Shown here: positions 1 through 64,000 of the stretch, piece after piece
How positions within the stretch are numbered: position 1 is the stretch's first letter
How the letters are laid out: every line of letters starts with the position of its first letter
Assembly (NCBI GenBank): GCA_964004625.1
Contig: CAXFOB010000042.1
Location: 8,791 to 72,790 of the forward strand
DNA from: an uncultured Flavobacteriales bacterium
GTDB lineage: Bacteria; Bacteroidota; Bacteroidia; Flavobacteriales; BACL11
Reading direction: 5' to 3'
Length of the DNA stretch: 64,000 nucleotides
Position numbers and translations under genes: made by a program
The notes under the pieces: generated by a model
What the model was told of the DNA's origin: nothing
What the model saw: the letters and a program-made list of their open reading frames with translations, nothing else
Database searches by the model: none

Positions 1-392
1 CTCCAAGAGCTGCCTGTAGCTATACTAACAATTGTAGTAATAATAGCTGTTGCAAATAAAAATATCTCAGAATTTAGAATTTGTAGTCCATAATAAATCA
101 TAGCAGGTACAATACCTGAAATAAGCCAAGTACCAGCCAATGAACCAATTAATAATAAAATAATAATTGAAGGCGTTACAGATTTAATAGAATTACTTAT
201 TCCTTCGATAATACTTTTCCAATTAGTACCACTCTTTATACCTATAATACCAGCAACAGCTCCAGCAAGTATAAGAGCTAATTGATTAGCTCCACCTAAG
301 GAATCATCTCCATACAAAGAAACATTTATAGATAATAATATAATAAGAAAAATTATTGGAAATATGGCGACTATATAAGTTGTTCTATTCAT
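1..392 (-). CDS. nhaC: Na+/H+ antiporter, NhaC family, N-terminal part (gene runs off the left edge)
   Basis: Absent from the ORF track because there is no stop in the window. Hand translation of the reverse strand from the ATG at 392..390 is stop-free: MNRTTYIVAIFPIIFLIILLSINVSLYGDDSLGGANQLALILAGAVAGIIGIKSGTNWKSIIEGISNSIKSVTPSIIILLLIGSLAGTWLISGIVPAMIYYGLQILNSEIFLFATAIITTIVSIATGSSW. The GTW..SGIVPAMIYYG and ATGSSW stretches are what I recall as NhaC hallmarks. Confidence 0.55.
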   Translation of the reverse strand, partial: MNRTTYIVAIFPIIFLIILLSINVSLYGDDSLGGANQLALILAGAVAGIIGIKSGTNWKSIIEGISNSIKSVTPSIIILLLIGSLAGTWLISGIVPAMIYYGLQILNSEIFLFATAIITTIVSIATGSSW

Positions 393-462
393 TTATAAAA
401 CCACCTATTTTTGTCATTAACTGTATACTTCCTTTCTGCTGATTTGTTATTGTTCATTCTTT

Positions 463-2856
463 TTATTCGTAATATCCGTATCCATTCCCATAACCATATC
501 CATAACCGTATCCATAAGATGAAGAACTAAGCATATAATCATTTATTATAATATTTAAATTTTGAACTTGTTTAGTGTCATATAAGTCATTTATAATGTT
601 TAACATATTCCTTTTTGTATAATTATGTCTTACCACATATAAATTAACATCAGAGAACTTCATTGTAATAACACTATCCGTAACCAAACCAGAAGGAGGG
701 GTGTCAATAATAATATATTCAAATTCTTTTTTAAGCTCGTAAATCAAATTATTCATTTTTCCGCTATTTAACAATTCTGCTGGATTAGGAGGTACAGGGC
801 CAGAAGTAATAATTTTTAAATTCTCATTTTCTGTTTCTCTTACTATAACTTCTAATGAACTTTGATTTATTAAAAAAGAACTCAAACCTTCCAAATTATC
901 TAAGTTAAAATCTTCATGTGTCTTTGGTTTTCTTAAATCAGCACCAAGTAAAATCGTTTTGTAACCAGCTGTTGCTAAAATTAATGCAAGATTACTTGAA
1001 CAGAATGTTTTTCCTTCTGCACCAACAGATGAAGTTACTGTAATTACTTTAGATTTTTTATCAGAAGCTAGATATTGTATGTTCGTTCTTAATGACCTAA
1101 AGGATTCAGCTATAACAGACTTTGGATTCTCAGAAACAACTAAGTTGTTTCCTTTGTCCGAGTTACCTATTACACCTAAAATAGGAATGTTTGTGATTTT
1201 CGTTAAATCTGATTTTGATCTAATTGTTTCGTTAAAGAAATCTCTTAAACTTATTACAACAACAGGAAATCCGAAACCTAATAATAATGCCAATAAATAA
1301 GATAACTTTTTACTTGGTGAAATTGGGATTTCACTATCATTCTTACCCGCAGTATCCACAATTCTATGATCAGGCTCTGTACCTTCTTTAGCTATTTCTG
1401 TTTCTTGTTGCTTTAATATTAGGTAATTTACAATTCTCTCAGATTGCATAAACTCCCTTTTTAGTTTTACATATTCTTTCTCAGAAGTTGGAAGGTTTTC
1501 TATTTCTTTATTAAAAACATCTACCCTGTTTTGCAAACTTCTTTCAGCTGATTTTGTAGAAGAGATTAAATTCTTAAGATTTTCAATAATACTTTGTCTT
1601 GTAAACGAAATTTGAGAAAATACGGCTTGATACTTTGGATGACTTTCTTTAGTTGATAATTCTAATTCTTTTTTCTTAGAATTAAGCGTAATAAAAGTAG
1701 ATATTAAGGCATTTAACTCAGGATTACTAATCCCCATTGAATTTGGTGATATTATATTTTCAGAGCCTTGAGAATTTTGTAAATACGATAAAAGTTCTTT
1801 ATAATAACTTAAATGTACTTGATATTGAGAGATATTACTTTCCGTTTTTTGCTTCTGGAAATAAGTTCCGAATTCTTTATCAAAAACATCCAAATTTGGA
1901 TTATCTTCTTTAAAATCTTTAAGTTTATCCTCAATGATATCGAGGCTATCTTGAGTTTTGATGATTTGTCCCTCAATAAATCTTATTGTATTTTTAGCCA
2001 TTCTGTTTTTCTCCTCTAATCCTTGGGTCAGATATAATCTAGAAAGAGTGTTTAAATAATCAATGTTCTTTTTTCTAGCAAATCCAGAGATATTCAGTTT
2101 TAACACGGAACTTTCCTTACTTAGTGGAGATACATTTAAATACTTCACATATTTTTTCGAGATTTTTTCTAAAGAGTGATAAATAAATGAATAATTATTT
2201 TCATTATCTATATTTTTTTTATTGAAGTGTGGTGTCTTGACAACCTTAAAGGAGAAATAATCTGTTTCTATATGCTCGCCAAAAGAATGGATTGAGTTAT
2301 AAGAAAGATTAGCTTGTAAACTATTATTTTTTCTATTAGTTCTAATGTTATACGTATTATGATCTTTACAATCTACTCTTAACTTAAAACTATTAAAATC
2401 TAAAATATTTATAAAAAACTCTACACCCGCTAATTGTAAGTGAGTTGAATCAAACTCAATTGTGTAAGGATTGGACTTGTATTGATTTACGGTCTGAACT
2501 GTACCATGCTTAAAATAAGAAGTTTGTATTCCTAATTCCTGAATCGTTCTTTCAGCTAAAGTGTAAGATTTTAATTTAGCTTTTTCATTTTCCAGATTGG
2601 TTTTAACACTAAACATTTCCATTCCCTCAAGTATATTCTCAACACCTAATTGAGTGTTATTGTCGTCTCTTATTTCTATTGTAGTAGAAACCACATAAAT
2701 TGGTCTCGTATATCTGTTATATAAAAAGGATATAAATAAACATAAACATATAGACAAGATAAAATAATACCAATATCCACTAAATTTTCTGACAAGAGAT
2801 TTGACATCTATTGTTTCTTCAGAGGAATTTTCGTTTAGATTTTCAAATTCTGTCAT
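463..2856 (-). CDS. wzc: Polysaccharide co-polymerase / bacterial tyrosine autokinase (Wzc-like)
   Basis: 797 aa with an N-terminal TM segment, a long coiled periplasmic region and a second TM. The C-terminal P-loop kinase domain has Walker A (SSVGAEGKTF) and an IIIDTPP box. It ends in a Tyr cluster, SSSSYGYGYGYGYGNGYGYYE. It sits directly downstream of a wza-like gene. Confidence 0.85.
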   Translation of the reverse strand: MTEFENLNENSSEETIDVKSLVRKFSGYWYYFILSICLCLFISFLYNRYTRPIYVVSTTIEIRDDNNTQLGVENILEGMEMFSVKTNLENEKAKLKSYTLAERTIQELGIQTSYFKHGTVQTVNQYKSNPYTIEFDSTHLQLAGVEFFINILDFNSFKLRVDCKDHNTYNIRTNRKNNSLQANLSYNSIHSFGEHIETDYFSFKVVKTPHFNKKNIDNENNYSFIYHSLEKISKKYVKYLNVSPLSKESSVLKLNISGFARKKNIDYLNTLSRLYLTQGLEEKNRMAKNTIRFIEGQIIKTQDSLDIIEDKLKDFKEDNPNLDVFDKEFGTYFQKQKTESNISQYQVHLSYYKELLSYLQNSQGSENIISPNSMGISNPELNALISTFITLNSKKKELELSTKESHPKYQAVFSQISFTRQSIIENLKNLISSTKSAERSLQNRVDVFNKEIENLPTSEKEYVKLKREFMQSERIVNYLILKQQETEIAKEGTEPDHRIVDTAGKNDSEIPISPSKKLSYLLALLLGFGFPVVVISLRDFFNETIRSKSDLTKITNIPILGVIGNSDKGNNLVVSENPKSVIAESFRSLRTNIQYLASDKKSKVITVTSSVGAEGKTFCSSNLALILATAGYKTILLGADLRKPKTHEDFNLDNLEGLSSFLINQSSLEVIVRETENENLKIITSGPVPPNPAELLNSGKMNNLIYELKKEFEYIIIDTPPSGLVTDSVITMKFSDVNLYVVRHNYTKRNMLNIINDLYDTKQVQNLNIIINDYMLSSSSYGYGYGYGYGNGYGYYE

Positions 2857-2857
2857 A

Positions 2858-3634
2858 TTATTCAGTAAATTTTAAATATACATTTACAATAACAGCAACT
2901 GTCGTTAATGCAGATAGTAATAATTGTGATTGTGATTTTCTGAAACCTCTATATTTCAATGGTTCGACATATAACAAATCGTTATTATGCAGATAATAAA
3001 AATCAGAATTTATAATATTTTGTTGTGTTAAATCTAATTTGTGAACCGATTTCTGGTTATTATGTGTTCTTATTAATTTCACTTTAGTTAAATCTCCAAA
3101 ATCAGTTATCCCTCCAGATAAGGAAATAGCTTCAAATATCGTAATATTATCCTGATATACAGGATATGTATTTGGTCTGTATATTTCACCTAAAACAGTT
3201 ACATTAAAATTACCAAGCTTTACAATCACTGTAGCTTCTTTTAAATATTCATCTACTTTCTCTTCTATAGATTTTTTAGCTTGATCAATTGTTTGATTTA
3301 AGACATGTACAGCACCTATATAAGGTATTTCAATAATTCCCTCCTGGTTTATTGTGAAGCCATTTAAATAAATATTAGCAGAGGTTATAGAGGAGTTTGC
3401 AGAGTTCACATTATTCTCTACATTAAAAAAGTTAGTTGTTTCTTCATCAAAACTTAATACTTTTACAACTAAGATATCTCCTATTTCTAGATAATGTTTT
3501 GGAGGGGTAGGGTTAATATTCCATTCATTATCACCACCCTCATTTAGATAAGTAATTTTACTCATAGGTGTACAGGAAAAAGTAAAGATAATTAATAAAA
3601 CAAAAGAAAATTTATATAAAAAGGTTTTTTTCAT
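2858..3634 (-). CDS. wza: Polysaccharide export outer-membrane lipoprotein (Wza-like)
   Basis: 258 aa with a lipoprotein signal (IIFTFSC). The size and layout resemble a Poly_export plus SLBB arrangement. There is a 1-nt gap to the wzc-like gene. Confidence 0.75.
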   Translation of the reverse strand: MKKTFLYKFSFVLLIIFTFSCTPMSKITYLNEGGDNEWNINPTPPKHYLEIGDILVVKVLSFDEETTNFFNVENNVNSANSSITSANIYLNGFTINQEGIIEIPYIGAVHVLNQTIDQAKKSIEEKVDEYLKEATVIVKLGNFNVTVLGEIYRPNTYPVYQDNITIFEAISLSGGITDFGDLTKVKLIRTHNNQKSVHKLDLTQQNIINSDFYYLHNNDLLYVEPLKYRGFRKSQSQLLLSALTTVAVIVNVYLKFTE

Positions 3635-3654
3635 GGTTAAATTATTAATGAGAG

Positions 3655-3662
3655 CAAATATA
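3655..3662 (-). promoter_or_regulatory. Bacteroidota-type -7 promoter box (TATATTTG on minus strand) upstream of wza
   Basis: Plus strand reads CAAATATA, which is TAnnTTTG on the minus strand. It lies 20 nt upstream of the wza ATG (3634). Confidence 0.4.
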
Positions 3663-3876
3663 CAAAAGCAAAAGGTAAAAAACTTTCTAATTAAAAATTT
3701 CTAATTTTTCTGGTATAATTTTGAAACTAATGGTAGTCTAACGACATTCGTTTGGCCCATCTATCTTTTCTGTTGAGATTAGCAGTAATTTGTCAATCAT
3801 TATCCCCGTTGAGGTAATACTTACTTTATTTTTAGGGAATTATATCGTAAAACTTATTGTAATTTGTTAGATTAAT

Positions 3877-4770
3877 TTATATATAAAACGGAACAGTTAG
3901 TATACCTACAATCATTATGATTTTCAACATCCTACTTATAAATGTATAGTCTTTCTTAACATTAGATTTAATAATATTATACATTGTGAAACAAACTAGT
4001 AAATTAATTATAAAACTACTAATAAACGTTGTCAGACTGAAAGAGTTATATCTTAAAAAATATTCAACATCCACTTTCAATGCATAAATAAAGGGAATCA
4101 GGACAAATAATAATAATATAATTAATATTCCTTTTATTTTCTCTTTAGAAATTTTAAATGTCATGTTTGATGAATTCATAATTGTATCTCCTTCTTTATC
4201 CTCTAAATCCTTTACTATCTCTCTGCAAAAGGTCAGAAAAAAAGCAAAGTAACAATATATTAATATAATAAAAAGAGGAGGTACTAACTTATGACTTATT
4301 GAAGGGAAAATTAAATAAATATTAAAGATACTTAATGAGGTTAAAACAGAAACCACTAAGTTTCCAATCAAGAATTTATGTTTGTAGGTTTTTGAATACC
4401 AATTCAAAACAAATATCGCTAATAATAAAATTAAGAACAATAAAATATTCTTAGAAATATATAGTAGTACTAAAGAAAGTAATAAAGCAATACTATTAAA
4501 AAAGTAATACCAAAATATAGCTTTTCTGGCAGAAATCTGTGTACCGATAATTACCTCTTCTTTATTTATTATATCCGATTCTATATCCAAAATATCATTT
4601 ATGATATATCCGGCAGCAGTTATCAAAAATGTAATAATTAGAAGTAAATACAACGTAATGTCTCCAAAATTTTTATAAGTAAAATAATACAGAACAATTT
4701 GAGACAGAAGTAATAGAAATAGATTTTGTACTCTTATTAACTTTAAAAAACTAATAAACTTAATTATCAT
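3877..4770 (-). CDS. UbiA-family polyprenyltransferase (integral membrane)
   Basis: 297 aa, very hydrophobic, with roughly 8-9 TM segments. It has the Asp-rich NDILDIESD motif (NDxxDxxxD) and a second acidic patch, KDLEDKEGD. Confidence 0.75.
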   Translation of the reverse strand: MIIKFISFLKLIRVQNLFLLLLSQIVLYYFTYKNFGDITLYLLLIITFLITAAGYIINDILDIESDIINKEEVIIGTQISARKAIFWYYFFNSIALLLSLVLLYISKNILLFLILLLAIFVLNWYSKTYKHKFLIGNLVVSVLTSLSIFNIYLIFPSISHKLVPPLFIILIYCYFAFFLTFCREIVKDLEDKEGDTIMNSSNMTFKISKEKIKGILIILLLFVLIPFIYALKVDVEYFLRYNSFSLTTFISSFIINLLVCFTMYNIIKSNVKKDYTFISRMLKIIMIVGILTVPFYI

Positions 4771-5527
4771 CTTTAAAGTTTATAATACTTTCAGAAATTT
4801 TAGAATACATGACCTGGAATTCTTTATGGTTTTTTAATTGCTTTAAATGATCTTCCATCACTTTTTTATCTTCTCTGAAGGCTGGACCAGTTTGTGTATC
4901 TTTTGGGGAATTGTTTTTTATTTTCTGAAAAGTATTTTCAATTAATGGTTTTAATAAATTAAAATCCAAATTATTTTTTTTCATTATATCTTCAGAAATG
5001 GCAAGTAAATGATTACTAAAGTTACACGCAAAAACAGCTGCAATATGTAGCTTTTTTCTTTGTTCAGAGTTTATTTTGTGTATAGATGTAGTAAGTGAGT
5101 TTGCAATCTCTATTAAATCACTTTCTAAAGAAGGATTATTTGACTCTATACAAATTGGTAAGTTTTCAAAATCCATTTCAATTTCTTTACTAAAGGTTTG
5201 CAGTGGGTAGAATACTCCATATTTTTTTTTGTTAGAAAAAACATCTATCCCTATACATCCTGAAGTATGAACTATTGGAGTTTCTTTATTAGTAATTAAA
5301 TGAACAGTTTCTTTTATAAAATCATCTTTTACAGCAATCATAATCAAATCTGTAGGTTGTAAATCATTAAGGTTTGTTGTGAAGTTACAATCTAATTTCA
5401 ACGCTAATTCCCTTGCAGATGTCTCAGTTTTACTCCAAATCTCAACAATTTCAAACCCTTTATCTTTTAACTTACTAGATAGAATACTAGCTACATTTCC
5501 AGATCCTATAAATGTGATTTTTTTCAT
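4760..5527 (-). CDS. Rossmann-fold NAD(P)-binding protein with DUF2520-type C-terminal domain
   Basis: 255 aa with an N-terminal dinucleotide-binding motif, ITFIGSGNVAS. It overlaps the downstream UbiA-like gene by 11 nt. Confidence 0.6.
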   Translation of the reverse strand: MKKITFIGSGNVASILSSKLKDKGFEIVEIWSKTETSARELALKLDCNFTTNLNDLQPTDLIMIAVKDDFIKETVHLITNKETPIVHTSGCIGIDVFSNKKKYGVFYPLQTFSKEIEMDFENLPICIESNNPSLESDLIEIANSLTTSIHKINSEQRKKLHIAAVFACNFSNHLLAISEDIMKKNNLDFNLLKPLIENTFQKIKNNSPKDTQTGPAFREDKKVMEDHLKQLKNHKEFQVMYSKISESIINFKDDN

Positions 5528-5569
5528 TTATTAAATATAATATTATTAATATATTCAAAAACAAAGTTA

Positions 5570-5577
5570 TAATTTTG
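5570..5577 (+). promoter_or_regulatory. -7 promoter box TAATTTTG upstream of ccsBA
   Basis: Exact TAnnTTTG match, 16 nt before the ATG at 5594. Confidence 0.45.
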
Positions 5578-5593
5578 CAAAAACAAAATAACT

Positions 5594-8500
5594 ATGATAA
5601 ACAGAATTGTTAATTTTTTATCTTCAATGAGGTTTGCGACCTTGTTATTATTAGTTTTTGCATTTTCCATTGGATACGCTACATTTGTAGAAAATGATTT
5701 TGGATCATCCTCATCCAAATCACTTATCTATAATACATGGTGGTTCGAATTTATCCTTATTTCATTAGCAACTACTCTTGTATTGAATGTATTAAAGTTT
5801 AATCTATTCAGAAAAGAAAAATTAGCCACACTTATATACCATCTTTCTTTTATCATTATTCTTCTTGGAGCAGGTATTACCAGATATACTGGTTACGAAG
5901 GAATGATGAGAATTAAAGAAGGTGAGAAGTCCAACACATTCTTATCAGATGACACCTATTTACAAGTAAGGGTTAATGATGGAAATCAACAATTTAAATA
6001 CGATAAAAAATTACATTTATCAGGTATTACAAAACAGTTTGATGATATTGCAGTTCTGAAACATTTATTCTCTAATTATTTTTCTATTTCCAACTCAGAT
6101 TTAAAACAAGGATTTACTATAACATATACTGACTTTTTAGCTAATGCGGCAGACTCTTCAGTAAAATCTGAGATCTCAGGAATCAGATTGTCTTCATCTG
6201 GAGACTCAGACAAAAAAGGAACTCAGTTATCAGTTAATGATTTTATAAATAAAGAAATTAAAATTGGAGAGTTCGAGGAGTTTAAAGGAATAAACTTTAC
6301 TGTAAACAACCAAAAAGAATCCTCTGTAAACTTTTTTATAAAGGATAATTCTGTAAAATGTTTTTCTGATTTTGATATTTCTATTATAAGTATGCCACCT
6401 AACGGAGAACCTCCTATAATTTATGAAAAAGGTACCGAATTTGACTTAAATAAAATGTCCTTATTAACCATTAATGACAAGAGATATATGTTTAGTGATT
6501 TTTCTTTTAATGAAGATCAAGTAATCTATTCGACTTCTAATAATATGGATAATACAGGTAAAAATGAGACCAGGTCAAATGATGCATTAATTTTAGATGT
6601 AAAAGTAGGAGAAAAATCTAAAAATATAACTTTAAAAGGAAGAAAGGGGATGTATCCAAATAGTACGGAATTCAGCATTGATGAACTTAATTTTGAGTTA
6701 ACTTATGGTCCTAAATTCTTTACAACACCATTTTTTATACATTTAAATGATTTTCAGTTAGAAAAATATCCAGGGTCTAATAGTCCATCTTCTTTTGCTT
6801 CAGAAGTAGAAGTCATTGATGGAGACACAAGATTTCCTTACAGAATATTTATGAATAATGTCTTAGATTATAAAGGGCATAGATTTTTTCAATCTTCTTA
6901 CGACCCTGATGAAAGTGGAACCATATTATCTGTAAATCATGATTGGTGGGGGACCTTAGTTAGTTATATAGGATATGGACTTTTAATGTTAGGAATGATA
7001 ACAATATTTTTCTTTAAAAACACAAGGTTTAAAATATTAACTAAAAATTTGAAAAAAATTAAATCTACATCTTTATTAGTGTTTTTGGTTTTATCATCTA
7101 TTAGTGTGTCCGCTCAATCTGATCAAACACAAGAAGAATTATTAGAAAGATATAAGGTGAGTTCTGTTCACGCTAGTAATGCAGATGACCTTTTAATTCA
7201 AAATGATGGTAGAATCAAACCTCTTTCTACTTTTTCATCAGAATTAATTCGAAAGATTACTAGAAAAGAGAAATTATACGGACAGAACTCTACTCAAATC
7301 TACTTAGGAATTATTAGTTTTCCACAACTTTGGGATAGTATTCCTTTGATAAGAGTACAACACAAACAATTATTAAAAGAATTAAATTCTGAAGAAGAAC
7401 TGGTTTCCTTTTATAACTTTTTTAACTCAGAAAATGGACATTATATCTTTCAAGAAAAGGTACGAATCACAAATGGAAAAGCTGATAAGGATAAAAGTAA
7501 ATACGATAAAGAATTATTAAAAGTAACTGAGAGACTGAACATTTTATACTCAATTATCAATACAAAAAGTTATAATTCTAATTTGAATGTATTTCCTAAT
7601 CAAGATAGTAATAATACCAAATGGGTTGGTAATTTAGACGTCCCACATCCATCAGGGGACTCAATCATATATTCAAACTTATTAAATTATTATCTAGGAA
7701 GTATTCAGTCTTCGATAATTTCTGAAAACTGGAGTTTTAGTGATACCTTACTAAGGGTTATAAAGAAATATCAGAGAGAAAATGGAAATAATATTATTCA
7801 ATCTGATTACAAAATTGATTTAGAGATTTTATACAATAAAGTAGACATATTTACTCAATTATTTATGTATTACTTTTTTGTAGGATTATTAATGCTTGTG
7901 TTATTAATTGTTCAAATGTTTCATGATAAACGATGGATATTTTATACAATTAAAATATTAAGGTACTTAGTTATTACAGGTTGGATATTTCATACCTTAG
8001 GACTTATTGCTAGATGGATAATATCTAATCACGCTCCTTGGACTAATGGTTATGAGGCTATGATATATACTGTATGGGCTACAATGTTTGCAGGAATAAT
8101 ATTTGCAAGAAAATCTAATTTAACTTTAGCAACTACAACATCTGTTTCTTCTTTACTACTATTATTTGCTTTTGTAAGTTATCTTGACCCAACAATTACC
8201 AATGTTGTTCCAGTATTAAATTCCTATTGGTTAATGATTCATGTTTCAATAATAGTTGCTTCCTACGGATTTTTAATATTAGGAGGATTTTTAGGTTTAT
8301 TATCATTAATGTTGATGATTTTTAAGAACAATAGAAATAAAAAAGTATTGGATTTGAAAATTTCTGAGTTAACCATAATTAACGAGAAGACTCTAACAAT
8401 AGGAATATATATGCTTACAATAGGAACATTCTTAGGTGGTATTTGGGCAAATGAATCATGGGGTAGATATTGGGGATGGGACCCTAAAGAAACTTGGGCT

Positions 8501-8764
8501 TTGGTCAGTATTTTAGTCTATGCCTTTATTCTTCATATGAGGTTTGTACCAGCACTAAAGGGTAAATACATTTTTAATGTAGCTTCTGTTTTTGCAGTAT
8601 ACTCTGTTTTAATGACTTATTTTGGAGTAAATTATTTACTTTCTGGATTACATTCATATGCAGCAGGGGATACAGTAGAGATTCCTAATGCGGTGTGGAT
8701 TTCAGTAGGTATTGTAGTTATTATCTCTATTTTAGCTAAGTTAAAGAACAATACTAATAAATAG
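5594..8764 (+). CDS. ccsBA: Fused system II cytochrome c biogenesis protein CcsBA (ResB-like N-terminus plus CcsA-like C-terminus)
   Basis: 1056 aa. The N-terminal half has ResB-like TM segments and a large periplasmic loop. The C-terminal half is polytopic and carries the Trp-rich WWD-type motif WANESWGRYWGWDPKETWA and conserved His residues. Confidence 0.8.
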   Translation: MINRIVNFLSSMRFATLLLLVFAFSIGYATFVENDFGSSSSKSLIYNTWWFEFILISLATTLVLNVLKFNLFRKEKLATLIYHLSFIIILLGAGITRYTGYEGMMRIKEGEKSNTFLSDDTYLQVRVNDGNQQFKYDKKLHLSGITKQFDDIAVLKHLFSNYFSISNSDLKQGFTITYTDFLANAADSSVKSEISGIRLSSSGDSDKKGTQLSVNDFINKEIKIGEFEEFKGINFTVNNQKESSVNFFIKDNSVKCFSDFDISIISMPPNGEPPIIYEKGTEFDLNKMSLLTINDKRYMFSDFSFNEDQVIYSTSNNMDNTGKNETRSNDALILDVKVGEKSKNITLKGRKGMYPNSTEFSIDELNFELTYGPKFFTTPFFIHLNDFQLEKYPGSNSPSSFASEVEVIDGDTRFPYRIFMNNVLDYKGHRFFQSSYDPDESGTILSVNHDWWGTLVSYIGYGLLMLGMITIFFFKNTRFKILTKNLKKIKSTSLLVFLVLSSISVSAQSDQTQEELLERYKVSSVHASNADDLLIQNDGRIKPLSTFSSELIRKITRKEKLYGQNSTQIYLGIISFPQLWDSIPLIRVQHKQLLKELNSEEELVSFYNFFNSENGHYIFQEKVRITNGKADKDKSKYDKELLKVTERLNILYSIINTKSYNSNLNVFPNQDSNNTKWVGNLDVPHPSGDSIIYSNLLNYYLGSIQSSIISENWSFSDTLLRVIKKYQRENGNNIIQSDYKIDLEILYNKVDIFTQLFMYYFFVGLLMLVLLIVQMFHDKRWIFYTIKILRYLVITGWIFHTLGLIARWIISNHAPWTNGYEAMIYTVWATMFAGIIFARKSNLTLATTTSVSSLLLLFAFVSYLDPTITNVVPVLNSYWLMIHVSIIVASYGFLILGGFLGLLSLMLMIFKNNRNKKVLDLKISELTIINEKTLTIGIYMLTIGTFLGGIWANESWGRYWGWDPKETWALVSILVYAFILHMRFVPALKGKYIFNVASVFAVYSVLMTYFGVNYLLSGLHSYAAGDTVEIPNAVWISVGIVVIISILAKLKNNTNK

Positions 8765-8765
8765 A

Positions 8766-9467
8766 ATGAAATTAGATATTCTTGTTTTCGGAGCTCATCC
8801 TGATGATGTAGAACTTGCTTGTTCTGGCACCATAATTAAACACATTAATCAAGGATTAAAAATTGGAGTTATAGACCTTACTAAAGGAGAACTTGGAACA
8901 AGGGGGAGTTCTGAGATCAGAAAAAAAGAAACTATCGAAGCAAATAAAGTGTTAGGTATTTCTATTAGAGAAAATATGAACTTTAAAGATGGATTCTTTT
9001 TAAATAACGAGTCTCACAGATTAGATATCATTAAAAAAATAAGAAAATACAAGCCAAATATTGTAATAACAAACGCTCCTTCTGACAGGCATCCTGATCA
9101 TGGGAGAGCTTCTGACTTAACTATTGATTCTTGTTTTCTTTCTGGATTAGAAAAAATAGATACAAATCAAGAAATTTGGAGACCTAAACACATTTATCAC
9201 TATATACAATTCAATAATCTATTACCCGACTTTGTTGTAGATATTACAGAAGAAATGGATAAAAAAATTGAATCTATTTTATGTTATAAAAGTCAATTTT
9301 ATAATCCAGAATCTAATGAGAGTGAAACAATTATTTCTTCTAAAGATTTCTTGGAAAGTGTAAAATACAGAGCTAAAGATTTAGGAAGACAATCTCATTG
9401 TAAGTACGCGGAAGGGTTTATTACTAATCAGAATCTAAAAGTAAATTCATTAATAGATTTAATCTAG
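8766..9467 (+). CDS. bshB1: PIG-L family deacetylase, bacillithiol biosynthesis BshB1-like
   Basis: 233 aa. The N-terminus LVFGAHPDDVELACSGT (AHPDD motif) and TKGELGTRGS are typical of BshB1/LmbE-type deacetylases. Confidence 0.7.
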   Translation: MKLDILVFGAHPDDVELACSGTIIKHINQGLKIGVIDLTKGELGTRGSSEIRKKETIEANKVLGISIRENMNFKDGFFLNNESHRLDIIKKIRKYKPNIVITNAPSDRHPDHGRASDLTIDSCFLSGLEKIDTNQEIWRPKHIYHYIQFNNLLPDFVVDITEEMDKKIESILCYKSQFYNPESNESETIISSKDFLESVKYRAKDLGRQSHCKYAEGFITNQNLKVNSLIDLI

Positions 9468-11561
9468 TTTTTTATATTTTAATCTGATAGAGTTTCCAAT
9501 CACAACAATATCAGAAAAAGCCATAAAAAAAGCTCCCCACATAGGGTCAAGATATCCCATAGCAGCAATAGGAATTGCTACTATATTGTAAGAGAAAGCC
9601 CAGAATAAATTCTGTTTAATTGTCAGGAAAGTATGTTTACTAATTTGCAAAGCTTTAGGTAGTTGTTCTAAGTTATTTTTATTTAATAAAACTATATCTG
9701 AAGATTGAATTGCAACCGCAGTAGACCCACCTATAGAAATTCCAATTGTCGCTTCTGAAAGAGAAGGAGCGTCATTTATTCCATCACCAATCATTGCAGT
9801 GTTGTTATCTAAATTAGTATCTTTTATTACCGACAACTTCTCATGTGGTAGCATTTCCCATTTTATAGAATTAAATGGTATTTTATACCCAATATTCTTG
9901 CATTTAATTTCCTTATCCCCACTTAACATATTGGTACTTATTCCTAATGAATTAATGAATTCTACCACTTTTTTAGTAGAAGGTTTTACTTCATCTTCTA
10001 TGTCAATAGTTGCTATTAAATCATTATTCTTAGTTAGATATAAATCATGTGTATTCTTAGGATCTAAAACTAATATTCTATCTGAACCTATTACATATAG
10101 ATCCTCTTTATATCTAGCGGAAACACCTACTCCTTTATTCTCAATTATTTCAGTAAGATCTATACTTTGAGAAAACGATGACAACTCTGAAACTAATGAT
10201 TTAGCAATAGGGTGGGAGGAGTGTATCTCTAGATTATAAATTAATCTCTTTATAAAGTTCTCTTCACCTTCTAAAACATTAAGTTTTTTTATCTTAAATT
10301 CCCCAGTAGTTATTGTTCCAGTCTTATCAAAAAAGAAATTATTAATAGTAGAAAACTTTTCTAAGGTGTCCCCACCTTTAATTAAAATACCATTTTTTGC
10401 AGCCCTACCAATACCTACCATTACAGCTGTTGGAGTTGCTAATCCCATAGCACATGGACATGATATAACTAAAACTGCTATGGCTCTTAAGAAAGAATCT
10501 ACTAATTCTATATTTAAGAAATAAAATGAAATAATAAAAGTACAAGTAGAAACAAGTAAAACGAAAGGAACAAAAATTGAGCTTATTTTATCTCCTAATT
10601 TTTGTATTTCGGGTTTATTTTTTTGTGAATCTTTTACAAGTTCAATAATGTTAGAGAGTAAAGTATCTGCACCTACCTTAGTAGCTCTAATTTTTATGTT
10701 TCCTGATATTAAGATTGTACCTCCAATCACTTCATGTCCTGATTCTTTAATAACACCCAAACTTTCACCTGTTATCATAGACTCATCTATACTAGCAGTA
10801 CCCTCTATAATAATTCCGTCTACCGCTATCTTATCCCCAGAATTTACAATTAAAATATCTTCAACTACAATCTCTTCAAAATCTAGCTCAACTCTTTCTC
10901 CTTTTCTTTCAACAATAGCCTTTGTTCTTTGTATATCAGACAATTCTTGAATAGAAGTAGTAGTTTGTTTTACAGATCTATTTTCTAAAACGTTACCTAA
11001 CAATACTAAAGTAATAATAGTAGCGGAGGTTTCAAAAAACAAGAATTTATGAGCCAAATCCTCACCACCGTATAAGTACCAACCATATATACTATAAAAA
11101 AATGCTGCAGAACTTCCTATAGTAATTAAAACATCCATATTTAATGATCTATTTTTTATGGAAGAAAGAGCACTCTTACCAAAGAACAAAGTACCTATTA
11201 AATAAACCGGTAAACATAGGATAAATTGAACTAAAGGATCCCGAATAAAAGAATCATGAGATGAAAACATATGAGAAAGAAGAGGAAGGGTAAATATTAA
11301 AGTAAATAAAAATAGTTTTTCCTGTAAGGATATTTTTTCAGTTTTATTCTCCTTTATAACTCTAAATCCTAAAGATTTGATGATTTTTTCAACTTCTGAT
11401 ACAGATATATCCATAGTAGAAAAACTTGCTTCAGAAGTTGAGAAATTAACATTTACATCTTTTAATCCCTTTGAATTTAGTCCCTTTTCAATACCTAACG
11501 CACAATTAGAACAAGTCATTCCGTCAATCAATAATGTATGTTTGTTTTTTGTTTTATTCAT
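9459..11561 (-). CDS. copA: Copper-translocating P1B-type ATPase
   Basis: 700 aa with an N-terminal HMA domain (GMTCSNCALGIEKGL). It has the TM CPC motif (SCPCAMGLATP), the phosphorylation site DKTGTIT and the hinge GDGINDAPS. Its 3' end overlaps the convergent bshB1 by 9 nt. Confidence 0.9.
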   Translation of the reverse strand: MNKTKNKHTLLIDGMTCSNCALGIEKGLNSKGLKDVNVNFSTSEASFSTMDISVSEVEKIIKSLGFRVIKENKTEKISLQEKLFLFTLIFTLPLLSHMFSSHDSFIRDPLVQFILCLPVYLIGTLFFGKSALSSIKNRSLNMDVLITIGSSAAFFYSIYGWYLYGGEDLAHKFLFFETSATIITLVLLGNVLENRSVKQTTTSIQELSDIQRTKAIVERKGERVELDFEEIVVEDILIVNSGDKIAVDGIIIEGTASIDESMITGESLGVIKESGHEVIGGTILISGNIKIRATKVGADTLLSNIIELVKDSQKNKPEIQKLGDKISSIFVPFVLLVSTCTFIISFYFLNIELVDSFLRAIAVLVISCPCAMGLATPTAVMVGIGRAAKNGILIKGGDTLEKFSTINNFFFDKTGTITTGEFKIKKLNVLEGEENFIKRLIYNLEIHSSHPIAKSLVSELSSFSQSIDLTEIIENKGVGVSARYKEDLYVIGSDRILVLDPKNTHDLYLTKNNDLIATIDIEDEVKPSTKKVVEFINSLGISTNMLSGDKEIKCKNIGYKIPFNSIKWEMLPHEKLSVIKDTNLDNNTAMIGDGINDAPSLSEATIGISIGGSTAVAIQSSDIVLLNKNNLEQLPKALQISKHTFLTIKQNLFWAFSYNIVAIPIAAMGYLDPMWGAFFMAFSDIVVIGNSIRLKYKKLD

Positions 11562-11618
11562 CCTTGCAAACTTAATAAAGATTTATATTGAAAAACGCTT
11601 TTTTTTGTAACTAAATTT

Positions 11619-11626
11619 TATATTTG
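11619..11626 (+). promoter_or_regulatory. -7 promoter box TATATTTG upstream of tRNA-His
   Basis: Exact TAnnTTTG match, 12 nt upstream of the first tRNA nucleotide. Confidence 0.45.
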
Positions 11627-11638
11627 CAAACTCAAAAT

Positions 11639-11713
11639 GGTGGTTGTAGCTCAGTTGGTTAGAGCACTGGTTTGTGGTGCCGGGGGTCGTGGGTTCGAAT
11701 CCCATCAGCCACC
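11639..11713 (+). tRNA. tRNA-His (anticodon GTG) with genome-encoded G-1
   Basis: Hand-folded cloverleaf. The acceptor stem GTGGTTG pairs with CAGCCAC, and an extra 5' G pairs with C73. The D arm is GCTC-AGTTGGTTA-GAGC. The anticodon stem CTGGT/GCCGG closes the loop TTGTGGT. The T arm is GTGGGTTCGAATCCCAT. No CCA is encoded. Confidence 0.9.
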
Positions 11714-11722
11714 CACAAAAAA

Positions 11723-11750
11723 AGGAATTGATTATTCAACTCCTTTTTTT
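11723..11750. terminator. Bidirectional rho-independent terminator between tRNA-His and the convergent thioredoxin-like gene
   Basis: Hairpin AGGAATTGA-TTAT-TCAACTCCT with one A/C mismatch. An A-run precedes it and a T-run follows it. Confidence 0.6.
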
Positions 11751-12237
11751 ATTTCTTTATAAATCTTTTAATTCCTCTTAAAAATTGAATTTTAGGCTGA
11801 TATCCAGTAAGCTGAGTAATTTTTTCTTTTTTTGAATTAATTAAAACAAATGAAGGGGTAATTATTCCATCCTTATATTTTCCATATTCAAAGTAAAAAT
11901 CATGTCTCCAACTATAACCATCTTTTACCGGTTGTTGATTTCCATAGATTTTACCATCAAATACAATAGTATCTTTTGTATAACCATTCAATTTTACTGG
12001 TAGGAAGTTATTGTTTATTAACTTAATTACTTCAGGGTCAGAGATGGTTTCCTTTTTCATTTTATCACAATATTCACAATTTGGTTTATAAAAGAAAATT
12101 AAAATATCTTGATTATATTTAGATGCAAATTTCTCTGCTTTTTGTAAAGAAATCCAATTAATTTTATTTTGAATATTTCCTTGAGAAAAAACGACAAAAG
12201 GGAAAATGATAAAATAACATAGAAGGAGCTTCTTCAT
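11749..12237 (-). CDS. Secreted thioredoxin-fold protein (CxxC = CEYC)
   Basis: 162 aa with a signal peptide. The motif ILIFFYKPNCEYCDKMK fits a thioredoxin-like fold. Confidence 0.6.
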   Translation of the reverse strand: MKKLLLCYFIIFPFVVFSQGNIQNKINWISLQKAEKFASKYNQDILIFFYKPNCEYCDKMKKETISDPEVIKLINNNFLPVKLNGYTKDTIVFDGKIYGNQQPVKDGYSWRHDFYFEYGKYKDGIITPSFVLINSKKEKITQLTGYQPKIQFLRGIKRFIKK

Positions 12238-12239
12238 TC

Positions 12240-13409
12240 TTACTTACTATTTAAAATCTTATTTGCATCTGCAATCCATTTTGTGGGACCACCCGCTACA
12301 TATCCTGTACTACCTAATTGAGATAAATTAACTTGTCCTTTATCGGTTTTTACAGGATTAACAAACCATATGGTTGGATACCCTCTTACACCAAACATCT
12401 GCTGAAGGTCTCTATTTTGTTTTTGAATTTGATCAGATAACTTTGACCTTCTTGGGAAATCAATCTCTACTAAAATCACATTCTTTTCAGCCCATTTTTT
12501 AAATTCTGGTTTAGCATAAACTTCTCTAACTAATTTCTTACACCATCCACACCAATCAGAACCAGTAAAGAAAAGCAACAGAGGTTTACCCGTAATCCTA
12601 GAGACCTTACTTGCTTCATCAATGTCAGTATACCAACCATCTGCTTTTTGAATTGGATATGAATCAATATCTATTGTTGTTGATATTTTTTTATTTTTTG
12701 TACTTCTATTAGTCTCTTCTGAATCACCGAAAATTATATAAACAAATTTTTTTACCTTTTTGTATTGTTCTTCAATATCTAATTTATTAATACCAATATT
12801 TGATCCTGTCTGTAAATCTAAGTCTTCCATTAGATTTAACAAGTATCTTGTCTTTATCGCGTAATTAATATTCGTTGTTTCACTGCCAGTAATTGCTTTA
12901 ACTTTGTCATTATCAATTCCTGCATTATTAATTCCAACTAAATTACCATACTTGTTAAATAGTGGTCCACCACTATTACCAGATTGAATAGTTGCTGTGT
13001 GTTGATACCATCTTGGATCATTCATCAATCCACTATTAGAGCTAATTCTACCTTCTGTGAACTTTACTTCATTACCGAGTAAATCTATAATTGGATAACC
13101 ATAAGCAAAAACCATACTAGCAACATCTTCTTTCTTATTCTTAAATCCATAAGGAATCGTCCCTAAATTAGTTTCTACTTTTAAGATTGCTAAATCATTC
13201 GCTTTGTCTAATTTAACTACTCTAGCAGTATAAGATTTAGTAAATTCTCCTTTAATACCTTTTACTGTTATCTTGTTTTGCCCCTCAACTACATGAAAGT
13301 TAGTCGCTATATATCCATTAGAATTAATAGCGAAACCAGTACCTTGAGATTGTGAGAATGATACATATGGAAATACAGTAATTAATAAAAGAAGAACTAA
13401 TTTTTTCAT
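12240..13409 (-). CDS. Periplasmic trypsin-like (S1) serine protease fused to a C-terminal thioredoxin-like domain
   Basis: 389 aa with a signal peptide. The S1 catalytic triad context is present: ATNFHVVEG (His), NDLAILKV (Asp), QSGNSGGPLF (Ser). The C-terminal ~130 aa (LLLFFTGSDWCGWCKK...EIDFPR...GYPTIWFV...KWIADANKIL) is paralogous to the next gene. Confidence 0.75.
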   Translation of the reverse strand: MKKLVLLLLITVFPYVSFSQSQGTGFAINSNGYIATNFHVVEGQNKITVKGIKGEFTKSYTARVVKLDKANDLAILKVETNLGTIPYGFKNKKEDVASMVFAYGYPIIDLLGNEVKFTEGRISSNSGLMNDPRWYQHTATIQSGNSGGPLFNKYGNLVGINNAGIDNDKVKAITGSETTNINYAIKTRYLLNLMEDLDLQTGSNIGINKLDIEEQYKKVKKFVYIIFGDSEETNRSTKNKKISTTIDIDSYPIQKADGWYTDIDEASKVSRITGKPLLLFFTGSDWCGWCKKLVREVYAKPEFKKWAEKNVILVEIDFPRRSKLSDQIQKQNRDLQQMFGVRGYPTIWFVNPVKTDKGQVNLSQLGSTGYVAGGPTKWIADANKILNSK

Positions 13410-13410
13410 G

Positions 13411-13869
13411 TTATTTATTCTGTAATATCTTATCCGCCTTATTTATCCAGATATTAGGATTTTTTTCTCCTCCTATTATCATATTTATTGGTTTTAATTG
13501 AGTTGTATTATCTTTTAAATCAACATCAACAAACCACATTGTTGGATAACTGTTTACTCTTAACATATTAGATAATTCAATATATTCCTTAGGTATATCT
13601 TTTCTTTTTGGCCCTCTTGGAAAATCTAATTCTACAGGAATAACCTTACTTGACCATAAGGCAAACTCATTGCTTTCAAAAACATTTTTTTGAGTTATTT
13701 TACATGGTGGACACCAATCCTTACCGGTAAAGAAAAATAAAAGTGTTTTTTTTGTATCTAAAGATTTTTCTATCGCTTTATTTATATCAGTTTCCCAAAC
13801 TACTTGTTTTGTTTGAGATAATAAATTAAAAGAAAAGGATACAAATAATAATAAAATTAATTTTTTCAT
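13411..13869 (-). CDS. Secreted thioredoxin-like protein (CxxC = CPPC), paralog of the protease C-terminal domain
   Basis: 152 aa with a signal peptide. The blocks LLFFFTGKDWCPPCK...ELDFPR...SYPTMWFV...IWINKADKIL are colinear with residues ~275-389 of the 389-aa protein. Confidence 0.65.
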   Translation of the reverse strand: MKKLILLLFVSFSFNLLSQTKQVVWETDINKAIEKSLDTKKTLLFFFTGKDWCPPCKITQKNVFESNEFALWSSKVIPVELDFPRGPKRKDIPKEYIELSNMLRVNSYPTMWFVDVDLKDNTTQLKPINMIIGGEKNPNIWINKADKILQNK

Positions 13870-13893
13870 AGTTTTTTATTTAATAGTTAATTT

Positions 13894-15669
13894 TTAATGA
13901 ACTCCATGCATCCATTTTTTCAGTAATGGAGATAAGATAAACGCTAAAATAGCCATTCCTATTGCGACTATTCCAACTTGTGTAAATACAGATGTATAAT
14001 TTAACAATGATTGAACTCCTTCTACATTAGAATCTGTAGTAGCACCAACAAAACCTGTAACCTTCTCAATCATTGTAGTCATAAAACCTGGTTCAGGAAT
14101 TTCTTCTGAACCTGAAATTGTAGCATTTGCTATAAATTTAGAAATGTAATGAGCAAAAGATGATGAAAGGAAATAAACTCCCATCATAAATGCCGTCATC
14201 TTTTTAGGTGATAATTCTGTAACTTTACTCAATCCAATAGGAGAGATAAACAACTCACCTGTTGTCATTAAGAAATACCCAGCCATTAAAAATATAAATG
14301 GGGTCTTTCCTACATCATCCATAAACTGAGCACTCATTGCAAATACTATAAATCCTAATCCTAATTGAAGGATACCTAAAGCAAATTTAATAGGCGTTCT
14401 AGGATTTCTTTGTGCTTTGGCTAAAGCTACCCACATTAAAGAAAACGGAATAGCTAAAAACATAATATATCCAGGATTAATTGCATTTGTTTGTGAAGCA
14501 TTCATTAATACAAGATTCACATTTCTTTCAGCAAACAAAGTTATGGCTGTTCCCGCTAGTTCGAAAAATGACCAAAAAACAGTTATAAATAATGTTAGAA
14601 CTAAAACAGTAATTAATCTAAATACTTCAATTCTTGAGAGATCTAACATCTTATTTATTATTAATACTAAAATAACGATAGCTAATGATATTAACAATGC
14701 GCTATGTAAATGAACACCAGTAAAATATGATAATAAATACGGAACCGCTAAATATCCAATTAAAGCATAAATACCTGCAATAATATTTTTTGTTGAAACA
14801 ACATAAATTAAAATTATTGATAAAACAATTAAATGAAACTCATTAATTGATAAAAGGGTAAGTGTATCCATAGCATTATATTTAACCAATAATGCTGACA
14901 AAGGCACTAATAATATAGCAATTAAATAAAAGAAATAGTCTGTCCTTAAACCATACATTTTTTTGTCTTTATACTCTTCTGGTTGATCTCCATTCTTACT
15001 AAATACTCCATCTTCTATTCCTCTCCAAAAAAATATTAAACCAATTAACATTCCAATACCTGCAGCTCCAAATCCATAATGCCACCCCCAGTTTTCACTC
15101 ATACCTAGGTATCCACAAGCTAAAGGAGCTAAAAATGCACCAATATTTATTCCCATATAAAAGATAGTAAATCCAGAATCCCTTCTATCATCACCTTCTG
15201 AATAGAGTCTTCCAACCATTGTAGAAATATTTGGTTTAAAAAATCCATTTCCAACTATAAGTAAAGCTAAAGCAGCATAGAAAAAGAATCCATTAATATC
15301 TTGGATAGGAAATCCAAACATACCATTACTAAAATCTTCTGCATCAAAATAGAAAGCCATAGAAAAGTGTCCTAATGCCATTAATATTCCACCTAGTAAA
15401 ATAGATTTCTTAAATCCTATAAATTTATCAGCTATCATACCTCCGATAACTGGAGTAGCATACACTAAAGAACCGTAAGCAGCAAAAATACCAATTGACA
15501 TTTCCTCTCTAGCTGCAGCATCCTTTATATATAGAAAGAATTCATTCACCATATAAAGAGTAAGTAAGGCTCTCATACCATAATAAGAGAATCTTTCCCA
15601 GAGTTCTGCAAAAAATAAATAAAATAACCCTCTTGGGTGTCCGAATAATTGGTTTTCTTGATTTGTCAT
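13894..15669 (-). CDS. Proton-dependent oligopeptide transporter (POT/PTR2 family)
   Basis: 591 aa, polytopic. The N-terminal signature is GHPRGLFYLFFAELWERFSYYGMRALL. Confidence 0.85.
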   Translation of the reverse strand: MTNQENQLFGHPRGLFYLFFAELWERFSYYGMRALLTLYMVNEFFLYIKDAAAREEMSIGIFAAYGSLVYATPVIGGMIADKFIGFKKSILLGGILMALGHFSMAFYFDAEDFSNGMFGFPIQDINGFFFYAALALLIVGNGFFKPNISTMVGRLYSEGDDRRDSGFTIFYMGINIGAFLAPLACGYLGMSENWGWHYGFGAAGIGMLIGLIFFWRGIEDGVFSKNGDQPEEYKDKKMYGLRTDYFFYLIAILLVPLSALLVKYNAMDTLTLLSINEFHLIVLSIILIYVVSTKNIIAGIYALIGYLAVPYLLSYFTGVHLHSALLISLAIVILVLIINKMLDLSRIEVFRLITVLVLTLFITVFWSFFELAGTAITLFAERNVNLVLMNASQTNAINPGYIMFLAIPFSLMWVALAKAQRNPRTPIKFALGILQLGLGFIVFAMSAQFMDDVGKTPFIFLMAGYFLMTTGELFISPIGLSKVTELSPKKMTAFMMGVYFLSSSFAHYISKFIANATISGSEEIPEPGFMTTMIEKVTGFVGATTDSNVEGVQSLLNYTSVFTQVGIVAIGMAILAFILSPLLKKWMHGVH

Positions 15670-15800
15670 ATTAAATATTAGTTTTTTGTATTATTTTTTT
15701 GATTGCCGAAAATAGTAATTAATTTTCAAATAAAAAGAGAAAGAAAAAAGAATACAATATTTCTATTATTAATTGAGTTAATTTTACATCAAAAAAAAAA

Positions 15801-15832
15801 TTTGGTTTCATTGTAAAATAGTAGTATTTTTG
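15801..15832 (+). promoter_or_regulatory. Bacteroidota sigma-A-type promoter (TTTG, 20-nt spacer, TATTTTTG) upstream of bamD
   Basis: TTTG at 15801..15804 and TATTTTTG at 15825..15832. The ATG is at 15850. Confidence 0.45.
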
Positions 15833-15849
15833 CAAAACATTTTTAAAAC

Positions 15850-16644
15850 ATGAAAAAACACTTATTACTTCTTTCAATCTTTTTATTCCAATTTTCTTGT
15901 GGAGAATATCAAAAAGTATTGAAAAGCTCCGATGCAGATTATAAATACCAGAAAGCTATTGAATATTATGAAAAAGCTGATTTTGCAAGAGCTATGCCAC
16001 TATTTAGAGAACTTACAAATATGTTGAGAGCAACTAAGAAATCAGAAGAAGTGATGTATTATTTAGCATACTGTCATTATAACAATGCAGATTTTATCAC
16101 ATCTTCTTATTTATTTAAAAATTATATAAAAACATTTCCTAATGGGTCTCATGTTGAAGAATGTATGTACATGGCAGCATATTGTGTATATTTAGAATCT
16201 CCATCCCACTCCCTAGATGCCACATATACACAAAAAGCCATTGGAGAATTACAACAATTTTTAAATAAATATCCTAAAAGTAGTAAGTCAGAAAAAAGTG
16301 AACAATTAATTTCTGAACTTCATAATAAATTAGCATTTAAAGCATTTGAAAATGCAAAACAATATTATATAACAGAATATTATAAATCAGCAATAATTGC
16401 ACTAAACAATTTATTAATTGATTATCCGGGTAATAGTTATAGAGAAGAAGCTCATTTCTTAATCTTAAAATCATCATATGAACTTGCTGTAAATAGTATA
16501 AGTTCGAAGGTTGAAGAAAGATTACAAAACACTTTAGATGCTTACTTAGTATTTAATGATAATTATCCTAAAAGTAAATTTATAAGACAAGCACAAAAAA
16601 TAGAAGAACAAACAAAACAATCATTAAACAATTTAAATAATTAA
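15850..16644 (+). CDS. bamD: Outer membrane protein assembly factor BamD (YfiO-like TPR lipoprotein)
   Basis: 264 aa with a lipoprotein signal (LFQFSCGEY) and TPR-like helical repeats. It sits in the conserved position ahead of rpoZ-coaBC-recN. Confidence 0.75.
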   Translation: MKKHLLLLSIFLFQFSCGEYQKVLKSSDADYKYQKAIEYYEKADFARAMPLFRELTNMLRATKKSEEVMYYLAYCHYNNADFITSSYLFKNYIKTFPNGSHVEECMYMAAYCVYLESPSHSLDATYTQKAIGELQQFLNKYPKSSKSEKSEQLISELHNKLAFKAFENAKQYYITEYYKSAIIALNNLLIDYPGNSYREEAHFLILKSSYELAVNSISSKVEERLQNTLDAYLVFNDNYPKSKFIRQAQKIEEQTKQSLNNLNN

Positions 16645-16648
16645 CACA

Positions 16649-16999
16649 ATGGATTACAAAAAAACAGGAGCAGAGAAAACAACCATTACTAGAGACTTAG
16701 TAGATTTAGGAGAAAAAACTGGGAACATCTACAATTCGTTAGCTGTAATAGCAAAAAGAAGCTCTCAGATTAACCGTGAAATAAAGCAAGAATTAATTAA
16801 TAAGTTAGAAGAATTTGCAACACATAACGAACAACTAGAGGAGATATTTGAAAATTCTGAACAAATAGCTGTTTCGAGATTTTATGAAAGATTACCTAAG
16901 CCATGGGCTATTGCAATGAAAGAACTTATGGATGATAATGTTTACATAAAATCCCTTGAGGAAGAGGAAGACTCTGAATCAGAAAATAAAAATGCTTAA
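16649..16999 (+). CDS. rpoZ: RNA polymerase omega subunit (Bacteroidota long form)
   Basis: 116 aa with an acidic C-terminus. The stretch NIYNSLAVIAKRSSQIN...FYERLPKPWAIAMKEL resembles flavobacterial RpoZ as I recall it. The synteny with bamD upstream and coaBC downstream supports the call. Confidence 0.6.
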   Translation: MDYKKTGAEKTTITRDLVDLGEKTGNIYNSLAVIAKRSSQINREIKQELINKLEEFATHNEQLEEIFENSEQIAVSRFYERLPKPWAIAMKELMDDNVYIKSLEEEEDSESENKNA

Positions 17000-18194
17000 A
17001 GAAAAAAATGTTTTATTAGGAGTAACTGCAAGTATTGCTGCATATAAAGCAACTTATATTGTAAGATTACTCAAAAAACTTGGAGCTTCAGTTAGAGTCA
17101 TTCAAACTGAGGCTTCTTTAGATTTTGTTAGTCCTTTAGTTTTATCAACACTTTCTGAAAACAAAGTTATTTATAAAGTTATTGACAAACAAACTAATGA
17201 ATGGAATAGTCATGTAGAATTAGGTTTATGGGCAGATTATATGATTATTGCTCCCGCAACTGCAAAAAGTATCTCTAAAATGGCAGAAGGAAATTGCGAC
17301 AATCAGCTTATAGCGACCTATCTATCATCAAAGTGCCCTGTATATTTTGCTCCCGCTATGGATTTGGATATGTACAAACATCCCTCAACAAAAACTAATA
17401 TAAAAAAACTTCAAAAATTTGGAAATAAGTTAATTCCTGTAAATAACGGGGAATTAGCAAGTGGATTAGTAGGAGAGGGGAGAATGGCTGAACCTGAAGA
17501 AATAATAGACTTTATAATTCATGACATTACTAAAAATAAAGAGTTGTTTGGTAAAAATTGTTTAGTTACCGCTGGTCCTACACATGAAAAAATTGATCCA
17601 GTAAGATACATTGGTAACAGATCTTCTGGAAAAATGGGATTAGCTATTGCAAATGAACTAGCAGAAAAAGGAGCGAAAGTAACATTGGTTATGGGGCCAT
17701 CTCAATTATCTTCAAATCATCCGAATATTAATCAGATAAATGTTATTTCTGCAGAAGAAATGTATAGTCAAGTAAAATCCGTGTTCTCTAATTCAGATAT
17801 CTCAGTATTTTCTGCTGCTGTTTCTGATTACAAACCAAGTGAATCATATAGCGAAAAGTTGAAGAAAGAAAAAGAAAATTGGGATATTGCTCTAGAAAAA
17901 AATAAAGATATTCTAAAAGATATGTCTTTAAGGAAAAAGGTAAATCAATTAGTCGTTGGATTTGCTTTAGAAACAGAGAATGAGAAAGAAAATGCTATTT
18001 CTAAACTTAAAAAGAAGAACCTTGACTTTATTGTGTTGAATTCAACAAGAGATAAGGGAGCTACTTTTGAAGTTGATACTAATAAAATTAGTATTATTGA
18101 AAAAGATTTAACTATTACAGATTTTGAATTAAAAGAAAAAACTGAAGTAGCTAAAGATATTGTCTCAGTAATTCTGAAAAAGATTAATATATAA
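16992..18194 (+). CDS. coaBC: Bifunctional phosphopantothenoylcysteine decarboxylase / phosphopantothenate-cysteine ligase
   Basis: I start it at the ATG at 16992 (MLKEKNVLLGVTASIAAYKA), not at the TTG at 16956 used in the ORF track. It has an N-terminal flavoprotein domain and a C-terminal CoaB domain (NRSSGKMG). It overlaps rpoZ by 8 nt. Confidence 0.85.
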   Translation: MLKEKNVLLGVTASIAAYKATYIVRLLKKLGASVRVIQTEASLDFVSPLVLSTLSENKVIYKVIDKQTNEWNSHVELGLWADYMIIAPATAKSISKMAEGNCDNQLIATYLSSKCPVYFAPAMDLDMYKHPSTKTNIKKLQKFGNKLIPVNNGELASGLVGEGRMAEPEEIIDFIIHDITKNKELFGKNCLVTAGPTHEKIDPVRYIGNRSSGKMGLAIANELAEKGAKVTLVMGPSQLSSNHPNINQINVISAEEMYSQVKSVFSNSDISVFSAAVSDYKPSESYSEKLKKEKENWDIALEKNKDILKDMSLRKKVNQLVVGFALETENEKENAISKLKKKNLDFIVLNSTRDKGATFEVDTNKISIIEKDLTITDFELKEKTEVAKDIVSVILKKINI

Positions 18195-19099
18195 TGAAAC
18201 ATATCCTATTATTATTATTATTGTTGACAAGTCTTAATTCCTCTTCTCAGGAGATTCTGTGTAATGTGCAAGTAAATTCTTCACAAGTACAAACTTCAGA
18301 CAGAAAAATATTTCAGACTCTTCAAACTTCAATTTACGAGTTTCTTAATAATACTCAGTGGACAAATACTCATATTCAGAATGAAGAAAGAATTGAATGT
18401 ACTTTCTTAATTTCTATAACTGAAAGAGTCTCTAATGATGAATTTAAAGCAACTTTACAGGTACAGAGTACCAGACCAATTTATGGCACCTCCTATAAAT
18501 CTACAATGTTTAATTATAATGACAAAAACTTCAGATTTAAATATCTAGAGTATCAATCTTTAGAATTTTCAGAGACTACCCATTTATCTAATCTAACCTC
18601 TGTACTTGCATTTTATGTAAATGTTATTTTAGGATTAGATTTCTCATCTTTCTCAGATCAAGGAGGTTATGAATATTTTGTAAAGGCACAAAACATTGTA
18701 AATAACTGTCAAAATGCTGCTGAAATAGGATGGAAAGCATTTGAAAGTGACAAAAATAGGTACTGGATAGCTCACGATTTTTTAGAGTCTAGATATGGTT
18801 CTATGCATGATATCTTATACAGGTATCATAGATTAGGTATGGATAAATTAGCTGAAGAACCAGAGGACGCTAGATTTGAGATTACAGAATCATTAGAAGA
18901 AATACGAAAAATATACAGAGAAAATCCTTCTGCATTTATTATAAAACTATTTTTTGACTCAAAAGCTGAAGAAATATCAAAAATTTATTCAGAAGCCTAT
19001 CCGAATGAACAAGCCAGAATCATTAAAACCTTAATTGAAGTAGACCCTTCTAACTCATCGCTATATCAGTCAATTACAAATAATTCTGAAGGAAGGTAA
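18194..19099 (+). CDS. DUF4835 family protein (secreted)
   Basis: 301 aa with a signal peptide. It occupies the conserved slot between coaBC and recN in Bacteroidota. Both junctions overlap by 1 nt. Confidence 0.55.
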   Translation: MKHILLLLLLLTSLNSSSQEILCNVQVNSSQVQTSDRKIFQTLQTSIYEFLNNTQWTNTHIQNEERIECTFLISITERVSNDEFKATLQVQSTRPIYGTSYKSTMFNYNDKNFRFKYLEYQSLEFSETTHLSNLTSVLAFYVNVILGLDFSSFSDQGGYEYFVKAQNIVNNCQNAAEIGWKAFESDKNRYWIAHDFLESRYGSMHDILYRYHRLGMDKLAEEPEDARFEITESLEEIRKIYRENPSAFIIKLFFDSKAEEISKIYSEAYPNEQARIIKTLIEVDPSNSSLYQSITNNSEGR

Positions 19100-20748
19100 T
19101 GATTAAACATCTTCTCATTCAAAATTATGTCCTTATTGAATCTCTAGAAATAGATTTTGAAAAAGGTTTTACGGTTCTTTCAGGTGAAACTGGTGCTGGA
19201 AAATCAATAATTTTAGATGCCATTTCTTTACTACTAGGAAAAAGGTCTGATAGAGGTAGTTTATATGACAAAGAAAAGAAATGTATTTTAGAACTTAAAA
19301 TTTATGTTTCTAAAGAAATGGAATACTTATTTTTAAAACATGATTTAGATTTTGACACTATAAGTATTATTAGAAGAGAGATATTATCAACAGGAAAAAG
19401 TAGGTCCTTCATTAATGATAGCCCTGTTTCTCTATCAATTCTACAAGATATCACTAGCAACTTTCTTGAAATATATTCTCAAAATCAATCTTTAAAGTTA
19501 AAATCTGAGGATAAACAACTTGAACTTTTAGATAAAATTGCAAAAAGTGAATATGAACTTTCTAAATATCAGAGTATATATTTAAGATTTACTCAACTTT
19601 CTTCTGAAATAAAAGAATTAAAGGAAGGAGGTAAATTATCTGAAACTGAATTAGAGTTTCTTAGATTTCAAATAAATGAAATTGAACAAGCTTCTTTAAA
19701 GGAAGAAGAGAAGATAACTCTAGAGTCTGAATATAATGTATTAGAAAACTCATCTTCAATTACAGAAAAACTTTCTAAGATGTATAACTATATATCTGAA
19801 GAAAACGGGTTATATTCTAGATTATCAGAAATTGAAAATGATTTAGGTAAAATATCTAATTTTTCAGAAGAATTAAGGAAACTATCAGATAGAATTAGTT
19901 CTGTCAGAATTGAGGTACAAGATCTTGAAATAGAAGTTCAGAATATTAATGAGTCTATAAAAAATAACCCAGAAGAATTATCAAAAATAGGAGAAAGACT
20001 TGATCTTATAAACTCATTACTATCAAAACATAGCAAGCAGAATATTTCTGAACTTCTCTCACTCTTAGATGAAATGAAGACTAAAATTCAATCTTCCACT
20101 CACTCTGAGTCAATTATGAAAGAAAAAGAAGAGAGACTAGAAAACGTTAAAAAAGAACTATCTACAACAGCAGGAGTTTTAACTAAGAAAAGAAAATCAG
20201 TAAGGAAAGAGTTTCAGAAAAATGTAGAATCACACCTAAGAAAGTTAGGGATTACATCACCTGAGTTTATTATTGACATTCAACAAAGAAATGATTTTAA
20301 TATTTCAGGAAACGATATTATAAACTTTATGTTTTCTGCAAATAAAGGATCAGAACCATTAGAGATCAACAAAGTTGCTTCAGGAGGGGAATTATCAAGG
20401 TTAATGCTTTGTTTTTCGTATTTAATATCTGATTTTGACAATTTATCTTGCTTAATTTTTGACGAAATAGACACTGGGGTTTCTGGAGAGATTGCAGACT
20501 TAATGTCTGAAATGATGAAGGAAATGAGCTTAAAAAGGCAAGTCATCTCAGTAACACATCTCCCACAAATAGCGTCAAAAGCAAACCATCATTTCAAAGT
20601 TTATAAAAAGGAAAAATCTGAAAGAACAACTTCAGGCACTAAGAAACTAACTTCAGAAGAAAGAATAGAGGAGATTGCAAAGATGTTAAGTGGTAAAAAA
20701 GTAACTGAAACATCTATTAATAACGCTAAAGAATTATTAAGTCAATAA
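19099..20748 (+). CDS. recN: DNA repair protein RecN
   Basis: 549 aa, SMC-like. It has Walker A GETGAGKSI, a long coiled-coil middle and a C-terminal ASGGELSR signature with the Walker B motif LIFDEIDTG. Confidence 0.9.
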   Translation: MIKHLLIQNYVLIESLEIDFEKGFTVLSGETGAGKSIILDAISLLLGKRSDRGSLYDKEKKCILELKIYVSKEMEYLFLKHDLDFDTISIIRREILSTGKSRSFINDSPVSLSILQDITSNFLEIYSQNQSLKLKSEDKQLELLDKIAKSEYELSKYQSIYLRFTQLSSEIKELKEGGKLSETELEFLRFQINEIEQASLKEEEKITLESEYNVLENSSSITEKLSKMYNYISEENGLYSRLSEIENDLGKISNFSEELRKLSDRISSVRIEVQDLEIEVQNINESIKNNPEELSKIGERLDLINSLLSKHSKQNISELLSLLDEMKTKIQSSTHSESIMKEKEERLENVKKELSTTAGVLTKKRKSVRKEFQKNVESHLRKLGITSPEFIIDIQQRNDFNISGNDIINFMFSANKGSEPLEINKVASGGELSRLMLCFSYLISDFDNLSCLIFDEIDTGVSGEIADLMSEMMKEMSLKRQVISVTHLPQIASKANHHFKVYKKEKSERTTSGTKKLTSEERIEEIAKMLSGKKVTETSINNAKELLSQ

Positions 20749-20752
20749 TTTG

Positions 20753-20760
20753 TATATTTG
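20753..20760 (+). promoter_or_regulatory. -7 promoter box TATATTTG upstream of fabI
   Basis: Exact TAnnTTTG match just after the recN stop, 25 nt before the ATG at 20786. Confidence 0.4.
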
Positions 20761-20785
20761 TAGTTTAATAACTAAAATTAAAAGA

Positions 20786-21613
20786 ATGCCAAATGGAATA
20801 TTAAAAGGAAAGAAAGGAATTATTTTTGGAGCATTAGATAATCAGTCAATTGCTTGGAAAGTAGCAGAATATGCATTTAGAGAGGGAGCGGAAATAGTAC
20901 TTACAAATGCACCTATAGCTTTAAGGATGGGTACAATTAATGAACTTGCTGAAAAAACAAATTCAATAGTAATTCCTGCAGATGCTACAAATACGGAAGA
21001 TTTAAATAATCTTTATACAAAAGCAATCGAACACCTAGGAGGTAAGATCGATTTTGTATTGCATTCTATTGGAATGTCTGTAAATGTAAGAAAAGGAAAA
21101 CAATATTATGAAATGAACTATGATTGGACTCTAAAGGGAATGGATGTTTCAGCTACTTCATTTCATAAAACAATAAAAGCAGCCTGGGATTTAGATGCAT
21201 TAAACGAATGGGGGTCGGTAGTTGGTTTATCTTATATTGCCGCACAAAGAGTTTTCCACACTTATAATGACATGGCAGATAATAAAGCACTTTTAGAATC
21301 AATAGCAAGAAGTTTTGGATACCATTATGGATTAAAAAAGAATGTAAGAATAAATACCGTTTCTCAATCACCAACTATAACAACTGCCGGAAGTGGAGTT
21401 TCTGGTTTTGATGGATTTTTTAAGTTTGCAGACGACCTTTCTCCACTAGGAAATGCAACAGCTGAAGATTGTGCAAATTACTGTATTTCTTTATTTTCAG
21501 ATTACACAAAGAAAATAACTATGCAAAATTTATTTCATGATGGAGGATTCTCTAATATGGGGATGAGTGCAAAAGTGATGGATAAATACATGAGATCTAT
21601 AGAAGAGAAATAA
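20786..21613 (+). CDS. fabI: Enoyl-[acyl-carrier-protein] reductase (NADH), FabI
   Basis: I start it at the ATG for MPNGILKGKKGIIFGALDNQSIAWKVA. The ORF-track start at 20750 is a TTG that overlaps the promoter box. It is an SDR fold with FabI-like sequence throughout. Confidence 0.85.
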   Translation: MPNGILKGKKGIIFGALDNQSIAWKVAEYAFREGAEIVLTNAPIALRMGTINELAEKTNSIVIPADATNTEDLNNLYTKAIEHLGGKIDFVLHSIGMSVNVRKGKQYYEMNYDWTLKGMDVSATSFHKTIKAAWDLDALNEWGSVVGLSYIAAQRVFHTYNDMADNKALLESIARSFGYHYGLKKNVRINTVSQSPTITTAGSGVSGFDGFFKFADDLSPLGNATAEDCANYCISLFSDYTKKITMQNLFHDGGFSNMGMSAKVMDKYMRSIEEK

Positions 21614-22410
21614 TGCTTTATAAATTTTTCTATTATTTATTCAGTGTTTTTCCTTCTTTTAAAAGATTCTTTTGGAAGAAGTGGTATACTATATTTGCAA
21701 ATAAGGTTCAAGATATTCAATTTATGAATTATGGATTCGCTAGTAAAAATTTACATTTAGACTTAAAAGAAGAGGACAATTGTAATAGATATCAAATTTA
21801 TTTATACCACCATGTAGCATCTCAAATAAATTTAGAAAATAAAAAGGTTCTAGAAATTGGATCTGGTAGAGGTGGAGGTGCTTCATATATTTCTAGGTAT
21901 ATGAATCCAACTGAACTTATAGGATTAGATATTAGCCCTTCGGCAGTGAGGGATTGTAATGAAAAATATAATATTGATAATCTATCTTTTATTGTAGGAG
22001 ATTCTGGAAATATACCTTACGGTAACGACACTTTTGACGCAGTAATAAATGTTGAATCTTCTCATTGTTACGCTTCTATGAGTAAATTTATTAATGAAGT
22101 TACAAGAATTTTAAAACCAGGAGGACATTTCCTATTTTGCGATGTGAGAAGAAATGATTTAGTAGGGGATATGTTGTCCAATATAGATACAGATGAATTG
22201 AAATTAATAAACTCTCAAGAAATTACACAAAATATTATAACAGCAACAGTTTTAATGTCTAAAGAAAGGAAAGAATCAATAAGTAAATTGCAATCTGGCA
22301 TATTTAAGAAGATTCTTGAATCTTTTGCTGCGGTAGAAGGAAGTAAAGTTCATGATTCGTTTAAAGATGGTTACCTAAGATATTTCAGTGCTTGTTCTCA
22401 AAAGAAATAA
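21613..22410 (+). CDS. Class I SAM-dependent methyltransferase
   Basis: 265 aa with SAM motif I, VLEIGSGRGGGASY. The stop and start overlap fabI in TAATG. Confidence 0.7.
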   Translation: MLYKFFYYLFSVFPSFKRFFWKKWYTIFANKVQDIQFMNYGFASKNLHLDLKEEDNCNRYQIYLYHHVASQINLENKKVLEIGSGRGGGASYISRYMNPTELIGLDISPSAVRDCNEKYNIDNLSFIVGDSGNIPYGNDTFDAVINVESSHCYASMSKFINEVTRILKPGGHFLFCDVRRNDLVGDMLSNIDTDELKLINSQEITQNIITATVLMSKERKESISKLQSGIFKKILESFAAVEGSKVHDSFKDGYLRYFSACSQKK

Positions 22411-22431
22411 ATCAGTTAATAATAAGACTAG

Positions 22432-23148
22432 ATGAATAAGAAAATTTGTTTATGGTCTTGTCCGAGAAATGTTTCTACCGCTCTTATGTATTCTTTTAGG
22501 TCTCGGCTTGACACAATAGTTTTTGACGAACCCCTATACGCACACTATTTAAAAGTAACTAACTCTAATCATCCCGCAAGAGAGGAAGTGTTAGACACTC
22601 AAGAAAAAAATGGTGAAAAAGTTGTGAAAGATATTATATTAAAAGATTATCCAAAACATTCTTTCTTTAAGTTAATGACTCATTTCTTAGTCGATATTGA
22701 TAAGAGTTTTCTCTACAGTGTTATAAATGTTATTTTTATTAGAAATCCTAAAGAGATTATTCATTCTTATTCAAAAATAATCGCAGGTCCAAAAATGAAG
22801 GATATAGGAGTTAAAATGCAGTATGAATTATATCATGAATTGAAGGAAAAAGGGAAAGAACTTATTGTATTAGACTCTAAATACTTATTACAGAATCCAA
22901 ACGGAATACTTTCAGAGTTGTGCGATAAAATAGGAATTCCATTTGATAAAAACATGTTAGAATGGACAAAGGGTCCAAAAAAAGAGGATGGAGTCTGGGC
23001 AAATTACTGGTATCAAAATACTCATAACTCTACAACTTTCTCAACTTATAAGGAAAAGAAAATCTTACTTAATAGAGAGGAAGAAACTCTTTATAAAGAG
23101 TGTCTACCTTTTTATAATTTTTTAACTGAAAAATCAATAAAAATATGA
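22432..23148 (+). CDS. Sulfotransferase-like protein of unknown function
   Basis: 238 aa. The N-terminus KICLWSCPRNVSTALMYSF...FDEPLYAHYL resembles a family I recall being annotated as sulfotransferase family protein. The assignment is from memory only. Confidence 0.4.
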   Translation: MNKKICLWSCPRNVSTALMYSFRSRLDTIVFDEPLYAHYLKVTNSNHPAREEVLDTQEKNGEKVVKDIILKDYPKHSFFKLMTHFLVDIDKSFLYSVINVIFIRNPKEIIHSYSKIIAGPKMKDIGVKMQYELYHELKEKGKELIVLDSKYLLQNPNGILSELCDKIGIPFDKNMLEWTKGPKKEDGVWANYWYQNTHNSTTFSTYKEKKILLNREEETLYKECLPFYNFLTEKSIKI

Positions 23149-23193
23149 TTCAACAATTTGACGTAAGAAAAAAAAAGATATTTTAATCTAAGG

Positions 23194-25737
23194 CTATTTT
23201 GTCTTTTCTGTGTTTTTTGGTTTTGATTTTTTCTTAACTTTAACTAACTTCATAGTTAATTCTGTATTATCTTTACTTAAATCAACTTTGATACTATCTC
23301 CTTCTGATATTTTAGATTGTATTATCTCCTCAGCTAATGGATCCTCAAAATACTTCTGTATAGCTCTTTTTAACGGTCGAGCTCCATAATGTTTATCGTA
23401 TCCCTTTTCCGCAATAAAATCTTTAGCTTTTTCAGATATTGTAACAGAATAACCAATTTCTTCTATTCTCTCTAAGATACCTTTCATTTCAATATCAATA
23501 ATGCAATTTAAATTTTCCTTAGACAAACTATTAAAAATGATTACATCATCAATTCTATTTAGAAACTCAGGTGCAAAACTTTTAGTTAAAGCCTTTTGAA
23601 TTACACTTTTAGAATGATTATCTAAATTTTCTTTTCTAGAAGAAGTATTAAAACCAACTCCCTGTCCAAAATCCTTTAACTGACGAGAACCAATATTAGA
23701 AGTCATTATAATTATAGTATTCTTAAAACTTATTTTTCTTCCCATACTATCTGTAAGTAGGCCATCATCTAAAGCTTGAAGAAGAATGTTAAACACATCA
23801 GGATGAGCTTTCTCAATTTCATCTAATAAAATAATGGAATAAGGTTTTCTTCTTACTTTTTCTGTCAACTGTCCTCCCTCCTCATATCCAACGTAACCAG
23901 GAGGAGCTCCTATTAGACGAGAAACGGCAAATTTTTCCATATACTCACTCATGTCTATCCGGATTAAAGAATCTACAGAATCAAACATTTCCACTGTTAA
24001 TGCTTTAGCTAATTGAGTTTTACCAACACCAGTTGGACCTAGAAAAATAAAAGAACCGATAGGCTTATTAGGATCTTTTAAACCTACTCTGTTTCTTTTT
24101 ATTGCCTTAACAATTTTATCTATTGCATCATCTTGTCCGACAACATTGGTTTTTAAATTTTGAGGCATATTTAACAACTTATTATTTTCATGAGTAGCAA
24201 CTCTCTGAACTGGAATCCCCGTCATCATAGAAACAACATTTTCAACATTGTCTTCAGTAACTAACTCTTTTTTACTTTTTAGTTGTTTTTCCCATATATC
24301 TTTAGCATGTAATAACTTAGACTCTACCGACTTCTCTTTGTCCCTGATAATTGCAGCATCCTCAAATTTTTGCTTATTAATAGCTTCTTGTTTTTCAATA
24401 TTAATACTCTCTAATTCTTTCTCTAAATCTAAGATGTTTTGAGGAACTTCAATATTAGTTATATGTACTCTAGACCCCGCTTCATCTAAAGCGTCAATTG
24501 CTTTATCTGGTAAATATCTATCACTCATATATCTGTTGGTTAATTTCACACAAGCTTCTAGTGCTTGATTGGTATAATCTACATTATGATGCTCTTCATA
24601 TCTATCTTTAATGTTCTTAAGGATTTCTAATGTTTCCTCTGGAGAAGTAGGTTCAACCATCACTTTCTGAAACCTTCTTTCTAAAGCTCCATCTTTCTCG
24701 ATATTTTGTCTGTACTCATCAAGTGTGGTAGCTCCAATACATTGAAGTTCTCCTCTAGCAAGTGCTGGTTTAAACATGTTAGAAGCGTCTAAAGACCCAG
24801 ATGCTCCCCCAGCTCCAACTAAAGTATGAATTTCATCTATAAACAAAATTATGTCAGGGTTATCGTTTAACTCTGTAATAATACCCTTCATTCTTTCCTC
24901 AAACTGTCCCCTATATTTTGTTCCAGCTACAAGTGCAGCTAAATCAAGCATGATAATCCTTTTATTAAATAAGATTCTAGAGACTTTTCTCTGCACTATT
25001 CTTAATGCTAGTCCCTCTGCAATTGCGGATTTACCAACTCCTGGTTCTCCAATAAGTATAGGGTTATTCTTCTTTCTTCTACTTAATATCTGAGATACCC
25101 TTTCTATCTCATAATGTCTGCCTACAATTGGATCTAATTTATTTTCTTCTGCCATAAATGTTAAATCTCTTCCAAAATTATCAAGTGTTGGTGTTTTACT
25201 TCTTTTATTAGAATGAGAAACATTTTCTTTTTTTGGTTCTCCAAATAAATCATCATCACTATTTGAATCCACATCGTCATCATGATCACTATATTTATCC
25301 TGAATACTTAAATATGTTTCAAGAACTTTTTCATAATCAATTCTTAACTTTTTAAGAGTGGAATAAACAACATTGTTTTTATCTCTCATAATTGAAAGTA
25401 AAATGTGAATAGTTTTTATTTTTCTTTCATCTGTTTGCTGAAGTTCCATAATTGATTTATCAATTATATTCTTAGCTTGTTTACTTATATCGTTATCATG
25501 CGAGTTAAATGGTAGGGTTTTCCTTTCACTAATAGATACAACTTGTTCAATAATTTTCCTCAAATCCTTTACGTCTAATCCCAAAGTATTTAATGTTCTT
25601 ACAGCCGTGCCTTCACCCTCTCTTATGATGCCAAGAATTAAATGTTCTACACCAATAGTTTCATCTCCAAGTCTTAAAGCTTCTTCTTTTACATACTCTA
25701 ACACTGTAATCATTCTGTTTGAAAAATTCGCATTCAT
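23194..25737 (-). CDS. clpC: Clp/Hsp100 AAA+ chaperone, ClpC-like
   Basis: 847 aa with an N-terminal Clp_N repeat. It has two AAA+ modules (GEPGVGKSA and GPTGVGKTQ), a short middle UVR-like coiled coil and the C-terminal ClpB_D2-small region. Confidence 0.85.
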   Translation of the reverse strand: MNANFSNRMITVLEYVKEEALRLGDETIGVEHLILGIIREGEGTAVRTLNTLGLDVKDLRKIIEQVVSISERKTLPFNSHDNDISKQAKNIIDKSIMELQQTDERKIKTIHILLSIMRDKNNVVYSTLKKLRIDYEKVLETYLSIQDKYSDHDDDVDSNSDDDLFGEPKKENVSHSNKRSKTPTLDNFGRDLTFMAEENKLDPIVGRHYEIERVSQILSRRKKNNPILIGEPGVGKSAIAEGLALRIVQRKVSRILFNKRIIMLDLAALVAGTKYRGQFEERMKGIITELNDNPDIILFIDEIHTLVGAGGASGSLDASNMFKPALARGELQCIGATTLDEYRQNIEKDGALERRFQKVMVEPTSPEETLEILKNIKDRYEEHHNVDYTNQALEACVKLTNRYMSDRYLPDKAIDALDEAGSRVHITNIEVPQNILDLEKELESINIEKQEAINKQKFEDAAIIRDKEKSVESKLLHAKDIWEKQLKSKKELVTEDNVENVVSMMTGIPVQRVATHENNKLLNMPQNLKTNVVGQDDAIDKIVKAIKRNRVGLKDPNKPIGSFIFLGPTGVGKTQLAKALTVEMFDSVDSLIRIDMSEYMEKFAVSRLIGAPPGYVGYEEGGQLTEKVRRKPYSIILLDEIEKAHPDVFNILLQALDDGLLTDSMGRKISFKNTIIIMTSNIGSRQLKDFGQGVGFNTSSRKENLDNHSKSVIQKALTKSFAPEFLNRIDDVIIFNSLSKENLNCIIDIEMKGILERIEEIGYSVTISEKAKDFIAEKGYDKHYGARPLKRAIQKYFEDPLAEEIIQSKISEGDSIKVDLSKDNTELTMKLVKVKKKSKPKNTEKTK

Positions 25738-25925
25738 ATCACTTAATTTTTATTTTAAATATCACACTGCAATAATTAGTTATTTTTTATATATTTAATC
25801 AGGTAACAACATTTGTTTTTTCAACAAAAATTGTTCATAACTTACATACATATTTAAACTCTAATTTCTCTATTAAAATACGGAAATTTTGTTTATTTGT
25901 TTCTTTAATAAAAAAACTAATAAAA

Positions 25926-28499
25926 ATGCCAGAAGGAGAAAAGATTATCCCTATAAATATTGAGGAGGAAATGAAATCAAAGTACATTGACTACTCAATG
26001 TCAGTGATTGTATCTAGAGCTTTACCAGATGTGAGAGACGGATTAAAACCAGTTCATAGAAGAATTTTATTTGGAATGCATGAATTAGGAGTGAGGTCTT
26101 CTGCATCATATAAAAAATCAGCTAGAATTGTAGGAGAGGTACTTGGTAAATTTCATCCTCATGGTGATACTGCTGTATATGACGCAATGGTTCGTATGGC
26201 TCAAGAATGGTCTATGAGATATCTACTAGTAGATGGGCAAGGTAACTTTGGGTCTATTGATGGAGATAATCCTGCTGCAATGAGATATACTGAGGCTAGA
26301 ATGAGAAAAACTGCTGAAGATTTATTGTTAGACATTGACAAAGACACTATAGATTGGCAAAATAACTTTGATGACTCATTAAAAGAACCTACAGTATTAC
26401 CTGCTAGATTACCAAATTTATTGTTGAATGGAGGGACGGGTATTGCAGTTGGTATGGCTACTAATATGCCACCACATAATTTAACAGAAGTTGTCGATGG
26501 AATCATCGCTTACATTCAGAAAAGAGGTGATATTGAGATTTCAGAGCTTATGGAGTATATAAAGGCTCCTGATTTTCCAACTGGAGGAACGATTTATGGT
26601 TATGATGGAGTACGATCAGCATTTGAAACTGGTAGAGGAAGAGTTGTGATGAGAGGAAAAATTAAGTTTGAAGAGTCAGGTCAAAAAGAAAGAATTATTG
26701 TAGAAGAGATTCCTTTTATGGTAAATAAATCAGACATGATTAAAAAAACTGCTGATTTAGTTAATAGTAAGAAAATAGAAGGGATATCAGACATTAGAGA
26801 TGAGTCAGACAGAACAGGAATGAGAATTGTTTATGAGTTAAAAAGAGACGCAATTCCTAATATCGTTTTGAATAAATTATATAAATATACTCAACTACAA
26901 TCTTCTTTTAGTGTAAATAATATAGCTCTTGTTAAAGGAAGGCCAAAATTATTAAATCTTAAAGACTTAATACAATTATTTGTTGCTCACCGACATGAAG
27001 TATTAATTAGGAAAACTAAGTATGAATTAACTCAATCTGAAAAAAGAGCTCATATTTTAGAAGGATTACTTATCGCATTAGACAATTTAGATGCAATTAT
27101 TAAATTAATTAGATCATCTCAAACACCTGAAGATGCTAAAAATGGTTTAATCAGTAATTTTTCTTTATCTGAAATTCAAGCAAAAGCAATTCTTGACCTA
27201 AGACTTCAGAAACTTACTGGATTAGAAAGAGGGAAAATTAAAGATGAACATACTGAAATCATGGAGAAAATTAAGAGATTTCAAGAAATTCTTTCAAATG
27301 AAGATTTAAGATTATCCTTATTAGTTGATGATCTAAAAGACGTCAAAGAGAAGTACGGAGATCACAGAAGGTCTAATATTGAATATTCTTCATCAGAAGT
27401 AAGTATTGAAGATATGATTCCAAATGAAGAAGTTTTAATTACTATTTCACATTTAGGTTATATTAAAAGAACATCATTATCAGAATACAGATCTCAAGGA
27501 AGGGGAGGTGTTGGAAGTAAAGGAGCAACAACCAGAGATGAAGATTTTGTAGAAGAAATGGTTATGGCAAATAATCACGACTATATGTTGTTCTTTACCG
27601 AACAAGGAAAATGTTTCTGGTTAAGAGTTTATGAAATTCCAGAAGGAAGTAAAACATCAAAAGGTAGAGCTATTCAGAATTTAATCAACATTCCTTCTGA
27701 TGACAAGGTTATGGCTTACATAAACACTAAAGATTTAAAAGATGAAGAATATGTAAATGCTAATTATATTGTAATGTGTACTAAAAAAGGACAAATTAAA
27801 AAGACGTCTTTAGAACAATATTCTAGACCAAGAACTAATGGTATTAATGCAATTACCATTAAAGATGGGGATCAGTTATTAGAAGCTAAAATGACAAATG
27901 GAGAATCTCAAATTATGATGGCTGTTAAATCTGGTAAATGTATTAGATTTGAAGAAGAAAAAGTTAGATCAATGGGGAGAACAGCTTCAGGTGTTAGAGG
28001 AATTCGATTGAAAGATGATAATGATGAAGTAATTGGGATGATTTGTGTAAATGATATGGAATCTAGCGTTCTCGTTGTCGCGGAAAATGGATATGGAAAA
28101 AGATCCTCGATTGAAGAATATAGAATCACAAATAGAGGAGGAAAAGGAGTGAAAACTATAAATATAACTGAAAAAACAGGAAATTTAATTGCACTCAAGA
28201 ACGTGACAGATGATGATGACTTAATGGTTATTAATAAGTCTGGAATTACTATCAGAATTGGAGTAGACACTTTAAGAGAAATGGGAAGAGCTACTCAAGG
28301 GGTTAAAATTATCAGATTAAGAGATAATGATTCTATTGCTTCTGTTGCTAAGGTTTCAAAATTTAAAGGAGTGGACGAAATAGTTTTAGATGAAGAAGGA
28401 AATACTATTATAAGCGAATCTATTACTGAGGAAACCCCTGAGAAATCTGATGAAAACATAGAAAACAATAACGAATCAAATACTGAAAATGAAGAATAA
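25926..28499 (+). CDS. gyrA: DNA gyrase subunit A
   Basis: 857 aa. The N-terminal sequence is [29 protein letters not shown]. The active-site region is [10 protein letters not shown]. It also has C-terminal beta-pinwheel repeats and an acidic tail. Confidence 0.95.
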
Positions 28500-31341
28500 G
28501 TTATTATTAACACTTATATTTTTTAGTTCTTCAATTTTTGCTCAAGAAATAACTGAGCCTACCCTCATAAGTAAAAAAGGTAGTGAGGAATTAGATATAA
28601 CTTATGAGAAATGGGTATTTCCAAATGGTTTAACTCTTCTTATTCATGAAGACCAATCCGATCCGATCGCACAAGTTCACGTTACCTACCATGTAGGATC
28701 TAATAGAGAGAGTGCGGGAAAATCAGGATTTGCACATTTATTTGAACATATGATGTTTCAAGGATCAGAAAATGTACCTGATGAAATGCATTTTAAAATA
28801 ATAAGTGAAGCTGGTGGTAACATGAACGGAAATACATCATCTGATAGAACTGTTTATTTTCAAACTGTACCAAATAATTATTTAGAAACAGCTTTATGGT
28901 TAGAATCAGACAGGATGGGGTTTTTTCTCGATGCTGTTTCTGAGGAAAAGTTTGAAAATCAAAGAGATGTTGTTAAAAAAGAAAAACAACAAGTTCAAAT
29001 CAATCAACAATATGGTCTAAGCTATGAAGTATTAGGACAAAATCTATACCCTTCCAATCATCCATATAATTGGCCTGTAATTGGTTACACAGATGATTTA
29101 GACAGAGCAAATCTTCAGGATTTGAAGAATTTTTTCTTGAGGTGGTATGGTCCAAATAACGCTATACTAACGATAGCTGGTGATGTGAATTCTGAAGAAG
29201 TGGTAAAACTTGTTAATAAATATTTTGGAAACATAAATAGTGGGCCAAAAGTTAGAGATATGAGACCTAATGTACCAAGATTGACACAAGATAAATATTG
29301 TGGATATACTGACAATGTATACCTTCCAATGACTCAAATTGTGTTTCCGACTGTTCCAAATTATCACAAAGACGAAGCTGCATTAGATATTTTAAGCTCG
29401 TTAATGGGAGAGGGTAATAGTTCTATTTTCTACAAAAATTTTGTAAAGAGTGAAAAAGCCATTCAAGCTGTTGTTCAACATCCATGTAGAGAGTTATCTG
29501 GGGAGTTTCAATTTATTGTTTTATCCTATCCTAAATGGGGAGAAGATGAAAGACTATACTTTAACGACATAGAAACCCAAATTAGATCCTCTATTTCAGA
29601 ATGGGAAAAAAAAGGGTTTACTGATATAGAATTAGATATGGTAAAAACAAAAATGGAATCTGAAATTATCAATAGGAAGATGTCCATTTCATCAAAGGTT
29701 TCTTCTATTTCTTCATGGGAATGGTTAGCAAAAGGAAAATATAATATAACATCTGAGATTAAGAGATATAAAAATGTAACCAGAGATGATGTTATGAGAG
29801 TTTATAAACAATACATAAAAAACAGAAATGCTGTTATTATGAATGTAAGCCCTAAAAACCCTTTTTCAGAGGAGGAATTAGTTTTGGAGAGTTTTAACCC
29901 AAATTCTAATTTAATTTTGAAAGAAGATCCACAATATAAAGGATTAGTCTATAATAAGTCTGAAGGAGAATATGATAATTGTTGTCGTTCTGAACAACCT
30001 GAACCCAAAACTCCAAAAGCACCTAGAGTTCCTGATTACTACACCTCAGAGTTAAATAATGGAATAAAACTAATAGGAACAGAATATTCAGAAGTGCCAA
30101 AAGTATTTCTACAAATAAAGATAGATGGTGGAAACTATCTTGAGGACAAAAAGAAATTAGGTCTTGCTAGCATTACTGCTGAATTAATGAATAAAAGTAC
30201 TGCAAACTACAGTAGTGAAGAAATGGAGAAATCTTTATCAAAATTAGGGTCTGAAATCTCTTTTTCTTCTAGTGGAAATTCAACTACAATTTTTGTTTCT
30301 TCTTTATCAAAAAAAATTGACGAAACCTTAAATTTACTAGAAGAAAAACTGTTTAATCCAGGATTTAATAAAGAGGAATTAAAAACAATAAAAAAACAAC
30401 AAGTAGAATTTTTAAATTCTCAAGAAAAATCAGCACAATATATCGGTTCAAACAAATTTAAAGAGATACTATTTGGTGATACCCCAGATGGATATACAGC
30501 ATCAGAAAAAACTATTAATAAAATAAAAATAAAACACATTCAAGACTTTTATAATAATTATTATACTCCATCTATTACTTCAATTACTATAGTTGGAGAT
30601 ATCTCAAAAGAGAAAATACTTGATAAATTATCCTTCTTAGAAAATTGGAAAAACAAAGAAAATTTTGTTATACCTGAAAACTTTGAATATCCGGCAGATG
30701 GTCCAACACAAATATATATAATAGATAAACCAGGAGCTACACAGTCTGTAATATATATGGGACACAAGTCTAATAAATTTGATGTAGATGGTGAATATTT
30801 TAAATCTAGAATAATGAACTATCCACTAGGAAGTGGTGCATCAGGAAGGTTGTTTCTTAATTTACGAGAAGATAAAGGATATACATATGGAGTATATTCT
30901 TTCTTTAATGGTTCAAAAAATAATGGAACCTTTACTATATTTTCTTCAGTTAAAACAGAAGTAACCGATAGTGCTTTAGTGGAAATATTATCTGAAGTTG
31001 AAAATTATGTATCAGATGGAATAACTAATGAAGAATTACGTTTTACTAAGAGTTCATTACTTAATGCAGATGCATTAAAATACGAATCACCTATGCAGAA
31101 ACTTGGATTTCTAAACAGAATATTAACGTATGATCTAGATAAGAGTTTTATCAAAAAACAGGTAAATGTTTTAAATTCAATTACAAAAGATGACATTGAC
31201 CAACTAGCTGAAAGGAACATTAGAAAAGACAACATGCAAATTGTTATTGTAGGTAACTCCTATCTGATAAAAAAGAATCTAGAAAACTTAACTGCTAAAA
31301 ATGGAATTAGATATAATTATAAAATTAAGGAAATAAAATAA
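28489..31341 (+). CDS. Secreted M16-family zinc peptidase (two pitrilysin-like halves)
   Basis: 950 aa with a signal peptide and the inverted zinc motif [13 protein letters not shown] (HxxEH). It overlaps the gyrA stop by 11 nt. Confidence 0.8.
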
Positions 31342-32567
31342 TGAAAAAAATAATCTTAAGCTTACTTATAAGCTCAATCTGTTTTGTTAGTTTTTCACAA
31401 TCTAAAAATGTACAGAATGCATATAATGCATTCAGACAAGAAAAAGACAATGTTAAAACTAATATTTCTGAAGCTAAACATTTTATCGACTTAGCACATC
31501 AACATGAGTCTACTTCTAATGATCCAAAAATGTGGAATTATAGAGCTCAAATATATCTTGAGATAATTACAAATCATTCTGAATTAGATGAAAACGCAGT
31601 CTTTGAAGCTACTGAAGCACACATAAGGTGTCTAGACAGAGACAAAAAGGGGAGGATAGTGGTAAGAAAATGGACTAGAGAAGAAGATGTCTTGAATGGA
31701 CTAGTGCAATGTGGATACAATCTGTTTAATAGTGGTGCTGATGATTATAATAATCAAAAGTTTAAAAATGCTATAAATAAGTACAATGAAATTTTTAGAA
31801 TCATACCTCTAGACAAAGACAACTTATTAAAAAGAGGAAATATTGTACCTGATGCAATTTACAAAAATCTATATTTAGCCTCTCTTCAATTAGAAGATGT
31901 AGAGTCTCAAATTGAATATTTACAAAATTCAATTGATTTAAATACGAACGACCCAATGGTATATTATTACATGAGTTCTGTTTATTCAAAGAAAGAAGAG
32001 CTTCAGAATGCATTAAATTATATACAGAAAGGATTGGCACAATTTCCTTCAGAAATAGTGTTAATAAACTCTGAAATTGATTTATTAATGAAAATGGGAT
32101 CTTCTACAGAAGATATAATTTCAAAACTATCAGACGCAATAGATCTTGATAATTCAAACGAAATACTATATATTATCAGAAGTCAGATGCTTGCTAAAAC
32201 AGGAAATACAACAGATGCCGAAAGAGATCTTTTGGAGGCTTTGGAGATAAATTCTGAATCCGCATCCGCTAATAATAATTTAGCTAGCTTGTATTTGTCT
32301 ATGACGGAACCATTAGTAAAAGAATTAAACGACACTCATTATAGTAAATCTTCTAAGATATCGTCTTTAGAAGGAAAAATAGAAGAATTACACAAGAAAG
32401 CATTACCATTTTTAATTAAATACACCAATATTAAATCTAAAGAGGTAGAAGCAGGAACTGGAAATTATGATAAATCAGCTTTAAATACTTTAGCAACAAT
32501 TTATTATGGATTAGGTATGGATAAAGAATCTACTGATGTAAGAACATTATTAAATTCATTAAAATAA
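31341..32567 (+). CDS. Secreted TPR-like repeat protein
   Basis: 408 aa with a signal peptide and helical repeat composition. The function is unknown. Confidence 0.5.
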   Translation: MKKIILSLLISSICFVSFSQSKNVQNAYNAFRQEKDNVKTNISEAKHFIDLAHQHESTSNDPKMWNYRAQIYLEIITNHSELDENAVFEATEAHIRCLDRDKKGRIVVRKWTREEDVLNGLVQCGYNLFNSGADDYNNQKFKNAINKYNEIFRIIPLDKDNLLKRGNIVPDAIYKNLYLASLQLEDVESQIEYLQNSIDLNTNDPMVYYYMSSVYSKKEELQNALNYIQKGLAQFPSEIVLINSEIDLLMKMGSSTEDIISKLSDAIDLDNSNEILYIIRSQMLAKTGNTTDAERDLLEALEINSESASANNNLASLYLSMTEPLVKELNDTHYSKSSKISSLEGKIEELHKKALPFLIKYTNIKSKEVEAGTGNYDKSALNTLATIYYGLGMDKESTDVRTLLNSLK

Positions 32568-32591
32568 TTACTAACAAAATATAACTATAAA

Positions 32592-35111
32592 ATGAAGAAA
32601 ATATATATTTCATTAATATTTATTTTTATATCGAATTTTTCTTTAGTATCACAAAACTCGTTTAATTTAGATAACCTATTTATCAAAAAGAATCAAAAAA
32701 AAGAAAAAACAAAGAATGATAAAATAGAAGAAAAGACAAAGAAATGTATAAAACATAATGGACTATTTAATTTTTATCAGGAGAAGGAAAACGGGAATTC
32801 ATATATAGAGATTGACACCTCACATATTGGGAAGGAATTTATTCATTTTTGTTATATAGAAAATGGCGTATCTGACGCTTATGCAATGAAGGGTAGTTAT
32901 AGAGGGTCTAAGATTATTAAAATAAATAAGTATTATGATAAGATTGAATTTACAATTGAAAATACTAAATTTTATTTTGAACCGGAAAATCCTTTAGAAA
33001 GAGCATCAAAAACTAACATTAACACACCAATAGTTGTTTCTGAAAAAATAATAGCTAAAAACAATGAAAATACCAGTTTCTTAATAAATGCCGATAATAT
33101 TTTCTTGAATGAATCTTTACAACAAATTAAATACACATTTAATAAGAGTGGAGGGTTTAAACTAGGAAATTTAAGTAAAAAAACAAGATATGATAAAATT
33201 AGAAACTATCCTGAAAACACAGATATAGTTGTTAATTATTACTATGAAAATAAAAATCCAACTAACAGAGGAAGCGAAGCTGTTACTGATCCTAGAAATG
33301 TATCAATTAAAGTCCAACATAGTTTAATTCAAATGCCTGATGACAAATATGTTCCAAGAAAGGATGATACAAGAGTTGGATATTTTACTACAAAAACAAA
33401 TAATATGACTTCTCTTTATAGACTAAACTATAGAGATTTTATTAATAGATGGAGACTTGAGAAAAAAAATCCTGAACTTGATAAGTCTGAACCTGTGAAA
33501 CCAATTGTATGGTGGATAGAAAACACAACACCATATGAACTTAGAGATGTCATAAAAAAAGGAGTTGAACAATGGAATTTAGCATTTGAAGATGCTGGAT
33601 TTATCAATGCTGTTCAAGTTAAAATACAACCTGATACGGCTGAGTGGGATGCTGGAGACATAAGATATAATGTACTTAGATGGTCATCATCACCAAATCC
33701 TCCATTTAGTGGTTATGGACCATCTTTTGTGAATCCTAGAACAGGAGAAATATTAGGGGCAGATATTATGTTAGAATGGACATATATTACTAATCGAATT
33801 TTCCAAGATAATTTATTTCATGAAAATAATAACCTTATTCACCATGATGACCACCAATGTTTTGCTGCACATTATCAATCTTTTGAGAATAATCTAGCAT
33901 TAAATTATTTAGAATCTCTAAATTTATCAGAGGAAATTAAAAATGATTTTTTAAAACAGTCTTTATATAGACTAGTTCTACATGAAGTAGGACACACTTT
34001 AGGTCTAAACCATAATTTTAAAGGGAGTACATTACTATCAACCAAGGAACTAAATAATAAAAATATTGTAAATAAGAAAGGTATTTGTAATTCTGTAATG
34101 GAATATCCCGCAATAAATATTGCTGAAAAGATTGAGAATCAAGGCCTTTATTTTGACATTAAACCTGGTTTATATGATATTTGGGCTATTCAATATGGAT
34201 ATACTGATTATTTAGATTCATTAAGCGAAAAAATAGGACTAAATAATATACTATCTAGATCAACAGAAAAAGAATTAGCGTTTGCAAATGATGCTTTTGA
34301 TATGCGAAGGCCAGGTAAAGGCACAGACCCAGACGCGATGATTTATGATTTATCTAGTGATCAATTAAACTTCTCAATACAGAGAATTAAACTAGTAGAA
34401 AGATTACTTAAAAATTTGAAAGAAAATTACAATTCTAAAAATGACACATATGATGATTTATTTAGATCTTACCGAACTTTAGTATACTCTTATTTTCAAT
34501 CATTAGAAGTAGTTTCTAGACAAGTAGGAGGCGTTAAAGTAGATTTATCACATATATCCCAAAACTCTACAAAAAAACCTTTCGAAAGTGTCAACAAAGA
34601 AACACAGAAACAAGCGATGGAGATTATTTCTGAATATGGATTTAGTAACAATGCTTTAATAGGAAACGATATCATTCCTTATTTACAGCGACAAAGAAGA
34701 GGATTTACAATATCAGAAGACCCGCAAGTCCATGAAAGAATTTTAAGATATCAATCTAGAATTCTTGATCAATTACTACATCCAAATGTTTTAATTAGAA
34801 TGACCAACTCTACATTATATGGTAATGAATATGATATAACAGAGTTTATGATTGATTTAAGAAAATCAATATTTGATCAGGATTTTAACAAAAGTGTTAG
34901 TAGTATTAGACAGTACCTACAAATAAGTTACATAAATAGATTAATAAAGATTATTGATAATAAATCTAAATATGATTTAATCTCTAAATCCAAAGCACAT
35001 TATAATTTAGTTTGGTTAAAAAACAATCTTAACACGGATGTAGGGAATCTGTCAACAAAGCAACATAGAAATTATTTAATATATTTAATTGAATCAGCTA
35101 TAGAAATTTAG
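32592..35111 (+). CDS. Secreted zinc-dependent metalloprotease (large Bacteroidota family)
   Basis: 839 aa with a signal peptide and the zincin motif HEVGHTLGLNHNF. Confidence 0.7.
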   Translation: MKKIYISLIFIFISNFSLVSQNSFNLDNLFIKKNQKKEKTKNDKIEEKTKKCIKHNGLFNFYQEKENGNSYIEIDTSHIGKEFIHFCYIENGVSDAYAMKGSYRGSKIIKINKYYDKIEFTIENTKFYFEPENPLERASKTNINTPIVVSEKIIAKNNENTSFLINADNIFLNESLQQIKYTFNKSGGFKLGNLSKKTRYDKIRNYPENTDIVVNYYYENKNPTNRGSEAVTDPRNVSIKVQHSLIQMPDDKYVPRKDDTRVGYFTTKTNNMTSLYRLNYRDFINRWRLEKKNPELDKSEPVKPIVWWIENTTPYELRDVIKKGVEQWNLAFEDAGFINAVQVKIQPDTAEWDAGDIRYNVLRWSSSPNPPFSGYGPSFVNPRTGEILGADIMLEWTYITNRIFQDNLFHENNNLIHHDDHQCFAAHYQSFENNLALNYLESLNLSEEIKNDFLKQSLYRLVLHEVGHTLGLNHNFKGSTLLSTKELNNKNIVNKKGICNSVMEYPAINIAEKIENQGLYFDIKPGLYDIWAIQYGYTDYLDSLSEKIGLNNILSRSTEKELAFANDAFDMRRPGKGTDPDAMIYDLSSDQLNFSIQRIKLVERLLKNLKENYNSKNDTYDDLFRSYRTLVYSYFQSLEVVSRQVGGVKVDLSHISQNSTKKPFESVNKETQKQAMEIISEYGFSNNALIGNDIIPYLQRQRRGFTISEDPQVHERILRYQSRILDQLLHPNVLIRMTNSTLYGNEYDITEFMIDLRKSIFDQDFNKSVSSIRQYLQISYINRLIKIIDNKSKYDLISKSKAHYNLVWLKNNLNTDVGNLSTKQHRNYLIYLIESAIEI

Positions 35112-35226
35112 AGTAGGTATAATAGTCTATTTTTTGATATAATTTTAACATTCTATTTAACATAATATTAATTATATTCCGATAAGGGTGTTCAAATTTA
35201 ACTAATATTTTAAAGAAATGTAGCAT

Positions 35227-35254
35227 AAAAAAAGCCCTAACATATGTTAAGGCT
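35227..35254 (-). terminator. Rho-independent terminator of the 65-aa gene
   Basis: Hairpin AGCCCTAAC-ATAT-GTTAAGGCT (35233..35254), which forms one G-U pair on the minus strand. On the minus-strand transcript a T-run follows it (the plus-strand A-run at 35227..35233). Confidence 0.55.
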
Positions 35255-35282
35255 TCTTCTTATAATCGGTTAATTAACAGAC

Positions 35283-35480
35283 CTATTTGTTTTTTAACAT
35301 TGGCAAACCTGTCTTTGCATTCTCAATTACTTGTTTACCTGCTGGTAAATCACATCCAGTAGATCTTGAATCCTTTGAGAAATAATAAATAGTTTGTACT
35401 CTACCAGTTGATTTTAATGTAACATCTTTTGAGTTTAGGTGATAAGTGTTACCTTTTGAATTTGTGTGCTCGTAAGCCAT
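35283..35480 (-). CDS. Small conserved-looking hypothetical protein (65 aa)
   Basis: MAYEHTNSKGNTYHLNSKDVTLKSTGRVQTIYYFSKDSRSTGCDLPAGKQVIENAKTGLPMLKNK. The composition is non-repetitive and basic. It has its own terminator and stands alone in a long AT-rich spacer. Confidence 0.5.
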   Translation of the reverse strand: MAYEHTNSKGNTYHLNSKDVTLKSTGRVQTIYYFSKDSRSTGCDLPAGKQVIENAKTGLPMLKNK

Positions 35481-35955
35481 AGTAATAATTTTTTTGGTTA
35501 ATAATTTTTTTTACGGTATAAATATAGTTAAATAATTCTATTAGACAAATTTCTTATCTAGTATTTTAATTTTAAATGTTAATAAGTACATCAAAATGTA
35601 AAAATAATTAATCCTATAAATTTACTATTAAAATAAAATCTAGATATACATAAAATTAAAAAAACTATGCATAAAACAAACTTAATAAATTGATAATCAA
35701 GTGTTTAAATTTTTTAATTGAGAAAACAAAAGATTAAAAATAAGGACGTCTCCTACTAGATTAAAAAATATTTTTACTAGGTGAGAGGAAGTTGATAACT
35801 TTTAAGGTTTTACCACTAAAATCATGAAATTTATAGATATTTATCATCTTTTTAGATAGTTTCTACTAGGTAATATAGTGAATTTAAGAAAATTAGTTTT
35901 GCTTTTTTATGAAAAAATAGACAATTTATAACGATTATTTTAGTTTATAAATTTA

Positions 35956-35963
35956 TACTTTTG
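35956..35963 (+). promoter_or_regulatory. -7 promoter box TACTTTTG upstream of the DUF4019-like gene
   Basis: Exact TAnnTTTG match, 18 nt before the ATG at 35982. It overlaps the TTG start proposed by the ORF track, which argues for the ATG. Confidence 0.4.
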
Positions 35964-35981
35964 AAAAGCGAAAAAAAAGAA

Positions 35982-36461
35982 ATGAAAAGAATAGCACTAA
36001 TAATTTTCTTAATAATAGGAATAATATTTAACTCATATTCTCAGATAAATAAAGACAACCAACTAAAGCAAGCAAGTTCAACAGCAGTAATATGGTTTAA
36101 TAATGTAAATTCTGGATTATATTTAGAATCATGGGAAGATCTTTCTTTAGAGTTAAAAAGAAAATTTAACTCTAATGACTGGGTATTAGGAATAGGTGAA
36201 ATCATGACAAGTTTTGGTGAGTTTAATGAAAGAATCGAAATATTTAGGAATTTCACTAGTAATCCTTCTGAAATTGATCCAATGCTAGCTTCTTTTCCTG
36301 ATGGATATTATGCTGAGTTTCAATATGAAAGTAACTATAAGCATACTTTAAACCATTCCGAAAGGTTAATCCTACAACAAGATCATAAAAGAAAATGGAA
36401 AATTCTAGAATATAGTTACGAATTTGTTGAAGGAGAAGGATATTCTGAAGAAAAGAAATAA
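35982..36461 (+). CDS. Secreted DUF4019-like protein
   Basis: I start it at MKRIALIIFLIIGIIFNSYSQ, which is a signal peptide. The body (AVIWFNNVNSGLYLESWEDLSLELKRKFNSNDW) resembles DUF4019 as I recall it. Confidence 0.45.
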   Translation: MKRIALIIFLIIGIIFNSYSQINKDNQLKQASSTAVIWFNNVNSGLYLESWEDLSLELKRKFNSNDWVLGIGEIMTSFGEFNERIEIFRNFTSNPSEIDPMLASFPDGYYAEFQYESNYKHTLNHSERLILQQDHKRKWKILEYSYEFVEGEGYSEEKK

Positions 36462-36475
36462 ATAATTTCAATCTT

Positions 36476-39400
36476 CTATCTAAGAAGAATAATATTTCCT
36501 ACTAAATATTGTCGCTTATAGTTATTTGGAAGGGAATAAGAAGCTATAAATACGTATGTTCCTTGAACTGCCTCTTCGCCGTTTTCTAAAATACCATTCC
36601 ACTCTCCCATTCTATAATATTCTTGCAACGGATTATTATTATTACATAAATTATTATCTGTAACATTATCCATAAAAACTATGTCCTCAGATTCATGTAT
36701 CATATCACCACCCCACCTCGTATAGACTTTAAGATTAAAATCTATAAAATCACCTAAACCACTCAAATAAAATTTATCGTTACAATTATCTCCATTAGGA
36801 CTAAAAGAGTTTGGAGCAAATAATTTATTATCTGAAATAATGCATACGGATGAAGAAAAAGTATCTGAACACATTCCATTGTTTACCAACACTAGATTTA
36901 CATTAAAATTACCTGTATCTATATAGACATGTGTAGGATTTTCATCAGGTTTAAATGATACTACAGTACCATCTCCAAAATCCCAATAACTATTAGATGA
37001 AAGTTCAGATTCGGTATAAATAGAAGCATTTAAGAATTGGAGTTCTCCATTTAATACAGACACGCAAGAAGTAGTATTTGTAAAAAAGGAAGCAAATAGA
37101 TTCTCATAACCAGGTATGGTGATAGTGTCCGATACAATACATCCTGTATTATTATCTTGTACATCTACTCTATAATCTCTACTAACAGACGCATTTATAC
37201 TGTCTGAATACTGAATAGGATTAGTATTCCATTCATAAGAATAATTTCCTGTTGGAGAGGCAGAAACTACAGCATGTCCAATCTCACCATAACACTGTTT
37301 CTCTGATGTACTAAAGGCTAAATCAAAGGTAGGTAATACAACTATATCAATTGTATCTAAATTATCATCTGAACATCCATCCGAAGATGTAACAATATAG
37401 CTAGTACTTACACTTGGAGAAACTAATTGATTAAAACTAGTAGTTGTATTATTATTCCAACTAAATGAATAGTTAGATGATCCCCCACTAACTGTTACAC
37501 CAATAGAACTTAATTCACCTAAACAAATAGTATCATTTGTAACATAAGTTTCACTAACGAATTTGTTATCTACAAATACAACAGTATCAATAGATTGAGA
37601 ACAATCACCTAATCCGTACGTATAGGATATATTGTGATATCCAGTACCTGCAATTGATGGATTAAAACTAGTTCCACTTACTCCATTACCACTCAACACC
37701 CCCCCTGTTGGACTGACATTAATATTTATCATAGTATCCTTAAAACAATAATAATTCTCAAACCCACTAAAACTTAAAACTGGATCGTTATAAATTGTAA
37801 TGGTGAAAGTATCTACACACCCACTAGTATTCATGTATCCGACCAAATGATTCCCTACTGAAAGAGAAGAGGGAGAAAACAAACCTGTACTATTATTCAC
37901 AATACCACTACCTCCCCATACTCCTCCACTAGGATTTACATCCAAAAATACATCAGGAGAAGAAGAACAAATAAGCGTGTCTATTAAAAAAGAAGGAGGT
38001 AATACCTTAATTATAAAATTATCAATACATGAGTTTGCTGTATAACTAATCAAATGATTTCCTATTCCAGCTACTACTGGGTTAAACTCACCTGGATAAT
38101 TTGGAGAAACAATACCACTCCCAGACCAAAGACCATTCCAAGGTGTTCTAGGGACAAGATTCATATCTAATACTTGAATACCTCCATTAGAGCAAGTAAA
38201 AAGTGTATCATCAAAAATATCTGTCTCGACAACATTATAAATAGCAGTATCTGTACATCCATCAAAGGTATAAGTTACTGTAGTTTGACCCAAACCTAAA
38301 GAGGGGTTAAATGTTCCAAGGGTGGAATTTGTTATATGAGAACCAGACCAAATACCTGCTAATGGACTTCCAAAAATATTAAACACTGACTGTGATGGAC
38401 ACACAATTTGATCAGGCCCTGCATCAATCTCTTTTACATAAATATTTACATAATCCTCACAACCCTCTATTAAATAAGTTAAGTTATGAATTCCATGTGA
38501 AGCTATATTTGTAAAAAAGTCTCCATCCGGACTAACAGGACCAGATAAAATAGATAATTTATCAACCGCAACATCAGACTGCCAATCTCCTGTTTTTACC
38601 CTCAGTCTAACCAAAACCTCAGGAGAGTTGTAATTTGTTAAATCAATTACAGCTTCATTCCATTGATTTCCCAAATCACCATCTTTCCAAAAAACATTCC
38701 AATTCCAAGTTAATCCATTATCTGTAGAAACATCTACCGCAAAAGTGCCTTGACCAGCTCCATACTTATGATACCAAAAATAAAGGGCAGGATTATTATA
38801 TTCAGATAAATTAATACAAGGACTTATAATAGAAGAGGTTTTATCCGGATAATTAGAACCTGAAGCCTCAGTATAAATATAACTTAATCCTTGAAATGCC
38901 GATTGAGGACCTGTTGATGAAGAAGGAGTACCTCCATTATTTAAAAACCAATCAAAATCATTATTTGGATCTGGTGTCCACCCTGCAAATCCACCCTCCC
39001 ACCCCTCTTGATGAGGAAAAATAGAAATTGGATTAGGACAAACACTTGGTTGTTGAGGATTATCTTGAGGCACTGTCCAAACTCCATTCGTAGGAGAAAA
39101 AGTAAGAGAATAATTACCTGAGTTTTGACATACCGTATCATCAGCCTGTACACTTACTCCATCCACATTTATAAGTAAAGTATCTGAACATCCATTTGGT
39201 AAGGTATAAATTGCAGGAATAATTGTAGTTGCACTACCAACATTAATATTTCCATTTGATTGAATCCCATTTCCACTCCAAATACCTCCAGGGGTGGTTA
39301 AAGATGTGTTAAGATTAAAAATTGGTGAATTAGGGCATGCCGATATATCTTCTCCTGCATACACCTCTAAAATTGTTACATCTACATTATCTACACATCC

Positions 39401-40552
39401 AGAAAAACCATAATCTACAGTATAGACACCTGGAATTAAACCACTTGCACTAAACACTCCATTAGAACTACTAACAATACCTGTTCCAGACCAATTACCC
39501 CCTAGAGGATTGGCAGATAAAACAACAGATCCCTCGTTCTGACAGATAGAGATATTATTTTGAGTAACTGGAGGAAGAACAACATTAATGGTAATAGTAT
39601 CTGATGTTGTTGAAGAAGTTCCATTATCTGAAACTGTAACTATGTACTGTGTAGTGGTTGTAGGACAAACTGATTGTACTCCTGGGCTATTTATCCAAAC
39701 AGGATTCCAACTATAACTATAAGATGTAGAATCTCCTCCATCAACATTTACATATAAATCTACACAATCTCCCAAACATATTGTTGTACTATTTGCTGTT
39801 AAATTAACTTGTAAAGGGCAATCATCTACAAAAAGTTGATAACTAGAAGAAAGATTCCACATGTTTTCACAATCATCAGAAAAGAAGCTTTCAAAATATA
39901 TGTTGTACAGTCCACTTTCATTTAATCCTGGAAACAAATTCAATTGTATTGTATTGGTGGAATCGTTAGTGCAATTTACAGGAAAAGCAACTACATTCTG
40001 ATTGATTTGTCCAACAACATTTAAAATAGCTGTAGAAACAGAATCACAATGAATGAGACGATCCAATTCTATATTTAAAACAGTAGTACTACAAGTTGGA
40101 GTGATCGGCAAACTAATAACTGGTGGAGATGGAATAGACACATCTGTTTCCCAGGATAATTCAAACCCTTCTTCAGCAATATTTTGGTCCGAAACAAATC
40201 CTATGGTAATACATCCTGAGGAAACAATCTGAGGAGGAAGATTGGTACCAGAATATAATCCAATTACCGGAAAAGTATTATCCGGACCATCATATATAGT
40301 AACATAATCATTAATAGGTTCGGTAGAAAAAACACTAAAAGTAATGGTAATTTGTAGAGCATTTGGAGGACAAATAGTAAAATGAAAATTTTCATCATGT
40401 GAGTACCAAGTAGGATTTAATGCATTTGACTCACTATCTTTTAAAACACCTTCACATTCATAAACAATTAAGTCTTGCATATTGTACTGCACTTGAGCAA
40501 CAATAATATTACTCAATGACATGTAAAAAATTACAAACATATACTTTCTCAT
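36476..40552 (-). CDS. Giant T9SS type B cargo / putative adhesin: CUB-like, SprB-like and GGxWSGxGI repeats, MAM-like, PKD-like, gliding-motility C-terminal domain
   Basis: 1358 aa with a signal peptide (IIVAQ). Domain calls by residue:
- aa ~33-134 are CUB-like (CEGVL...DYVTIYDGPDNTFPVIGLYSG...FVSDQNIAEEGFELSW).
- aa ~505-669 are MAM-like (NDFDWFLNNGGTPSSSTGPQSAFQGLSYIYTEASG...LYFWYHKYGAGQGTFAVDVS...DVAVDKLSI).
- aa ~1150-1238 are PKD-like (WDFGDGT...PTHVY).
- aa ~1243-1358 match the TIGR04131-type CTD (APNSFSPNGDNCNDKF...KVYTRWGG...WNG...GTYVF...GNIILLR). Confidence 0.85.
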   Translation of the reverse strand: MRKYMFVIFYMSLSNIIVAQVQYNMQDLIVYECEGVLKDSESNALNPTWYSHDENFHFTICPPNALQITITFSVFSTEPINDYVTIYDGPDNTFPVIGLYSGTNLPPQIVSSGCITIGFVSDQNIAEEGFELSWETDVSIPSPPVISLPITPTCSTTVLNIELDRLIHCDSVSTAILNVVGQINQNVVAFPVNCTNDSTNTIQLNLFPGLNESGLYNIYFESFFSDDCENMWNLSSSYQLFVDDCPLQVNLTANSTTICLGDCVDLYVNVDGGDSTSYSYSWNPVWINSPGVQSVCPTTTTQYIVTVSDNGTSSTTSDTITINVVLPPVTQNNISICQNEGSVVLSANPLGGNWSGTGIVSSSNGVFSASGLIPGVYTVDYGFSGCVDNVDVTILEVYAGEDISACPNSPIFNLNTSLTTPGGIWSGNGIQSNGNINVGSATTIIPAIYTLPNGCSDTLLINVDGVSVQADDTVCQNSGNYSLTFSPTNGVWTVPQDNPQQPSVCPNPISIFPHQEGWEGGFAGWTPDPNNDFDWFLNNGGTPSSSTGPQSAFQGLSYIYTEASGSNYPDKTSSIISPCINLSEYNNPALYFWYHKYGAGQGTFAVDVSTDNGLTWNWNVFWKDGDLGNQWNEAVIDLTNYNSPEVLVRLRVKTGDWQSDVAVDKLSILSGPVSPDGDFFTNIASHGIHNLTYLIEGCEDYVNIYVKEIDAGPDQIVCPSQSVFNIFGSPLAGIWSGSHITNSTLGTFNPSLGLGQTTVTYTFDGCTDTAIYNVVETDIFDDTLFTCSNGGIQVLDMNLVPRTPWNGLWSGSGIVSPNYPGEFNPVVAGIGNHLISYTANSCIDNFIIKVLPPSFLIDTLICSSSPDVFLDVNPSGGVWGGSGIVNNSTGLFSPSSLSVGNHLVGYMNTSGCVDTFTITIYNDPVLSFSGFENYYCFKDTMININVSPTGGVLSGNGVSGTSFNPSIAGTGYHNISYTYGLGDCSQSIDTVVFVDNKFVSETYVTNDTICLGELSSIGVTVSGGSSNYSFSWNNNTTTSFNQLVSPSVSTSYIVTSSDGCSDDNLDTIDIVVLPTFDLAFSTSEKQCYGEIGHAVVSASPTGNYSYEWNTNPIQYSDSINASVSRDYRVDVQDNNTGCIVSDTITIPGYENLFASFFTNTTSCVSVLNGELQFLNASIYTESELSSNSYWDFGDGTVVSFKPDENPTHVYIDTGNFNVNLVLVNNGMCSDTFSSSVCIISDNKLFAPNSFSPNGDNCNDKFYLSGLGDFIDFNLKVYTRWGGDMIHESEDIVFMDNVTDNNLCNNNNPLQEYYRMGEWNGILENGEEAVQGTYVFIASYSLPNNYKRQYLVGNIILLR

Positions 40553-40554
40553 AC

Positions 40555-40983
40555 CTATCTATTTACTGTAATCAATGGAGTAGAAATTTCATTACTCCAA
40601 TTTCCTTCCCTGTCTTGTATTCGTATAGTATAGAATAAAGTTTCCAAATTTCCACTTCCTAATAAAAAAGGAGCATCAATTTTCAGGTTAATACTTCCTT
40701 TTATGAAAAGTTGATTATCTGGAGGATTTAAAGGAATTAAATGATAATAATCTGCAATTTCAAGCCTACTATCTTTTACTTCCATAGATAAATAATCCGG
40801 ATCATAAAAACCTATAAATCCTTCTGAATGTTCGTATTCTATTTCTAAAATAATATTTTCCTGAAATTCAATCAATTCTGTAGGATTAGTAGAAATTAAA
40901 GAAAGATGAAAGACCGAATCATCTTCTTTATTACATGAAAGAAATAAACAAGTATAAATTAATATATACAGTGTATTTCTCAT
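40555..40983 (-). CDS. Small lipoprotein of unknown function (operon member F)
   Basis: 142 aa with a lipobox, LFLSC. I recognise no motif. Its start shares 1 nt with the upstream stop (TAATG), and there is a 2-nt gap to the giant gene. Confidence 0.6.
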   Translation of the reverse strand: MRNTLYILIYTCLFLSCNKEDDSVFHLSLISTNPTELIEFQENIILEIEYEHSEGFIGFYDPDYLSMEVKDSRLEIADYYHLIPLNPPDNQLFIKGSINLKIDAPFLLGSGNLETLFYTIRIQDREGNWSNEISTPLITVNR

Positions 40984-41957
40984 TATAAAATTTCAAATGT
41001 AAAGTGTTTTATATATTGGTAGGAACTACCATTATTCGGAATTTCAGTTATGTCATTCACATCATCTTTTATATATATTTTAAAAAATACTTCATCACCA
41101 GAAACTAAATCAGAAATATCATGAGTAATATTATGATAGTATTCCACTTGGTTCGAAGCATAATATCCCGCTTCTAAAATTGGGGTATTTACCACATTTA
41201 AACTAAGTTCTGGCTGTATGTGGAATTGAAATAAACTTTTGGAAAATTTCACTTTATTATATGTTAAGTTATTAGATGTGATATTATCATCCACTACAGA
41301 AAACCAAATATCTAAAGATTGTGTACCTGCAGGAACCTGAATAGTTCCTCTACCAATTCTAGGAAGTGCAATTGAAGTACCAGAAATAAACGCTACTACT
41401 CCTTGCATTTCTGGCTTGTTGTTTGGTTGAACAGCGGGATTCCCAAACATATCTTTCGACCCCTCTTCAATCCAAGTTTTTATATTAGCTATATGATCCT
41501 CCTTTTCGAGATGCCAGACATGTTCCTGACTTGGGTCATACACAATATCTGCTGTTAGAGGCATTACCTGAGAATTAGGGTCAAAAGTAGCACTTCCGTC
41601 AGAATTAGAAAGTAAACGAGCATATAACACGGACTCATCAATATCCCCTGCTTTTACTCTAAATTGATAATCTCCACTAGCATTATTCTTTATAACAGGT
41701 TGATAGACCAAGGTATTATAAGAACTTTCTATAGTTCTAAAATCTGGTTCAAAACTACCATCATGACAACCTGAATTTGCGCAATGAGGAACAAAAATAT
41801 TGTTATAAAGAGCAGCAAAATTTGTTGGGTCAGAAAAATAAGAAGTAGAATCCTCTAATGGAGGAAGTAAATCAGGATTATCGTATGGATTTATTGTTTC
41901 TTTCTGACAAGAAATACAAAAAAAAAGAAATAAAATATACAACCCAATAACTCTCAT
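40983..41957 (-). CDS. Lipoprotein with planctomycete-cytochrome-C-like (PSCyt-like) domain carrying CX4CH (operon member E)
   Basis: 324 aa with a lipobox, FFCISC. aa ~45-168 read IFVPHCANSGCHDG...FRVKAGDIDESVLYARLL...VMPL...IANIKTWIEEGS. This is colinear with the C..CH / G(D/K)..(E)S.L..R(L/I) / MP / L..WI..GA blocks of the PSCyt1-type domain. The C-terminal half looks like a beta-sandwich. Confidence 0.65.
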   Translation of the reverse strand: MRVIGLYILFLFFCISCQKETINPYDNPDLLPPLEDSTSYFSDPTNFAALYNNIFVPHCANSGCHDGSFEPDFRTIESSYNTLVYQPVIKNNASGDYQFRVKAGDIDESVLYARLLSNSDGSATFDPNSQVMPLTADIVYDPSQEHVWHLEKEDHIANIKTWIEEGSKDMFGNPAVQPNNKPEMQGVVAFISGTSIALPRIGRGTIQVPAGTQSLDIWFSVVDDNITSNNLTYNKVKFSKSLFQFHIQPELSLNVVNTPILEAGYYASNQVEYYHNITHDISDLVSGDEVFFKIYIKDDVNDITEIPNNGSSYQYIKHFTFEIL

Positions 41958-41958
41958 C

Positions 41959-43290
41959 TTATATCAAGTCAAAAAAGGAATTATTATTATATACATATCC
42001 AGAATTAATCACTTCTTGTTTAAATCCTAAAATTTCCGCAATAGTTGGGGTAATATTTACAATATCACCCACCCCATTAGTTTCACTACCAATCGTCAAG
42101 TTACTATCTATTCCTGGCCCAGCCATCAAATTAAATATTCTTCTGGCATTAGAGTCTGAATGGTCATAACCGAAAAATGCATTCGCATCCTTTATGTTAT
42201 TTGGTTCTAGATTTCTACCATGTTCTGGAGCTACTATAATAGAGGTATTACCTGCCATTCCAGGAATATTGTTTTGTATATAATCCCATAAGTGTCCTAC
42301 CGCATGATCTGCGGAATGTAAAGATTGTAAATATGAAGTAAAATTAGAATGACAACCATCTACATTAGACAAATACACCACTGTCAATGTTGGTTTAAAT
42401 CTTTTCATCACCTCACAAGCGTAACCTATGGTTTGTCCATCATTATTAGCAGCTGTTGGAGGAAAGGCAATAGTTCCATTTTCCTTTTTAACAAACATGT
42501 CTTTTACAAATTGTTTTATTTCTGCTTTTTCTTCAACTGTATTCCCTATACTAGGAAGTGCATTCCCTTGAGAATACCAAACATTATCTAAAAAATATTT
42601 CATCTTATACATAGGGTCTAGCTCATCATCCGGATGATATATTTTTGCATTTTTCAGGTGTTTTTCCCCATCCTCACCAAATGTAATAGTTGGAGCCAAG
42701 AAATTAGCCCCATACTGAGAACCGTAATTGTCATGCTCACTATAATCCAACAATGGAATAGAATTTCCAATGCCATTACCTACAAACCAACATTTTGTTG
42801 CTTTTTCTCCAGTATGTCTTCTTAAATATTCAAATATAGTTGGCATCAAAGGCTTTGCTCTTAAACCTTGCGAATACATGTAATTACCAGTCAGCAGTGT
42901 ATTTACTCCAGCATAATGCCCAACAGTAGAAGCATTTACCTCTCTAAACAATGTTCCCTGTTGTTGAAGGGTTTGAGATAATAATTTAGGAATAGGTATG
43001 TTTTCGTTATTTGCATTATTCGTTCCATAAACTAATTTATCAGTAGGAACTGAACCATCTAATAGATTATACATTATATTTCCTGCAGAAGGATAGTCCT
43101 GACTTCCATCCAGATACTGCTGTAATACAGATTCTTGCTGACGAACTCCTCCAGCAAAGGCTACAAATACCACATGATCTGCCATTCTACTTCCACTAGA
43201 AGCAAACAACCTTCCACTTGGTAAAATAAAAGGGACTGAAAGAGCCGCTCCTCCAATAGCAGTTTTTTTTATAAATTCTCTTCTTTTCAT
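41959..43290 (-). CDS. Tat-exported DUF1501-like protein (alkaline phosphatase/sulfatase superfamily) (operon member D)
   Basis: I start it at the ATG at 43290, giving MKRREFIKKTAIGGAALSVPF, a twin-arginine signal. The ORF-track start at 43347 would bury that signal. The blocks VVFVAFAGGV..., PEHGRN, GYDHSD and LMAGPGI occur in the same order as the DUF1501 conserved blocks I recall. Confidence 0.6.
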   Translation of the reverse strand: MKRREFIKKTAIGGAALSVPFILPSGRLFASSGSRMADHVVFVAFAGGVRQQESVLQQYLDGSQDYPSAGNIMYNLLDGSVPTDKLVYGTNNANNENIPIPKLLSQTLQQQGTLFREVNASTVGHYAGVNTLLTGNYMYSQGLRAKPLMPTIFEYLRRHTGEKATKCWFVGNGIGNSIPLLDYSEHDNYGSQYGANFLAPTITFGEDGEKHLKNAKIYHPDDELDPMYKMKYFLDNVWYSQGNALPSIGNTVEEKAEIKQFVKDMFVKKENGTIAFPPTAANNDGQTIGYACEVMKRFKPTLTVVYLSNVDGCHSNFTSYLQSLHSADHAVGHLWDYIQNNIPGMAGNTSIIVAPEHGRNLEPNNIKDANAFFGYDHSDSNARRIFNLMAGPGIDSNLTIGSETNGVGDIVNITPTIAEILGFKQEVINSGYVYNNNSFFDLI

Positions 43291-43291
43291 T

Positions 43292-43768
43292 TTAATAGTA
43301 CTGGTATTCGTTAGACAAAGCAAAAGCCATATAAACCATTTCTGCACTTACATTCGGATGAGATTCAAAGAAAGATATAAAAAACTCCCTTTCCGCCTCA
43401 GTTACATCTCTAACAAAAAATCTTTTGTAGGTATCCTCTATAAACAGATCCAAATTATCTCTCATAAGAGAATCAGAAGGAATAATAACCCCATTTTTAT
43501 TCATAAAATTAGAGAAAACAATCTCATGGGCAACTTCCTTATCACCTATAGACTGTATACATCTCGATATTTCGAACAACTCATTTGCAGAAAGCGCTTC
43601 CTGAAATAAATTTGCATATAAAATAGATATGAACTGATTACTACTTTTTAACTTATCTTTATTTGCATTATATGATGTTGCGTTTACCTCATTTAACTCA
43701 TATACATCATCTTTTTTACAAGATGATAAAATCAAAAATACAGATAATATATATAGTAGTTTTTTCAT
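43292..43768 (-). CDS. Small lipoprotein with DUF4214/DUF1549-like helical modules (operon member C)
   Basis: I start it at MKKLLYILSVFLILSSC, which contains a lipobox. Modules are ILYANLFQEALSANELFEI and TYKRFFVRDVTEAEREFFISFF. The C-terminus is ALSNEYQYY. Confidence 0.55.
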   Translation of the reverse strand: MKKLLYILSVFLILSSCKKDDVYELNEVNATSYNANKDKLKSSNQFISILYANLFQEALSANELFEISRCIQSIGDKEVAHEIVFSNFMNKNGVIIPSDSLMRDNLDLFIEDTYKRFFVRDVTEAEREFFISFFESHPNVSAEMVYMAFALSNEYQYY

Positions 43769-43772
43769 TTTT

Positions 43773-44684
43773 TTAATCAAAATGTGCGTATTCATCTGAA
43801 CTCAAAATTATTCTTTGAATTCTCTGGTAATCATTATACATTACTAAATCATTCATTAGTTCGTCTCTTTCTTGTGCATTTGCCTCTCTACCCAAAAAAG
43901 TAATGTAAGTCCAATTTACTAATCCCTCAAAAAACTCATCTGAATTACAAATTATAGTAGTAACATCATATTTACAATTGCCTGAAGATCCCATCAAAAT
44001 CTGAGTAGAATTATCATCAATCATTAATTTACACTCATTAAACTCATAATTTGTTGGATATCTGAAAAGTAGATTGTCAAAAATAGCGTTTATATAATTA
44101 AATGTATTCATATTAATGTCATCATAAATAGAATTATAAATCATCCTCCTGTGAACTTCAGAAACAGAAATAACACCGTTCCTGTATTGATTCTTAGACT
44201 TTAAGATATCGTTTAGTTTATTATACTCTAACAACCTTTTATATGCATTAATCATATTTCCAGCAATGGAATCTTTTTCGTACTCAAACCACCAATTCGA
44301 ATTTTGGTAATTGATATAAGAGTTTGATGCTCCCTCTATTAATCTTACCTTTACCAAATCATAAAACCTATGAAAATACGCCTGATTATAAGAGGAATCA
44401 CCCTCTATAAAAGTAGTGTCGAACTGAAGTTTATAAAGTAACTGATTCCTACTTTCAATTGTCACTTCATTATTCCTTAGAAACTGAACATCCTCTATCA
44501 TTTCATCATCTAGAGGCTCCCTACCCAACAAATCAATATAACATCTGTTTACATAGTTTTCTAGAAGTAAAGTAGGTATCTCACCATAATAGGGAGCATT
44601 ATTATTCGGTATAATATTATCCTCTTTCTTACACGAGCTTATAAGAAAAACTATACAAATAATATATACTAATTTTCTAGCCAT
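43773..44684 (-). CDS. Lipoprotein with repeated DUF4214/DUF1549-like LGRE modules (operon member B)
   Basis: 303 aa with a lipobox, FLISSC. Modules are CYIDLLGREPLDDEMIEDVQFL, IFDNLLFRYPTNYEFNECKLMI and TYITFLGREANAQERDELMNDL. The S-x-E-[FY] tails are ICNSDEFFEGL and the C-terminal ILSSDEYAHFD. Confidence 0.55.
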   Translation of the reverse strand: MARKLVYIICIVFLISSCKKEDNIIPNNNAPYYGEIPTLLLENYVNRCYIDLLGREPLDDEMIEDVQFLRNNEVTIESRNQLLYKLQFDTTFIEGDSSYNQAYFHRFYDLVKVRLIEGASNSYINYQNSNWWFEYEKDSIAGNMINAYKRLLEYNKLNDILKSKNQYRNGVISVSEVHRRMIYNSIYDDINMNTFNYINAIFDNLLFRYPTNYEFNECKLMIDDNSTQILMGSSGNCKYDVTTIICNSDEFFEGLVNWTYITFLGREANAQERDELMNDLVMYNDYQRIQRIILSSDEYAHFD

Positions 44685-44687
44685 TCA

Positions 44688-45863
44688 TTAATCAAAAATC
44701 ACTTTTCTATTTACAGAACCCTTACTGTTTTCTATCTTCAAAATATAACTTCCTTTACCTATATCTTCAGAATTTATATAAGTAGAATTATACAATCCAC
44801 CCCTTTCTATTACTAATTTACCTTCAACTGAATACAATGAAATATTAAACATATCATTTTCAGGAAAATCTATACGCATCCCACCCCTTGTAGGATTAGG
44901 ATAAATTTCAATTCTAGAAAAAACTTCAGAATAAACACCAGTAGCACAAGAATCTACAAACACTTCTATTTCTACCCTAGTTTCACATCCATTACTATCT
45001 AAAGCCTCACATACATAAATGAAATCTTGAGTTGGAGTAATTTCAATTCTATCTTGATCTTGATGTAATGGATTGCCTGTATTCCAATAATAATTAGATA
45101 ATCCTGGCGTCAATTCTATAACTAAAGTATCTCCTAAACAAATAATTGCAGGATTAGGAGCTGTATATGCAATTAATATTGGTTCTGGAATAACTTCTAC
45201 ATGCATAGTATCTGTAGCAACGCAACCTGTATCATTTGTGTATGAAAGAACATAATCTCCAGTAAGAGAAACCCAGATTTCATGATTAGTACTTCCTGTA
45301 TTCCACAAATAAGCACCATTTATATCATACACTGTTGGTTGTAATTGAACTGAATCTCCTTCACAAAATGTTGTTGAACCACTTGATGTAAGTTCTACAA
45401 AACAAGTTGTTGAAGATGTAGTGCAAGGCAGCCAACCTCCTGGCATTCCATTAGAAACAGCTGGAGTCCATCCTACTCCAGCGCAAATTGCAACACATGA
45501 GTTGGGATACATTACTCCATCACAACCACAAACTGGCATGTAAATCATAAGACATGGACAAATAGTAGTTGTATCAGGAATACAATTTTCGCAAATAGTA
45601 GTATCGCAACCACTTACTAAATCTGTTATAGTTACACACCATCCAGAATATATTTGAGTTTGATTTGCACCTGTAATACCATTGTTCCATACGTAATCAT
45701 ACATACTGATTCCATTTACTGTAGCGTTCATCATTGCAGGTGAAACCGCATAATCTAAATATACACTCCCTCCAGTTAAGTTACATGGAGTTATTTGGGA
45801 ATTTGCATTGAAAAATGATCCAAGAAAGATTATAGGGAAAAATAATTTGTAAAATTTTTTCAT
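44688..45863 (-). CDS. T9SS type A cargo protein with Kazal-like Cys-rich domain (operon member A)
   Basis: 391 aa with a signal peptide. aa ~94-127, CIPDTTTICPCLMIYMPVCGCDGVMYPNSCVAICAG, fits the Kazal core PVCG-x-DG-x-x-Y-x-N-x-C. Ig-like repeats follow. The C-terminus IEIYPNPTRGGMRIDF...GSYILKIENSKGSVNRKVIFD matches the Por secretion tail (TIGR04183 type). Confidence 0.75.
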   Translation of the reverse strand: MKKFYKLFFPIIFLGSFFNANSQITPCNLTGGSVYLDYAVSPAMMNATVNGISMYDYVWNNGITGANQTQIYSGWCVTITDLVSGCDTTICENCIPDTTTICPCLMIYMPVCGCDGVMYPNSCVAICAGVGWTPAVSNGMPGGWLPCTTSSTTCFVELTSSGSTTFCEGDSVQLQPTVYDINGAYLWNTGSTNHEIWVSLTGDYVLSYTNDTGCVATDTMHVEVIPEPILIAYTAPNPAIICLGDTLVIELTPGLSNYYWNTGNPLHQDQDRIEITPTQDFIYVCEALDSNGCETRVEIEVFVDSCATGVYSEVFSRIEIYPNPTRGGMRIDFPENDMFNISLYSVEGKLVIERGGLYNSTYINSEDIGKGSYILKIENSKGSVNRKVIFD

Positions 45864-45890
45864 TATTTTTTGTTTTATTTATATAGTCTT

Positions 45891-45898
45891 CAAAACTA
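45891..45898 (-). promoter_or_regulatory. -7 promoter box (TAGTTTTG on minus strand) upstream of the seven-gene operon
   Basis: Plus strand reads CAAAACTA, which is TAnnTTTG on the minus strand. It lies 27 nt upstream of the ATG at 45863. Confidence 0.4.
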
Positions 45899-45952
45899 CA
45901 TTTTTTAATTCAAAAAAACAAGAATTGTGATTTTTAGTCTGACACGTTCAAA

Positions 45953-46711
45953 TTATCGAATAAAGATCAATTTGTTTTCTGTAGACTCATCTTCAGATAA
46001 AATATAATTACTCCAATTGAAGAGTTTTATATCTTCTATAGTATTTATTTTATTTTTTATGATATAATTACACATTGCTCCTCTAGCTCGTTTTGCAAAA
46101 AATGAAATAACCTTTAACTTTCCATTCTTTATATCTTTAAATATCGGAGTGACTATCGGAACAGTTATCTCTTTAGAATCAAATACCTTAAAATATTCAT
46201 CAGAAGCTAAATTCACTAAGAAGTTTTCAGATTTTAACTCAGATAATAAATGTTTAGTTAAAATATCCTTCCAAAAAGAATACAAATTTTTATGCCCAGA
46301 AACAGACAACTTTGTCCCCATTTCCAATCTGTACGGAAGAATTAAATCAGAAGGACTCAATACTCCATACAAACCAGAAATTATCCTGATACTTTTATTT
46401 GCTAAATCTAATTCCGACTCAGAAAACTCATTTACCCTTATGTTTTGATACACCTCCCCCTTAAAAGCAAATAAAGCTTGCTTTGCATCATCTATAGAAA
46501 AAGGATAAGTCCAACTATCATTTCTCTCCTTATTTAATATCGAAAGTTTATCACTTAGCTTCATTAATTTAGATAATTGAAGAACTGAATAATTAGACAG
46601 CTCTTTCATTATTTCTTTAGACTGTTCAGAAAATAAGTAATCAGTATTCTTTAAACTCGATTTTTCATTACTAAAATCCAACTTTTTAGCAGGAGACAAA
46701 AGTATTTTCAT
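45953..46711 (-). CDS. yaaA: Peroxide stress protein YaaA (DUF328/UPF0246)
   Basis: 252 aa. The N-terminus MKILLSPAKKLDF and overall length are typical of YaaA. Confidence 0.8.
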   Translation of the reverse strand: MKILLSPAKKLDFSNEKSSLKNTDYLFSEQSKEIMKELSNYSVLQLSKLMKLSDKLSILNKERNDSWTYPFSIDDAKQALFAFKGEVYQNIRVNEFSESELDLANKSIRIISGLYGVLSPSDLILPYRLEMGTKLSVSGHKNLYSFWKDILTKHLLSELKSENFLVNLASDEYFKVFDSKEITVPIVTPIFKDIKNGKLKVISFFAKRARGAMCNYIIKNKINTIEDIKLFNWSNYILSEDESTENKLIFIR

Positions 46712-46718
46712 TTTATTG

Positions 46719-46726
46719 TATTTTTG
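46719..46726 (+). promoter_or_regulatory. -7 promoter box TATTTTTG upstream of the EamA-like gene
   Basis: Exact TAnnTTTG match, 20 nt before the ATG at 46747. Confidence 0.4.
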
Positions 46727-46746
46727 CTGTAGCTAAAATAATATTT

Positions 46747-47685
46747 ATGAATCGATTATTTGTACGTAATAAATTTTTTGTTCTTCACATAATGGTGATT
46801 ATCCTTGGATTTACTGGAATCCTAGGAAATGAAAGCTTTATTGAACTTAAAAACTTAGATGAGGAGATACAATCTAGTGCTTTAGTATTCTATAGAATGA
46901 TAATTACGTTTATCGTTTTGTTTATTTTCATCTCTATAAAAGATAATTTCTGGAACATTAAATTAAAAGATTTACTCAAGATTAGTTTTATAGGATTTAT
47001 TGTAGGTCTTCATTGGATTTTCTTTTTTGAATCAGTAAGAGAACATACTGTAATTGGAGTTATTTGTCTATCTACCTCATCTTTATTTACCTCAATTATA
47101 GAACCCATCGTTTTAAAAAGAAAGATTAGTCAACATGAAATATTATTAGGTATTATAATTATAATATCTATATGTGTTATGTGGTGGAACACAATAGATT
47201 TATCAATAGAAAAAGCATATTTATATGGAATTATATCATCATTATTAGCAGCGCTTTTCACGGTGCTTAACGCAAAATATATTAACAGGATTTCTTCAAC
47301 AAAATTATGTACAATTGAAATGTTTAGTGGAGCAATACTTGTAGCCACATACATCCTTTTTTTAGGACATTCTGAAGTTTTTCTATTTCATATTGAATCA
47401 AGAGATTGGATATACTTATTAATACTATCGATTATTTGTACTGCATTGGTTTTTGTTTTAATGACAGAGATAATGAAATATATTTCTCCTTATACTTTAG
47501 TAATGGCAGTCAATTTAGAGCCAGTATATACTGTTGTATTATGTCTTATATTATCTCAATTCTACCCTCTTTTGAAACATGAAATACAAGATTTAAACAT
47601 CTATTTCTATCTAACAGCCTCTTTTATGATAATATCAACAATATATCTAAATTATCATTTTAAGAAGAAAATAAATTTGACCTAA
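46747..47685 (+). CDS. DMT superfamily (EamA-like) permease
   Basis: 312 aa with about 10 predicted TM segments, arranged as two homologous halves. Confidence 0.55.
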   Translation: MNRLFVRNKFFVLHIMVIILGFTGILGNESFIELKNLDEEIQSSALVFYRMIITFIVLFIFISIKDNFWNIKLKDLLKISFIGFIVGLHWIFFFESVREHTVIGVICLSTSSLFTSIIEPIVLKRKISQHEILLGIIIIISICVMWWNTIDLSIEKAYLYGIISSLLAALFTVLNAKYINRISSTKLCTIEMFSGAILVATYILFLGHSEVFLFHIESRDWIYLLILSIICTALVFVLMTEIMKYISPYTLVMAVNLEPVYTVVLCLILSQFYPLLKHEIQDLNIYFYLTASFMIISTIYLNYHFKKKINLT

Positions 47686-47715
47686 ATATAAGGTTGAATA
47701 TTGCGTTTCCTTTAT

Positions 47716-47723
47716 TAAATTTG
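47716..47723 (+). promoter_or_regulatory. -7 promoter box TAAATTTG
   Basis: Exact TAnnTTTG match, 18 nt before the ATG at 47742. Confidence 0.4.
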
Positions 47724-47741
47724 CGAAAATAATTTTAAAAA

Positions 47742-49238
47742 ATGAAGAAAATCCTATTTAGTTTACTTACAATTTTAATGTATAACACTTCTTTTTCACA
47801 GGAAGTACAACTTTTTAAATCAAAAGATAATCTTTCTTATAAAATTGATGGTCATATTACGGGACTTCAGGACACATCTGTAATACTAGCGTATTATTTT
47901 GGTGGAAAACAATATGCCTCAGATACTGCGTTTTCTAAAAATGGAAAAATTGTTTTTAGCGGAGAAAAAGAACTTTCGGGTGGTATGTATATGGTAGTAC
48001 TTCCAAATCAACAATATTTTGATATAGTAATATCTGAGCAAAGGTTTTCTTTCTCAACAAACATTAATTCTCTAGTAAAGAGCATGACGTTTACCAACAG
48101 CAAGGAAAATACTCCGTTCTACAAATATCTTAATTTTATCACAGAAAAACAAAGAGAAGTTACTCCACTAAGAGAAAAGGAGAAAATAGCATCTGAAAAG
48201 GAAAAAAAACAAATTCAAGAGAAAATACTTAAAATTGATACAGAAGTAAAAAACTTTAAAAACAAATTTGAAAATAATTATTCTGAGATATTTTTCACTA
48301 AGATTTTAAAAGCAACAACAGACCCTATAATTCCTAATGCTCCGGACACAATGGATAAACAAGAAAAACAACTATTCCAATTTAAATATTACAAAGATCA
48401 TTATTGGGAAAATATGGATTTTACAGATGAAAGAATGCTAAAAACTCCTATTTTCTTTAGTAAAATGGATACTTATTTAAATAAACTAACTATACAAGAT
48501 CCTGATTCAATAAAAAAATCTGCAGATGTTTTAGTAACATTATCCAGACAAAATCAAGACATCTTTCAATATGTAGTATCCTACATCACTTCTACTTATG
48601 AAAGATCTAAGATAATGGGAATGGATGCAGTATTTGTACACATGGTAGAAAACTATTATATGACTGGTGAAGCAGATTGGGTGGAGGAAGATCAATTACA
48701 GAAAATTGAAGAAAGAGCGGAAAAAATTGCTCCAAACCTAATAGGAAGACCCGCTCCTCCCTTTTTAAATCAATTAGGAATGCCATTTATGAAAGATACT
48801 AATGGAGTTATCCATAGATTATACGATATAGAATCTGAATATACCCTACTAATATTCTTTGGTCCTGATTGTGGTCATTGTAAAAAAGAATTACCAAGAG
48901 TTAAGAAAGTAGTTGATTCATTAATTGCATCCCCAAAATTTCTAAGTCCTCATAAACCAATAGATATAAAAGTATATTCAGTTCAGACTGAATTTGACAA
49001 AAAGAAATGGAAAGAATTTATTGTTAATCAAGAAATAGGAGACTGGATTAATGTAGGAGATATTCAACAAGATCCTGATGGGAATCCAGCAGCAAGTAGT
49101 AACTGGAGAGATGAATACGATATTTATTCAACTCCTGTAATATATCTACTCGATAAAGATAAAAAAATATTAGCTAAGAGAATAGACTACAAGCAAATAT
49201 CTAAAGTCATAAAAAGATTGGAAGAACTTGAAAAATAG
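47742..49238 (+). CDS. Secreted TlpA-like thiol:disulfide oxidoreductase with long N-terminal accessory domains
   Basis: 498 aa with a signal peptide. The C-terminal thioredoxin fold carries LLIFFGPDCGHCKKELP (CxxC). Confidence 0.6.
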   Translation: MKKILFSLLTILMYNTSFSQEVQLFKSKDNLSYKIDGHITGLQDTSVILAYYFGGKQYASDTAFSKNGKIVFSGEKELSGGMYMVVLPNQQYFDIVISEQRFSFSTNINSLVKSMTFTNSKENTPFYKYLNFITEKQREVTPLREKEKIASEKEKKQIQEKILKIDTEVKNFKNKFENNYSEIFFTKILKATTDPIIPNAPDTMDKQEKQLFQFKYYKDHYWENMDFTDERMLKTPIFFSKMDTYLNKLTIQDPDSIKKSADVLVTLSRQNQDIFQYVVSYITSTYERSKIMGMDAVFVHMVENYYMTGEADWVEEDQLQKIEERAEKIAPNLIGRPAPPFLNQLGMPFMKDTNGVIHRLYDIESEYTLLIFFGPDCGHCKKELPRVKKVVDSLIASPKFLSPHKPIDIKVYSVQTEFDKKKWKEFIVNQEIGDWINVGDIQQDPDGNPAASSNWRDEYDIYSTPVIYLLDKDKKILAKRIDYKQISKVIKRLEELEK

Positions 49239-49239
49239 T

Positions 49240-49764
49240 TTACAATATCACTTCAGTTGAACCTGAGTCATTGGAAATATAGTATTTCAAATTATATAAA
49301 TTTAATAATTTATGCACTTCTTCCATTAATACTCCCTCACCTATACCGTGAATAATTTCAAGAGAGTGTTTTGATTTTTCCAATGCTAAATCCAACTCTA
49401 TTTTACAATAATCCATTTGAATTTTTACTATCTCAGAGTTTTGCATATGAACATGGTGATTAGTTAAATTTTCAATATGTAAATCAATTTTCACTCTTCC
49501 TCGACTATCAAACTTCTTCTTTCTTGATTTAATAACTTTTAAAACATCTTCATCCTCTGCTTTTAAGTTAAAAGAACTTCCATAGGAACTTGGATTATCT
49601 GTTTCTGAATCTAAAGGAAGTATCTCTGAAATATTTACAATATAAATAAACCCCTCTTCATCCTCAATCTTCACCTTTTTATCTCCAATCAGTAATAAAA
49701 TCTTGGCTTTTGTTCTATCTTCTTTAAGTATTATCTTTTCCCCTATTTTAAAAGAAAAAATCAT
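49240..49764 (-). CDS. Smr-domain protein
   Basis: 174 aa. The C-terminal ~80 aa (KIDLHIENL...LEIIHGIGEGVLMEEVHKLL) resembles an Smr domain. Confidence 0.45.
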   Translation of the reverse strand: MIFSFKIGEKIILKEDRTKAKILLLIGDKKVKIEDEEGFIYIVNISEILPLDSETDNPSSYGSSFNLKAEDEDVLKVIKSRKKKFDSRGRVKIDLHIENLTNHHVHMQNSEIVKIQMDYCKIELDLALEKSKHSLEIIHGIGEGVLMEEVHKLLNLYNLKYYISNDSGSTEVIL

Positions 49765-49769
49765 AAGGT

Positions 49770-51176
49770 TTAATCTAATAAAGTTTTTCTAGCGTCTTCT
49801 AATATGTCAAAGCATTTTTCTTTAGATGAACTTTCTGCATAAGTTCTTAAAACAGGCTCAGTACCCGAAGCTCTAATCATTAACCAAGTGTCGTCATCAA
49901 AAAAATACTTAAATCCATCGATAGTTTCTACTCTTTTTACTTCATACTTCCCAAAAGAAGTATAGTGTCCTTTTTTACAATTTTCAACAATATTATTCTT
50001 AATATCATTTGATATATGAAGATCTATTCTTTCAAAAAAGAACGAACCTACAACTTCGTAAACTTCTTTAATTAAATCTTCTAATGTTTTACCAGATTTT
50101 GCTAAAAACTCAAATAAGATTAACCCCATCCAAATACCATCTCTTTCAGGTATATGTCCTGCAGTTGCTATTCCACCACTTTCCTCTCCTCCTAACAGAA
50201 CATTTTCTGAAACCATCTTGCCTGCAATATGTTTAAATCCAATCGGTACTGTTTCTTGGTCCAAACCATAATAATTACAAATTTGTTTAACTTTTACTGA
50301 ACAAGAAAATGCAGTAACAACCTTACCTTTCATTTTCTTATATTTTACCATATAGTGTATCAATAAAAGAATAATATGATGAGAATCTATAAATTCACCT
50401 TTGCTATTATAAAGACCTATTCTATCCGCATCTCCATCAGTAGCTAATCCACAATCTATATCTCCCTTTTCTTTTATTAAATCAGAGAACTCTAACAGAT
50501 TTCTATGAATAGGTTCTGGAGCTTGACCATTAAAACCAGGATTGTTATCTGAATGCACCTGTAAAGCTTTAGGAAGTAATCTTGTAATTACATTTTTACC
50601 TGCTCCAAACATTGAATCATATGCTAAATTTAAACGAGAATTTCTAATTGAATCAAGATCAAAGTTACTTTCTGCGTGTTTACAATAGTCATCTTCTAAA
50701 TCCACATATTCCAACATTCCTTCTGATTCTAAATCCTTAAGACTTATAGAGTCAACATCAAAAGTGTTTAATTCAGGGATTCGATTCTCTACATCAGAAA
50801 TATCATCTTGTAATAAAGGTCCCCCAAAATCTCCTTTTAATTTATATCCGTTATATGATGGAGGATTATGACTTGCGGTAATAACAACTCCTATATTTGC
50901 TTTATAATTAACAACTCCTAAAGAAACCATTGGAGTAGACACAAATCCCTTAGCAAGCAGAACCTTAATTCCTTTTCTAGCTAATATTTTTACAGCCGTT
51001 TCAGCAAAAAGTTCTCCTGCAAACCTACAATCATGACCTACAATTACTGTAGGATTATCATACTTTGCTTGTAAAAATTCCGCAACAGCAAAACTGACTC
51101 TAGCTACATTATCTGTAGTAAATTCTTTCGCAATTATCGCTCTCCAACCATCAGTTCCAAACTTAATTTTTGTCAT
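49770..51176 (-). CDS. Alpha-D-phosphohexomutase (phosphoglucomutase/phosphomannomutase family)
   Basis: 468 aa. The N-terminus is KFGTDGWRA. The active-site Ser loop is ITASHNPPSYNG and the metal loop is ATDGDADR. Confidence 0.85.
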   Translation of the reverse strand: MTKIKFGTDGWRAIIAKEFTTDNVARVSFAVAEFLQAKYDNPTVIVGHDCRFAGELFAETAVKILARKGIKVLLAKGFVSTPMVSLGVVNYKANIGVVITASHNPPSYNGYKLKGDFGGPLLQDDISDVENRIPELNTFDVDSISLKDLESEGMLEYVDLEDDYCKHAESNFDLDSIRNSRLNLAYDSMFGAGKNVITRLLPKALQVHSDNNPGFNGQAPEPIHRNLLEFSDLIKEKGDIDCGLATDGDADRIGLYNSKGEFIDSHHIILLLIHYMVKYKKMKGKVVTAFSCSVKVKQICNYYGLDQETVPIGFKHIAGKMVSENVLLGGEESGGIATAGHIPERDGIWMGLILFEFLAKSGKTLEDLIKEVYEVVGSFFFERIDLHISNDIKNNIVENCKKGHYTSFGKYEVKRVETIDGFKYFFDDDTWLMIRASGTEPVLRTYAESSSKEKCFDILEDARKTLLD

Positions 51177-51226
51177 TTTTATAGGATTTTAGGACCACAA
51201 AAATAATAAAATAATTTAGATGGAAA

Positions 51227-52273
51227 TTATTTGAAATTCTGATATCTTTTATACTTTTTTTTGTTTTGATTGTGCTCTTTATTTGAAGATGTGAATTTAT
51301 GATATCCATCTCCATTACTTCCTGCACACATAAAATAATATTCATGTTGAGTCGCATTTAAAACAGCATCTATTGCATTTATACAAGGAATGCGAATAGG
51401 CCCTGGTGGAAGTCCCTTTGATTTATATGTATTATAAGGACTTTCAATATCTGTATGCTTATACAAAACTTGTTTTATTCCAAAATCTTTGTTTGCAAAC
51501 TTAACCGTGGGGTCTGCTTGTAAATAAGGAAAGTTTAATGGATTATTTAATCTATTTAAGTACAGACCAGCTATTATTGGTCTTTCATCTATTTTTTTAT
51601 CTTGTTCCTCCTCTACTATAGATGCTAATATTGAAACTTCAATTCTTGTTAATCCTAAGGAATCACACTTTAATTTCCTTTTGTCTGTCCAAAAAAATTC
51701 ATACTCTCTTTTCATCTTATTTAAAAAGGATGTTACAGATAGTCCTTTATACAATTGATACGTATTAGGTATAAAAAAAGAAGGTAATGTCTGTATATTT
51801 AAATCATTATCAGAAAGAAAAGAAGAAGTATCAAGATAAGAACTTAATTCTCCCCTTTCAAAACCTATAGAATCTTCTAATAAAACAATCATATCTTCTA
51901 TTAATCTTATATTTTCAGGTATATGTAGATTGAAAACTCTCTTGCTTGGAATCCTAAGAATATTAATTAAATCATTATTAGTATAACTATCTTTTAAATG
52001 AACAGTACCACATTTTATATTAGAATCAAACTTTTTAAGAGAAGACATAAATTTAAAAGACCAAACATTTCTCAAACTACCGTTTTCCTTAAGCAGCCTT
52101 ATCAAGTCATTCAAATTAATTCCTTCGTGAATTTCAATTTTAACATGTTCTGTCAATTCCGTTTTGACTTTAAAATTATGACTAATGAAAAGAGACCATA
52201 ACATATAAATTAATATGAAAAATACAGGAATTGTATATTTTATTTTACTTGAAAATAAGACAGTTTTAATCAT
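51227..52273 (-). CDS. mltG: Endolytic murein transglycosylase MltG (YceG-like)
   Basis: 348 aa with an N-terminal TM anchor. The C-terminal signature is SPYNTYKSKGLPPGPIRIP...YYFMCAGSNGDGYHKFTSSNKEH. Confidence 0.85.
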   Translation of the reverse strand: MIKTVLFSSKIKYTIPVFFILIYMLWSLFISHNFKVKTELTEHVKIEIHEGINLNDLIRLLKENGSLRNVWSFKFMSSLKKFDSNIKCGTVHLKDSYTNNDLINILRIPSKRVFNLHIPENIRLIEDMIVLLEDSIGFERGELSSYLDTSSFLSDNDLNIQTLPSFFIPNTYQLYKGLSVTSFLNKMKREYEFFWTDKRKLKCDSLGLTRIEVSILASIVEEEQDKKIDERPIIAGLYLNRLNNPLNFPYLQADPTVKFANKDFGIKQVLYKHTDIESPYNTYKSKGLPPGPIRIPCINAIDAVLNATQHEYYFMCAGSNGDGYHKFTSSNKEHNQNKKKYKRYQNFK

Positions 52274-54056
52274 GTTTTTTCTCTATTATATCTAAGTTAT
52301 CTTTTGCTAATTTGTAATCTGGATTTAGTTCTATTGCCTTTTTCATGTAATCTTTAGCTTTATGTAAATCCTTGTCTACATTTAAATAAATTAATCCCAA
52401 ATTATAATAAGCTTTATCAAAATTAGGATATAATTTTACCAAATCTAACAATCTGTTCCTTGCAATTTCAAATTTAGACATTTTTATCTCTAAAACTGCT
52501 GTTTTCAATTGGTAATCTAAATTAAAGGGGGAAAATTCTAAAGACTTTAAAAAATTATAATAGGCTTTTTCGTTAAAATTAAATTGAGAATAAGCATCTC
52601 CCACTCTAAGATACATAAGTCCTAAAATATTATTATTAAATGTGTTGTGAAAATCAACTAATTCAACACTTTCTGAAAATTTTATTAACTCTTTATACTG
52701 CTTTCTCAAATAGAAATATTGTATGAAGAAAGGAACAGATTCCTCCTTCTTAGATAGTTTCAGAAAACGTATTGCAGAGTCTAACAAAATTGAATTTTTA
52801 TCAAAACTTTCGTAATGTTTCAGATAAGCTTTTGCCTTACTTAAACTAGAGGGATTAGGATTATTAACGCAAACTAAAGATTGAAATTCTCCCTTTTTAT
52901 TATCTCTATGCTTTGGAATAGATATTTTATGATCAGTAATAGATACATGAGGGATATCGGTAGAAGATGATTTTGACATGTGACATGAAATACAATCTTT
53001 ATTATACTCTTTATCCTCACAAATCAAATGACAATCAGTACATTTACTATTAAAATACTCTCCAGGTAAAGAAGTTACACTTTTGTGTGGGTTATGACAA
53101 GAAATACAATTTACACCTCCTATTTTATAACAATCTGATTGTTGAAGCCTATCAACATGAGAAGCCATTATAAAAGATTCATCATTCTCAAACCTAGGTA
53201 CAAAAGTCTCCATAGTTTCAGATAGAGATGTTCCAGGTACAAAATCATTCCAGTTTTTTCCATTTTTCAAAACAGTAGTACCTTGTAGATGACACCTGCT
53301 ACATACATCAAACTGTAACTCCTTTTCTAATTTTGAAGGATTAACTATCGAATAGTCTACATACTTTGAGGTATCAATAATTATACCGGACATCTTTTCT
53401 TTTACATGAATTTCACCAGGTCCATGACACCTTTCACAATCTATCCCCTCTAAAACAGAATGATATTTATTTAAACTTTTATTTTCATACTTAGGATATG
53501 CATTATGACAACTCATACACTCCATTCCAATTTCCCTAGAAAAACGACTATTATTTCCGTTTTCATAACCGGGAGGTAAGTCTGCTCTTCTTTCTTGAGT
53601 ATAAAATGTATATGGCATTTGATGTAGATAACCATTAATTGAAAAGATATGAGAATTGGTATGATGTCCGGAACCAATAACATAATCTATCTTCTGAAGA
53701 AATTTATGAGAAGTATCTTTTCCTTCCATTCTAAATTCTAATAAATACAAGGAATCCTCTTTCCACAAAGGTTGATAAAATAAATCTTTTATGGTGTCAT
53801 AAATAAGAGGATTATTATTCTCATCTAAAACAGATTTAGTTTTTGTAGCAATAGAAAAAGACTTTCCCATTCCTGTTTGCATAAAGGAATTATAAATATC
53901 AAAATGACAAGTTTTACAAGTTTCTTTGCCTACATAGGAGACACTGTCATGATGATTTCTATAAATGTTGTTATTTACTTCATCTAATTCAGATACGGTA
54001 GAATTATTATTACAAGAAAAAAGAATTGAAAACAATAAAAGAAGCAGATATCTCAT
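52266..54056 (-). CDS. Heptaheme c-type cytochrome lipoprotein with C-terminal TPR domain
   Basis: 596 aa with a lipobox, ILFSC. I count seven CXXCH motifs: CKTCH, CMSCH, CERCH, CSRCH, CISCH, CTDCH and CISCH. TPR-like repeats fill the last ~200 aa. Confidence 0.8.
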   Translation of the reverse strand: MRYLLLLLFSILFSCNNNSTVSELDEVNNNIYRNHHDSVSYVGKETCKTCHFDIYNSFMQTGMGKSFSIATKTKSVLDENNNPLIYDTIKDLFYQPLWKEDSLYLLEFRMEGKDTSHKFLQKIDYVIGSGHHTNSHIFSINGYLHQMPYTFYTQERRADLPPGYENGNNSRFSREIGMECMSCHNAYPKYENKSLNKYHSVLEGIDCERCHGPGEIHVKEKMSGIIIDTSKYVDYSIVNPSKLEKELQFDVCSRCHLQGTTVLKNGKNWNDFVPGTSLSETMETFVPRFENDESFIMASHVDRLQQSDCYKIGGVNCISCHNPHKSVTSLPGEYFNSKCTDCHLICEDKEYNKDCISCHMSKSSSTDIPHVSITDHKISIPKHRDNKKGEFQSLVCVNNPNPSSLSKAKAYLKHYESFDKNSILLDSAIRFLKLSKKEESVPFFIQYFYLRKQYKELIKFSESVELVDFHNTFNNNILGLMYLRVGDAYSQFNFNEKAYYNFLKSLEFSPFNLDYQLKTAVLEIKMSKFEIARNRLLDLVKLYPNFDKAYYNLGLIYLNVDKDLHKAKDYMKKAIELNPDYKLAKDNLDIIEKKHD

Positions 54057-54526
54057 CTTACAAAGATATAAAAGTTATGATTTTCTTCGATTCTAACTAA
54101 TTGAAAACCTAAAGACAAAAATAAGGCATTGCTTTTTTTATTTAAAACATCAACACTACAATTTAGTTTTTTTATATTTAAATTATCAAAACAATAATTA
54201 GATAAAAGAGATACAGACTCTTTAGCAAATCCTCTGTTTTGGTACCCCTCATCAATAATTATTCCAATAGAAACTTCCTCTCCTTTGTAATTGAATAAAT
54301 CAATAAAACCGACAGGATTTGACTTATGATCCACTACAAATCTAAATTGTTTGGCTATCTGTAAATCAGTACCAGAATTTTTGATGTAGGATTTTAGTTC
54401 TTTCCTTGTATATCTTATTTGTTCAGTTCCAAATTCCCACAAAGAAGTGTCATTTTCAATCTTTTCTAAAAAATCTAAGTCTGAATAAATTAATGACCTG
54501 AGAGATATATTTGTACCAACTAACAT
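54053..54526 (-). CDS. GNAT-family N-acetyltransferase
   Basis: 157 aa. The core QNRGFAKESVSLLSNYCF is acetyl-CoA-binding motif A-like. Confidence 0.7.
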   Translation of the reverse strand: MLVGTNISLRSLIYSDLDFLEKIENDTSLWEFGTEQIRYTRKELKSYIKNSGTDLQIAKQFRFVVDHKSNPVGFIDLFNYKGEEVSIGIIIDEGYQNRGFAKESVSLLSNYCFDNLNIKKLNCSVDVLNKKSNALFLSLGFQLVRIEENHNFYIFVR

Positions 54527-55293
54527 TCAAACTCTCCCGAATATACCATTGAAGCTTCACCAGAAAGCCAAATGTTAGTATATTTTGTTCCGTCATGTTG
54601 AAACGAAACCATCAAATCACCTCCTGATGTTTTTATTCTTAAATTTGTTTCTTCTAACTTGCCTATTTCGTATAATGCAATAGCTGTCGCTACACTACCC
54701 GTACCACAAGAAAGAGATTCCATTTCATCCCCTCTTTCATATGTCCTGATTGACACCCCATCTAGTAAGTCCACAAAATTTACATTTATCCCATAATTAC
54801 CAAACTCTTTGGAAAATCTTAACCTTCTTCCTGTATTCAGAACATTTACTGTTGTTACATTCTCTACTATTTTAACTAAATGAGGAGATCCGGTATCTAA
54901 AACAATAGAATTTTCTCTAACATTTACTTCTTCAACATCTGCCATTTTCATTGACACAATACCTTGGTCTATACTGCCTTTATGAATTCCATCATAAGCC
55001 ATAAATTCACACTCCTTCTTAAACAATTCTAGGTAATGAGCAAACGCAAGTATACATCTCCCTCCATTTCCACAAAATGTAGACCTCTCTCCAATAGAGT
55101 TAAAAAAAATCATTTCAAAAATAGAAGTCTTATGATTTCGTAATAATATTAAACCATCTGCACCAATTCCAAATCGTCTTTCACACAAAGACTGTATTAA
55201 AAGACTATCATCAATATCAAATAATTCCTCCCTATCATCTATCAAAATAAAGTCGTTTCCAGTTCCTTGAAACTTATAAAAATCAATAATCAT
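54520..55293 (-). CDS. dapF: Diaminopimelate epimerase
   Basis: 257 aa. The N-terminus is FYKFQGTGNDFILID. The two catalytic Cys contexts are FCGNGGRC and SCGTGSVA. Confidence 0.9.
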   Translation of the reverse strand: MIIDFYKFQGTGNDFILIDDREELFDIDDSLLIQSLCERRFGIGADGLILLRNHKTSIFEMIFFNSIGERSTFCGNGGRCILAFAHYLELFKKECEFMAYDGIHKGSIDQGIVSMKMADVEEVNVRENSIVLDTGSPHLVKIVENVTTVNVLNTGRRLRFSKEFGNYGINVNFVDLLDGVSIRTYERGDEMESLSCGTGSVATAIALYEIGKLEETNLRIKTSGGDLMVSFQHDGTKYTNIWLSGEASMVYSGEFEC

Positions 55294-55355
55294 TTATATA
55301 ATTTATTTTAATGTAAAAATACATATTAAATGCTATACCTATTCATCAGAAATAC

Positions 55356-55363
55356 TATTTTTG
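55356..55363 (+). promoter_or_regulatory. -7 promoter box TATTTTTG upstream of gap
   Basis: Exact TAnnTTTG match, 29 nt before the ATG at 55393. Confidence 0.4.
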
Positions 55364-55392
55364 CAAACAATTAAACATCTAAAAAATCAAAT

Positions 55393-56826
55393 ATGGCAAT
55401 ATCTTACGATAATCAATTATCCGATTGGGTAAACAAAGAAAAATCTGGAGTAAACCTTTTAAATTCTGTTGGCACCTTAATGTACGATAAAGGAATTGAA
55501 TTAGTATTTTTCAGAAATAGATTATTAGAAATTGGCGTATCTGAACTATTAAACTATAGCGAATACGCAAACAATATTGTTGGAAGAGAAAATAATATCG
55601 AAACAGCTTCTCTTTTAGCAAAAGAGATGTTAAACATGAACTTATCTGCTAGTAAAATTGATATTGGACTTTTAACTGCTGAGTATATTGAAGAAGAGGG
55701 TAAAAATACTAATGTGTTTTTATCTAAAAAATTAAGCTATATTATAAATGCAGATACCTCTAATCATAAAGCGAAAGATGTAATATTATATGGATTCGGT
55801 AGAATTGGAAGATTAACAGCCAGAGAACTTATAAAACAAGCAGGTGTAGGGCAACAATTAAGATTAAAAGCTATTGTTGTAAGAAGATTAACAGATGCTC
55901 AAATTATAAAAAGAGCTGATTTATTAAGAACTGATTCCGTTCATGGATCTTTTAAAGGATTTATTGATGTAGATTTAGAAAATAGTTCCATCATAGTAAA
56001 CGGGCAAGTAATTAAGTTTGTGGATGGAGGAAAACCTGAAGATATTGACTATACAAAACATGGAATTGAAGACGCTTTACTAATCGATAATACGGGAGTA
56101 TTTACTGATAAAGAATCTCTTTCTCGTCATTTACGAGCAAAAGGAGTTAGCAAAGTATTACTTACCGCTCCTGGAAAAGAAATACCAAATATAGTTTACG
56201 GAATTAACTCTAAAGATTTAGATATTGAAGATACCCATATTTTCTCTGCTGCATCTTGTACAACTAATTGTATCGCTCCAATACTTCATGTTGTAGAAAA
56301 TAAATACGGTGTTGCAAAAGGTCATTTGGAGACTGTTCACGCCTACACAAACGATCAAAATCTTTTAGACAATATGCATAAAAAGCCTAGAAGAGGAAGA
56401 TCAGCAGCTATCAATATGGTTATTACCTCGACAGGAGCAGGGAAAGCAGTCACAAAAGTTATCCCTTCTTTAGAAGGAAAATTATCTGCTAATGCAGTAA
56501 GAGTGCCAACTCCTAATGTATCATTAGCAATTTTAAAGTTAACTCTAAATTCAGATACTTCGGTTGAAGAAATCAATACAACTATTAGAGAAGCTGCGTT
56601 ATCTGGAAAACTAATAAACCAGATAGATTACCAAGTAGATCCTGATTTAGTTTCTACAGACATTATAGGCAATACTTGTTGCTCTATTTACGATAGTAAC
56701 GCTACTATTGCTTCTGGAAAAGATGTAGTTTTATATACATGGTACGACAATGAGTTTGGTTACACCAAACAAGTTATTAGATTAGCGAAACAAATTGCCA
56801 AAGTAAGAAGACTAACTTACTACTAG
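55393..56826 (+). CDS. gap: Glyceraldehyde-3-phosphate dehydrogenase, long form with ~125-aa N-terminal extension
   Basis: 477 aa. The Rossmann motif YGFGRIGR only begins around aa 133. The catalytic motif is SAASCTTNC and the C-terminus is WYDNEFGY. Confidence 0.85.
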   Translation: MAISYDNQLSDWVNKEKSGVNLLNSVGTLMYDKGIELVFFRNRLLEIGVSELLNYSEYANNIVGRENNIETASLLAKEMLNMNLSASKIDIGLLTAEYIEEEGKNTNVFLSKKLSYIINADTSNHKAKDVILYGFGRIGRLTARELIKQAGVGQQLRLKAIVVRRLTDAQIIKRADLLRTDSVHGSFKGFIDVDLENSSIIVNGQVIKFVDGGKPEDIDYTKHGIEDALLIDNTGVFTDKESLSRHLRAKGVSKVLLTAPGKEIPNIVYGINSKDLDIEDTHIFSAASCTTNCIAPILHVVENKYGVAKGHLETVHAYTNDQNLLDNMHKKPRRGRSAAINMVITSTGAGKAVTKVIPSLEGKLSANAVRVPTPNVSLAILKLTLNSDTSVEEINTTIREAALSGKLINQIDYQVDPDLVSTDIIGNTCCSIYDSNATIASGKDVVLYTWYDNEFGYTKQVIRLAKQIAKVRRLTYY

Positions 56827-56838
56827 AAATTTAACCTC

Positions 56839-57405
56839 TTGAAATTAAATAGAAAACACTTTCTGTTTTATAAACTACTAAACTCTTCATTTACTGGTTT
56901 ATCAATTGGTATATTATTTACTATTTACAAACCATTAGAAGACCCCTCTATCTATTCTTTAGGAGGTATGTCTTTAGCAATATCCATGTTGTTGGTAGCG
57001 ATGTTATACGAGAAATTATTAAATATTACATACTTTTTCTATATTTCCATATTAGTAGAGACATTAATGATAATATCTTTATTCGTATTTTTAATTTGTA
57101 AAATCTCTTTTGCTTCTGCATTAACTATTTACTGTTTGTATCAGCTTACATTTATTTTTGGGGGATATTTAGTAAGAGCTGAAACATTAGTCGCTAACGA
57201 TAAAGATTACCTTGGGAAGATTGACATGTTAAAACAAATAGGATATCTAATAGGACTAGCCATATCTTATATTTTCTACAAAATAGTAGAAAATATTTAT
57301 TTAATTACAGAAGCAGAGTCTCAGATTAATTTACTCCACTATCCACTTATATTACTGCAATTATGTGTGATTCTGTTACTTTATAGTTCGTTTAAAAAGA
57401 ATTAA
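56839..57405 (+). CDS. Small polytopic membrane protein, unknown function (TTG start)
   Basis: 188 aa with about 5-6 hydrophobic helices. It starts at TTG 12 nt after the gap stop, and the first in-frame ATG is 43 codons later. I recognise no motif. Confidence 0.35.
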   Translation: MKLNRKHFLFYKLLNSSFTGLSIGILFTIYKPLEDPSIYSLGGMSLAISMLLVAMLYEKLLNITYFFYISILVETLMIISLFVFLICKISFASALTIYCLYQLTFIFGGYLVRAETLVANDKDYLGKIDMLKQIGYLIGLAISYIFYKIVENIYLITEAESQINLLHYPLILLQLCVILLLYSSFKKN

Positions 57406-58037
57406 TTTTTAATTAACTTATAAACAAAAACAGAACTTATTGCACCTAAAGTAGTAGCAACTATATAAACCCATAAAAAAGAGGCGTTACCAAATATTGC
57501 AGGAGCAATACTTCTTGCTGGATTCATAGATGCTCCACAAATTGGTCCTGCAAAAATAGCCTCAAAAGCTACAACAGCACCAATGGAGATACCTGCTATG
57601 ATACCTTTTTCTTTAGATCCAGTAGAGACATTTAATATGACAAACATCAATATTAAAGAGAGAAAAAATTCTAATATAAAGGACTGTATCCAATTTCCAT
57701 CTTTAACTAAAGTTTCTCCCATAGTATTAGATTCTGGGAGTATAAAATATAACATACAAGAAGCTAACACCGCTCCAATAATTTGAAATAATACATAAAA
57801 AATAACATCTTTACCCTCAAATTTTTTAGAAATCCAAAAAGCAATTGTTACCGCAGGATTTATGTGAGCTCCTGAAATATCACCGATTGAATAAATGACC
57901 ACCATTACAACTAAACCAAAAGATAAACCAATACCTAAATTTGTCACCTGACCCGTAATATCATTAATCATAATAGCTCCTGTGCCTACAAAAACTAAAA
58001 TAAATGAACCTATTAACTCTGCCCAATACCTCTTCAT
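57402..58037 (-). CDS. MIP-family channel (aquaporin/aquaglyceroporin-like), short form
   Basis: 211 aa with two NPA boxes, GAHINPAVT and GASMNPARS. Confidence 0.85.
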   Translation of the reverse strand: MKRYWAELIGSFILVFVGTGAIMINDITGQVTNLGIGLSFGLVVMVVIYSIGDISGAHINPAVTIAFWISKKFEGKDVIFYVLFQIIGAVLASCMLYFILPESNTMGETLVKDGNWIQSFILEFFLSLILMFVILNVSTGSKEKGIIAGISIGAVVAFEAIFAGPICGASMNPARSIAPAIFGNASFLWVYIVATTLGAISSVFVYKLIKN

Positions 58038-58438
58038 AAAATACTTTGTAATTTTTCTGTTAATACTTTTGGGCTATGGCAAGGTTTTCCTGTCTTCATA
58101 TCTACAAAAACTAGAGTTGTCTCTGCGGTATTCAATAAATCTCCATAAGAATTGAAAGTTTTATAACTAAACATAATCTTTAATGTAGGAATCTGAACAA
58201 TAGTAGTTTCAATTGTTAATTCATCATCATAAAATGCAGGTTTCTTATAATCTATGTTATAATTTACTACTGGTAAAGAGTATCCAGTCTCCTCTAATTT
58301 TTTGTAGGAAAATCCCAAACTTCTTAACAACTCCACCCTTCCCACTTCAAAATATTGAGCATACACCCCATAATAAGCATATTTCATCTGATCTGTCTCC
58401 GCATACCTTACCCTTAATTTTATTTTGTGTGTATACAT
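58034..58438 (-). CDS. Acyl-CoA thioesterase, 4HBT/YbgC-like hotdog fold
   Basis: 134 aa. The N-terminus VRYAETDQMKYAYYGVYAQYFEVGR is a typical YbgC/FadM-family motif. It overlaps the channel gene by 4 nt. Confidence 0.75.
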   Translation of the reverse strand: MYTHKIKLRVRYAETDQMKYAYYGVYAQYFEVGRVELLRSLGFSYKKLEETGYSLPVVNYNIDYKKPAFYDDELTIETTIVQIPTLKIMFSYKTFNSYGDLLNTAETTLVFVDMKTGKPCHSPKVLTEKLQSIL

Positions 58439-58507
58439 AAAATATTTTCAACAAAAATAAATAAATATATTTTAGATAATAAAATTATTCTTAAAATTGT
58501 ATTCATT

Positions 58508-59314
58508 ATGAAAATCAAACTAAAAATTATATATATAACTGTAGTTTTACTATCTTCTTGCAGTACTCAATTAGTTATTGATCATAATCAAAATGAAATA
58601 ATTCCTGTAATTTCAACCCCAGACTCTGCAATAACTGCAATGATCAATCCTTATAAGATAGGAATTGATTCTGTAATGAATGAGGTAATATGTATTTCGG
58701 AGAGAGAAATGACCAAAGGAAGACCTGAAAGTTTACTAGGTAATTTTGTAACTGATTTATGTTTAGAAGAGTTTTCCGATAAAGCAAATATTTGTATAAT
58801 GAATAATGGTGGATTACGATTCCCTCTACCTAAAGGAGAGATAACTATTGGAGATATATATAAACTGATGCCGTTTGAAAATGAACTTGTAGTTTTAGAA
58901 TTAAATGGATTAGAACTTTTCAGCTTAATAGAATATATCTATTCACGAAAAGGAGAGCCTTTCTCAGGAATTAAGATATACTCAATGGATTCTTGTATGA
59001 TACTATCTAATAGAAACATTCTATATCGGAATGAAAACAAGATTTTGATGAGTGAACCAGTGATTGCAAGTAGTTGTGGAGAAGAAGAAGAAGTTTATGT
59101 AGTTAGTAAAATTGATAAAACCTATAAGATAAGAATATTAACCTCAGATTATTTAGCTTATGGTGGAGACAAGATGTCGTTTTTTAAAGGAAAGACCCAA
59201 CAGAAGCTTGAAATAAAGTTAAGGGATGTTATCATTAATTATTGTAAAACAAAAGGATTTATAAATTCATCTCTTGACGAAAGGTTTACTTATAAAACAA
59301 AAAACAATGAGTAA
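58508..59314 (+). CDS. 5'-nucleotidase C-terminal (substrate-binding) domain lipoprotein
   Basis: I start it at MKIKLKIIYITVVLLSSC, which contains a lipobox. The ORF-track start at 58427 adds a non-signal extension. The body (LGNFVTDL...NNGGLR...GDIYKLMPFENELV) resembles the UshA C-terminal domain. Confidence 0.7.
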   Translation: MKIKLKIIYITVVLLSSCSTQLVIDHNQNEIIPVISTPDSAITAMINPYKIGIDSVMNEVICISEREMTKGRPESLLGNFVTDLCLEEFSDKANICIMNNGGLRFPLPKGEITIGDIYKLMPFENELVVLELNGLELFSLIEYIYSRKGEPFSGIKIYSMDSCMILSNRNILYRNENKILMSEPVIASSCGEEEEVYVVSKIDKTYKIRILTSDYLAYGGDKMSFFKGKTQQKLEIKLRDVIINYCKTKGFINSSLDERFTYKTKNNE

Positions 59315-60221
59315 CAGAAGAGATTTTATAAAAAGAGTTGGTTTAGGAGCAACCGCTTTAAGTGTATTACCCACAAATGTATTTTCGGAATCTTCAGAAA
59401 TGAAGCAATTAACTATTTTACACACCAATGACACTCACTCTCATATACATCCATTTACAAGTGGAAGAAACAAAGGATTTGGTGGAATGGCACAAAGAGC
59501 CAGTATTATAAAAAAAGTTAGAGAAGAAGGAAATCAAGTATTACTTTTAGACGCTGGTGACATATTTCAAGGCACACCATATTTCAATATTTATGGAGGT
59601 GAATTAGAGTTTAAATTAATGAGTGAAATGGGATATGATGCATCAACTATTGGAAACCACGATTTTGACAATGGAATAGATGGATTAGTCAAACAATTAC
59701 CTCACGCAAATTTTCCATTTATTGTATCAAATTACGACTTTTCCGACACAGAAATCGAGGGTAAATATCTAAAGTATAAAGTCTTTAATAAAGGTGGAAT
59801 AAAAGTTGGAGTCTTTGGTATTGGCATAGAACTTAAAGGTTTGGTTCCTAAAAAATTGTATAGAAACACTTTATACCAAGATCCAATTATACAAAGTAAT
59901 CATTACGCAAGATATCTAAAAGAATCACTAGGTTGTGATTTGGTAATATGTCTTTCTCACCTAGGATTTAAATACAAAACAAAAAAGATGTCAGACGAGA
60001 TACTTGCTTCACAATCAAAACATATCGATTTAATTATAGGTGGACACACTCATACTTTTTTAAACAAGCCAGTTTTTGTTAAAAATTTACACCAAAAAGA
60101 GGTTCAAATTGCACAAGTTGGATGGGCCGGCATCAATATTGGACGAATAGACTATTTTTTCAATCAAAAAATGTGTGTAAAAAAAGTTGAAGGAAGCTCT
60201 ATTTTCATAAAAAAACAATAA
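59307..60221 (+). CDS. Tat-exported metallophosphoesterase (5'-nucleotidase N-terminal catalytic domain)
   Basis: I start it at MSNRRDFIKRVGLGATALS, a twin-arginine signal. The calcineurin-like motifs are ILHTNDTHS, DAGD, GNHDF and GGHTH. It overlaps the upstream gene by 8 nt (ATGAGTAA). Confidence 0.8.
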   Translation: MSNRRDFIKRVGLGATALSVLPTNVFSESSEMKQLTILHTNDTHSHIHPFTSGRNKGFGGMAQRASIIKKVREEGNQVLLLDAGDIFQGTPYFNIYGGELEFKLMSEMGYDASTIGNHDFDNGIDGLVKQLPHANFPFIVSNYDFSDTEIEGKYLKYKVFNKGGIKVGVFGIGIELKGLVPKKLYRNTLYQDPIIQSNHYARYLKESLGCDLVICLSHLGFKYKTKKMSDEILASQSKHIDLIIGGHTHTFLNKPVFVKNLHQKEVQIAQVGWAGINIGRIDYFFNQKMCVKKVEGSSIFIKKQ

Positions 60222-60442
60222 TTTTTTAAATATTTTTTTATGTTAATTTATATATTTAAAAAAGTACTTAATCTAGCAATATTTTAGCTGTAAAAAAAAA
60301 ATAAAAGTCAAGCGATATTTTTTTCTTTTTTTAACTTTTGTGTGTTATCATTTTATTAATATTGTAACCTAATTAAAGTATTTTACTTTTAATTGAAGAC
60401 TTAAATTATTAACAAAACCACTAAAAAAAGGAGAGCCACAAT

Positions 60443-61873
60443 ATGAGCAAGTTAACATGTCAAGAAGTATGGAGTAAATGTTTAAATGTAATAAAAGACA
60501 ATGTTAGTCCTCAAAATTTCAAAACGTGGTTCGAACCTATAGTTCCAATAGAAGTTAAAGAAAAAACTCTTACCATACAAGTTCCCTCCTCTTTCTTTTT
60601 TGAGTATTTAGAAGAACATTATATCACACTTATAAGAAAGACCATTAAAAGGTTTTTAGGAAAAGATGGCAAATTAGATTACAACATTGTGGTTGAAGGA
60701 AATCAGAACATAAATCCTTACATTACAAATCTACCTTCTAATCAGCAAGGTGCTGTTAAAAACAATCCTATAAGTATGCCTATTGGATCTAACACCCCTT
60801 CAATAAGAAATCCATTCATCATTCCTGGATTACAAAAAATAAATATAAACCCACAGCTAAATCCTTCATATACATTTGATGCATTTGTAGAAGGAGAGTG
60901 TAATAGACTAGCAAGATCTGCTGGTTATGCTGTAGCACAAAAACCAGGAGGAACCTCTTTCAATCCCTTATTAATTTATGGATCTGGAGGATTAGGAAAA
61001 ACACATTTAGCAAATGCTATAGGACTAGAAACTAAAAAACTATTTCCAGATAAAACTGTACTTTATGTTTCTGCTGACAAGTTTCAAACTCAGTTTGTAG
61101 ATTCTATCATGGATGGCAAGAAAAATGATTTTATGCACTTTTACCAATCTATTGATGTTTTAATAATAGATGACGTTCAGTTTTTATGTGGAAAAGAAAA
61201 GACACAAGATGTTTTCTTTCATATCTTTAATCACCTTCATCAGAATGGTAAACAAATTATTCTTACCTCTGACAAGGCTCCTGTTGATATTGTAGGTATG
61301 GAGCAAAGACTATTATCTAGATTTAAATGGGGACTTGCTGCAGATTTACAATCTCCTGAATTAGAAACTCGATTAGCTATACTTAAAAAGAAAATTAAAA
61401 ATGATGGAATTGAAATTCCTTATGAGGTAATAGAATATATAGCATACTCTATAACAACAAATGTAAGAGAATTAGAAGGGTCATTGATTTCGTTACTAGC
61501 GCAAGCTTCACTAAACAGGAAAGAGATTACAATAGATTTAGCTAAAAACATGTTGGATAAATTTGTAAAGAATACAGCAAGAGAAGTTTCAATAGACTAC
61601 ATACAAAAAGTTGTTTGCGATTATTTTGACATACCTGTAGAAATAATGAAATCAAAAACTAGAAAAAGAGAAATTGTACAAGCTAGACAATTAGCCATGT
61701 ATTTTTCTAAGCAGCTTACAAAATCGTCACTGGCTCATATTGGGAAACACTGCGGAAATAAAGATCACGCAACAGTATTACACGCATGTAAAACAGTAAA
61801 CAATTTAGCAGATACAGACAAGAGATTTAAAGGATATATTTCTGACATTGAGAAAAGATTAATTCACTCATAA
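60443..61873 (+). CDS. dnaA: Chromosomal replication initiator protein DnaA
   Basis: 476 aa. Walker A is GSGGLGKTHL. It has AAA+ sensor regions and the C-terminal DNA-binding helix region KDHATVLHACK. Confidence 0.95.
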   Translation: MSKLTCQEVWSKCLNVIKDNVSPQNFKTWFEPIVPIEVKEKTLTIQVPSSFFFEYLEEHYITLIRKTIKRFLGKDGKLDYNIVVEGNQNINPYITNLPSNQQGAVKNNPISMPIGSNTPSIRNPFIIPGLQKININPQLNPSYTFDAFVEGECNRLARSAGYAVAQKPGGTSFNPLLIYGSGGLGKTHLANAIGLETKKLFPDKTVLYVSADKFQTQFVDSIMDGKKNDFMHFYQSIDVLIIDDVQFLCGKEKTQDVFFHIFNHLHQNGKQIILTSDKAPVDIVGMEQRLLSRFKWGLAADLQSPELETRLAILKKKIKNDGIEIPYEVIEYIAYSITTNVRELEGSLISLLAQASLNRKEITIDLAKNMLDKFVKNTAREVSIDYIQKVVCDYFDIPVEIMKSKTRKREIVQARQLAMYFSKQLTKSSLAHIGKHCGNKDHATVLHACKTVNNLADTDKRFKGYISDIEKRLIHS

Positions 61874-61877
61874 ACTC

Positions 61878-62324
61878 ATGAGAATTTTAATGGTTTGTTT
61901 AGGTAACATTTGCAGATCTCCACTCGCAGAAGGTATCCTGAAACAAAAATCAAAAGAAAAGGGTGTTGTTGTAGATTCTGCAGGAACAGCTTCTTATCAC
62001 ATTGGCAAGCTACCCGATAGCAGATCTATTGAAATTGCAAATAAATACAAAATAGATATCTCTAAGCAGAGAGCTAGGCAATTCTCTGAAATGGATTTTG
62101 ATAATTTCGACAAAATCTACGCAATGGACACACATAACTACGCCTCTATAATTTCACTTTCTAGAAATCAATCTGATAGAGAAAAAGTTGATTTAATTCT
62201 AAATGAAATAAATCCAAAATCATTTAACAGTGTTCCAGACCCTTATTACGGAGAGGAGGATGGGTTTCAAAAAGTATATGATATGTTAGATGAAGCTTGT
62301 GATAATATTATGAAAAAATTGTGA
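61878..62324 (+). CDS. Low-molecular-weight protein-tyrosine phosphatase
   Basis: 148 aa with the P-loop VCLGNICRSP (CX5R-S) and the downstream DPYY motif. Confidence 0.85.
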   Translation: MRILMVCLGNICRSPLAEGILKQKSKEKGVVVDSAGTASYHIGKLPDSRSIEIANKYKIDISKQRARQFSEMDFDNFDKIYAMDTHNYASIISLSRNQSDREKVDLILNEINPKSFNSVPDPYYGEEDGFQKVYDMLDEACDNIMKKL

Positions 62325-63034
62325 AAAAAGGAAGACTATATTTAATTCCCACAACTCTTGGAGAAGGAACAGAAAACAAAACCCTCCCTCCAGTTGTTTT
62401 AGAACTTATAAAAAATATAGATATTTTTATTGTTGAAAATATCAGAACCTCTAGAAGGTTTATAAAAAATATATACAAAGAAAAAGATATTGATACGACT
62501 ATATTTTATTCTTATGGAAAACATGACTCTTTAGATTTACAAGAAGATTTTTTACCTTATATTTATCAAGGGAATGACGTTGGTATCATATCAGAAGCAG
62601 GGGTGCCGTGTGTTGCAGATCCAGGATCTAAAATAGTTAATTTTGCTCACCAATATCAAGTAGATGTTGTTCCAATTACAGGACCATCCTCTATCCTACT
62701 TGCATTAATGGCTTCTGGTTTTAACGGACAAAATTTTTCTTTTAACGGATATCTTCCTATCGATAAAAAAGAAAGAAAGAAAAAAATAAAAGATTTAGAA
62801 ATACTTAGTAAAAAACAAGGAGAAACCCAAATCTTTATGGAAACTCCATACAGGAACATTCAATTGTTTGAGTCTATACTAAAAGTTTGTTCTAAAAATA
62901 CTAAGTTATGTATCGCATCAAACATTACACTTGATTCTGAAAATATAAAAACAAAAACAATTGAAGAATGGATATCATCTAACACTCCTGACATTCATAA
63001 ATCCCCAACAATATTTCTTATGTATTCTAGATAA
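62321..63034 (+). CDS. SAM-dependent methyltransferase, tetrapyrrole-methylase (RsmI-like) fold
   Basis: 237 aa. GRLYLIPTTLGE...GIISEAGVPCVADPG resembles the RsmI/YraL family. It overlaps the phosphatase gene by 4 nt. Confidence 0.6.
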   Translation: MKKGRLYLIPTTLGEGTENKTLPPVVLELIKNIDIFIVENIRTSRRFIKNIYKEKDIDTTIFYSYGKHDSLDLQEDFLPYIYQGNDVGIISEAGVPCVADPGSKIVNFAHQYQVDVVPITGPSSILLALMASGFNGQNFSFNGYLPIDKKERKKKIKDLEILSKKQGETQIFMETPYRNIQLFESILKVCSKNTKLCIASNITLDSENIKTKTIEEWISSNTPDIHKSPTIFLMYSR

Positions 63035-63051
63035 AAGAACTAATAACTATT

Positions 63052-63087
63052 AAAAAAAAACCACTGAGAATTCTCAGTGGTTTTTTT
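63052..63087. terminator. Bidirectional rho-independent terminator
   Basis: Perfect 20-nt palindrome CCACTGAGAATTCTCAGTGG (63061..63080), flanked by A9 upstream and T7 downstream. It lies between convergent genes. Confidence 0.8.
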
Positions 63088-63093
63088 ATGTAA

Positions 63094-64000
63094 TTAATGA
63101 TTATGACCATCATGATTATCATGACCTTTATCTCCACTAATTTCTAACAATTCTACTTCAAATATTAAAGTAGCATTTGGTCCTATTCCTGCTTGAGGAA
63201 TTCCATTTGCTCCGTATGCTAGGTTTGATGGAATAATAAAAGTAAACTTATCTCCTACTACCATTAACTGAAGTCCCTCCGTCCAGCCAGGAATAACTCT
63301 ATTTAAAGGAAATGTTGCAGGCTCTCCCCTTTGCACTGAAGAGTCAAAAATAGTACCATTCGTTAACCTACCAGTATAATGAACAGTTACTGTGCTATTT
63401 TCTTTAGGATGAACTTCTCCATCTCCTTTATAATCTATTTGATACGCTAAACCGCTCTCGGTTACTATCGCTCCTTCAGTTAATTCTTTCATTGCTTTTT
63501 CTGCTTCTAATCTTTTCTTTTCTTCCTCTTTTTTAGCTTCTGCTATGCCGTTACTAAAAACCTTATTAGCATCAAAATCTTTTGCGGAACCTTCTCTTAA
63601 TATTGTCACTGATTCCATAATATCATCTTGAGCAATAGCGTCAACAACATCCTGACCTGAAATAACACGACCAAATACAGTGTGTTTATTATCTAACCAA
63701 GGAGTTTCATTATGAGTAATAAAAAACTGGGATCCATTTGTGTTAGGACCAGAATTTGCCATAGACAAAATTCCCGATCTATCATGTTTTAAATCAGGGT
63801 GAAATTCATCTTGAAACTTATAACCCGGGTCACCCATTCCAGTCCCACTAGGACATCCACCTTGTATCATGAAATTTGCAATTACCCTATGAAACTTTAA
63901 ACCATCATAATAAGGAGTTCCTTTGGGCTTTGCTGTGTTTTCCATTGAACCTTCTGCTAAACTTACAAAGTTTGCCACTGTAATTGGAGTTTTTTCATAT
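63094..64000 (-). CDS. Dual-family peptidyl-prolyl isomerase: cyclophilin domain fused to FKBP domain, His-rich tail (5' end beyond window)
   Basis: The frame stays open upstream of the track's GTG start (..[17 protein letters not shown]), so the gene is truncated by the window edge. The cyclophilin core is [13 protein letters not shown]...[16 protein letters not shown]. The FKBP core is [16 protein letters not shown]...VIPGWTEGL...LIFEVELL. The tail is [13 protein letters not shown]. Confidence 0.8.

Follow-up and report, generated by a model that had tools for sequence, protein, structure and literature searches.

Gene E of the stretch of DNA analysed here (64,000 nucleotides from an uncultured Flavobacteriales bacterium, called the window below) encodes a lipoprotein whose N-terminal domain is related to the PSCyt1 domain and carries a CX4CH motif in the place of CXXCH. 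This spacing is fixed throughout the family to which E belongs and does not alternate with CXXCH. The best reading of the sequence data, to which we give a somewhat better than even chance, is that E is a monoheme cytochrome with covalently bound heme and His/Met ligation, serving as the redox partner in a module of six envelope proteins.

E is encoded by an open reading frame on the minus strand (40983..41957) and consists of 324 amino acids. The signal peptide (41907..41957, minus strand) ends in the lipobox cysteine Cys17, followed by Q-K-E; Cys17 is kept in at least 90% of 128 homologs, which bears out the view of E as a lipoprotein taken in the preliminary description. The region comprising approximately residues 44-170 (41448..41828, minus strand) is predicted to form a helical domain resembling PSCyt1 and class I cytochromes c, as indicated by hhalign, by a match to FoxE and by the helices of an AF2 model. 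Residues 181-324 (40986..41417, minus strand) are predicted to form an Ig-like beta-sandwich of eight or nine strands (AF2 pLDDT ~97). Reading of the reverse strand confirmed that TGC GCA AAT TCA GGT TGT CAT at 41783..41763 encodes C-A-N-S-G-C-H, residues 59-65, as had been described. C59, C64 and H65 of this CX4CH motif (41763..41783, minus strand) constitute a putative covalent heme attachment site with the proximal histidine, and Met132, which together with Pro133 (41559..41564, minus strand) is present in 128 of 128 members, is the putative distal heme ligand. Equally invariant in the 128 members is Trp162 (41472..41474, minus strand), located in the WI--GA block of the C-terminal helix. 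Apart from the lipidated Cys17, C59 and C64 are the only cysteines of mature E. The other sequence blocks quoted in the preliminary description, IFVPHCANSGCHDG, VKAGDIDESVLYARLL, QVMPL and IKTWIEEGS, were all found and coincide with the positions at which the family is most strongly conserved.

E defines a large unannotated family of the Bacteroidota. It comprises 891 clusters at 90% identity, or 410 representatives at 50% identity, and occurs in at least 527 species-level genomes; the 80 of these 527 genomes that were listed are all of Bacteroidota type except for two oddly labelled bins. All named members are annotated as "hypothetical". The preliminary description had proposed an alignment of homologs as a check on the conservation of the motif. 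Among 149 informative representatives at 50% identity the spacing was CX4CH in 148, CX5CH in one and CXXCH in none, both cysteines and the histidine being invariant, and Met-Pro followed downstream of the motif in 146 of 146 representatives. An alignment of 128 members (23-77% identity), with a mean column identity of only 27%, contained nine invariant positions: C59, C64, H65, G67, P71, S109, M132, P133 and W162. P103, R114, G166 and A167 reach a conservation of at least 90% in the family. F or L at position -4 from Cys59 and a PG--S-L--R block also belong to the conserved set. It might be added that CX4CH occurs only once among all open reading frames of at least 110 amino acids in the window. 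The motif is significant because of its conservation in the family, however, and not because of this single occurrence. A chance origin of the motif is ruled out by the same conservation.

The assignment of the domain to the PSCyt1 type in the preliminary description has to be qualified. It did not stand as membership of Pfam family PF07635. E gave no match to PF07635 at E<=1, and the HMM search that had been suggested as a check found none in 21 family members even at E<=10. In Pfam and NCBIfam scans of E and 20 homologs no cytochrome or PSCyt model was matched, and the sole cytochrome-type signal, TIGR03806 with E=0.019, was at chance level. As homology between profiles, the assignment was upheld. 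hhalign aligned the E family with 120 genuine PF07635 proteins at a probability of 97.5% (P=4.9e-12) and with the PSCyt1-WD40-PSCyt2-PSD1 giants of PVC bacteria at 95.8% (P=8e-9), in the latter case over 96 columns located on the Pfam-mapped PSCyt1. The two PSCyt1 sets are independent of each other, and reversed controls gave 0.1% and P ~0.6. In addition, an HMM of the E family recovered true PSCyt1 open reading frames in planctomycete-type loci with E ~1e-6. In other words, the N-terminal ~130 amino acids of E are homologous to PSCyt1, as judged by comparison of profiles, and the domain lies outside the boundary of PF07635, where it is detectable only profile-to-profile.

In a global alignment the E family and PSCyt1 are collinear and the Cys and Cys-His columns are matched. 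Cys59 and Cys64-His65 fall on the columns of the PSCyt1 motif CXXCH, which is present in all 120 genuine proteins, with an insertion of two residues. In the alignment the counterpart of M132-P133 is an invariant M-P in PSCyt1, and that of Trp162 is a near-invariant Trp. Altogether the invariant residues of the PSCyt1 set (C, C, H, G, S, M and P, plus the near-invariant W) parallel those listed for the E family. The hhalign signal is concentrated in the C-terminal half of the domain. Because the half bearing CX4CH, taken alone, gave P=0.095 and thus fell below significance, the equivalence of the Cys/His columns rests on their collinearity with the significant C-terminal half.

Solved structures point in the same direction. 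FoxE (PDB 5mab) was the only PDB match of the E-family profile (E=0.004) and the top PDB match of the genuine PSCyt1 profile (E=1.7e-5), whose best solved relatives are FoxE and hydrazine synthase alpha; a phmmer search of the PDB with the single E sequence gave no match. Hydrazine synthase alpha is a heme protein. FoxE is a diheme c-type cytochrome with His/Met ligation (PMC10654088), so that the statement in the preliminary description that heme binding is undemonstrated for PSCyt-type domains no longer holds in full. In both heme domains of FoxE the methionine of an RMP sequence aligns with M132 of E. These methionines are spaced 114 residues apart, exactly as reported for the distal Met ligands of FoxE (PMC10654088), and we infer that they are identical with these ligands. 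On the evidence of such alignments the E domain can be placed, as far as homology is concerned, among the class-I-like cytochrome c domains, as a divergent offshoot within their PSCyt1/FoxE branch.

An AF2 model of E built from the alignment of 128 diverse sequences reached a mean pLDDT of 93.6; a model based on a shallow alignment of 21 sequences, in which the pLDDT of the N-terminal domain was only 30-45, was set aside. The helices predicted in the N-terminal domain span residues 47-59, 76-81, 110-116 and 147-164. The first of them stops exactly at Cys59 and the last is a long C-terminal helix. Cytochromes were absent from the Foldseek matches for E. For the C-terminal domain the PDB matches were of the Ig-like, CBM21-like and E-set types, all of them weak (E>=4e-3). 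This half of the protein probably docks E to its partners.

The partners in question are encoded next to E. Related loci were sought in a genome scan with the closer N-domain alignment of E as the query, and in 83 Bacteroidota loci each partner of E was kept in 72-79. The module consists of the lipoproteins B and C, the enzyme D, E itself, the small lipoprotein F and the giant T9SS protein G, all encoded on the minus strand; the distances between adjacent genes range from -23 to +3 nt. D (41959..43290; 79 of 83 loci), which shows the highest conservation in the module, is an enzyme of the alkaline-phosphatase superfamily with a TAT signal (MKRREFIKK...). Its mechanical open reading frame reaches a GTG at 43347, and the coordinates given here follow from the assigned start. 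D matched the Pfam models Phosphodiest (2.7e-6) and Sulfatase (1e-4); among 35 orthologs there were 16 matches to Phosphodiest, 10 to Sulfatase and none to DUF1501, and D represents an orphan branch outside the latter. B (43773..44684; 73 of 83 loci) is a lipoprotein of 303 amino acids with helical repeats, the motif Y/F-x-R-x3-DL-x-GR-x-P-x3-E and weak Pfam matches to DUF4214, PBS-linker, PSCyt2 and PSD1. C (43292..43795; 77 of 83 loci) is a lipoprotein of 167 amino acids with a DUF4214-like motif, an ortholog matching DUF4214 with E=1.9e-4. F (40555..40983; 74 of 83 loci), a lipoprotein of 142 amino acids, had no Pfam match. G (36476..40552; 72 of 83 loci) comprises 1358 amino acids and is a surface protein of the T9SS with a type B (CHU_C) signal, in which Pfam recognises CUB, MAM, PKD and SprB domains; distant loci retain the CUB...PKD...CHU_C arrangement. 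Located 3 nt upstream of B, gene A (44688..45863, minus strand) encodes a secreted Kazal-like protein with a type A T9SS signal according to Pfam and NCBIfam. It is present in 28 of the 83 loci and is a lineage-specific addition to the operon. Counts of sigma-70 promoters and terminators did not exceed shuffled expectation, the tool not covering the promoters of Bacteroidota.

The lipoproteins of the module differ in their surface-export signals. The lipoprotein export signal of Bacteroidota (LES) is defined by the lipobox Cys in the sequence C-X-K-(D/E)2-X (PMC5080379). E, in which the lipobox Cys begins the sequence CQKET, has a partial LES, and among 121 members of its family the signal was full in 19 and partial in 46. 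It fits better in the neighbours C (CKKDD) and F (CNKEDD), both of which have a strong signal; the full LES was found in 29 of 66 members of the C family and in 32 of 58 members of the F family.

How could heme be attached to a motif with this spacing? The window encodes CcsBA, a ResB-CcsA fusion that acts as system II cytochrome c maturase (5594..8764, plus strand). Its identification in the preliminary description was substantiated by Pfam matches to Cytochrom_C_asm (1.7e-40) and ResB (1.5e-17), and the heptaheme protein mentioned there was recovered as the open reading frame 52266..54056 with seven CXXCH motifs. It was likewise correct that CX4CH binds heme in some multiheme cytochromes. 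Tetraheme cytochromes c3 have CX4CH heme sites. CX4CH is also the proven covalent site of heme 3 in hydrazine dehydrogenase (PMC6469936). We propose that E would be exported by Sec, lipidated and anchored in the outer membrane. CcsBA, as a general system II maturase and the presumed heme lyase for E, would then form the covalent bonds between one heme b and the two cysteines, Cys59 and Cys64. His65 would be the proximal ligand of this heme and Met132 the distal one, and the pocket would be closed by the N-terminal helix, with Phe55 at -4 from Cys59, and by the C-terminal helix with Trp162. As a monoheme His/Met protein E would provide a redox partner for the surface lipoproteins B, C and F, the TAT-exported D and the T9SS protein G, and may associate physically with D or G. 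The hydrolase superfamily of D has no obvious need for an electron donor, which speaks against this redox role.

A domain derived from cytochrome c need not have kept its heme. C59, C64, H65 and M132 might instead form a metal site for Cu(I), Zn or Fe, or the CX4C part a redox disulfide beside a catalytic His, and E could then be a metal chaperone, a sensor or a thiol-redox partner of the TAT-exported metalloenzyme D. We consider this rather improbable. Cys2-His-Met is a plausible ligand set for soft metals, and D is predicted to be a TAT-exported metalloenzyme of the alkaline-phosphatase superfamily. The expansion of the motif by two residues and the single CX5CH depart from the CXXCH of all 120 PSCyt1 domains, and the E family was missed by every cytochrome model. 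Some non-standard heme motifs require a dedicated lyase; the 83 loci contained neither such a lyase nor further conserved neighbours, and a module without its own heme lyase speaks for the metal or disulfide site. Against it stands the fact that conservation exceeds the four candidate ligands and extends to F/L at -4, to W162, to the G67/P71 turn and to PG--S-L--R. These residues pack the helices in heme-binding relatives and are shared by the E family with PSCyt1 and FoxE, as would be expected if a large heme pocket was retained. Moreover, CX4CH is an established motif for covalent heme (PMC6469936).

The preliminary description had left the choice between an unusual heme lipoprotein and a heme-free relic. 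The latter would make E a structural or scaffold module in which the Cys/His pattern is a remnant without function, and the company of other lipoproteins and an adhesin-like T9SS protein does suggest a structural surface complex. A remnant should decay, however, whereas none of C59, C64, H65, M132 and P133 varies in 128 members whose identity goes down to ~23%, and the motif is kept in 148 of 149 informative representatives against a mean column identity of 27%. Because the cysteines, the histidine and Met-Pro are invariant, we regard a relic as unlikely, and of the two options the heme lipoprotein appears the better reading of the sequence. Still less probable, to the point of being hardly credible, is that E resembles PSCyt1 by convergence or by chance and contains an unrelated helical domain. 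It is true that direct searches with Pfam and NCBIfam HMMs were empty, that the half with the heme motif is not significant alone and that the fold search yielded no cytochromes. Nevertheless two independent PSCyt1 sets gave P=5e-12 and P=8e-9 compared with ~0.6 for reversed sequences, true PSCyt1 open reading frames were found by the E-family HMM at E ~1e-6, and both the E-family and PSCyt1 profiles match FoxE and have parallel sets of invariant residues.

If E does carry heme, the known range of covalent attachment would come to include CX4CH in a small class-I-like His/Met domain, with implications for how widely the system II lyase CcsBA accepts substrates. A "hypothetical" family in at least 527 species-level genomes would then be a cytochrome missed by screens based on CXXCH and on Pfam, and PSCyt/DUF1501-type systems would have a sister system in Bacteroidota that has one domain per gene and is suited to genetics and biochemistry. 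If heme is absent, E would be a clear case in which a cytochrome c scaffold has been turned to other Cys2-His-Met chemistry.

It remains to compare E with systems already described. The nearest relatives are the PSCyt1 domains, named "Planctomycete cytochrome C" in Pfam, which were compared from PVC bacteria, whereas the E family is found in Bacteroidota. Both have a hydrophobic residue at -4, Cys...Cys-His-(x)-Gly, V-PG---S-L--R, M-P and WI--GA in the same order, and both are extracytoplasmic and adjoin an enzyme of the alkaline-phosphatase superfamily with a TAT signal. They differ in the motif, CXXCH in PSCyt1 and CX4CH in the E family, and in a longer insert that separates the heme motif of E from its PG block and includes the segment FEPDFRT-ES-Y-TLVY. 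Furthermore, E is a lipoprotein in its own right that also has an Ig-like domain, while PSCyt1 forms the N-terminus of PSCyt2/PSD1 giants. Both heme domains of FoxE align with E over V-PGD--S----L...RMP...WI--GAK, but this similarity is marginal, the heme motif lying outside the aligned part in the search with the family profile. Unlike E, FoxE contains a pair of CXXCH domains that exchange their distal methionines, and it is a soluble periplasmic iron oxidase encoded in the foxEYZ operon of the alphaproteobacterium Rhodobacter ferrooxidans. With multiheme cytochromes such as hydrazine dehydrogenase (heme 3) E shares the spacing of the motif. There, however, CX4CH sites belong to multiheme folds with bis-His or other ligation, whereas E would have a single site in a class-I-like His/Met domain. 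No example of CX4CH in a monoheme domain of the class I type came to light in a literature search.

At the level of the operon the counterpart is the PVC gene module combining DUF1501 with PSCyt1, PSCyt2 and PSD1 (Kamneva et al. 2012, PMC3542564). In the literature found, no function was reported for these systems, which were described in 2012. The link to the planctomycete PSCyt/DUF1501 pairs drawn in the preliminary description stood in so far as a PSCyt1-like domain is encoded beside a TAT-exported enzyme of the alkaline-phosphatase superfamily; it failed in that D is not DUF1501. Membership of D in DUF1501 (PF07394) was rejected, given 0 Pfam matches among 35 orthologs and a non-significant hhalign result for the D family against 77 DUF1501 proteins (2.9% probability, P=0.016). 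D and DUF1501 proteins both have a TAT signal and belong to the alkaline-phosphatase superfamily. The similarity of the upstream lipoproteins to PSCyt2 and PSD1 is only suggestive at the sequence level. Orthologs of B and C gave sub-threshold Pfam matches to PSCyt2 (E=0.019) and PSD1 (E=0.013-0.097), and the best hhalign match of B was to the start of PSCyt2 (P=1.8e-4, 48% probability), only a short hairpin motif being common. In HMM-versus-sequence searches none of the families B, C, D and F matched genuine sequences of PSCyt2, PSD1 or DUF1501, and hhalign of F against the PVC giants was negative as well.

The two modules differ in the enzyme, in PSCyt2/PSD1, which in B and C are represented by a short hairpin motif at most, in the number of genes (six in Bacteroidota, two in PVC) and in their order, the gene of the cytochrome-like E following that of the enzyme D. 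They agree in that the gene with the PSCyt1-type domain adjoins that of an alkaline-phosphatase-superfamily enzyme with a twin-arginine signal and in that lectin- or adhesin-type domains are part of the system. The E module is organised like the PVC pairs of a PSCyt protein and DUF1501 and may be distantly related to them. Taken together, E could represent the first monoheme cytochrome c of the class I type in which the attachment site is obligatorily CX4CH, matured by an ordinary CcsBA and displayed as a lipoprotein at or near the cell surface of Bacteroidota, and the redox component of a widespread and hitherto unrecognised six-gene envelope module that is a disaggregated counterpart of the PVC PSCyt/DUF1501 systems. 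This composite proposal is tentative, and we would call it possible rather than probable. If the counterpart reading is true, a second and genetically more tractable phylum would be available for solving the function of PSCyt/DUF1501.

The lipoprotein gene E (40983..41957, minus strand) is an open reading frame of 324 codons, and its product begins with a signal peptide that ends at the lipobox Cys17. Reading of the reverse strand at 41783..41763 gave the codons TGC GCA AAT TCA GGT TGT CAT for the motif C59-A-N-S-G-C64-H65; Cys17, C59 and C64 are the only cysteines of mature E. The preliminary description of this reading frame and motif was correct, as it was for two other features of the window, which has a G+C content of 29.6%: a ResB+CcsA fusion (CcsBA) of 1056 aa at 5594..8764, and a heptaheme protein, in which we found seven CXXCH motifs (596 aa; 52266..54056, minus strand). 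The latter showed Pfam matches to c554, c7 and paired-CXXCH models and has C-terminal TPR repeats. It lies amid housekeeping genes (YceG, a GNAT acetyltransferase, DapF and phosphoglucomutase) and not in a respiratory operon.

Homologs of E formed 891 clusters at 90% identity, and an exhaustive profile search gave 410 representatives at 50% identity. Almost every member is 300-330 aa long, and the architecture is the same. Every named member is labelled 'hypothetical protein', and no published account of the family was found in the literature. Among the best 150 representatives at 50% identity, 148 carry CX4CH in the form C-[AGSN]-x-x-[GA]-C-H; the other two are a CX5CH protein and a garbled-looking sequence that starts within the motif and is uninformative. 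An alternation of CX4CH with CXXCH was not seen, as none of these 150 possesses CXXCH. The CX5CH member (P0251, 299 aa) reads C-G-S-Q-G-A-C-H and retains RMP and WIEDGA further on; some variation in loop length is thus tolerated. In an alignment of 128 members with 23-77% identity to the query and a mean column identity of 27%, only nine columns were invariant: C59, C64, H65, G67, P71, S109, M132, P133 and W162. The cysteines and histidine of the motif are thus conserved among orthologs. Four residues before Cys59 (position -4), 104 of the 128 members have Phe and 24 have Leu. Class I cytochromes c have at -4 a hydrophobic or aromatic side chain that packs against an aromatic residue of the C-terminal helix, the classic case being Phe10/Tyr97 of mitochondrial cytochrome c. 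By analogy, F55 and W162 of E would be the counterpart of this pair.

E had been described as containing a domain of the PSCyt1 type (Pfam PF07635). The direct HMM search proposed for this assignment was negative: among the Pfam and NCBIfam models, neither E nor 20 homologs matched PF07635 or another cytochrome family, the lone signal being TIGR03806 at chance level (E=0.019). Homology to PSCyt1 was borne out by profile-profile comparison. A genuine PSCyt1 set was collected by baiting a protein database with a consensus-like peptide and accepting only matches whose precomputed Pfam column gave PF07635; all 120 listed matches qualified, and all 120 contain CXXCH. Their invariant residues (C, C, H, G, R, D, S, M and P, with W near-invariant) parallel those of the E family. 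The N-domain of E (about residues 44-170) aligned with this set in a local hhalign comparison with 97.5% probability (P=4.9e-12), while reversed-sequence controls gave 0.1% (P about 0.6). A second, independent set, taken from PVC-type metagenome loci encoding PSCyt1-WD40-PSCyt2-PSD1 proteins, gave 95.8% (P=8e-9) over 96 columns, corresponding to residues 49-144 of the PVC giant and spanning its Pfam-mapped PSCyt1 domain (64-123). The E-family HMM also recovered true PSCyt1 reading frames in PVC-type loci (E-value about 1e-6). It is the C-terminal half (V-PG---S-L--R...MP...WI--GA) that gives the significant signal. In extended and global alignments Cys59 matches the first Cys and Cys64-His65 the CH of CXXCH, PSCyt1 being gapped by two residues; because the motif-bearing half was not significant alone (P=0.095, hhalign), this column equivalence rests on collinearity. 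On these profile comparisons the domain is homologous to PSCyt1, yet outside the Pfam family boundary. The bait search also returned 'stand-alone' PSCyt1 proteins of 160-170 aa. On their contigs (loci L084 and L085) the gene calls split PSCyt1, PSCyt2 and PSD1 into short neighbouring genes; these proteins are probably giants broken up by frameshifts and not true single-domain proteins.

A shallow alignment gave a poor model of the N-domain; the 128-sequence alignment gave a confident one, with a mean pLDDT of 93.6 and a pTM of 0.82. In this model the N-domain is helical, its helices span residues 47-59, 76-81, 110-116 and 147-164, the first ending exactly at Cys59, and residues 183-323 form a beta-sandwich. 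Against the PDB the E-family profile matched a single entry, FoxE (5mab, E=0.004), which has been described as a diheme c-type cytochrome; both of its heme domains align over V-PGD--S----L...RMP...WI--GAK. FoxE was also the top match of the genuine PSCyt1 profile (E=1.7e-5, aligned from CXXCH through the WI--GA block), followed by hydrazine synthase alpha, a heme protein, through its C-terminal domain (5c2v, E=5.5e-4), and by weaker class I cytochromes. PSCyt1-type domains therefore have relatives among solved structures. The aligned RMP methionines of FoxE are at chain positions 148 and 262. Because this spacing of 114 residues equals that of the distal ligands Met94 and Met208 of a FoxE homolog (PMC10654088), we infer that the invariant Met132 of the E family corresponds to the distal heme ligand.

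In a scan covering one genome per species, 527 genomes contained a relative of E. The best 80 loci lay in Bacteroidota-type bins (Flavobacteriales, Saprospiraceae, Chitinophagaceae, Sphingobacteriaceae and Weeksellaceae), apart from one unclassified and one Ignavibacteriaceae-labelled bin. The locus in the latter (L070, contig CAYNTN010000305.1) carries D, E and F and could reflect mis-binning or transfer outside the Bacteroidota. Across 83 loci, all with E, a common set of neighbours recurs, in identical order wherever checked: B (303-aa lipoprotein; 43773..44684; 73 loci), C (167-aa lipoprotein; 43292..43795; 77), D (TAT-signal enzyme; 41959..43290; 79), F (142-aa lipoprotein; 40555..40983; 74) and G (CUB...PKD...CHU_C T9SS protein of ~1200-1360 aa; 36476..40552; 72), all on the minus strand in the window. 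Missing genes appear to be due mostly to contig ends. Distant loci held no further recurrent neighbour, and no heme lyase adjoined the module in the 83 loci. In the window the gene junctions measure -23 to +3 nt, which indicates one operon. For D the mechanical start is GTG 43347; ATG 43290, which leaves a 1-nt gap to C, is favoured by the twin-arginine motif MKRREFIKK and by all orthologs. Gene A (44688..45863, minus strand), 3 nt upstream of B, encodes a T9SS-secreted protein (type A) that bears a Kazal-like protease-inhibitor motif. Since it occurs in only 28 of the 83 loci, those of close marine Flavobacteriales relatives, it is a lineage-specific addition. The lipoprotein starts of F (C-N-K-E-D-D), C (C-K-K-D-D) and B (C-K-K-E-D) match C-x-K-(D/E)2, the experimentally defined surface-export signal of Bacteroidota lipoproteins (PMC5080379), a match suggesting cell-surface display for part of the module. 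E itself agrees with this signal only in part; in its family the signal is full in 19 and partial in 46 of 121 members.

E had been proposed to be either an unusual c-type heme lipoprotein or a heme-free relic. The former is the best supported, and we consider it somewhat probable that E is a lipid-anchored monoheme cytochrome. The general CcsBA would attach heme to Cys59 and Cys64, His65 and Met132 would be the axial ligands, and E would serve a six-protein envelope module as its redox component. Elsewhere CX4CH has been proven to bind heme, as at heme 3 of hydrazine dehydrogenase (PMC6469936); no report of it in a class-I-type monoheme domain was found in the literature. The main rival, a rather doubtful one, is a cytochrome-derived scaffold whose Cys2-His-Met set now serves a metal ion or a CX4C disulfide. 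A functionless relic is improbable, being hard to square with the invariance of the motif, and a chance resemblance to PSCyt1, which the controlled profile comparisons contradict, is scarcely credible. The E family is in any case real, large and unannotated, with a fixed non-canonical motif, a conserved module and putative heme binding.

It had also been proposed that E links this operon to the planctomycete PSCyt/DUF1501 gene pairs. DUF1501 proteins, often with a TAT signal, are paired with PSCyt1/PSCyt2/PSD1 proteins (Kamneva et al., PMC3542564). In PVC-type loci (L086-L165; for example L136, 800..5974 and 6001..7464) a protein of ~1700 aa with PSCyt1, a WD40 propeller, PSCyt2 and PSD1 is encoded directly upstream of a DUF1501 gene, an arrangement kept in dozens of metagenome contigs. 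Like the PVC DUF1501 proteins, D has a TAT signal. It matches Phosphodiest (2.7e-6) and Sulfatase (1e-4) in Pfam, and belongs to the same superfamily as the DUF1501 proteins, that of alkaline phosphatase. Its identification as DUF1501 was rejected, as PF07394 was found in none of 35 orthologs. The D family showed no significant similarity to 77 DUF1501 proteins (P=0.016, hhalign) and no significant solved relative; nonetheless, the motifs line up in hhalign (VDxCH/WDHH, PEHGRN/GEFGRSP and YDHSD/GRDHW). Orthologs of B and C gave recurrent sub-threshold Pfam matches to PSCyt2 and PSD1 (E 0.013-0.097; best hhalign P=1.8e-4, 48% probability), with which they share a short hairpin motif, Y/F-x-R-x3-DL-x-GR-x-P-x3-E, that is also DUF4214-like. 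Since D is not DUF1501 and the matches of B and C are sub-threshold, the link to the PVC modules is, at the level of the operon, an analogy rather than an established orthology between modules; its one solidly homologous component is E, through its PSCyt1-related domain.
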